This document shows, one piece after another, positions 1 to 22,710 of a stretch of 22,710 bases of DNA (positions are counted from its first letter, which is position 1; the number at the start of each line of letters is the position of its first letter). Source of the DNA: Candidatus Woesearchaeota archaeon (GTDB lineage Archaea > Nanobdellota > Nanobdellia > Pacearchaeales > GW2011-AR1); NCBI GenBank assembly GCA_964505875.1, contig CAZDJT010000001.1, positions 1 to 22,710 of the forward strand, given 5' to 3'. The notes beneath the pieces were generated by a model. The model saw only the letters and a program-made list of their open reading frames with translations, searched no databases and was not told the origin of the DNA. The translations under genes and the position numbers were made by a program.

Positions 1-128
1 ATTTGCGAAACAATTATATCTTCACCTTTCGGAATCTTAATAACTAACACAGGTCTTCTCTTAGTCTGAATCAAATTTGAGAAAGGAAAATCTATTATAA
101 CAATATCGCCTTTCACAAGTCTTTCCAT
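1..128 (-). CDS. MazF/PemK-family type II toxin (mRNA interferase); only the N-terminal 42 codons are present, the rest lies beyond the window start
   Basis: Not in the ORF track because it runs off the edge. Manual minus-strand translation from ATG 128..126 gives MERLVKGDIVIIDFPFSNLIQTKRRPVLVIKIPKGEDIIVSQ.. This matches the MazF/PemK N-terminal signature GD(I/V)xxxDFPF...(K/R)RRPxLV(I/L). The ATG lies inside the last codons of the upstream antitoxin frame (16-nt overlap), which is typical TA coupling. Confidence 0.75.
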   Translation of the reverse strand, partial: MERLVKGDIVIIDFPFSNLIQTKRRPVLVIKIPKGEDIIVSQ

Positions 129-310
129 ATCTCGTCTTCCTCTTTATTCAACCATGTCTTAGCCAGCGATTTTTCTGACCATAAAGCTGACTCAGGAACT
201 GACTTCCTCAATATTATCTCATCATCTTTCCTTATTATAAGAAGTTTTTCACCTTCTTTGATATCTTTTCGCATATCTAAAGGTATAACTATCTACCCTC
301 TAGAACTCAT
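113..310 (-). pseudogene. AbrB/SpoVT-fold antitoxin (MazE-like) with an in-frame TAG at codon 6 (293..295); a 53-aa N-truncated product could start at ATG 274..272
   Basis: Manual translation gives MSSRG*IVIPLDMRKDIKEGEKLLIIRKDDEIILRKSVPESALWSEKSLAKTWLNKEEDEIWKDL, ending at TGA 113..115. SSRG-x-IVIP..R..I.EG-x-x-L is the AbrB/SpoVT swapped-hairpin signature, where x is normally Gln. The frame is too short or interrupted for the ORF track. Confidence 0.6.
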
Positions 311-382
311 CTTAGTTGTATCAAATATCATAAATAAGATTCGTCTTATTTATATATAAACTTTGCGTTCAAAGAATAACTT

Positions 383-1819
383 TCATCTCTTCCTCAGCAA
401 TCTCTCTAAAACTTCTTTGGCTATCTTAAAGTCTGCTCTCTTATCTGTCTCTTTCATTATCTCGCCCATAAGAAAGTTAAGAGCGTTCTTCTCGCCATTA
501 TTATAATCTTCAACTGCCTTCTTGTTTTTTCCTATAGCAACTAAAGCATATTTCTCCAATTCTTTCAAGTCAGTTATCTTTCCTTCGGACGCAGAAGGCA
601 TAAAGCTAGCAGGGTAGAATTTTTTCAGAATTTCCTTACCCTTCAAAGGAGTTATCTTGCCTTCTTTAACCAATCTTAATAAAGCAATAAAATGATCCGT
701 ATTAATATTAGCTTTATCCAAGGAAGAATTATTATGATGCAAAAAGCGGAGAAGTTCAATAGTCACCCAAGGTAAAGCAAACTTACCATCAACACTCTCA
801 GCAATTTTCTCATAGAATTCAACAACATCTATATTTTTAGCAAGAACTTCTGCATTACTTTCATCAATCTTGTATTTCTTCACAAGTTTTTCCAATTTTA
901 CATCTGGACTTTCAGGCAAGCTCTTTTTTATATTATCAATAAAAGTTTTATCTAATCCTATGTCTGCCAAATCAGGGTCACTAATGAATCTGTAATCCTC
1001 TGCTCCTTCTTTTTCTCTCATTAATTCCGTCTTCCCCTTCAAATCATCATACCTTCTTGTCTCTTTCTTTTTACCGCCTTCTTTCTCTTGTCTTTCCAAT
1101 TCATAATTAATAGCTTTTTCAATACTATCAAGTGAACTTATATTCTTTATCTCAACTCTTTCAGTCTTTCCAAGGATACCTACAATTGCTTGTTGTTTTG
1201 CAATTGAAGGGCTGGAGAATTTCGTGTTCTCCAGATTAACGTTAACATCAACTTTTACTCCAGCGTTTGAATCAACTGCTTTCAAATAAGCAAGCGAATG
1301 CAAAAGTTTCTTCAACCAAGAAACAACTTCCTCCGCATCTGCAAAATCCGGCTCTGTCACAATCTCAACAAGAGGAAGTCCGGAACGATTATAATCTATT
1401 TTCCCTGTTTCTGGCTCCCAAGAAGCAGGATCCTCTTCTAAATGCATACTTGATATCTTCACGCTAGCAAACTCCCCCATAATTCCAACCGGAAAAGCCT
1501 TAGCTCCAGAAAGAGTATTCTGATATCCTTTAGGTAAATCTGGCCAATCATAATGTTTTCTCTGCCAAACAAGCTTAGAGTTAATTTTGCATCCAAGCAT
1601 TAGACCTATCTGAACTGCCTTCTTCAAAGCCTCACCATTAGGAAGCATTGGCTTTGCTCCCGGCTGTCCAGTGCATATAGGACAAATATTCTTGTTTCCT
1701 TGTAATCCTCTTTCTCTGCTAGCTTTACATCTGCAGAAAAGTTTCTCCTTAGTCAGAACATAAGCATGTATCTCCAATCCTATCTTTCCTTTTCTCACCA
1801 CTTCATTCGTCTGCTTCAT
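383..1819 (-). CDS. gatB: Asp/Glu-tRNA amidotransferase subunit B (GatB)
   Basis: ORF track 383..1828. GatB motifs present: GLEIH, CPICTGQPGAKP, WPDLPKGYQ, and the C-terminal YqeY-like tail LNFLMGEIMKETDKRAD. A length near 480 aa fits GatB rather than GatE. The track start is TTG. ATG 1819 lies 20 nt from a TATA-like box (1839..1847), so I moved the start there. Stop is TGA. Confidence 0.85.
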   Translation of the reverse strand: MKQTNEVVRKGKIGLEIHAYVLTKEKLFCRCKASRERGLQGNKNICPICTGQPGAKPMLPNGEALKKAVQIGLMLGCKINSKLVWQRKHYDWPDLPKGYQNTLSGAKAFPVGIMGEFASVKISSMHLEEDPASWEPETGKIDYNRSGLPLVEIVTEPDFADAEEVVSWLKKLLHSLAYLKAVDSNAGVKVDVNVNLENTKFSSPSIAKQQAIVGILGKTERVEIKNISSLDSIEKAINYELERQEKEGGKKKETRRYDDLKGKTELMREKEGAEDYRFISDPDLADIGLDKTFIDNIKKSLPESPDVKLEKLVKKYKIDESNAEVLAKNIDVVEFYEKIAESVDGKFALPWVTIELLRFLHHNNSSLDKANINTDHFIALLRLVKEGKITPLKGKEILKKFYPASFMPSASEGKITDLKELEKYALVAIGKNKKAVEDYNNGEKNALNFLMGEIMKETDKRADFKIAKEVLERLLRKR

Positions 1820-1872
1820 AACTCCCAATAGAACAGAGTATTTTTAATTCTTGTTATATATCAAAGTCAGAT

Positions 1873-2760
1873 TTAATAATCAATTATAACTGCACCATTA
1901 GCACCGCTAGCTCCAGGATTCATCCTAGCACTGGAACTTGCGCCAGATGACGTTCCAATATTTCTTCCACATTCAGCATAAGCAGGATAAGTAATACAAT
2001 CATAACCAGACCCTCCAGAAACTTCAATCGCTCCAGGCGCTCCTGGTAAACCATCAACAGTATCTCCGCCCTTGGCCCCGTTGGCTCCTTGAGCATATCC
2101 TCCGCTTCCGCCAACACGATTAATATCTCCATTCAATCCAGAACCTCCAAGAGCAACCGTAGTAGTCCAAGCTTTTCCTCCTTTGCCTCCAGTTGCAGAA
2201 ACAAGAGTACTAAAGCTGCTTGTCCCTCCATCTTTCCCATCAGAACGCAAATCTGGAGGAGATACCCAATTAGTTCCTGGAGAACCTCCAGTTCCAACGC
2301 TAATTGTATAAGTTGTACCAGAAGAAACAGTCAATATTTTTTCAGCATATCCTCCACTTCCTCCTCCTGTCGCTCCCCCATATTCTTGAGTTCCCATAGA
2401 TGAACCTCCGCCAGCACCCCAGACTTTTACACGTATTTTAGAAACTCCAGAAGGAACAATCCACTGATAACTTCCATTAGGTATAAAACTAATGCTATTG
2501 CTAAATGAACCAGAAACCGTTCCCGTTCCACTTCCATTCCCCAATTTCCCCAGATTGATAGCATCCTGCACAGTCATGCTATCCCCATTTATAGAAACAA
2601 CAAGCTCATCAGCAGTATGTCCGAAAACAGCCGCTTGGCTTACTGTTTTAAAAGAATTTCCGAAGTTAAAAGCATAAGCGCTGAAAACTCCAGCAAGCAG
2701 AACAATAGAAACTATTATAGCTAGAAAATACTTCTTATTAATATTGACCTCTATTTTCAT
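1873..2760 (-). CDS. Secreted or membrane-anchored glycine-rich-domain protein (phage-tail-fibre-like Gly-rich repeat domain)
   Basis: ORF track 1873..2781 starts at TTG. ATG 2760 (MKIEVNINKKYFLAIIVSIVLLAGVF..) sits 23 nt from TATA 2783..2790. It has an N-terminal signal anchor, then SYQWIVPSGVSKIRVKVWGAGGGS..GGGSGGYAEK..VGTGG..GGKGG..GGSGG...GAVIIDY. This is the x-VP-x-GV-x-x-(I/V)-x-V-x-x-WGAGGG pattern of glycine-rich domains. Confidence 0.6.
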   Translation of the reverse strand: MKIEVNINKKYFLAIIVSIVLLAGVFSAYAFNFGNSFKTVSQAAVFGHTADELVVSINGDSMTVQDAINLGKLGNGSGTGTVSGSFSNSISFIPNGSYQWIVPSGVSKIRVKVWGAGGGSSMGTQEYGGATGGGSGGYAEKILTVSSGTTYTISVGTGGSPGTNWVSPPDLRSDGKDGGTSSFSTLVSATGGKGGKAWTTTVALGGSGLNGDINRVGGSGGYAQGANGAKGGDTVDGLPGAPGAIEVSGGSGYDCITYPAYAECGRNIGTSSGASSSARMNPGASGANGAVIIDY

Positions 2761-2782
2761 ACCAGAAAGAGGGAAAAGCAAT

Positions 2783-2790
2783 TATATAAA
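2783..2790 (-). promoter_or_regulatory. Archaeal TATA box for the glycine-rich protein gene
   Basis: The minus strand reads TTTATATA, 23 nt upstream of ATG 2760. Confidence 0.5.
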
Positions 2791-2838
2791 TCTTATTTGT
2801 TACCAGTTTCATGTCGCATATATAACTTATTAGAAACA

Positions 2839-2847
2839 TTTATATAA
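2839..2847 (+). promoter_or_regulatory. Archaeal TATA box for the vapBC operon (leaderless)
   Basis: TTTATATAA ends 24 nt before ATG 2871. There is no Shine-Dalgarno sequence in between. Confidence 0.55.
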
Positions 2848-2870
2848 TAGTTATATTTAACAGTTATACG

Positions 2871-3098
2871 ATGACAATGGAAGCCAAGACAAGGAGATGG
2901 GGAAATTCTCTGGGCGTAGTTATACCTGCAGAAATAGCAGAAAAGTTGAATCTAAAGCCGGAAGAAACAATTCTTATTGATATTTCAAAGAAAAGCAATG
3001 CCCTTAAAGAGCTATTCGGTTCTATAAAGCTGAAAAAATCAACTGAACAAATACTAAAAGAGGGAAGAGCAGAATTAGAAGGCAAATGGTTGAAGTAA
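2871..3098 (+). CDS. vapB: AbrB/MazE-fold antitoxin (VapB-type)
   Basis: MTMEAKTRRWGNSLGVVIPAEIAEKLNLKPEE carries the (R/K)xWGNSLGVxIP AbrB/MazE signature. The 3' end overlaps the PIN gene by 13 nt. Confidence 0.8.
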   Translation: MTMEAKTRRWGNSLGVVIPAEIAEKLNLKPEETILIDISKKSNALKELFGSIKLKKSTEQILKEGRAELEGKWLK

Positions 3099-3460
3099 GA
3101 AGATGTCTGGATACTTATGCGCTTGTTGAGATTGCAAAAGGTAATGCGAAGTTTTCTGAATATATTAATTCAAACTTCATTTTAACTGACTTAACTTTGG
3201 CCGAATTCTATTCTGTTCTATTAAGAGAAGAGGGGGATAAAGTTGCTGACTATTGGTTTAAGAAACTGGAGAGATATTCAATATCGGCAAGTAAAAATAT
3301 ACTAATAGAAGCGATAAAGTTTAGATATAGTAATAGAAAATCAGGCATTTCATTCTTTGATTCAGTGGGATATATCTTTGCACTAAAGAATGGATATTAT
3401 TTCGTCACTGGAGATAAAGAGTTTGAAAATTTTCCCAATGTTGAATTCAAGAAGAAATAA
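3086..3460 (+). CDS. vapC: PIN-domain ribonuclease toxin (VapC)
   Basis: 124 aa. N-terminal LDTYALVEI, with later acidic positions in FFDSVGY and VTGDKEF, fits the spacing of PIN acidic residues. It is translationally coupled to the upstream antitoxin. Confidence 0.75.
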   Translation: MVEVRRCLDTYALVEIAKGNAKFSEYINSNFILTDLTLAEFYSVLLREEGDKVADYWFKKLERYSISASKNILIEAIKFRYSNRKSGISFFDSVGYIFALKNGYYFVTGDKEFENFPNVEFKKK

Positions 3461-3462
3461 TC

Positions 3463-4452
3463 TCAATCTTTCTTCTTAGCAAACGTTCTTGCAACAAGCA
3501 AAGGAAAAAGAATTGTAGCATCTCCAAAAACTTTAACACTCTCAGCTTTAGGAAGAATCTTGCCCCAAGAAATTGCCTCTTCAGGCAAAGCTCCAGCGTC
3601 GCTTCCATCAAACTCTTGCGATGTATTGACGTAAACGCTATAATCTGCTCCATTACGAAGCATATTAGCATTAAGAATAGCGTGCTTGACGACTCCTACC
3701 CCCAATATAATCAATCCAGACTTCTTCAGCCCAATTGTTGCATCATTTAATCTCTTAGTATCTCCAACTAGATCTATCAGAAAATCTTCTCTCTTAAAGC
3801 TAAAGAAATAAATATTATCTCCAATAGCTCCATCAGTCAAAGCAGGGCAGAATATCCTTATCTTATTCTTCCAAGCCCAATAGCATATGCTTCTCTTATC
3901 ATTTATTCTCTCTCCCAACTTCCAAATGATATCGCTAGCTGTCGCAACTTTTCCCGTCTTCTTCTGCTCCTGATACAACTCTTCAAGAATAGGCTGGAAA
4001 AAAGCTTCAAATTTTACATAAAGGTCATTAGGGGCATAAACATTCCCAATTCTATTTATCCCTTTCTCTCGCAGTTCCGCTCCTACAGCTCTGAAATCTC
4101 CTAAAATAAAGTCTCCAAGGCATTTTATTATATCTTCTTCAATGCCGCCAGCAGTTGTAACAATAACTTCAACTTTCTTGTGCTCAACTAAATAACGAAA
4201 AATATCGCGAAGCCCTGAACTAACCATGTTGCTAGTATATCCAAGAAATATTGTCGCTTTATCCGCAATCATTTTGTTTACTATTGAAACTGCTCTAGAA
4301 AACTCTGTCGCTTGAAAGCCCGTAGAAGCAAAACTATCAATTATCTTCTCATAGTCTGCCCCAGCATTGAAGTCATATCCTTTAACTCCCTTCCCTTCCA
4401 CTTTCTCGCTCTTCCTTAGTAAGTTCTTCCTAGCTATTTTCTCATTATCCAT
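3463..4452 (-). CDS. dys: Deoxyhypusine synthase
   Basis: 329 aa. TSNMVSSGLRDIFRYLVEHKKVEVIVTTAGGIEEDIIKC is the canonical DHS core. A TATA-like ATTTAAATA box (4474..4482) lies 22 nt upstream of ATG 4452. Confidence 0.9.
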   Translation of the reverse strand: MDNEKIARKNLLRKSEKVEGKGVKGYDFNAGADYEKIIDSFASTGFQATEFSRAVSIVNKMIADKATIFLGYTSNMVSSGLRDIFRYLVEHKKVEVIVTTAGGIEEDIIKCLGDFILGDFRAVGAELREKGINRIGNVYAPNDLYVKFEAFFQPILEELYQEQKKTGKVATASDIIWKLGERINDKRSICYWAWKNKIRIFCPALTDGAIGDNIYFFSFKREDFLIDLVGDTKRLNDATIGLKKSGLIILGVGVVKHAILNANMLRNGADYSVYVNTSQEFDGSDAGALPEEAISWGKILPKAESVKVFGDATILFPLLVARTFAKKKD

Positions 4453-4492
4453 AAAAAAGAGACAAAAAAGAGCTATTTAAATCTGCGGAAAT

Positions 4493-5515
4493 CTATTTCC
4501 CGCCAAACCTTCTCTGTCTTCTTCCAAATTCTGAAACTGCTGTTTTCAAGTCAGAAGCGCCAAAATCTGGAAAATGCTTATCACTGAAATAAAGCTCTGC
4601 ATAAGCAGACTGAAAGGGCATCAGGCCGGAAGTCCTTAACTCTCCGGAAGTCCTTATAATTAAATCAGGATCTGGAATTCCAGCAGAATATAAATAAGAA
4701 TTAAAACTTTCCTCACTAATTTTTCCTTTCTTCTCTTCTAATATTTTATTCACAGCATTAAGAATCTCTTCTCTTCCGCCGTAATCAAGGCAAATCTGCA
4801 GATTAAACTCTCTGTATTTCTCAGTTTGCTTTTCCAATTCTTCTATAAGAGAAAGAAGTTTTCCCGGCAACCTATCTTTTCTTCCTAAATGTTTAAATCT
4901 TATCTTGTTCATCTCTAAATCTTCTCTGAATTTTTCTAAAACAGAATAAACTATCGCAAATATAGAATCAACTTCTCTCTTATCTCTCTTCCAATTCTCT
5001 GTTGAAAATCCCCAAAAAGTAATGTATTTCGTGCCGCATTTCTTTGCTTCTTCAATAAGCTCTTTAATATGTTCATAACTTGCAGCAGTATAGTGCCCTA
5101 AACTGGAATCAAGTCCATTCTTGACTGCCCATCTTCTATTTCCATCAGGAATTATAACTATATGCTCAGGTACTTCTTTTCTGCCGAAAACATGTTTGCC
5201 AAGATTAACCAAGCTCTTAGCTTTATCATAAAGTAAGTTGCCACTCGTAACAATTCTAAAATCTGGATAAATCTTCTCAGCTTCCTTCCAATAATATTTC
5301 ATTCCTGTAATCTTGGAAAATCCTGGTTCTTTTTGCAACCACAAAATAAACTCTTGCAATCTCCTTTCCTCTCCTTGAGCAATAATAAAGACTTCTCCGC
5401 TCTCTTTGTTCATGACTATTCCTTTAAGCTCATTTTTTTTAGCCTGCTTTGAGATAAAATATCTGAATCCAACACCTTGCACTCTTCCAAAAAGAGATAT
5501 TTCTAATTCTTTCAT
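4493..5515 (-). CDS. uppS: Fusion protein: N-terminal acylphosphatase-like domain plus cis-prenyltransferase (UppS / di-trans,poly-cis-polyprenyl diphosphate synthase)
   Basis: aa 1-90 contain FGRVQGVGFRYF (nt 5462..5488) and GIVMN, the acylphosphatase Arg and Asn motifs. aa 115-340 contain HIVIIPDGNRRWA (D at 5144..5146), FSTENWKR, IRTSGE and a C-terminal RRFG, the UppS motifs. It is one uninterrupted frame. Stop is TAG. The start overlaps the upstream DHH gene stop (ATGA). Confidence 0.85.
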   Translation of the reverse strand: MKELEISLFGRVQGVGFRYFISKQAKKNELKGIVMNKESGEVFIIAQGEERRLQEFILWLQKEPGFSKITGMKYYWKEAEKIYPDFRIVTSGNLLYDKAKSLVNLGKHVFGRKEVPEHIVIIPDGNRRWAVKNGLDSSLGHYTAASYEHIKELIEEAKKCGTKYITFWGFSTENWKRDKREVDSIFAIVYSVLEKFREDLEMNKIRFKHLGRKDRLPGKLLSLIEELEKQTEKYREFNLQICLDYGGREEILNAVNKILEEKKGKISEESFNSYLYSAGIPDPDLIIRTSGELRTSGLMPFQSAYAELYFSDKHFPDFGASDLKTAVSEFGRRQRRFGGK

Positions 5516-6561
5516 TTTATCTCCTCAGCTATTGCTTCTCTGAACTTAATTAAATCATCTGATTTTACCCTCGCTCCGACAGCATCTTCATGCCCTCCAC
5601 CAGTCGCATTTTCAAATCTTCCAATTATCTTTTCAAGCATTTTCTTCACTCCTTTCCCTCTTAAAGAAAGATTAGATATTCCTTCTTTAATATAAGCAAC
5701 AACAATATATTTGTCAGGGTAAAGATAGCAAAGTTTATTGGAAATCTCCGCACTCATGCTCATATCTCCACCATATTGATAGAAAATAAGCTTTCCCTCT
5801 GCTTCTTCTCCAGCTTTCTCCACAAAATAATCAAATTTCTTTTTCATCTCATAATATTTGCTTCTAAAGCTATTATTTGATTCCATCTCGCTAAAAACAT
5901 CACTCGGCTGTCTGCAATTCAAAAGAAAATTCTGCATCTCAATGGTATGGCTTGCAGAATCCTTCAATCCAAATCCGACAGCTTGAGCTATTCTTCCTAT
6001 TTCACTGCCATAATAAGCGTCAAATGGTTCTTTGAGTCCAGAAGCCCAAAATTCGGGATAATGCTTTGCAAACTCCAAGGCAAAATCAGGCATAAAATGG
6101 TCAGCAATGCAACCCATTACAGCAACCCACATATCTTCTTTCCTCTTAGTTATAGAATAAGAAAGATAAGTTACAGGCTCGGAACTTTTATCTTTGCCTT
6201 TGTTATGTGTAGGATTGTATGAATACATGTTCTTGTATGAAAACTTTTTTCTCTTCAAGTCATGATGATCAATCCAGACAATTGGTAAATTCAAAGCAGA
6301 TATAAAATCAACAAATTCATCTGATATAATAGGTTTATCCAAAATAAAGACATAATCTGCTCCCAGCTCTTCAGCTTTCTTAGCATATTGCAAGTTCAAT
6401 TCCGGGCTGCCTCTTATAGCAACTCCTTTCCCTCTTCCCAAGAATTTTCTCAATAAGAGAAAACTGCATAAACCGTCTGCATCATTATCATAAAAAAAGA
6501 TAGGATTCTGAGCGTTCTCTAAATGCTCCCTTATCTCTTCTATCTGCTTATTTGTTAACAT
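5512..6561 (-). CDS. DHH/DHHA1-family phosphoesterase (small RecJ/NrnA-like)
   Basis: 349 aa. Motifs: YDNDADGLCS (DHH motif I), VWIDHHD (motif III), GGGHEDAVGA (DHHA1 GGGH). It overlaps the uppS-fusion start by 4 nt. Confidence 0.8.
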   Translation of the reverse strand: MLTNKQIEEIREHLENAQNPIFFYDNDADGLCSFLLLRKFLGRGKGVAIRGSPELNLQYAKKAEELGADYVFILDKPIISDEFVDFISALNLPIVWIDHHDLKRKKFSYKNMYSYNPTHNKGKDKSSEPVTYLSYSITKRKEDMWVAVMGCIADHFMPDFALEFAKHYPEFWASGLKEPFDAYYGSEIGRIAQAVGFGLKDSASHTIEMQNFLLNCRQPSDVFSEMESNNSFRSKYYEMKKKFDYFVEKAGEEAEGKLIFYQYGGDMSMSAEISNKLCYLYPDKYIVVAYIKEGISNLSLRGKGVKKMLEKIIGRFENATGGGHEDAVGARVKSDDLIKFREAIAEEIK

Positions 6562-6603
6562 TAAAACAATGAAGAAAAAGCTCTTTTAAGGCTTTGTGTT
6601 TAG

Positions 6604-9255
6604 TCAAATTGCATAATAAATAGGATAATTATATTCGGTATATCCAAGATTGAGTTTGCTTATTTCATTCAAATCTGCAAGATCATTTGCTTTAATCATG
6701 CTTTGTGAGATTGTATACAGAACATTTTCCATATAAAGGCTTCTTTGAATTCTTTTTTGCCAATCATAATTATAAGGCTCATAATTTATTCCTCCAGGAA
6801 ATTGATCTATCCCCTCATTGCCTTGAGTTCCAGAATAATAATCAGAAGAGTAATCAATTCCATTAAGAGTGCCTTCTTCAACATAAGCTTTATTTCTCCA
6901 TTCATCTTCACCTATCTTTTCCCATATATTTGAATATTGATCTTTTCTTTCAGCTCCGGCAAGTTCATCTTTTGCAGGCCCATAAGTAGGCTTATATTCT
7001 TCAACATGCGTGATTTTTCCCTTTAATTCAATGCTATCTTCGTCAATATTGAATACATACGCTCCATTCCATTGTTTATATCTATTGCCATTAGAATATG
7101 AATATTGTATAGGCACAGACAGCAAATTTTTTTCTTTATTGAACAAAAATGCTTTATGCTCATAAAGTGCTTCAGAACTGCTCCAAGTCCATTGCCCATC
7201 GCTCTTAATAGCATACTTTGCTTTTTCTACTGGATTAGAAACATCTGAAACATCAAACAGCGCTATTTTAACTCCGGAAACTCTTCCTTCTTCATTTGCA
7301 TCCATTCCGATGCCTATAATAGTATCTTGATCATAAGGATGTAAATAGCTTGAGTACCCGGTTACTTTCAAATATCCTAAAATTTCTGGCTTCTCTGGTT
7401 TGGATAAATCAATAACATAAAGAGGATCTACCTGCCTGAAAGTCACCATGTAAACTCGGTCACTAATAAATCTGGAAGAATAAATTCTCTCTCCTTTTGC
7501 AAGATCTTCAACACTTCCAATTATTTCCAAATCTTTATTCAAAACATAAAGATGATTCAAGGTGCTATCTCCCCAGCTTCCAGTTGTAACTGCTGCTCTT
7601 AAATTGCCTTTATATTCATCCAATGAAAACTGATTTAATAAATGCCCGGGAACTTCACCGCTTGACTCGTATTTAACATTCAAGCCATCAATCTCAATTT
7701 TATGAATAATCGTTTTCTCGTATTCTTTGCTTATCTTTATTCTTGCTTTCTCAATTGATTCTGCCAATTTCTTATTAAAATCACTTCCTTCGTCAGTCTT
7801 GCCTAAACTTTTTGAATAAACAGCAACAACTTTCATAATAACTGACTGCTTTTGATAAATATAAGTATTAGATTCCAAGACTTCATTTATTTTCTCCTTA
7901 TATGATTGGGGCATTAAAGGAATAATTCCTTCTTTTATAAGAAGCTCAGCCTGTTTATCATAATCTATCCATTTTTGAGAAGTTAAATAAATATTATTCT
8001 CAGAAACATAAATTGTCCCGGACGCGCCAAGTAAATATGCTTTAACTTCTGCCTTCTCCTCTTCTAAATCAATTGCATTTACATAAGTAAAAACAAAATT
8101 TTCATCATATTCATCAGAATAGTAAATATCATCAATATCAACTGCTTTTTCAGTTCCATCTATAGAATACATAGGTCTTGGAATGCCATAATTATACAAA
8201 TACTGCTGCGATACTAAATATATAGTGTCTCCAATCATTCTTGCATCCATATAATTTCCATTGAATGAATAATTGCCTTCAGGAGCGGGTTTCTTCTTAT
8301 CTGAGATATCATAAACAAGCACATTTGTTTTACTCTGAGAATATCCTCCGCAGCCATATCCAGAACAAGGGGCAATAATGCTTTCAGCAACTGCTGCAAC
8401 ACCACCAATTGCTGCAGCACCACCAATAAGAGAATCACTGTAATAACTCTGCTGGCTCTGCATAAAAATAATTAACTTGTCTCCATTGACAAAAATATTT
8501 TGAGCTCCGCCAGTGATATTTATCTCGCTAACATTATGCATTTGTTCAGCAGGATAGGCATCGACAATAGCTAATTTATTTCCTGAAATAGTATAGATAT
8601 ACTTGCCATCATTCTTGACAAAATCTGGCTCATCTACCCCTTTAACTTGCACATTTGTCTGCGAGTAATCAGAAGCACTCTGGCTCCCGGATTTCATCTC
8701 TGCACTTGCTGTCTGAGCAGCTGTATTTGCAGAATCAGAAACCATACCGCCATATCCTTCTCCAAATCCTCTTCTGCTTCGATTCGCCTTTTCCTGCAAA
8801 TAGTTTTCAAGCTCTGCATACGATGAAAACTGATTAAATGAAGAGTCCTCGCTTCCATTGTTTATGGCTAGCCTATGACTTATCATTCCAATTAACGCAA
8901 TTACCAAGATAACCCCCAATAATGCGATTAACATAACAACAGGAACAGAGCTAATCATTTTTTTAGGGGAGATTAATATCTTCTTGTTAGAAAGTTTATA
9001 AGTGGGTATTTTCTTTCCTTTTATACTCCAGAAAAAGCTCTTGGTCTTTTCAATCAATCCAGATTCTAAAAGCTTAGCAATATTATAGCCAACAGTGTTC
9101 AATGGAATACTTAACGCTTGAGAAATGTCGCTTTCACTCATCTCTTTCTCAGCTAAAAGCCCTAAAATTCTCTTGCACGTTTTATTTGCCATTACTTCTG
9201 CAATTATTCCTGCTCTTGGATCGTCTATATCAAAATCTATTCGTTTATCGGTCAT
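6604..9255 (-). CDS. Membrane-tethered winged-HTH (ArsR/HTH_20-like) fused to a large extracytoplasmic beta-propeller domain (COG4880/Beta_propel-like)
   Basis: 883 aa. aa ~14-85 (nt ~9001..9216) read CKRILGLLAEKEMSESDISQALSIPLNTVGYNIAKLLESGLIEK, a wHTH pattern. A basic stretch KKILISPKK is followed by a TM segment at aa ~100-127 (nt ~8875..8958). The propeller family signatures follow: TNVQVKGVDEPDFVKNDGKYIY and KIALFDVSDVSNPVEKAKY...EALYEHKAFLFNKEKNLLSVPI. Confidence 0.8.
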   Translation of the reverse strand: MTDKRIDFDIDDPRAGIIAEVMANKTCKRILGLLAEKEMSESDISQALSIPLNTVGYNIAKLLESGLIEKTKSFFWSIKGKKIPTYKLSNKKILISPKKMISSVPVVMLIALLGVILVIALIGMISHRLAINNGSEDSSFNQFSSYAELENYLQEKANRSRRGFGEGYGGMVSDSANTAAQTASAEMKSGSQSASDYSQTNVQVKGVDEPDFVKNDGKYIYTISGNKLAIVDAYPAEQMHNVSEINITGGAQNIFVNGDKLIIFMQSQQSYYSDSLIGGAAAIGGVAAVAESIIAPCSGYGCGGYSQSKTNVLVYDISDKKKPAPEGNYSFNGNYMDARMIGDTIYLVSQQYLYNYGIPRPMYSIDGTEKAVDIDDIYYSDEYDENFVFTYVNAIDLEEEKAEVKAYLLGASGTIYVSENNIYLTSQKWIDYDKQAELLIKEGIIPLMPQSYKEKINEVLESNTYIYQKQSVIMKVVAVYSKSLGKTDEGSDFNKKLAESIEKARIKISKEYEKTIIHKIEIDGLNVKYESSGEVPGHLLNQFSLDEYKGNLRAAVTTGSWGDSTLNHLYVLNKDLEIIGSVEDLAKGERIYSSRFISDRVYMVTFRQVDPLYVIDLSKPEKPEILGYLKVTGYSSYLHPYDQDTIIGIGMDANEEGRVSGVKIALFDVSDVSNPVEKAKYAIKSDGQWTWSSSEALYEHKAFLFNKEKNLLSVPIQYSYSNGNRYKQWNGAYVFNIDEDSIELKGKITHVEEYKPTYGPAKDELAGAERKDQYSNIWEKIGEDEWRNKAYVEEGTLNGIDYSSDYYSGTQGNEGIDQFPGGINYEPYNYDWQKRIQRSLYMENVLYTISQSMIKANDLADLNEISKLNLGYTEYNYPIYYAI

Positions 9256-9276
9256 AATTCATCCAAAGAAAACATG

Positions 9277-9284
9277 TATATAAA
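9277..9284 (-). promoter_or_regulatory. Archaeal TATA box for the wHTH-beta-propeller gene
   Basis: The minus strand reads TTTATATA, 22 nt upstream of ATG 9255. Confidence 0.5.
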
Positions 9285-9338
9285 CATAATGAAGACTCCA
9301 ATCATAATCGGAGCGATAAAGAAATAATCACAATAATA

Positions 9339-9346
9339 TTTATATA
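9339..9346 (+). promoter_or_regulatory. Archaeal TATA box for the small membrane protein gene (divergent from 9277..9284)
   Basis: TTTATATA ends 22 nt before ATG 9368. Confidence 0.5.
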
Positions 9347-9367
9347 CCTCGCAATTCTGAATAAGAT

Positions 9368-9565
9368 ATGAACAAATGGACAGAACTTTTGCTTGGCCTT
9401 ATCTTAGTTATAGTAGGAATATTAATCTGGTCAATGACTCAAGGCTCCGGCTTCTGGGATTTCGGAACAGCAGCATGGGAAGTTCTTAAAGGCAGTGTTG
9501 TCTGGATAATTATAGGTCTTGGTGCCCTCTTCATCCTCCTTGGTATCTCTGATTTGAAGAGCTGA
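9368..9565 (+). CDS. Small two-TM membrane protein, function unknown
   Basis: 65 aa with two hydrophobic helices (LLLGLILVIVGILIW and VVWIIIGLGALFILLGI). It has its own TATA at leaderless spacing. Confidence 0.5.
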   Translation: MNKWTELLLGLILVIVGILIWSMTQGSGFWDFGTAAWEVLKGSVVWIIIGLGALFILLGISDLKS

Positions 9566-9612
9566 TATTGTAAAACAATAATTAATTTATACTCTTTCTT
9601 CCAAAGACAATC

Positions 9613-10779
9613 ATGCTTTACTGTAAAATATGCGACATGTGGGAATGCGACAAGCACGTCTTCTCCATAGGAAAAACAAAAAACATACTCTCTTTCTCAG
9701 GCTCTTCTCCTCCTGAGATATTTATAGGAAGATGGAATTATCCAAATGTCTACACTGGAATATTAAGTCCTGAAGAGCATGGAGATACTGCCGCTCTCTC
9801 CTCTCCAGAAATATGGCATGAGAAGAAACTCTCAATAAAAGAGATTTTAAATAATAGAAATAAGCTTATCTATGGAAGACAGCAATCAAGCATTAACAAT
9901 CTCCGCTCCGAATTCTCAAGAACAATGCAGGAAATTGCCATGACTCACCGCCCAATATCTGCCTCTTTCTTTCTAAAGAAACCAATTCAAGCTCATGAAG
10001 AGAGGGATGCAAAAGTTCCTCTAATATCAAATGCGGCTCAAGTTGAGAAAGTAAAACTTGATGAGAACACGCAAATAAAGCCAAAAGTGGATTATATAGT
10101 AAATGATAAAGATGCAAAGTCAGTTAGTTCAATAGTGGAACTGGACAAAGCAGGAATAAATACTTCTTCTATAATCAAAATTCTTTCTGCAGGGCTTCTT
10201 GGATTGAAAAAGAACAGAAAGCTCGTTCCCACTCGCTGGTCTATAACTGCAACTGATGATACTTTAGGAAAAGAGAAGCTAAAGAAAATACGTTATTTGC
10301 CGGAAATATCTTCAATCTCCCTCTTTAATGCAGAATATTTAGGAAATCACTATGAATTTCTTCTTCTGCCTGACAAATGGAGTTTTGAAGTTATAGAAAT
10401 ATCATTAAAAAATAATGGAATCTGGCAAGATTATGAGAAATTCGAAGGGAGAAAGAATTATGCAGATGATGTTACTGGAGCATATTATGTAAACCGTCTT
10501 GCCGTTTGCGAATATCTTGAAAGAATAAAAAGACAAGCTTCAATCCTCGTGTTAAGACAGATAAGTCATGAATACACTTCTCCTCTTGGCGTAGGAATCC
10601 TCAGAGAAACCAGCCGTGCAGCTTTTGCAAAGAAACCCGAAACTTTCTCTTCTCTAAAAGAAGCTTTTGCAAAAATCCAAGAAAGAATAAAATTACCGAT
10701 AGAGCAATACACGAAACTTTCTCTTCTCCTGAAAGATTTTGGAAAACAAAGCAGATTAGGAATGTTCTTTAGTAAGTAA
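9613..10779 (+). CDS. nreA: Nre-family archaeal DNA repair protein (NreA-like) with C-terminal PIP box
   Basis: 388 aa. N-terminal Cys cluster CKICDMWECDKH, then FIGRWNYPNV and VPTRWSITATDD, which I recall as Nre_N/Nre_C-type motifs. The C-terminus is QSRLGMFF-SK. A TATA-like AATTTATAC box (9584..9592) lies 21 nt upstream of the ATG. Confidence 0.7.
   Translation: MLYCKICDMWECDKHVFSIGKTKNILSFSGSSPPEIFIGRWNYPNVYTGILSPEEHGDTAALSSPEIWHEKKLSIKEILNNRNKLIYGRQQSSINNLRSEFSRTMQEIAMTHRPISASFFLKKPIQAHEERDAKVPLISNAAQVEKVKLDENTQIKPKVDYIVNDKDAKSVSSIVELDKAGINTSSIIKILSAGLLGLKKNRKLVPTRWSITATDDTLGKEKLKKIRYLPEISSISLFNAEYLGNHYEFLLLPDKWSFEVIEISLKNNGIWQDYEKFEGRKNYADDVTGAYYVNRLAVCEYLERIKRQASILVLRQISHEYTSPLGVGILRETSRAAFAKKPETFSSLKEAFAKIQERIKLPIEQYTKLSLLLKDFGKQSRLGMFFSK
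10747..10770 (+). other. PCNA-interacting peptide (PIP box) codons QSRLGMFF at the NreA C-terminus
   Basis: It matches the consensus Q-x-x-(L/I/M)-x-x-(F/Y)-(F/Y) exactly and sits two residues from the stop codon. Confidence 0.7.
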
Positions 10780-10876
10780 AGAATCAAAGATTAATTATCA
10801 TACAGAAAAGCATTAATATCATATTAAAAATATCTATATTATTATAATAGCTGTCTAATTCTTATAGATATAAAGT

Positions 10877-11647
10877 TCAAGACAGAGAAGTAAGTTCTCT
10901 CAATTTTTCTCCAGGATATTTAGCTTCTAATATTCCAGTTCCAATAAGAAAACCATCAACATGATACATTAAAGATTCAACATCATCTCTCGTCCTTATG
11001 CCAGATTCAGATATTACAAACTTGTCTTTAGGAATCAACTTTGCTAAATTTAAAGTCTTATTTAGATCAACACTCTGAGTCTCTAAATCTCTATTATTGA
11101 TGCCGATTAACTTCGCCTCTAATCTTAGAGCCCTTTCAACTTCTTCTTCACAACTAACTTCAACAAGAGCGTGCATTCTATATCTATGAGCAAGCTCAGA
11201 AAATTCAGCTAATTCATGATCATTTAGAATTGAACTGACAAGCAAAACCATATCGGCTCCAAACAATCTGGCTTGATAAATCTGATAAGGATTTACAATA
11301 AAATCTTTTCTCAAAACTGGCTTGCTCGTCTGCGCTTTGAAAAGCTCTAAATCTTTCAAGCTTCCTCCAAAATATCTCTCATCTGTCAAAACAGAAACAG
11401 CTCTGCAATAATGGTCATAAATGCCGGTTAGTTCTTTTATATTATTCTTTCCACTAAAATCTTCTCCAGAAGGAGATTTTCTCTTAAATTCTCCAATTAT
11501 ATTAATCTCTCCTTTCGGAAAGATAACTTCTAAAGAATCCACTCTAGCCTGAGTAACTCTATTAAAAATACTGTTTAAAGAATGCCTTCTCATTTCAGCA
11601 CTAACTTCTTCTCTCTTGTGCTTGACAATTTCTTCTAAAAGCCCCAT
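10877..11647 (-). CDS. trpC: Indole-3-glycerol-phosphate synthase (TrpC)
   Basis: Motifs IGEFKRKSPSG, VLTDERYFGGS, PVLRKDFIVNPYQIYQARLFGADMVLL, LVEV, IGINNRDL and ISESGI. The ORF-track start (11662) is TTG, only 6 nt from the TATA. ATG 11647 lies 21 nt from box 11668..11675, so I moved the start there. Confidence 0.85.
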   Translation of the reverse strand: MGLLEEIVKHKREEVSAEMRRHSLNSIFNRVTQARVDSLEVIFPKGEINIIGEFKRKSPSGEDFSGKNNIKELTGIYDHYCRAVSVLTDERYFGGSLKDLELFKAQTSKPVLRKDFIVNPYQIYQARLFGADMVLLVSSILNDHELAEFSELAHRYRMHALVEVSCEEEVERALRLEAKLIGINNRDLETQSVDLNKTLNLAKLIPKDKFVISESGIRTRDDVESLMYHVDGFLIGTGILEAKYPGEKLRELTSLS

Positions 11648-11703
11648 AAACAAACCTCTCAAGAAGCATTTATATGTTTTATGTCAAAGTTAACAAATAA
11701 GAA

Positions 11704-12102
11704 TTAATCTCTGCTCCAAGCAACAATTCCGATTATCACAAAGTTTACAAGAGGAATCAAAAGCAATATAGAAAGCCATCCAGGTCTCTTTACAGCTTCA
11801 AATAACTTCCAATTCCAGATAATAACATAAACTAAGAAAACCAGCTGAGCAATAATTCCTATAAAAGGTATGAAAATTCCAATTAAAAGCAACCAAGGCC
11901 ACCAATGCATTTTAGAAGACTGAAAAGCAATAATCAAGGGTCCAAAAAAAGGTATCCACGCAAGTCCTGGAGATTTCTGCTTTGCCTTCTTGGCAATCGA
12001 CATATAAGCAAGAGAAGTATAAATATAAACTGCTATAGCAAAGAAAACAAAGAAGAAAGCGACAAACAAAGCTGCTAAGGGTTCAGTTCCTGCGTAAACC
12101 AT
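11704..12102 (-). CDS. Four-TM small membrane protein, function unknown
   Basis: 132 aa, strongly hydrophobic, with motifs LAWIPFFGP, WWPWLLLIGIFIP and LLLIPLVNFVIIGIVAW. Its ATG overlaps the tbp stop (TAATG at 12100..12104). Confidence 0.6.
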   Translation of the reverse strand: MVYAGTEPLAALFVAFFFVFFAIAVYIYTSLAYMSIAKKAKQKSPGLAWIPFFGPLIIAFQSSKMHWWPWLLLIGIFIPFIGIIAQLVFLVYVIIWNWKLFEAVKRPGWLSILLLIPLVNFVIIGIVAWSRD

Positions 12103-12662
12103 TACGCCTTATTCTCTTTTATAGCAGCTTTTATATTTCTATTAAGCTGAACCATTGAATCTTCAAGCTGCTGCTTATTCTTAGTTCCTGTGCAAACTAG
12201 CTTCCCGTTTGAAAAAAGAAGAAAAGTTGCTGTTGGTTCTGCTAACTTGTAAACCAATCCGGGAAATTGTTCAGGCTCATATTCCGTATTCTCCAACTGA
12301 AGAGCAAGCATATTCAAATTCAAACTTAAGTCAATGCTTCCAGAAGCCACAATATTTTGAACAGTTATTTTTGGAACATCAGTTATCTTCACTCCTATTT
12401 TCGCTATTTGCTTTATGACTGCTTTTATAACTTCTTTGACTTGTGCAACGCTCTTAGTTCCTGTGCAAACAAGATTACCAGAAGAGAATACAAGAACAGC
12501 AGACTTCGGTTTTTCCACTCTCAATACAAGACCGGGGAATTGTTCAGGATTATACTCAGTATTGCTCTGTGTTCGTGCAAGTTTTGTCAGAGAAACTTCT
12601 TTTCCGAGAGAAGTTGTAGCAACGATATTCTGGACTTTAAGATTTGATTTTGACTTAACCAT
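12102..12662 (-). CDS. tbp: TATA-box binding protein
   Basis: 186 aa with the two-fold internal repeat: NIVAT..EYNPEQFPGLVLRV..SGNLVCTGTKS and NIVAS..EYEPEQFPGLVYKL..NGKLVCTGTKN. Confidence 0.95.
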   Translation of the reverse strand: MVKSKSNLKVQNIVATTSLGKEVSLTKLARTQSNTEYNPEQFPGLVLRVEKPKSAVLVFSSGNLVCTGTKSVAQVKEVIKAVIKQIAKIGVKITDVPKITVQNIVASGSIDLSLNLNMLALQLENTEYEPEQFPGLVYKLAEPTATFLLFSNGKLVCTGTKNKQQLEDSMVQLNRNIKAAIKENKA

Positions 12663-12666
12663 GTGC

Positions 12667-12696
12667 CCTTTATAAAGAAAATCGATTTATAAAGGT
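12667..12696. repeat. Perfect 10-bp inverted repeat CCTTTATAAA / TTTATAAAGG with a 10-nt spacer, between the lig stop and the tbp start
   Basis: Read directly: 12667..12676 is the reverse complement of 12687..12696. Each arm contains the palindromic 8-mer TTTATAAA. Confidence 0.8.
12687..12694 (-). promoter_or_regulatory. TATA box of the tbp promoter (distal copy of a duplicated TTTATAAA)
   Basis: TTTATAAA lies 25 nt upstream of ATG 12662. It is part of the inverted repeat at 12667..12696. Confidence 0.5.
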
Positions 12697-12721
12697 TTCT
12701 TTCACTTCCTCGCAGCTTTCT

Positions 12722-14380
12722 CTATATCTTCCAAAGTTGAATATCCCCTATCTTTCTGTCCGGCCTGTAAGCTGTTATTCTTGGAAAACGAAGAGCATAT
12801 CCAGAACTGTAGCTAGGACTCTTCTGAATATTCTGATAAGTAACAGAAACAACTATCTTCGGCTTTATCATAACAGAGCTTCCATCTTCTTTTGTTATTA
12901 ATGGCTTCAAAATCTTAGTCATCTCAGTATAACTCGTCCCTTCTTCCTCTTTTTCTTTAAGTCCGGAAGAAACTCTTCCAACTTCTCTGAAATCAGAATC
13001 ATCACGGCAAGCAACAATAAAACTGGAAAGCCATCCCCCTCTTTTGCCAGTTCCATATTCAGCTCCAACAATTACCAAGTCCAAATCTTTCACTTCCGGT
13101 TTCAGCTTAGCCATATATCCAACTCTTCTACCAGGTTTGTAGGGAGCGGAGACGTTCTTTATCATCAGTCCCTCCTCTCCTGCTTTCAGCGCCTTTGCAT
13201 AAAACTCTTCAGCTTTCTCTTCTTTGTCTGTAACAATCTGCTCTGACAGCCTGATAACTCTTTCTTTTTCTTTAATAATCTTCTTCAGAATTTCTCTCCT
13301 CTCAAGAAAAGGCAAGTCCATCTTGCTTTCTCCATTGTAATAAATAATATCAAAAACATTAAGTTCCACAGGCAAGCTAGCAAGTGTCTCTTTTATATTA
13401 TACTTCCTTTTTATTCTCTGACTTATTGCTTCAAAAGGCTTATATTTTCCAGTTTTAGGATCAAAACCAACGGCTTCTGCATCAAGAATAAAACTTTCTC
13501 CATGAATATTCTTCTTCACAGCATCAATAATATCTGGGAACTGAGAGCTGACATTCTCCAGCTTTCTTGTAAATAGCTTTATCTCATCTTTATCTTTATT
13601 GACTACAAGACGGAAGCCATCATATTTGTATTCAAATGCTGCAGGCCTGCCGCAGATTTCAAAAGCATCTTGAATACTCTCCGCTTTAACAGCAAGCATT
13701 GGATTCAACGGCCTTCCCGGCTTCAAATGTATCTGCCCTAACGCCTTTTTTCCCTTGTCCGCAGAGTCAAAAACAACAGCAAAATCGTTGGTCATGTCAA
13801 AAGCATGTTGAACAATCTCAGGCATTTCCTTGTCCTCAAAGTAGAAAGCAGAAGATATAGATTCAACAATTATAGCAGAAGCAACTCCTATTCTCAAATC
13901 ACTTAACAAAATTCTTATAATATATTTTGCCTCAAATGAATCTGCTGAGCTCAAAAGCTCGGCACAAAGCCCCATTTTTCTATCTACGGCTCCTTTCCCC
14001 TCAACTTCCAGTATTTTATGAAATATCTCAAAAGCTTTACCGACTTCAAGTCTTTTAGAAAACAAAGCAGTCTGTCTTCTCTTCTCAGCATAATGATAAG
14101 CAATCTCTCCCAAGTCTCCTTTCTTCTTAAATTCCTGAACAACTTTCTCACTAGAGATGCCGAAAGCCACACTTATGGCCTTAATAACCAGCTGCTGAGA
14201 TATTCCAAACTCTCCTTCATCATAATCTGGAATGACTCTTCCCCTCAGAAGATAAATCCATTCACTCTTCCCTTTTTTCTTCAAAACACGGAGAAATTCA
14301 GATAATATTTGTATTTTCTCCAGTCTCTTTGTCGTTTTCGACAAAGCTTCATAAACATCAACGAATTCCTTGAATTGCAT
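12722..14380 (-). CDS. lig: ATP-dependent DNA ligase
   Basis: 552 aa. Adenylation motif I EYKYDGFR (KxDGxR), later motifs EGLMIK and the OB-fold region. Stop is TAG. Confidence 0.92.
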   Translation of the reverse strand: MQFKEFVDVYEALSKTTKRLEKIQILSEFLRVLKKKGKSEWIYLLRGRVIPDYDEGEFGISQQLVIKAISVAFGISSEKVVQEFKKKGDLGEIAYHYAEKRRQTALFSKRLEVGKAFEIFHKILEVEGKGAVDRKMGLCAELLSSADSFEAKYIIRILLSDLRIGVASAIIVESISSAFYFEDKEMPEIVQHAFDMTNDFAVVFDSADKGKKALGQIHLKPGRPLNPMLAVKAESIQDAFEICGRPAAFEYKYDGFRLVVNKDKDEIKLFTRKLENVSSQFPDIIDAVKKNIHGESFILDAEAVGFDPKTGKYKPFEAISQRIKRKYNIKETLASLPVELNVFDIIYYNGESKMDLPFLERREILKKIIKEKERVIRLSEQIVTDKEEKAEEFYAKALKAGEEGLMIKNVSAPYKPGRRVGYMAKLKPEVKDLDLVIVGAEYGTGKRGGWLSSFIVACRDDSDFREVGRVSSGLKEKEEEGTSYTEMTKILKPLITKEDGSSVMIKPKIVVSVTYQNIQKSPSYSSGYALRFPRITAYRPDRKIGDIQLWKI

Positions 14381-14402
14381 AATCTACTATCATTTTCTGA
14401 AT

Positions 14403-14410
14403 ATTTAAAC
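14403..14410 (-). promoter_or_regulatory. TATA-like box of the lig promoter, embedded in a palindrome
   Basis: The minus strand reads GTTTAAAT, 23 nt upstream of ATG 14380. It is flanked by complementary 8-mers TTCTGAAT (14395..14402) and ATTCAGAA (14411..14418). Confidence 0.45.
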
Positions 14411-14481
14411 ATTCAGAAAGGTGAATGTTTCTAGTTCAATAAAGGAGAAAGATAATTAATTATTAAAAAAACCTTATAAGT

Positions 14482-14587
14482 AGGAAATTGCATTACCAAT
14501 TTGTCTATATTTTAAACATAAAAAATCAGCTATCTTAGTACTAAGAAACTAAATTAAGCAGGAAATTGCATTACCAATTTGTCTATA
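14482..14587. repeat. 28-bp perfect direct repeat (14482..14509 and 14560..14587), period 78 bp; the second copy is the last codons of the Cys-rich gene
   Basis: AGGAAATTGCATTACCAATTTGTCTATA occurs twice. On the minus strand it encodes YRQIGNAIS. The orphan copy continues ..YL-TAA and the gene copy continues ..CLI-TAG. Confidence 0.85.
14520..14546 (-). terminator. Putative terminator region of the Cys-rich gene: 14-bp palindrome TCTTAGTACTAAGA (14533..14546) followed on the minus strand by a T6 run (14520..14525)
   Basis: The palindrome starts 2 nt after the stop codon. Archaeal termination typically occurs at oligo-T runs. A second T7 run (14465..14471) follows the orphan repeat copy. Confidence 0.35.
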
Positions 14588-15742
14588 GGTATGTGTTGGA
14601 GGACTACCAACTGGACAAGTAGGATTAGCAGCACACTCTCCATAATTAGGATATTGCTCAAGACATGACCAAGTATACCTTCCAGTTACATTAGCTGGTA
14701 GACAATTAGTAACAATATAATAACCGCCAGCGCCAGAACAAGAACAAGCACTACCATAATAATTAGATGTTCGCTGACAAGCTACTTTGCTAGTAACAAC
14801 ACAAGCACCATTAATGCATCCATTAATATAAGAACAAAGATAGGTTTGATTTGTTTCAGAAGTACCAGAGCAGGAATATTCAGTTAAATTTCTAGTAGCA
14901 AGACTATTTATAGTAAGACCATTATCAGTGCAGAAATCTGAATGTTCAAATGAAATGCCATTAACAAAACCGCTTGTCGTTCCTCTAGAATTATAATTCA
15001 AACCGCCATCACTATCAATACAAGTCGTATCAGTAGATGAAATTGTTTTTATCAATTGTATCCCATTTATCATAGGACCATAAGATACTGGAAGAACTTG
15101 AATATTAATTCCAGTGCTTCCTACAACAATTCCTTTATATAAAACATACTGCAGATTTTGCTGCCAGGTTGAAGAGCTAAAGACAGAAGAACTGGTAGAT
15201 GTCTGTTTTACACCATAATTAACGCTCGCTGTAACATTATATTTACCTGCTTGTGCGGCTTTGTCTCCATGTCCATAAATATAAAAATCATAAGTTCCGG
15301 CAGGAATTCCAGTTAAACCAATAGCGACTTGACCACCAGACTGATATCTGTATGATCCCATCATCTTATCATTGACAGCAAAAGTAGCACCATATTTTCC
15401 AGAAAAAGTTGTGGTAAAAGCTAGTCTGACCGAACTAACCGTATTATTTGCAAATCTCATAACGCTACCGCCATCCTTATTCCAATAGTCTCCAAGATTT
15501 CCAGGTGCAACTCCCGCTCCAACCTTCGATGAAAGCACATTTCCAGTGCCAAAATCAATATTAACAAGAAAATTATTAGATACACCAACGGGACTTAATC
15601 CTACACTCTTTTCAAACCAAGTGCTGGGATTCCACCAAACAGCAGAAGCAAGAGAAACAAATAAAACGGATAACAAAGCAAAAAAGAAAACATTTTTAGC
15701 AAAACTCTTTTCATTTTTAGCAAAACTCTTTTGATTAATCAT
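14549..15742 (-). CDS. Secreted or membrane-anchored protein: N-terminal signal anchor, beta-sandwich (CBM/lectin-like) middle, C-terminal Cys-rich region with a CxDSDGG module
   Basis: 397 aa. TM or signal sequence VFFFALLSVLFVSLASAVWW. No Cys in aa 1-240, then 14 Cys in aa 241-397 (nt 14552..15022), starting CIDSDGGLNYNSRG...EYSC...C...CINGAC. A GAGGT Shine-Dalgarno-like sequence (15747..15751) lies 4 nt before the ATG. Confidence 0.6.
   Translation of the reverse strand: MINQKSFAKNEKSFAKNVFFFALLSVLFVSLASAVWWNPSTWFEKSVGLSPVGVSNNFLVNIDFGTGNVLSSKVGAGVAPGNLGDYWNKDGGSVMRFANNTVSSVRLAFTTTFSGKYGATFAVNDKMMGSYRYQSGGQVAIGLTGIPAGTYDFYIYGHGDKAAQAGKYNVTASVNYGVKQTSTSSSVFSSSTWQQNLQYVLYKGIVVGSTGINIQVLPVSYGPMINGIQLIKTISSTDTTCIDSDGGLNYNSRGTTSGFVNGISFEHSDFCTDNGLTINSLATRNLTEYSCSGTSETNQTYLCSYINGCINGACVVTSKVACQRTSNYYGSACSCSGAGGYYIVTNCLPANVTGRYTWSCLEQYPNYGECAANPTCPVGSPPTHTYRQIGNAISCLI
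15692..15733. repeat. 21-bp tandem duplication (2 units, 20/21 identical) inside the 5' end of the Cys-rich gene
   Basis: ATTTTTAGCAAAACTCTTTTC followed by ATTTTTAGCAAAACTCTTTTG. It encodes QKSFAKN-EKSFAKN just before the TM segment. Confidence 0.85.
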
Positions 15743-15816
15743 AATAACCTCTAATTATTAATAGGAGAAGAAATCATATATATATCTTTCGTTGATGAAG
15801 AATACATTAAAAAAAC

Positions 15817-18800
15817 TTACTCTATCTTAACATTCTGCTTTGCCTGATTGACTCTATCCTGCTGCTTCAAAGACTTCACAGTAGAAAGAATAACAAAGAG
15901 TATTGCAATTATAGCGGCCGCAAATAAGACTGCAAGCCCTATAATAATATAATCAGGAACACTCTTCTTTCCCGTATTGCCAGAGCCAGAAAGAGATTTA
16001 TCATCCCCAATTAATTGAACATCAATCTGAGGATTCTTGTCTTTGTATCCTGCAAACTTCAGGATAAGATCATCTTTTCCATCTCCATTTATATCGACTT
16101 GCTTTGTTTCACCAACAGCTAAATCTACTTTAACCGGTGTAGACTGAATAAGCAAAGAAACTTTATCTTTTTCAATAGCTACTACAGTTATTTTATGTGC
16201 CTCTCCAGCATAATTAAAGTAGTAAGAACCATCAACACTGACTGTCTGCTCAACATTATCGCTACCTCCGCTATTTACAACAAACACGACGCTTTGAGCA
16301 ACCGTTTCTGTAATAACTGGAACTGTTGTTGTACTTCCGCTGCCTCCTCCGCCTCCACTGCTAGAAGATTCAACAGCAGTAAAACTTATATTAGCATTCT
16401 GCAAAGTTCCCTGCTCATCAACAGCATTAACAGAGAAAGTGTATCCTCCTGCAAGATTGCTTAAGCTTCTCTGCAAAGAATAATCTGAAGCGTTATACAA
16501 TGCCTTTACTTCAGAAGCTGAAAGACTTCTATTGAATACAAGAAATTCATCCATTGTTCCATTGAAAGGAACATTCCAATATCCTGAATAATTTCTTACA
16601 CCTCCACCTATTTGCAAAGAATTCATAAAAGTATAGTTGAGTCTTAAATTCTTATTATTAGTAGAAGAAGAAACAAAGATTCCATTGTTATATCCTCTTG
16701 CTGTAGAACCATCCCAAGTAAAAGCAATATGTGTCCAATTTCCCAAAGTAACTTCATAAGGGGATGGAAAAGCCAGGTACAAACCACTATTATCATCTGA
16801 AATTCCATTCATAACAAGAATAGGCGTATTTGATGATGTATAAATCCATATGGGATGAGTTCCGTCAGCAGTATCCGCCATTGAATCACCTATAGTAAGA
16901 TATGTTTTTACATAATTAAAAGAGTCCATCTTGCTATTATTAAACCAAAATGAGATAGTATAGCTAGTAACATTAAAAGGTAAAGAGGCATTAATCCCGC
17001 CATTATAACCATTCATAACAAAAGCTCCTCCAAATTTACCATTAGGTATTGGATATCCTGAATTGTAAACAGTAGCATTTTTGCTCTTCCCGCTCCAGTC
17101 ATAAATTTTCGTGTTGTTCTCTCCAACTTCGCTCTTGTTATCAAATCTATACCAAGCCAATAAACCATCTGTAAAGAAAGCATAAGTCCTGTTGCCCATA
17201 AATCCAAGGCTTGTTGATGCATTCAAAGTCACATCTGTCCCAGTCTCACTACCATCTCTCGGACTAGGAGAAACGAAAGTAATATTGTAAACTGTCGTAT
17301 TGACAATAAATGTTCTTGACAAACTATTTCTATTTCCTAAAGTATCATTTGCATAAACTATAAAACTATAAGTCCCGTTTACAAGTGTAGAGTTGCTTGA
17401 ATTATAGTGTAAATTATCAGAAGAAGCAATAGAATAATTTGTCACTCCAGAATTGAAGCTATAAAGCAAAGAGCTTCCATTCTCATCCAAAGAAATATTA
17501 AACAAAATAGGCAGAAAGTGATAAGTTGAACTTAAAGGAGAGAAAATAGTAATATTCGGCCCAGTAATATCATTCAAAGTCACCGTTCTCTGCTCAGTAT
17601 TATTTCTTGCCCCATTTGTATCGTAAGCATAAGCCTTGAATGTGTGCGTCCCCGCAGAAACAAAGCCTGTAAAGTTATGTGAATAAGGATAAGCAGAAGA
17701 ATTATACAAAGATTGAACTTCATCTGCAGTTAAAGTCCTATTAAAAAGCATAAATTCATCCAGATTTCCAGCAAAGTCGCTTCCACCAAATGGATTTGTT
17801 CCAATTACAGAATCTGTAACAGGATTAGGATGATTTCCAACCGTGCTATTAGCTCCTTTTAAAACTCCATTCACATAAATCTTCAGTCCTGTCCCAGAAT
17901 TATAAGTTCCAACAACATGCGTCCAAGTATTAAGAGGAATTTCATCTGGACTTTGGGCAATATTCCACTGAGTTCCATTTTGAATTTGAATTCTAGGACT
18001 ATTATGGACAGAATCATAACCAAAAAGATAAGTGGTACCAATACTGACTGCTTCTCCATAAATAAACTGATCTCCTTGCGATGTTAAGTAAACCCAAGTA
18101 GAAATTGAAGACTGAGTAAGATTAGATATGAACTGCCCTCCAGCAGGATATACAACATCTCCGTCGCCGTCAAAATGGAAAGAATTATTGAATATTCCAG
18201 AGCTATTCTGAACAGCATCTCCCTCAATACTTCCATTAATGCTGTAACTGCTTGAATCAATCGGATTCCCAGAACCGTCAACATCATCAAAAGTATACCA
18301 TAACTTCAAACTTCTATCAAAATCAACAAAACTATAATGGCTTCCAGTTCCTCCAGAAGTTGAAACATTTACATAAATAGAAGTAGAATTTAAAGTCGAT
18401 TCATTGCTAGGAGTAGGTGCAGTAAAGTTGATAGCAAATTGAGGAGGGTCAACAATATAATCAAACTCTGCTCCTGCTCCCTCTACTTTCAAGTCAAAGA
18501 CATCTTGACTATGATTTAAAGCTGTTAACAAAATCCTATATTTCTTATCTTCAGAAATTGTTCCAAAGTTAGCCAGTTCTTTATCTCCATCTTTCTCATA
18601 AACTTTAACGTTCGCTATCCCCGAACTCTTAGCATAAATAGTAATATCATTCTCAGCAGTCAAATTTCTCTCAAAAGTCACACGAACAAAATGCTCTGCA
18701 GGAATTTCTTCAGTCCAATTATTATCTCTTTCTTTAACTAAATTATATATGTCTTCAATGAAAGTTCTATTCTCATCTAAATGCTCGGCTTTAGTTATAT

Positions 18801-20859
18801 AAATTATATCAAAAGTCTGATTGCTCAGATGAGGAACAACCCACTCAACATAATCTACTCTCCCATCTCCATCTAAGTCATAAGCGTCAAAAGGCATTTC
18901 CTGCCTTGAATATCTTTCGCTTGCTTGTGATGAAATAGCCTTGCCAGTAATTGAACTTTCATAAATAAAATCATTTTCCCCTATTACAATCTCTTCAGGA
19001 ACATCTTCAACACTCTTTATCTCCGCTCTCTCATTTTGATTATAATTACGCCAGTAAACTCTTATTTTATCTCTATCTTCAAGAGAAATTGAATTATCAA
19101 GTAAAGAAGAAGCAATAACATCAGTATAGTACAGCTCATCAGGAGCAGAAATAATTACGCTTTTTCCGCCAGAAATATTTTCCTCACGAGCTTCAGGAGC
19201 TTCAGTATAATATTCAATCAAATAATCCTGTGCGTTATCATTTAGATAAACTTGTATGTTATTATTGCTTGTTTCCACATCAGCAATAGCGTTCCCTGTT
19301 AGATAAGAACCGAAGTTTTTAATTAGCTTATTAAAGTAATTCTCATTTTTCACATAATCATCTATTGCTCTTCCAGTTATCTCATTTCCTGATGCATCAG
19401 TTATCTCTCTCTTTTCCACTTCTTTCTCAACTCCTTCCTCAACTTTCTTCAGAGTAATGTTCTCCGCATTTGCTGGTAACTCAACGCTTAAATTATCTGC
19501 AGTTTCCAGACTTACGCTCTTCGTCCACTTTACAGGCTCGCCAACAACTATCCTGCTTCTTAATGTAGTTACGCTTACCGCTCCAGAAGAAACAAGAATG
19601 ATAAAATTATTGCTGCTTGCTTCATCCTCTCCAGCGTAAGCAAAGAAAGTCCCAACTGCAGATCCCTTGAATTCAGATTCGGCGGTCAGTTTTACTTTCT
19701 CGCCTGTAAACTCTGCTTTTATCTCTCCTTTGGAAGTAAATGAATAACTCTCAGCGTTGGAGAAATAATTAGACAAGTCTAAAACTGTAGAGCCACTAGC
19801 AGGCACACGTATAATTGGAATCTCAGCCAGAACACCGAGAGAACTATTAGACAAAACAGTGCTATCGTTTTTTCTAAGCGCTAATTTGCTCTCTTCTTTG
19901 TCAATAGAATATTCACCATATTTTATTTCCGCTTCGAGTGAATTTCCATTGACAACTATGCCCAGACTTGACATGTTTACGATATAAATTCTTGTGCTAG
20001 AACCGGAAAAATCAGGGCCAAAGCCCTCTTCATCAATTCCATATTCAGTAGAGATAGTTAATATTCCATTTTCAACATCAATATTCAGTAGACTGCCATC
20101 AATTTCTTTACCATTAGCGTAAATACTTCCTTTAACAATTTCAGCGCCATCATACTTTCCCATATTATGAGCAAATGGTTTGCCTTTGCTCGCACTGCCG
20201 CTTATCTTCTCTTCATTTGAAATAACATTTCCAGTTAAATCGCTTCCTTCTGAAACTTGCACTGAAGGCCCCTCAGCCACGGGGACAGTTACATCTGTTT
20301 GAGTTTCAGCATTAGTATCTTCACTGCTTTTTTCTTCACCAACTTCTTCACCTGCTTGTTTTGTCAGCAAAACATCAAAGCTTATTTTAGGGTATTCTGT
20401 CTTTTTCCCCTTAAATCCATATCCTTTTCCTTCACCAGAAATATCAGTTCCTTTAATATAATATGAACCATAAGAATCTCCTTCTCCGGCAACATCTGAA
20501 AGCAAGAACTCTTTAGTCTGATTTCCTAAACTAAGAACAAGCAGAGAGTTTTCAGGCATCAATTCACCGGAAAAAACATTGAATATCAAGTTTCCAGCAA
20601 GAATCTCTCCCTGAGAATATGAATCTTTAATGTCCAAGCTAACTCTCCCAGTTAAGTTTTGCTTTACTCCCCCTTGAAGCATGAAAATAAGAGCAATTCC
20701 GACAACAAGTATAATAACTGCCAGAAGAAGATAAAGATTTGCTTTCTTTTGCTCAGTTCCTATATAACTTGTTACAACTCTGCCTTCAACTCTTTTGGTC
20801 TCATATATGTAAGGGCCATATACTTTTCCTCCTTTTTTTATAAATTTCCTATGCGTCAC
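15817..20859 (-). CDS. Giant (1680 aa) surface protein anchored at both ends, with two LamG/ConA-like lectin domains and many N-glycosylation sequons
   Basis: Single ORF with a GTG start. TM1 at aa ~41-61 (nt 20677..20739) and TM2 at aa ~1636-1661 (nt 15877..15954). LamG-like modules at nt ~17695..18309 and ~16489..17163 (WYxFD...WTH...NG...DEF(M/L)(L/V)FNR(T/S)L(T/S)A(D/S)EVxxLYN). DxDxDG motifs at 18853..18879 and 16069..16095. Ser/Gly linker at 16321..16368. Confidence 0.8.
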   Translation of the reverse strand: MTHRKFIKKGGKVYGPYIYETKRVEGRVVTSYIGTEQKKANLYLLLAVIILVVGIALIFMLQGGVKQNLTGRVSLDIKDSYSQGEILAGNLIFNVFSGELMPENSLLVLSLGNQTKEFLLSDVAGEGDSYGSYYIKGTDISGEGKGYGFKGKKTEYPKISFDVLLTKQAGEEVGEEKSSEDTNAETQTDVTVPVAEGPSVQVSEGSDLTGNVISNEEKISGSASKGKPFAHNMGKYDGAEIVKGSIYANGKEIDGSLLNIDVENGILTISTEYGIDEEGFGPDFSGSSTRIYIVNMSSLGIVVNGNSLEAEIKYGEYSIDKEESKLALRKNDSTVLSNSSLGVLAEIPIIRVPASGSTVLDLSNYFSNAESYSFTSKGEIKAEFTGEKVKLTAESEFKGSAVGTFFAYAGEDEASSNNFIILVSSGAVSVTTLRSRIVVGEPVKWTKSVSLETADNLSVELPANAENITLKKVEEGVEKEVEKREITDASGNEITGRAIDDYVKNENYFNKLIKNFGSYLTGNAIADVETSNNNIQVYLNDNAQDYLIEYYTEAPEAREENISGGKSVIISAPDELYYTDVIASSLLDNSISLEDRDKIRVYWRNYNQNERAEIKSVEDVPEEIVIGENDFIYESSITGKAISSQASERYSRQEMPFDAYDLDGDGRVDYVEWVVPHLSNQTFDIIYITKAEHLDENRTFIEDIYNLVKERDNNWTEEIPAEHFVRVTFERNLTAENDITIYAKSSGIANVKVYEKDGDKELANFGTISEDKKYRILLTALNHSQDVFDLKVEGAGAEFDYIVDPPQFAINFTAPTPSNESTLNSTSIYVNVSTSGGTGSHYSFVDFDRSLKLWYTFDDVDGSGNPIDSSSYSINGSIEGDAVQNSSGIFNNSFHFDGDGDVVYPAGGQFISNLTQSSISTWVYLTSQGDQFIYGEAVSIGTTYLFGYDSVHNSPRIQIQNGTQWNIAQSPDEIPLNTWTHVVGTYNSGTGLKIYVNGVLKGANSTVGNHPNPVTDSVIGTNPFGGSDFAGNLDEFMLFNRTLTADEVQSLYNSSAYPYSHNFTGFVSAGTHTFKAYAYDTNGARNNTEQRTVTLNDITGPNITIFSPLSSTYHFLPILFNISLDENGSSLLYSFNSGVTNYSIASSDNLHYNSSNSTLVNGTYSFIVYANDTLGNRNSLSRTFIVNTTVYNITFVSPSPRDGSETGTDVTLNASTSLGFMGNRTYAFFTDGLLAWYRFDNKSEVGENNTKIYDWSGKSKNATVYNSGYPIPNGKFGGAFVMNGYNGGINASLPFNVTSYTISFWFNNSKMDSFNYVKTYLTIGDSMADTADGTHPIWIYTSSNTPILVMNGISDDNSGLYLAFPSPYEVTLGNWTHIAFTWDGSTARGYNNGIFVSSSTNNKNLRLNYTFMNSLQIGGGVRNYSGYWNVPFNGTMDEFLVFNRSLSASEVKALYNASDYSLQRSLSNLAGGYTFSVNAVDEQGTLQNANISFTAVESSSSGGGGGSGSTTTVPVITETVAQSVVFVVNSGGSDNVEQTVSVDGSYYFNYAGEAHKITVVAIEKDKVSLLIQSTPVKVDLAVGETKQVDINGDGKDDLILKFAGYKDKNPQIDVQLIGDDKSLSGSGNTGKKSVPDYIIIGLAVLFAAAIIAILFVILSTVKSLKQQDRVNQAKQNVKIE

Positions 20860-20862
20860 TTT

Positions 20863-21071
20863 TGTAAGATAACTCTCTTTTAGCTCAAAAAAAGAGGATT
20901 TTTATGTTTATAAGCATTTCCAATAAGTTTTATAGGTAAGAAAGTGTGAGATAACTGATAACTTAGATAAAGATAAAATATAGAGGTGTGAGATAACTAT
21001 ATTTGATAAATTAGAACATTAATAATATAATTATTATCATAGTATAATAAGATAATAATAGTTATCTTACA
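20863..21071. promoter_or_regulatory. Array of four copies of the 12-mer TGTRAGATAACT in the radB / giant-gene intergenic region (candidate operator array)
   Basis: Copies: 20863..20874 TGTAAGATAACT, 20945..20956 TGTGAGATAACT, 20987..20998 TGTGAGATAACT, and 21060..21071 AGTTATCTTACA (inverted, an exact reverse complement of copy 1). Copies 2 and 3 share a 13-mer (GTGTGAGATAACT). Extra GATAA(C/A) half-sites lie at 20950..20978. Confidence 0.6.
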
Positions 21072-21075
21072 GATA

Positions 21076-21762
21076 TTAAATCCATCCTCTTTTCTTTATA
21101 CCGTCGTTGACTATTTGAAAATCGAGCTCTTCTTCTCTCAGGCTCCTGTGCTTCCTGAGAAAAGCTTTTCTCTTTCCACTGTCATTAACAAGTTCTATAA
21201 GGCATTTTCCCCAATATTTTAAAATATCTCCCCCAACCATCTTCGTTTTATCATCCCAATTGTAAACCTGATTTGTTACTATTACAGGAATTTCTCTCTT
21301 TCGCGCTATCTCAGCAAGAGTTCGCATCTGCCTGACAAGTTCAGAATTAGTCTTCTGTATCTCATTTGCATCTTTTTCTCTAGCTGAAGCAAAATCAAGC
21401 CTGTAAAGCATAGTCATGCCATCAACTATAATCAAGCTTGCCTCTTTCTTCAAATATTCCAAAAGAGTCTCAAAAGCTTTCTTTTGCTCGCTAAAACTTG
21501 TAGGTTTTAAGAGTAAGATATTCTTCAAAACTTCCTCTGTTTCCAAGCCAGCAAGCTGTTTTACTCTTTCAGCGCTAAATCCGCCCTCAGTATCGATAAA
21601 TATGACTTTCTTACCTTTCTTTGCCTGGGAAACTGCAGCCATCAGACAGAAATTTGATTTCCCAGAACCAGGCGGACCATAAATAACGCTGACAATATCT
21701 GATTCATAGCCTCCGTGAAGCCATTTATTCAAGTCATAGCTTCCTGCAGATATCTTTACCAT
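21076..21762 (-). CDS. radB: DNA repair and recombination protein RadB
   Basis: 228 aa with no N-terminal HhH domain. Walker A GPPGSGKS, plus IDTEGGFSAERV, FSEQ, IIVDG and IPVIVTNQV, which closely parallel RadB. TATA (21784..21793) lies 22 nt upstream of the ATG. Confidence 0.88.
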   Translation of the reverse strand: MVKISAGSYDLNKWLHGGYESDIVSVIYGPPGSGKSNFCLMAAVSQAKKGKKVIFIDTEGGFSAERVKQLAGLETEEVLKNILLLKPTSFSEQKKAFETLLEYLKKEASLIIVDGMTMLYRLDFASAREKDANEIQKTNSELVRQMRTLAEIARKREIPVIVTNQVYNWDDKTKMVGGDILKYWGKCLIELVNDSGKRKAFLRKHRSLREEELDFQIVNDGIKKRGWI

Positions 21763-21810
21763 TAAAATAAAATAAACAAAGAGTATATAAAAATAATTAT
21801 CTTTCGTTTT

Positions 21811-22014
21811 TTACCTCTTTTTCTTCATTGCAGACCCTGAATGTTGTTTGCACATCATACAGTGTTTGCAGGCAAAAGAGTGTACTAAAAGCACTATAGC
21901 AGCAATTATTATTACCCATCTGGAATTCACAGCCCCTAACAAATTAGGCCATATAGCCAAAACGCCAATAATAACTGCAATTATTGCTTCGCAACTCTTA
22001 CAATTGCAACTCAT
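21811..22014 (-). CDS. Small two-TM protein with terminal Cys clusters (CxCxxC ... CxxCxxC), function unknown
   Basis: 67 aa: MSCNCKSCE..(TM)..(TM)..FACKHCMMCKQH..KKKR. A strong Shine-Dalgarno GGAGG (22021..22025) lies 6 nt before the ATG, directly downstream of rpoL. Confidence 0.6.
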   Translation of the reverse strand: MSCNCKSCEAIIAVIIGVLAIWPNLLGAVNSRWVIIIAAIVLLVHSFACKHCMMCKQHSGSAMKKKR

Positions 22015-22020
22015 AAAACA

Positions 22021-22025
22021 CCTCC
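22021..22025 (-). promoter_or_regulatory. Shine-Dalgarno sequence (GGAGG) for the small Cys-cluster protein
   Basis: The minus strand reads GGAGGTGTTTTATG. This is one of the few clear SD sites in a window dominated by leaderless genes. Confidence 0.6.
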
Positions 22026-22084
22026 ATAAGAAGAATAGTCAATAGACATTAATAAATCTAACTAAGGCGAGAATATCAAAAAAC

Positions 22085-22339
22085 TTACTTCTTAAGCAAA
22101 GAAGCAAATTTAGCAGAATCTTTCTTTAGAATAGCAACAGCATCAGCAACAGCTTTCTTCACAGTCCCTTCTGAACTCTTTATTCTGAAAATAACTGGTT
22201 TTGACGGATGTTCTCTCTTCCAAGCAGCAAAGTCAATGCCATTATTATTAAGATAAACTCTCAGAACTTCAGCAATAGTAATATTATCAATTGAAAGCTC
22301 AACTTCATGCTTATCGGACTTCAATATCTCTATATTCAT
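22085..22339 (-). CDS. rpoL: DNA-directed RNA polymerase subunit L (Rpo11)
   Basis: 84 aa. MNIEILKSDKHEVELSI..IAEVLRVYLNNNGIDFAAWKREHPSKPVIFRIKS parallels archaeal RpoL (..FAAY.IEHP...P.l.i.t). Confidence 0.78.
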   Translation of the reverse strand: MNIEILKSDKHEVELSIDNITIAEVLRVYLNNNGIDFAAWKREHPSKPVIFRIKSSEGTVKKAVADAVAILKKDSAKFASLLKK

Positions 22340-22362
22340 ACAAATCAGTTTACTAAAATGTA

Positions 22363-22370
22363 TTTATAAA
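22363..22370 (-). promoter_or_regulatory. TATA box of the rpoL promoter
   Basis: TTTATAAA lies 24 nt upstream of ATG 22339. Confidence 0.5.
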
Positions 22371-22461
22371 GCTTTCTAGATTTTTGTTTAACAATAGTTT
22401 AGGAATAATTAATCGCTAAATCGTCAATCTATCTTTCGTTATTGCAACACATTATTTGAAG

Positions 22462-22710
22462 TTATTTATTACTCTCATCTTCATCAAAAATCTCAATATC
22501 TTCCCCAATAATCCCTTTTTCCATTTCCTTTAAATTATCAGATATTCTTTCTTTACTGCTCATTTTTCCCTCTTCTTTCATAGAAGAACTTAAAGCTTTC
22601 TTCATCGGAGACTCCTGATAGTTTACTTCGCCTTTTCGCAGATTTATATTATAAAACTTTTCCAATTTATTTATTAAAATGTAATCGTAAGAAGGAAGAA
22701 CACTATTTTC
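22462..22710 (-). CDS. Hypothetical protein, C-terminal 82 codons only (the frame stays open to the window end)
   Basis: ORF track 22462..22665 starts at TTG, but the same frame continues without a stop to 22710 (ENSVLPSYDYILINK-LEKFYNINL...). It has an acidic C-terminal tail EDIEIFDEDESNK. I recognised no family. Confidence 0.4.
   Translation of the reverse strand, partial: ENSVLPSYDYILINKLEKFYNINLRKGEVNYQESPMKKALSSSMKEEGKMSSKERISDNLKEMEKGIIGEDIEIFDEDESNK

Follow-up and report, generated by a model that had tools for sequence, protein, structure and literature searches.

A membrane-tethered winged helix fused to a PF09826 beta-propeller is a probable self-regulating transcription factor in a DPANN archaeon

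The 883-aa protein P0001 is encoded on the minus strand at 6604..9255 of the window, by which we mean the whole 22,710-nt stretch of archaeal DNA that was analysed. We find that it is best explained as a membrane-resident, self-regulating transcription factor in which the state of an ectodomain would be relayed to DNA, a reading to which we assign a probability of about 0.62. There is good support for autoregulation by a factor tethered to the membrane, with a conserved palindrome in the gene's own promoter as the most likely target of the inner domain.

Domain architecture and membrane topology

The coding strand of the open reading frame was the minus strand, the plus-strand frame being riddled with stops, and the start codon is supported because the spacing of the operator and TATA box relative to it is fixed across the family. 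The motifs quoted in the initial annotation were all found in the translation, namely the HTH stretch (aa 27-70), TNVQVKGVDEPDFVKNDGKYIY (aa 200-221), LFDVSDVSNP (aa 666-675) and HKAFLF (aa 700-705). Pfam searches identified an HTH_20 domain, PF12840, at aa 22-70 (42.1 bits, cut-off 27, E=8e-11) and a Beta_propel domain, PF09826, covering profile positions 1-494 of 495 (517 bits, cut-off 22.4, E=7e-155). These correspond to a cytoplasmic ArsR/HTH_20-type winged helix at aa 14-88 (8992..9216, minus strand) and an extracytoplasmic propeller at aa 197-861 (6673..8667, minus strand). In the AlphaFold2 model of the whole protein (mean pLDDT 79, pTM 0.71), the winged helix occupied aa 15-88 with a pLDDT of ~90, a single helix spanned aa 107-129, and the propeller extended over ~aa 200-870 with a four-helix insert at aa 432-512.

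Hydropathy placed one membrane-spanning helix at aa 104-124 (8884..8946, minus strand), strongly hydrophobic with a Kyte-Doolittle value of 3.24 over aa 104-122, and 44 of 44 aligned homologues carried exactly one such helix, in the equivalent place. Summed over these homologues, the 15 residues flanking the helix held 170 Lys and Arg on the N-terminal side and 33 on the C-terminal side, indicating that the N-terminus lies inside. The proposed order of cytoplasmic winged helix, single transmembrane helix and extracytoplasmic PF09826 propeller was therefore borne out by Pfam, by hydropathy with the Lys/Arg bias and by AlphaFold2. A cleavable signal peptide was considered and ruled out, since the helix begins 100 residues after a folded domain and is a signal anchor. 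The protein also has a weak second hydrophobic stretch at aa 276-294, a Gly/Ala-rich insert peculiar to it.

Neither structural comparison pointed to a ligand for the propeller. Foldseek of the AlphaFold2 model against the PDB returned only generic WD40, DDB1 and Utp propellers with TM-scores of at most 0.27, and a sequence profile search of the PDB retrieved winged-helix proteins only (PH1932, E=1.6e-3), leaving the propeller unmatched among solved structures.

A palindrome of fixed geometry precedes the regulator gene

Upstream regions of the regulator genes, in both fused and split forms, shared the palindrome CTTCAA-N6-TTGAAG at -58..-41 from the ATG, directly upstream of the TATA box. Allowing at most two mismatches, we found this palindrome in 62 of 82 unique family upstream regions, compared with 80/1140 upstream regions of open reading frames and 44/1640 shuffled sequences; at no more than one mismatch the counts were 46/82, 38/1140 and 3/1640, respectively. 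The spacer was 6 nt in 60 of the 62 sites, about 48 of which began exactly at -58.

The promoter of the window gene follows the family pattern, with a palindrome of 6-nt spacer at -58..-41 followed by a TATA box at -29..-22. Family geometry and a position weight matrix (PWM) predict the operator at 9296..9313, which reads CTCCGA-N6-TTGGAG on the minus strand. It shares position, spacer and flanks with the family consensus, the geometry being exact, and departs from it at 3 of 12 half-site positions; these deviations are largely symmetric, so that the site remains near-palindromic. Across the 493-kb genome it was the top PWM match, with 16.5-16.8 bits against 14.1 for the runner-up, which is at the low end of the training scores (16.5-27 bits). 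Two close relatives, L161 and L162, have GTTCAA-N6-T[GT]GAAG in the same position. The TATA box of the regulator gene (TTTATATA, 9277..9284, minus strand), whose position was conserved in 48 aligned promoters, implies by its distance from the ATG a leaderless or near-leaderless mRNA. A search of sequencing runs for this organism returned DNA metagenomes only. Inverted repeat I2 was found to consist of two divergent TATA boxes, this one and that of a gene for a small membrane protein (TTTATATA, 9339..9346, plus strand, 29 nt before its ATG).

The winged helix as a DNA-binding module

Among the segments of the protein, the winged helix was the most conserved, with a majority-residue fraction of 0.73 compared with 0.58-0.61 for the propeller. 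Eight residues of the recognition helix (aa 51-66) and wing (aa 68-88) were invariant in 44 homologues (N53, T54, Y57, K61, L62, W76, S77 and G80). The window protein, which the family HMM matched at E=3e-47, carries both family motifs, P-[LI]-N-T-x-x-Y-N in the recognition helix (aa 51-58) and F-W-S-x-K-G-K in the wing (aa 75-81). This conservation, together with that of the promoter palindrome, supports the view that the HTH would be a working DNA-binding module and not a relic. When two copies of aa 1-100 were modelled with the 34-bp operator, the complex scored an ipSAE of 0.68, whereas three shuffled DNAs and an unrelated protein reached 0.04 or less, on a tool that issues no verdict on DNA complexes. 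The modelled contacts fell on residues 50-61 and 77-84, with invariant residues among them, which is suggestive of operator binding. Variants of the operator half-sites showed no clear pattern of covariation with residues of the recognition helix.

We also considered that the winged helix might no longer bind DNA and might instead serve as a cytoplasmic interaction or anchoring domain, with another factor occupying the palindrome. The regulator and its ectodomain reached no family cut-off in NCBIfam, and the ArsR/SmtB and SdpR scores, which fell far under theirs, would fit such a loss. Against it, the palindrome co-occurs with this HTH family over ~60 diverged loci in fixed geometry, invariant residues sit in both recognition helix and wing, and the predicted complex puts exactly those residues on the half-sites. 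We regard a non-binding domain as extremely unlikely.

Fused and split forms of one module

The fusion is not peculiar to this gene: the wHTH-TM-propeller architecture was found in over 100 clusters of proteins from Pacearchaeota, Woesearchaeota and Nanoarchaeota. The same module occurs more commonly in split form, with a ~200-aa regulator gene encoding a winged helix and two transmembrane helices beside a gene for a signal-anchored propeller. At a threshold of E<=1e-30, the N-terminal region of the regulator was represented by 288 clusters (50% identity), and by more than 1000 at E<=1e-10. Most PF09826 members have a signal anchor but lack an HTH, including bacteria-labelled sequences and many from Methanosarcinales and Nitrososphaerota. 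On the propeller tree, fused and split states interleaved, well-supported branches forcing at least 5 changes, a record of repeated fusion or fission; one clade with 98% SH-aLRT support comprised 14 fused genes, 11 adjacent genes and 1 truncated gene. A full-text literature search retrieved no account of either the architecture or the palindrome.

The operator was not confined to regulator genes. Operator and TATA box together preceded 12 of 14 propeller genes adjoining a split regulator; among 59 unlinked archaeal propeller genes they did so in 11 cases. The operator also lay upstream of some SIMPL/DUF541 genes. The best score at bacteria-labelled propeller loci was 2.4 bits. In five genomes with operator-bearing propeller genes, the distal regulator homologues mostly had no consensus operator of their own.

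Reach of the regulation

The protein had been put forward as a plausible regulator of the surface genes in the window. Scored with the PWM, the other intergenic regions reached at most 0.7 bits, compared with 16.5 at the regulator's own promoter, and no operator-like site lay upstream of the giant, Cys-rich or Gly-rich genes (best <=0.7 bits), so this part of the proposal found no support. The scan of the whole assembly, which is incomplete at 493 kb in 69 contigs, yielded no further operator with promoter geometry. With its own promoter as the sole operator in this genome-wide scan, the surface genes were rejected as a regulon. Likewise, with no second target found in the 493-kb assembly, a signalling role beyond self-control is unsupported.

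These observations bear on a rival account, in which the propeller would be a structural or enzymatic envelope protein and the tethered winged helix would provide homeostatic feedback on its synthesis without any external signal, by analogy with trigger enzymes such as PutA that couple a membrane-associated job to autorepression. Such feedback fits a genome in which no operator was found beyond that of the regulator's promoter, split systems in which the propeller gene is the regulator's target and not obviously its sensor, and further targets (SIMPL/DUF541) that are likewise envelope proteins. Yet the repeated fusion to the membrane helix of the regulator is easier to explain by joint physical action, other targets may be missed in an incomplete genome, and feedback and sensing are not mutually exclusive. 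We consider purely homeostatic feedback somewhat unlikely.

A short tether to the membrane

Between the wing and the transmembrane helix lies a Lys-rich tether of 15 residues with a nearly invariant I-x-I-S-P motif (I93, I95, S96, P97). With a tether of only ~15 residues, promoter DNA would need to lie against the membrane. The sterically demanding access to DNA from the membrane, and an I-x-I-S-P motif that could be a processing site, would favour regulated proteolysis, the alternative raised in the initial annotation, in which a signal from the propeller would lead to cleavage near or within the transmembrane helix and the freed winged helix would act on DNA. No protease gene was consistently linked in the loci examined, and the common stand-alone form of the regulator, which is anchored by two helices, has no ectodomain for sensing. 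Cells of DPANN-type archaea are described as very small, so that most DNA would lie near the membrane. Known transmembrane regulators, the archaeal ArnR included, act while membrane-bound (PMC10269533, PMC6396743). Release by proteolysis is thus improbable.

A divergent gene for a small membrane protein

From the same intergenic region, a gene for a 65-aa two-helix membrane protein of the MNKW...ILLGISDLK family (9368..9565, plus strand) is transcribed divergently from the regulator gene. This gene is a recurrent companion of regulator genes, lying at most 1 kb upstream in 24 of 77 unique cases and divergent in 23 of those 24; it is kept in L161 and L162 and missing from propeller-only loci. 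Pfam and NCBIfam held no family for the protein, and the ESM Atlas placed it in unnamed DPANN clusters only, apart from a weak (0.71) likeness to LiaF-TM on which we do not rely. A predicted complex of aa 1-200 of the regulator with the small protein scored 0.00, which counts neither for nor against an interaction.

A more specific reading gives this protein a part. In an episymbiotic-type DPANN archaeon, the propeller might be a receptor for host-surface contact or a ligand, with the 65-aa protein as a ToxS/TcpH-like modulator. Since a covalent link joins the propeller to a DNA-binding domain held ~15 residues off the membrane, attachment to a host would then act on transcription directly, without a diffusible intermediate. 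We consider a host-contact receptor quite unlikely.

Proposed mechanism

For the preferred reading, a membrane-resident self-regulating factor, we propose that the regulator stays in the membrane throughout. Two cytoplasmic ArsR-type winged helices would bind the palindrome at -58..-41, immediately upstream of BRE/TATA, and the bound pair would set transcription of its own gene and possibly of the divergent small membrane-protein gene. The PF09826 propeller, a product normally controlled as a separate gene, would here form one polypeptide with its regulator, and because of this union the state of the ectodomain, be it ligand or contact, folding, oligomerisation or abundance, could be transmitted along the single helix and so affect DNA binding. 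Binding is thus envisaged as dimeric, and the signal may be any of these states. As to the sign of regulation, activation is slightly favoured, since the operator position matches that of the archaeal activator ArnR.

Significance

To our knowledge, almost nothing is known of signal transduction in DPANN archaea, whose reduced genomes have been reported to carry few regulators. The module described here is compact and very widespread, and its operator can be predicted precisely, which makes it directly testable. It is unusual for a regulator to be fused repeatedly to the product of its own target gene, and these fusions offer a natural experiment on how membrane-tethered factors gain access to DNA. 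The module would also give a first functional handle on PF09826 propellers and archaeal SIMPL/DUF541 proteins.

Comparison with known systems

Transmembrane transcription regulators (TTRs), defined by a predicted DNA-binding domain and at least one transmembrane region in one protein, are widespread in both domains (Demey et al. 2023, PMC10269533). The window protein has both features, a DNA-binding domain by PF12840 and AlphaFold2 and one transmembrane helix. A further mark of the class, control of transcription from within the membrane, would fit the conserved operator in the gene's promoter and the suggestive complex model. Within this class it resembles ToxR, TcpP and CadC, which regulate from the membrane, have small membrane partners in ToxS and TcpH, and consist of an N-terminal cytoplasmic winged helix, a single transmembrane helix and a C-terminal extracytoplasmic domain (PMC10269533). 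The earlier description as ToxR-like therefore stands for the architecture but not for membership of the ToxR family, whose DNA-binding domain is of the OmpR/PhoB type (Trans_reg_C). Trans_reg_C gave no Pfam match in the window protein even at E<=1, the domain being of the HTH_20/HTH_5 type instead. Cytoplasmic linkers in ToxR, TcpP and CadC are several times longer than ~15 residues and their outer domains are small. The window protein differs from them in its 680-aa propeller outside, its ~15-residue tether and its archaeal TATA/BRE promoter, and in that the ectodomain is itself the regulated gene product of the family.

Nearer in lineage are ArnR and ArnR1 of Sulfolobus acidocaldarius, membrane-bound HTH activators that control surface structures, the archaellum and pili, and whose binding sites are inverted repeats (TCGAC-N5-GTCGA) located at -43..-84, upstream of BRE/TATA (PMC6396743). 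They share with the present family an archaeal origin, an N-terminal HTH and, with its stand-alone form, two C-terminal helices; in ArnR, however, a cytoplasmic HAMP-like domain and a sensor domain separate the HTH from the helices, and there is no ectodomain (PMC6396743). In the window protein no domain lies between the wing (ending at aa 88) and the helix (starting at aa 104), and one helix is followed by an ectodomain; palindrome, lineage and targets all differ as well.

The SdpR and ArsR/SmtB autorepressors belong to the same HTH superfamily and likewise combine autoregulation through a palindrome with membrane-linked activity. SdpR, which is soluble, is sequestered by a separate membrane protein, SdpI, whereas the HTH of the window protein is covalently tethered. 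Both NCBIfam models scored weakly (NF033789 for SdpR, 17.5 against a cut-off of 100; NF033788 for ArsR/SmtB, 21.8 against 55), and the alpha-5 helix that provides dimerisation and the metal site in ArsR/SmtB metalloregulators is absent, the wing running straight into the tether and transmembrane helix in both the translation and the AlphaFold2 model.

Finally, the ectodomain is a full-length member of the secreted PF09826/COG4880 propellers, with the same FSS-x-x-EL helix after the anchor, although those proteins, unlike this one, mostly have no HTH before it. Overall, the window protein is a genuine archaeal counterpart, though not the only one, of the bacterial ToxR-type regulators.

Architecture and membrane topology of the regulator-propeller protein

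Of the two strands at 6604-9255, only the minus strand yielded an open frame of 883 codons on translation. Its product matched HTH_20 (PF12840, aa 22-70, 42.1 bits; cut-off 27) and Beta_propel (PF09826, aa 197-861, 517 bits) in Pfam. The AlphaFold2 model (pLDDT 79, pTM 0.71) agreed: a confident winged helix (wHTH, aa 15-88) and the membrane helix are followed by a further, conserved helix next to the membrane (aa 146-163) and by a large propeller into which four helices are inserted. These results established as real the wHTH-TM-propeller architecture proposed in the initial annotation, and all motifs quoted there were found in the translation. The single strongly hydrophobic helix (aa 104-122) had exactly one equivalent in 44 of 44 aligned homologues, where flanking Lys and Arg residues numbered 170 on the N-terminal side versus 33 on the C-terminal side, indicating a cytoplasmic HTH and an external propeller, as had been proposed. 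A Gly/Ala-rich hydrophobic insert at 8371-8431 (aa 275-303), modelled with low confidence, occurred only in this protein, ahead of the conserved propeller motif C-x4-C-G-G-Y-S.

The window (G+C ~35%, from an assembly of 69 contigs and 493 kb) is archaeal, since it encodes TBP, ATP-dependent DNA ligase, RadB, GatE, deoxyhypusine synthase and Nre. An acylphosphatase-UppS fusion in the window (4493-5515) is conserved in a relative of 74% identity (L161:7724-8800), whose contig is for the most part syntenic with the window (Nre, TBP, DHH, UppS, DHS).

A fixed-geometry palindrome in regulator promoters

When the upstream regions (130 nt) of all fused and stand-alone regulator genes were aligned, a palindrome of fixed geometry emerged, nACTTCAA-N6-TTGAA(G/C)-n-n-TTCG-N5-TTTATAAA. 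With at most two mismatches it was present in 62/82 regulator upstreams, compared with 80/1140 upstreams of other ORFs and 44/1640 shuffles; with at most one, the counts were 46/82, 38/1140 and 3/1640, respectively. The spacer was 6 nt in 60 of the 62 sites, and the palindrome started exactly at -58 from the ATG in about 48 of them. The TATA box of regulator genes lies at -29..-22, suggesting that their mRNAs are leaderless or nearly so.

The predicted operator of the window, CTCCGA-N6-TTGGAG (9296-9313), retains the family spacer, the TC-TTC flanks and the distances to the ATG and to the TATA box (9277-9284), with three largely symmetric half-site deviations from the consensus. It was the top PWM match in the whole 493-kb assembly (16.8 bits; runner-up 14.1), and no other match in that scan had the promoter geometry. 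The two closest relatives (L161 and L162; 74% and 64% identity) carry GTTCAA-N6-T[GT]GAAG at the homologous position. The conserved TTCG after the palindrome forms a second small inverted repeat, GAAG-n-CTTC, which, speculatively, might hold a second dimer over the TATA box.

The winged helix as the probable operator-binding domain

Conservation along the protein peaked in the wHTH (majority-residue fraction 0.73; propeller 0.58-0.61, helix 0.41), and invariant N53, T54, Y57, K61, L62, W76, S77 and G80 fall in the recognition helix and wing. When two copies of aa 1-100 were modelled on the 34-bp operator region, ipSAE was 0.68 in three runs, and controls with an unrelated protein or with any of three shuffled DNAs gave at most 0.04. 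This result is suggestive only, because the score is not validated for DNA complexes. Residues 50-61 and 77-84 lay on and beside the half-sites. The main argument for DNA binding is the palindrome's association with this HTH family at about 60 loci that have diverged, and it seems very improbable that the HTH does not bind DNA.

We favour, with a probability of roughly 0.6, a model in which a dimer of the membrane-tethered wHTH would bind the palindrome just upstream of BRE/TATA in its own promoter while the protein stays in the membrane, and in which the state of the ectodomain would modulate binding. A site in the regulator's own promoter could also serve purely homeostatic feedback with no external signal, a less probable reading that we still take seriously. 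Proteolytic release of the wHTH at the conserved I-x-I-S-P tether is unlikely. For the tethered, ectodomain-modulated regulator, activation is slightly favoured as the sign of regulation, because the operator position matches that of ArnR, a membrane-bound archaeal activator with inverted repeats at -43..-84 (PMC6396743).

Recurrent fusion or fission of regulator and propeller

In a collection of 5.8 billion proteins, 718 matched the 883-aa protein at E<=1e-5. PF12840 and PF09826 occurred together in 109 of the best 120 of these, so the fusion is not unique to this protein. Among the matches listed, all those with taxonomic names were DPANN (Pacearchaeota, Woesearchaeota, Nanoarchaeota), annotated solely as "beta-propeller domain-containing protein", which points to a DPANN-type archaeon as the source of the window. 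When a profile was built from the first 130 residues, its matches numbered 288 clusters (50% identity) at E<=1e-30, rising to 1019 at E<=1e-10, and most of the best 150 were only 180-225 aa long. In these short regulators the wHTH is followed by TM1, a ~50-aa loop, TM2 and a basic tail. In stand-alone regulators such as L004:3989-4591 and L008:2369-2965 the second helix bears a conserved W-L-W-F-L-x-G-A-L motif and is closed at the extreme C-terminus by the short basic tail, an ending that recalls C-terminal sorting signals.

In species-representative genomes and metagenomes, the short regulator gene often stood immediately beside a signal-anchored propeller gene, either directly upstream (L004, L007, L008, L009, L019, L023 and L037, among others) or directly downstream (L002 and L006, among others). 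A more distant HTH_20-TM relative of the regulator (238-307 aa) was encoded divergently from a PF09826 gene in Nitrosopumilus and other loci (L056, L059, L061, L064, L065, L076). In fused proteins the regulator's first helix continues straight into the FSS-x-x-EL helix, as after the signal anchor of unfused propellers.

In a tree of the propeller domain (90 rows; IQ-TREE quick search, LG+G4, SH-aLRT, no bootstraps), one clade (SH-aLRT 98%) united 14 fused with 11 adjacent genes and a single truncated one. Within the tree fused and adjacent states were interleaved, with at least five changes forced by well-supported branches, indicating repeated fusion or fission, a classic signature of proteins working together. 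PF09826 genes from MAGs labelled Gammaproteobacteria, Parcubacteria or Saccharibacteria (L032, L049, L054, L074, L077, L039, L052) formed one well-supported clade with DPANN L034 and L044, a grouping that might be explained by gene transfer between ultra-small organisms or by mis-binning of contigs.

Genes associated with the predicted operator

Divergent from the regulator-propeller gene, across a shared 112-bp region, lies a gene for a 65-aa membrane protein (9368-9565, plus strand) that has two membrane helices and ends in a near-invariant ILLGISDLK. It has its own TATA box, likewise 29 nt before the ATG, and the predicted operator sits between the two divergent TATA boxes. Homologues occurred within 1 kb upstream of 24/77 unique regulator genes (6/18 fused, 18/59 stand-alone), divergently in 23 of the 24, and in none of the propeller-only loci; Pfam and NCBIfam hold no family for the 65-aa protein. 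It may be co-regulated as a further target, or may act as a partner in the manner of ToxS/TcpH, and complex prediction gave no support for or against partnership.

The operator with TATA preceded 12/14 propeller genes adjoining a split regulator, at -59/-60, and 11/59 archaeal propeller genes without a nearby regulator (in Methanoperedens, Methanosarcinales, Woesearchaeota and Nanoarchaeota); a regulator homologue was encoded elsewhere in all five searched genomes with such unlinked genes. Bacteria-labelled propeller loci scored 2.4 bits at best. Signal-anchored SIMPL/DUF541 (PF04402) genes adjoining stand-alone regulators (L091:4186-4905, L149:1254-1988, L099:4149-4874) also carried operator and TATA at about -59 and probably represent a second class of genes in the regulon. 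The operator further preceded a few unnamed signal-anchored proteins beside stand-alone regulators and, at L076, lay between the distant HTH_20-TM gene and the divergent propeller gene. Together, these sites point to a family regulon of the regulator and envelope proteins, chiefly the propeller. In Methanocellales/Halobacteriota (L011, L016) a different perfect palindrome, CTACGA-N6-TCGTAG, sits where the operator does in DPANN promoters, about -56..-63 upstream of propeller genes, which suggests operator drift inside a conserved regulatory layout.

No operator-like site was found in the other intergenic regions of the window. Upstreams of its giant lectin, Cys-rich and Gly-rich protein genes scored at most 0.7 bits, and the suggested control of the window's surface genes was accordingly not supported.

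Comparison with known systems

Transmembrane transcription regulators, a widespread class, are defined by a DNA-binding domain plus a TM region (Demey et al., PMC10269533), and by this definition the regulator-propeller protein, judged from its sequence, is one. A literature search found no published description of a wHTH-TM-propeller regulator. An ArsR/SmtB metalloregulator was ruled out (21.8 bits against a cut-off of 55, no alpha-5 helix), as was ArnR, whose HAMP and sensor domains are absent. The proposed likeness to ToxR/CadC concerns the manner of working; the protein falls outside that family because it lacks the OmpR-type domain. Five features set it apart from known systems: the ArsR-type HTH, the short tether (only ~15 residues), the 680-aa propeller ectodomain with no assigned function, the predicted archaeal TATA-proximal operator, and the fusion of the putative regulator to its own regulated gene product.

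What the first reader, a model, noticed from the sequence alone, without database searches (positions are those of the whole stretch)
15817..20859. 1680-aa sequon-dense surface protein anchored at both ends, with two LamG/ConA-like lectin domains: candidate host-attachment or envelope protein
Seen: one uninterrupted 5-kb ORF. A hydrophobic segment (aa ~41-61) follows a 40-aa basic N-terminus. A second hydrophobic segment (aa ~1636-1661) is followed by a basic tail. So about 1570 aa are predicted to be extracellular and tethered at both ends. Two paralogous ~200-aa modules (nt ~17695..18309 and ~16489..17163) share WYxFD ... WTH(V/I) ... NG ... DEF(M/L)(L/V)FNR(T/S)L(T/S)A(D/S)EVxxLYN, the Laminin_G_3/ConA-like signature. 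There are two DxDxDG calcium-loop-like motifs (DLDGDGRVD, DINGDGKDD) and a Ser/Gly linker. By eye I count more than 40 N-x-S/T sequons; this needs a recount. The gene and its Cys-rich neighbour form a 6.5-kb accessory block wedged between the housekeeping genes lig and radB. Inference: a heavily N-glycosylated adhesin or envelope protein of the kind proposed to mediate cell-cell contact in episymbiotic small-genome archaea. No member of this family is functionally characterised to my knowledge.
Basis: partly seen in the sequence, partly recalled or inferred. Interest (0 to 1): 0.7.

Follow-up and report, generated by a model that had tools for sequence, protein, structure and literature searches.

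The report
Variable lectin surface protein, DPANN archaeon
This 1680-residue gene encodes a membrane-anchored, probably heavily glycosylated surface protein with two lectin domains from a tiny symbiotic-type (DPANN) archaeon; it belongs to a very large, unnamed family of giant surface proteins and sits in a genome slot that differs between related strains, so it is a good but not unprecedented candidate for cell or sugar attachment.

Summary
There is one 5,043-nt ORF whose GTG start aligns with Met-1 of homologues. It has strongly hydrophobic segments at aa 42-61 and 1637-1661, two paralogous Laminin_G_3 domains, two Ca-loop-like motifs, a Ser/Gly linker and no cysteine. The sequon recount is 52 against about 24 expected, and the reverse motif S/T-x-N occurs only 25 times.

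Flanking genes place the window in a Nano/Woese/Pacearchaeota (DPANN) genome.

New here: aa 1-812 has no Pfam match but defines a huge unannotated family (2,649 clusters at 50% identity, median about 1,950 aa). Members share a basic N-terminal YGPY beta-sheet, a TM helix, Ig-like domains and a core with an EF-hand-like loop, followed by unrelated C-terminal domain sets. Four relatives carry a HerA/VirB4-like ATPase after a second TM, the architecture reported for nanohaloarchaeal SPEARE proteins.

The radB-lig slot is hypervariable. It is empty in five relatives, holds an ABC transporter in three distinct relatives, and holds smaller two-TM LamG proteins in three.

The Cys-rich neighbour is not a conserved partner.

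Best reading: a strain-variable glycosylated lectin/adhesin. This is a known kind of DPANN protein. Function is inferred, and cleavage of the N-terminal anchor is unresolved.

The parts
15817..20859 (-). Whole gene: 1680-aa surface protein (GTG start, TAA stop followed by a T7 run)
   Evidence: start aligned with Met-1 of homologues
20752..20859 (-). aa 1-36: basic N-terminal module KKGGKVYGPYIYETKRVEGRVVTSYIG, modelled as a three-stranded beta-sheet; presumed cytoplasmic, or an extended signal-peptide n-region
   Evidence: AlphaFold pLDDT ~94. Invariant K12, Y14, G15, P16, Y17, Y19, Y32 in 7 homologues. G..YGPY motif in 54 of 152 family members. PF20586/DUF6788 precomputed for homologues P0013 and P0059, which carry the same motif, but not reproduced locally
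20668..20739 (-). aa 41-64: first hydrophobic segment (TM1 or signal-anchor H-region), followed by NLTGRV
   Evidence: Kyte-Doolittle 3.16; helix 42-64 with pLDDT >90; N-terminal TM in 131 of 152 family members
20350..20655 (-). aa 69-170: family-conserved beta-sandwich domain 1 (GELxP ... GxGxGYGxxG ... YP motifs)
   Evidence: pLDDT >=90; HMM of this module hits only family members; only generic Ig-like fold matches
20224..20349 (-). aa 171-212: acidic disordered linker ending in DLTGNV
   Evidence: 11 D/E in 42 aa; pLDDT <50; length-variable and low-complexity in homologues
19864..20223 (-). aa 213-332: family-conserved beta domain 2
   Evidence: pLDDT 91-98; 'mid' HMM hits family members only
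18424..19578 (-). aa 428-812: conserved family core, all-beta, jelly-roll/CBM-like, with two disordered loop regions carrying the ITGxAI motifs (aa ~486-530 and ~613-646)
   Evidence: Alignment A2. 2,649 clusters at E<=1e-3 and 1,437 at E<=1e-30. Model pLDDT 79, with 220 of 411 residues >=90. Weak CBM, lectin and phage-tail-like fold hits only. No Pfam or PDB sequence match
18844..18879 (-). aa 661-672: DLDGDGRVDYVE, an EF-hand-like Ca2+ loop (positions 1, 3, 5, 6=G, 8=V, 9, 12=E) inside the core
   Evidence: D661 and D669 invariant, followed by invariant W..P.LSNQ. Sub-threshold EF-hand hits. Ca2+ binding is inferred
17695..18309 (-). aa 851-1055: LamG/ConA-like domain 1, preceded by an FTAPTPSN lead-in at aa 812-850
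   Evidence: Pfam PF13385; paralogous to domain 2
17164..17694 (-). aa 1056-1232: Ig-like spacer domains plus the FVSPSPRD lead-in
   Evidence: Weak Big_13, Big_3_3 and Y_Y_Y hits. aa 1097-1217 is 45% identical to a domain of an unrelated 2035-aa LamG protein in L001
16489..17163 (-). aa 1233-1457: LamG/ConA-like domain 2
   Evidence: Pfam PF13385, E 1.6e-18 on the sub-sequence. PDB 4qvs 'S-layer domain-containing protein' E 1.2e-7; 5hon arabinanase LamG-like domain
16324..16368 (-). aa 1498-1512: Ser/Gly/Thr linker SSSSGGGGGSGSTTT
15952..16323 (-). aa 1513-1636: membrane-proximal beta module with an FG-GAP-like loop, DINGDGKDD (aa 1589-1597)
   Evidence: Homologous to the C-terminal module of the two-TM LamG proteins in the radB-lig slot of L014 (E 7e-7) and L012. 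FG-GAP sub-threshold. No sequons here
15877..15951 (-). aa 1637-1661: second hydrophobic segment (TM2), with no PGF motif
   Evidence: Kyte-Doolittle 3.21. About 30 family members have a late TM followed by a basic tail, and 4 have a HerA/VirB4-like ATPase after it, which fixes the C-terminus as cytoplasmic
15820..15876 (-). aa 1662-1680: short basic tail (KSLKQQDRVNQAKQNVKIE), presumed cytoplasmic
14549..15742 (-). Neighbouring gene: 397-aa secreted Cys-rich protein (signal-like N-terminus, ~170-aa beta module, 14 Cys); shares the slot but is not a conserved partner
   Evidence: No Pfam, NCBIfam or PDB hit. aa 59-232 recur as repeats in large proteins on high-GC, presumably bacterial, contigs; none lies next to a family member. 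Own TATA-like/SD-like upstream sequence after the giant gene's T-run

Best explanation
The gene encodes a modular cell-surface glycoprotein of a DPANN archaeon (Nano/Woese/Pacearchaeota type).

Proposed mechanism, with each step marked as shown or inferred:

1. Membrane insertion. The basic N-terminal YGPY module stays in the cytoplasm and TM1 inserts N-in. The module and TM1 are shown; the orientation is inferred from charge bias.
2. Export and glycosylation. About 1,570 residues are exported and N-glycosylated at many of the 52 sequons. Directional sequon selection is shown; actual glycosylation is inferred.
3. Stalk. The family-conserved ~800 aa next to TM1 (Ig-like domains plus a jelly-roll core with an EF-hand-like Ca2+ loop) forms a common stalk. 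The fold and its conservation are shown; Ca2+ binding is inferred.
4. Head. The lineage-specific distal part presents two LamG lectin domains on Ig-like spacers. These bind glycans or glycoproteins on a partner or host cell, or on polymers. The domains are shown; the ligand is inferred.
5. C-terminal anchoring. A membrane-proximal beta module and TM2 anchor the C-terminus, leaving a 19-aa basic tail inside the cell. This is supported by relatives that carry an ATPase after TM2.

The gene occupies a hypervariable slot between radB and lig. The slot's content, and the head domains across the family, are reshuffled between strains. That is the pattern expected for a surface molecule under diversifying pressure from host specificity or virus and host evasion.
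For: - Archaeal DPANN context: TBP, Nre, ATP-dependent ligase, RadB and RpoL in the window. The closest ligases are 60-63% identical and all come from Nano/Woese/Pacearchaeota MAGs.
- Topology. Cytoplasmic HerA/VirB4-like ATPase after TM2 in P0002, P0157, P0192 and P0236.
- LamG domains.
- Sequons: 52 observed against 24.2 +/- 4.2 expected, and 52 forward against 25 reverse. The family totals are 13,682 against 6,266. Other window proteins have 22 against 23. All sequons lie in the predicted ectodomain.
- Conserved stalk with variable head: homologues align only over aa 1-850 and then diverge into LamG, beta-helix, Ig or ATPase domains.
- Family size: 2,649 clusters.
- Variable locus: including an IS240-type transposase in the L014 slot.
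- Literature: the same role is proposed for LamG/ConA-like, sequon-rich large proteins in nanohaloarchaea, ARMAN Mia14 and Undinarchaeota (PMC7443923, PMC10266531, PMC5498576, PMC7414124). Elevated non-synonymous variation has been reported in predicted surface proteins of Nanoarchaeota (PMC6142677).
Against: - No experimental data exist for any family member.
- LamG domains also occur in S-layer-associated proteins and glycoside hydrolases (PDB 4qvs, 5hon), so lectin-type binding to a host is not the only option.
- Fold searches gave only generic beta-sandwich matches.
- No AglB/OST gene lies in the window, so glycosylation capacity was not checked.
- The motif [LIV]TG right after TM1 fits the -3/-1 rule for signal peptidase. 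It also follows short classical signal peptides in relatives (P0028, P0036), so the N-terminal anchor may be cleaved.
- The host, and whether this organism is episymbiotic at all, are unknown.
Confidence: 0.6

Rival explanations
1. It is a structural envelope (S-layer-like) glycoprotein of the archaeon itself. In this reading the N-terminal signal is cleaved and the protein is held by the C-terminal TM, as in haloarchaeal S-layer glycoproteins. It builds or decorates the cell wall rather than binding a partner.
For: - Heavy sequon load, a Ser/Gly/Thr linker and a C-terminal TM.
- LamG-2 is closest to PDB 4qvs, 'S-layer domain-containing protein'.
- A possible signal-peptidase site LTG|R lies after TM1, and the same motif follows short signal peptides in relatives.
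Against: - The locus is absent or replaced in most close relatives.
- The family is highly paralogous and its members have unrelated C-terminal halves.
- There is no PGF-CTERM motif.
- The conserved 35-aa structured N-terminal module is atypical for a disposable signal peptide.
Confidence: 0.15
2. It is a substrate-capture protein. The LamG and CBM-like beta-sandwich modules would bind environmental polysaccharides and hold them at the cell surface for feeding, rather than binding another cell.
For: - The core has weak fold similarity to carbohydrate-binding modules (8x8h, 4qpw).
- LamG-2 resembles the LamG-like domain of an extracellular arabinanase (5hon).
- Relatives and slot proteins combine LamG with right-handed beta-helix/NosD-like regions typical of polysaccharide lyases.
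Against: - No catalytic domain was detected in this protein.
- No glycoside-hydrolase or sugar-transporter genes lie in the window.
- Strain-level hypervariability fits recognition of variable biological surfaces better than of common polymers.
Confidence: 0.12
3. It is an ATPase-less member of a SPEARE-like host-contact apparatus. The giant extracellular loop bridges to the host, and its two cytoplasmic ends (the YGPY beta-sheet and the tail) couple to a translocation ATPase supplied in trans, for transfer of DNA or effectors.
For: - Four family relatives fuse a HerA/FtsK/VirB4-like ATPase directly after TM2. Their best NCBIfam hits are CedD, a DNA-translocating ATPase, and TraD/TraC.
- The same architecture is described for nanohaloarchaeal SPEARE and giant proteins (PMC10266531, section 11).
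- The cytoplasmic N-terminal module is conserved.
Against: - This protein's tail is only 19 aa.
- No HerA/VirB4-like gene lies in the 22.7-kb window.
- No second ATPase or T4SS-like gene lies next to P0002.
- Only 4 of about 152 sampled members carry the fusion.
- Sequence homology to SPEARE proteins could not be tested.
Confidence: 0.08

Closest known systems
LamG/ConA-like, sequon-rich large surface proteins of Nanohaloarchaeota (Ca. Nanohalobium, Nanohalococcus, Nanohalovita), ARMAN Mia14 and Undinarchaeota (arCOG07813)
   Same: These are DPANN proteins that are large, secreted or membrane-bound and strain-specific. They carry one to several LamG/ConA-like domains and many N-glycosylation sites, are often encoded on variable regions or genomic islands, and are predicted to mediate host attachment (PMC7443923, PMC10266531, PMC5498576, PMC7414124).
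   Different: Here the LamG domains sit on a conserved ~800-aa N-terminal stalk (YGPY module, TM, Ig-like domains, EF-hand-like core). Pfam does not annotate this stalk, and I did not find it described in those papers. This protein also has a second TM at the C-terminus.
SPEARE / giant membrane-anchored extracellular proteins of Nanohaloarchaeota (e.g. SVXNc_0300, 9,409 aa)
   Same: The layout is an N-terminal export signal, a huge beta-rich ectodomain and a TM near the C-terminus. Family relatives P0002, P0157, P0192 and P0236 also carry a cytosolic HerA/VirB4-like ATPase after that TM, as described for SPEARE proteins (PMC10266531).
   Different: The window protein is much smaller (1680 aa). 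It has a 19-aa tail in place of an ATPase or coiled coil, and uses LamG heads rather than about 75 tandem Ig domains and WD40 propellers. Sequence homology was not tested.
Archaeal S-layer glycoproteins with a C-terminal membrane anchor (e.g. haloarchaeal csg type; own knowledge)
   Same: Exported, N-glycosylated, with a Ser/Thr/Gly-rich linker region and a C-terminal TM followed by a basic tail.
   Different: The locus is not conserved or single-copy. There is no PGF-CTERM motif. The protein has a long conserved N-terminal extension and a modular lectin head.
Bacterial giant adhesins with extended or specialised signal peptides (ESPR of autotransporters and TpsA proteins; YSIRK-G/S signals; own knowledge)
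   Same: Very large modular adhesins whose export signal carries a conserved N-terminal extension before the hydrophobic core. This is an analogy for the YGPY module followed by TM1.
   Different: A different domain of life, with no sequence similarity. The archaeal module is predicted to form a stable three-stranded beta-sheet. Its role in export is pure conjecture.

Membership tests
Laminin_G_3 / ConA-like lectin-glucanase superfamily (domain level) | Profile match above Pfam's gathering score | tested here: met
   PF13385: 145.1 bits against a cut-off of 27.6, in two stretches. The second copy alone gives E 1.6e-18.
Laminin_G_3 / ConA-like lectin-glucanase superfamily (domain level) | Two independent, mutually homologous ~200-aa modules at the stated coordinates | tested here: met
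   BLASTP of 17695-18309 against 16489-17163: 27% identity, E 8e-13.
Laminin_G_3 / ConA-like lectin-glucanase superfamily (domain level) | Functional sugar- or Ca2+-binding site | not tested
   No structure of the LamG modules was predicted and no ligand-site comparison was made.
Unnamed DPANN 'conserved-stalk' giant surface protein family (defined here by alignment A2) | Core module (aa 428-812) with invariant V.W.K, EY.T..P..E, the D..D...W..P.LSNQ block and the ITKAEHLDENR...YVRVTFE...DITIY domain | tested here: met
   Alignment A2. Homologues are 35-52% identical to the query over the core. 2,649 clusters at E<=1e-3.
Unnamed DPANN 'conserved-stalk' giant surface protein family (defined here by alignment A2) | N-terminal hydrophobic anchor followed by conserved beta domains 1 and 2 | tested here: met
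   131 of 152 members have an N-terminal TM. The N-terminal and middle HMMs hit the query and the family members in L001, L002 and L014.
SPEARE-type giant proteins of Nanohaloarchaeota | TM followed by a cytosolic VirB4/TraG-like ATPase domain | tested here: not met
   The query ends 19 aa after TM2. The feature is present in relatives P0002, P0157, P0192 and P0236.
SPEARE-type giant proteins of Nanohaloarchaeota | Sequence homology to published SPEARE proteins | not testable with these tools
   SPEARE sequences could not be retrieved. The description comes from PMC10266531 only.
Archaeal S-layer glycoprotein | Conserved, core-genome envelope locus in related genomes | tested here: not met
   The radB-lig slot is empty in L008, L009, L010, L019 and L033 and differs in the other relatives.
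Archaeal S-layer glycoprotein | Abundant, lattice-forming protein | not testable with these tools
   Needs proteomics or cryo-EM.
PGF-CTERM / archaeosortase substrates | PGF tripeptide immediately before the C-terminal TM | tested here: not met
   The sequence before TM2 is ...GKKSVPDYIIIGLAV... and has no PGF.
EF-hand-type Ca2+-binding loop | D-x-[DN]-x-[DN]-G-x-[ILV]-[DN]-x-x-E spacing, conserved across homologues | tested here: inconclusive
   DLDGDGRVDYVE fits the spacing, and D661 and D669 are invariant. However, Pfam EF-hand_5 scores 19.3 bits against a cut-off of 25.9 and the PDB EF-hand matches have E 0.5-0.9.
DUF6788 (PF20586) | Profile match of the N-terminal YGPY module | tested here: inconclusive
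   PF20586 is listed as a precomputed hit for homologues P0013 and P0059, which carry the same motif. The local Pfam scan gave no hit for the query N-terminus (E<=1) or for P0013 and P0059 (E<=0.01).

The most novel reading that the evidence does not exclude
The 2,649-cluster family may be the Nano/Woese/Pacearchaeota counterpart of the nanohaloarchaeal SPEARE proteins. In this reading it is a host-bridging extracellular 'loop' whose two cytoplasmic ends connect host contact to events inside the symbiont. One end is the conserved YGPY beta-sheet. The other is either a short tail, a long tail or a fused HerA/VirB4-like translocase. The recurrent ITGxAI motifs would mark processing or assembly sites. 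The window protein would then be an ATPase-less module of a contact-dependent transfer apparatus, not just a passive lectin.
Probability: 0.15. Interest if true: 0.7.

Novelty: new variant of a known kind. Interest (0 to 1): 0.42.

Why it matters
How DPANN archaea recognise and hold on to their hosts is largely unknown outside a few cultured pairs, and Woese/Pacearchaeota have no cultured representative. This analysis does not reveal a new principle, because LamG-rich, sequon-rich giant surface proteins are already the standard candidate adhesins.

It does give that candidate class a concrete handle in this clade:
- a conserved, unannotated ~800-aa stalk that identifies thousands of such proteins in metagenomes;
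- a defined, syntenic hypervariable slot (radB-lig) that could serve as a marker of strain-level surface diversification;
- an architectural link, through the ATPase-fused relatives, to the SPEARE proteins of nanohaloarchaea.

These features make targeted metaproteomics, antibody or cryo-ET labelling, and population-genomic tests feasible.

Tried and rejected
- **Source contig.** An exact look-up of the window's ligase in public assemblies found nothing, so the source contig is not identified.
- **Conserved gene pair.** The 397-aa gene downstream of homologue P0001 has the same length as the window's Cys-rich neighbour but is unrelated to it (E 4.1). The neighbour's only relatives are a ~170-aa module repeated in large proteins on high-GC contigs, plus signal-peptide-level matches. 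None lies beside a family member.
- **Cys-rich repeats.** The resemblance between the neighbour's Cys-rich part and the CTDSD repeats of the L014 slot protein is not significant.
- **DUF6788.** PF20586 could not be reproduced for the N-terminal module with the local Pfam copy.
- **Mobile-element signature around the block.** There is no tRNA and no convincing flanking direct or inverted repeats. GC is 0.34-0.39 inside the block and 0.33-0.39 in the flanks. The block is therefore not a recent compositionally foreign island, although the equivalent slot in L014 holds an IS240-type transposase.
- **Names or taxa for the largest and ATPase-fused members.** The cluster look-up returned none.
- **PGF-CTERM anchor.** Rejected from the sequence itself.
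- **Bacterial promoter scan.** Not used, because the organism is archaeal.
Full report
**1. The observation**

The window has a single 5,043-nt ORF on the minus strand (15817-20859). GTG is the first possible start after the upstream stop. It aligns exactly with Met-1 of homologues such as MVHRKFIKRG... and MTYKKYIKRGGKVYGPY....

Kyte-Doolittle scanning finds only two strongly hydrophobic stretches, aa 42-61 and aa 1637-1661. The first 40 residues have 10 K/R against 3 D/E, and the last 19 have 5 K/R against 2 D/E.

Pfam finds Laminin_G_3 at 145 bits against a cut-off of 27.6, in two stretches.

There are 52 N-x-S/T sequons. Composition shuffles give 24.2 +/- 4.2, with a maximum of 43 in 2000 shuffles. 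As a directional control, the reverse motif S/T-x-N occurs 25 times. All 52 sequons lie between the two hydrophobic segments. The other 14 window proteins together have 22 forward and 23 reverse motifs.

Both DxDxDG-like motifs and the Ser/Gly linker are present. The protein has no cysteine, whereas its 397-aa neighbour has 14.

**2. Where it comes from**

The flanking genes are archaeal housekeeping genes: TBP, Nre, ATP-dependent DNA ligase, a RadB/Rad51-type ATPase, RpoL, GatB, deoxyhypusine synthase and a cis-prenyltransferase. The 33 closest ligase loci in GTDB species representatives are at most 63% identical over the full length. All the close ones are Nanoarchaeota, Woesearchaeota or Pacearchaeota MAGs. 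The window is therefore from an uncultured DPANN archaeon. GC content (0.33-0.39) is uniform across the block and its flanks.

**3. What the protein is**

Only ten proteins matched the full-length query in the word-indexed search. Eight of them share aa 1 to about 850 and then diverge completely. Their C-terminal parts include LamG domains (P0001, P0004) and beta-helix-like repeats (P0003, P0005). P0002 instead has a second TM followed by a HerA-like ATPase.

The shared N-terminal part has no Pfam, NCBIfam or PDB sequence match.

A profile of its best-conserved core (aa 428-812, alignment A2) was scored against 1.84 billion cluster representatives:
- 2,649 clusters match at E<=1e-3 and 1,437 at E<=1e-30.
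- The best 150 have a median length of about 1,950 aa and reach 5,919 aa, with the core near the N-terminus.
- Of 152 members examined, 131 have an N-terminal TM, 54 have the G..YGPY motif, and 17 have a TM within the last 80 residues.
- With a looser criterion, about 30 members have a late TM followed by a basic tail.
- Median sequon density is 4.4 per 100 aa, against 3.1 in the query. The forward/reverse sequon ratio is 2.18.

Names attached by the sources are 'hypothetical protein' from Pacearchaeota, Nanoarchaeota or Woesearchaeota, with a few probably mis-binned fragments.

**4. Structure**

Two AlphaFold2 models were built with family alignments.

The aa 1-430 model (mean pLDDT 77) shows:
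- a three-stranded beta-sheet formed by the basic YGPY module (aa 1-35, pLDDT about 94);
- a helix at aa 42-64;
- a beta-sandwich at aa 73-166;
- a disordered acidic linker;
- a second beta domain at aa 216-329.

The aa 420-830 model (mean pLDDT 79, with 220 of 411 residues at 90 or above) is all-beta. It has two disordered loop regions.

Foldseek against PDB and BFVD returns only generic Ig-like, jelly-roll and CBM-like matches. Examples are CBMs 8x8h and 4qpw, Vip3 C-terminal domains, and phage tail or lectin proteins. TM-scores are 0.4 or below.

The core contains DLDGDGRVDYVE, which fits the EF-hand loop spacing (positions 1, 3, 5, 6=G, 8 hydrophobic, 9, 12=E). D661 and D669 are invariant, followed by an invariant W..P.LSNQ block. 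The EF-hand profile matches are below threshold. Ca2+ binding is therefore an inference.

The C-terminal half reads as follows: lead-in plus LamG-1, Ig-like spacers, lead-in plus LamG-2, a short Ig-like piece, the Ser/Gly/Thr linker, a ~120-aa beta module with an FG-GAP-like DINGDGKDD loop, TM2 and a 19-aa tail.

**5. Topology**

The C-terminus is best placed in the cytoplasm. Four family relatives (P0002, P0157, P0192, P0236) continue after the equivalent TM into a 340-480-aa HerA/FtsK/VirB4-like P-loop ATPase. Its best NCBIfam hits are CedD, TraD and TraC, all far below their cut-offs, and such an ATPase needs cytoplasmic ATP. Many other relatives have K/R-rich tails after the late TM.

The N-terminus is less certain. 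The long, conserved and confidently folded N-terminal module, together with the 20-24-residue hydrophobic segment, argue for an uncleaved signal anchor.

Against that, the tripeptide [LIV]-T-G lies 2-10 residues after the hydrophobic segment in every homologue. It also follows short, classical-looking signal peptides in relatives (P0028 ...VVKPSITGHATLD; P0036 ...AFSPSITGLFV), and it fits the -3/-1 rule for signal peptidase I (own knowledge). So 'tethered at both ends' is plausible but not established.

**6. The locus**

Mapping all window proteins onto the 33 ligase loci shows conserved rpoL-radB-[gap]-lig-[gap]-TBP-Nre synteny. The radB-lig gap varies as follows:
- 38-70 bp in L008, L009, L010, L019 and L033;
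- 0.4-0.8 kb with small ORFs in L025 and L026;
- 1.3 kb in L004, where no ORF met the screen's length cut-off;
- 2.1 kb with small ORFs in L011;
- about 2-2.9 kb with an opposite-strand ABC transporter in L007, L031 and L016-L018 (the last three carry the same arrangement);
- about 2.4 kb in L005 and L012, and 6.9 kb in L014.

In L005, L012 and L014 the gap holds a same-strand gene for a 680-780-aa protein with a TM at each end, an xTGxxI motif after TM1 and a LamG domain. These proteins also carry beta-helix repeats (L005, L012) or Cys-rich repeats (L014).

The L012 protein is collinear with query aa 1333-1623 (E 1.7e-8). The L014 protein shares the query's membrane-proximal C-terminal module (E 7e-7). 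None of the three has the family stalk. L014 also has an IS240-type DDE transposase in the slot, and it carries a true family member elsewhere on the same contig.

The window gene is therefore one state of a recurrent, hypervariable surface-protein slot. Its C-terminal third resembles the slot proteins of relatives, and its N-terminal half is the family stalk. Other homologues sit in unrelated neighbourhoods, often next to runs of unannotated genes.

The Cys-rich neighbour has no conserved association with any of these. It is preceded by a T7 run and its own TATA-like and SD-like sequence.

**7. Mechanism and rivals**

The best-supported reading (confidence about 0.6) is a membrane-anchored, N-glycosylated protein that displays lectin domains. 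A conserved stalk presents a strain-specific LamG head for binding glycans on a partner cell.

What is shown: export signals, domain identities, directional sequon selection, the conserved-stalk/variable-head architecture, and locus hypervariability.

What is inferred: actual glycosylation, Ca2+ binding, the ligand, and the episymbiotic lifestyle.

Three rivals remain:
- an S-layer-like structural glycoprotein (0.15), which is disfavoured by the non-conserved locus and the paralogy;
- polysaccharide capture (0.12), which has CBM, LamG and beta-helix affinities but no catalytic or transport context;
- an ATPase-less part of a SPEARE-like transfer apparatus (0.08).

**8. Comparison with what is known**

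Large, organism-specific LamG/ConA-like proteins with many N-glycosylation sites have been proposed as host-attachment systems in all nanohaloarchaea (PMC7443923; PMC10266531). They have also been proposed for ARMAN Mia14, where the LamG locus lies on a genomic island (PMC5498576), and for Undinarchaeales (arCOG07813; PMC7414124).

The SPEARE or giant proteins of nanohaloarchaea are described as signal peptide, giant Ig ectodomain, TM, then cytosolic VirB4/TraG-like ATPase (PMC10266531, section 11). This is the architecture of the P0002 subgroup of the present family. The window protein fails that defining ATPase feature.

The finding is therefore a variant of a known kind. What appears undescribed, in Pfam and in the papers I could search, is the conserved ~800-aa stalk family and the syntenic radB-lig slot.

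**9. Verdict**

- the neighbour is not a partner;
- the slot is hypervariable rather than a one-off insertion;
- N-terminal cleavage is unresolved.

Interest is moderate (0.42). This is useful family-level and locus-level definition for an important open problem, DPANN host recognition. It brings no new principle and no experimental anchor.

Noticed in passing
window 15817-20859 (aa 69-74, 208-213, 494-499, 520-525, 637-642) and family members P0001-P0008, P0113-P0256: A short motif with consensus (S/G)(S/G)-[ILV]-T-G-[NR]-[VA]-[IV]-S-E-E recurs after TM1 and after acidic or amphipathic F/W-rich stretches. Across 152 family proteins there are 365 occurrences against 43 expected, concentrated in the first 700 aa, and mostly in low-pLDDT loops just before beta domains. 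The motif also follows the N-terminal TM of the unrelated slot proteins in L005, L012 and L014. It could be a signal-peptidase or processing site, or a domain-start cap; this is unresolved.
   Followed up: partly
P0002 (L002 5359-11187), P0157, P0192, P0236: A subgroup of the family has a second TM followed by a conserved juxtamembrane motif (SIY.FP.F..LP.S.FAY.G) and a HerA/FtsK/VirB4-like ATPase. Its best NCBIfam hit is the DNA-translocating ATPase CedD, far below cut-off. This mirrors the SPEARE architecture of nanohaloarchaea.
   Followed up: partly
window 14480-14509 and 14558-14587: The last 30 nt of the Cys-rich gene (encoding ...YRQIGNAIS) are repeated almost exactly 78 nt downstream, in the spacer before lig. 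This looks like the leftover 3' end of a replaced or recombined gene copy.
   Followed up: no
window 15691-15732: A perfect 21-nt tandem duplication at the 5' end of the Cys-rich gene gives KSFAKNE-KSFAKNV in the pre-signal region.
   Followed up: no
window 20941-21071 (radB-giant gene spacer): There are two direct copies of GTTATCTCACAC and an inverted pair, TGTGAGATAACTAT / ATAGTTATCTTACA, upstream of the giant gene. They may be operator-like sites. A TATA-like CTTATAAAC lies about 45 nt before the GTG start.
   Followed up: no
window 6604-9255: An 883-aa protein combines an N-terminal ArsR-type HTH (HTH_20, E 8e-11) with a full Beta_propel domain (PF09826, E 7e-155). It is conserved in synteny in several relatives (L014, L025, and N-terminal pieces in L005, L009, L018). 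This is an odd pairing of a DNA-binding domain with a domain usually found in exported proteins.
   Followed up: no
window 10877-11662: A lone indole-3-glycerol-phosphate synthase (trpC) gene lies between TBP and Nre. It has no counterpart at that position, or anywhere else, in the 33 related loci. The lig-TBP spacer is also variable (about 6.7 kb in L005 and 9.2 kb in L013).
   Followed up: partly
window 15817-20859 against 14549-15742; L014 7784-9817: Exported proteins here seem to follow two different styles. One is cysteine-free and sequon-rich (giant protein: 0 Cys, 52 sequons; L005 and L012 slot proteins: 24-25 sequons). The other is cysteine-rich and sequon-poor (L014 slot protein: 14 Cys, 0 sequons; window neighbour: 14 Cys, 5 sequons).
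   Followed up: no
window 1873-2781: A 302-aa protein carries a Gly_rich_2 domain (PF21722, E 7.5e-16). The same Pfam family is listed at the C-terminus of family members P0039 and P0050, which hints at module sharing among surface proteins.
   Followed up: no
L001 13549-19656: Directly downstream of family member P0001 lies a 2035-aa LamG/Big_13 protein that lacks the family stalk. One of its Ig-like domains is 45% identical to query aa 1097-1217, which is higher than the identity of the conserved stalk. This is evidence for shuffling of head modules between otherwise unrelated giant proteins.
   Followed up: partly
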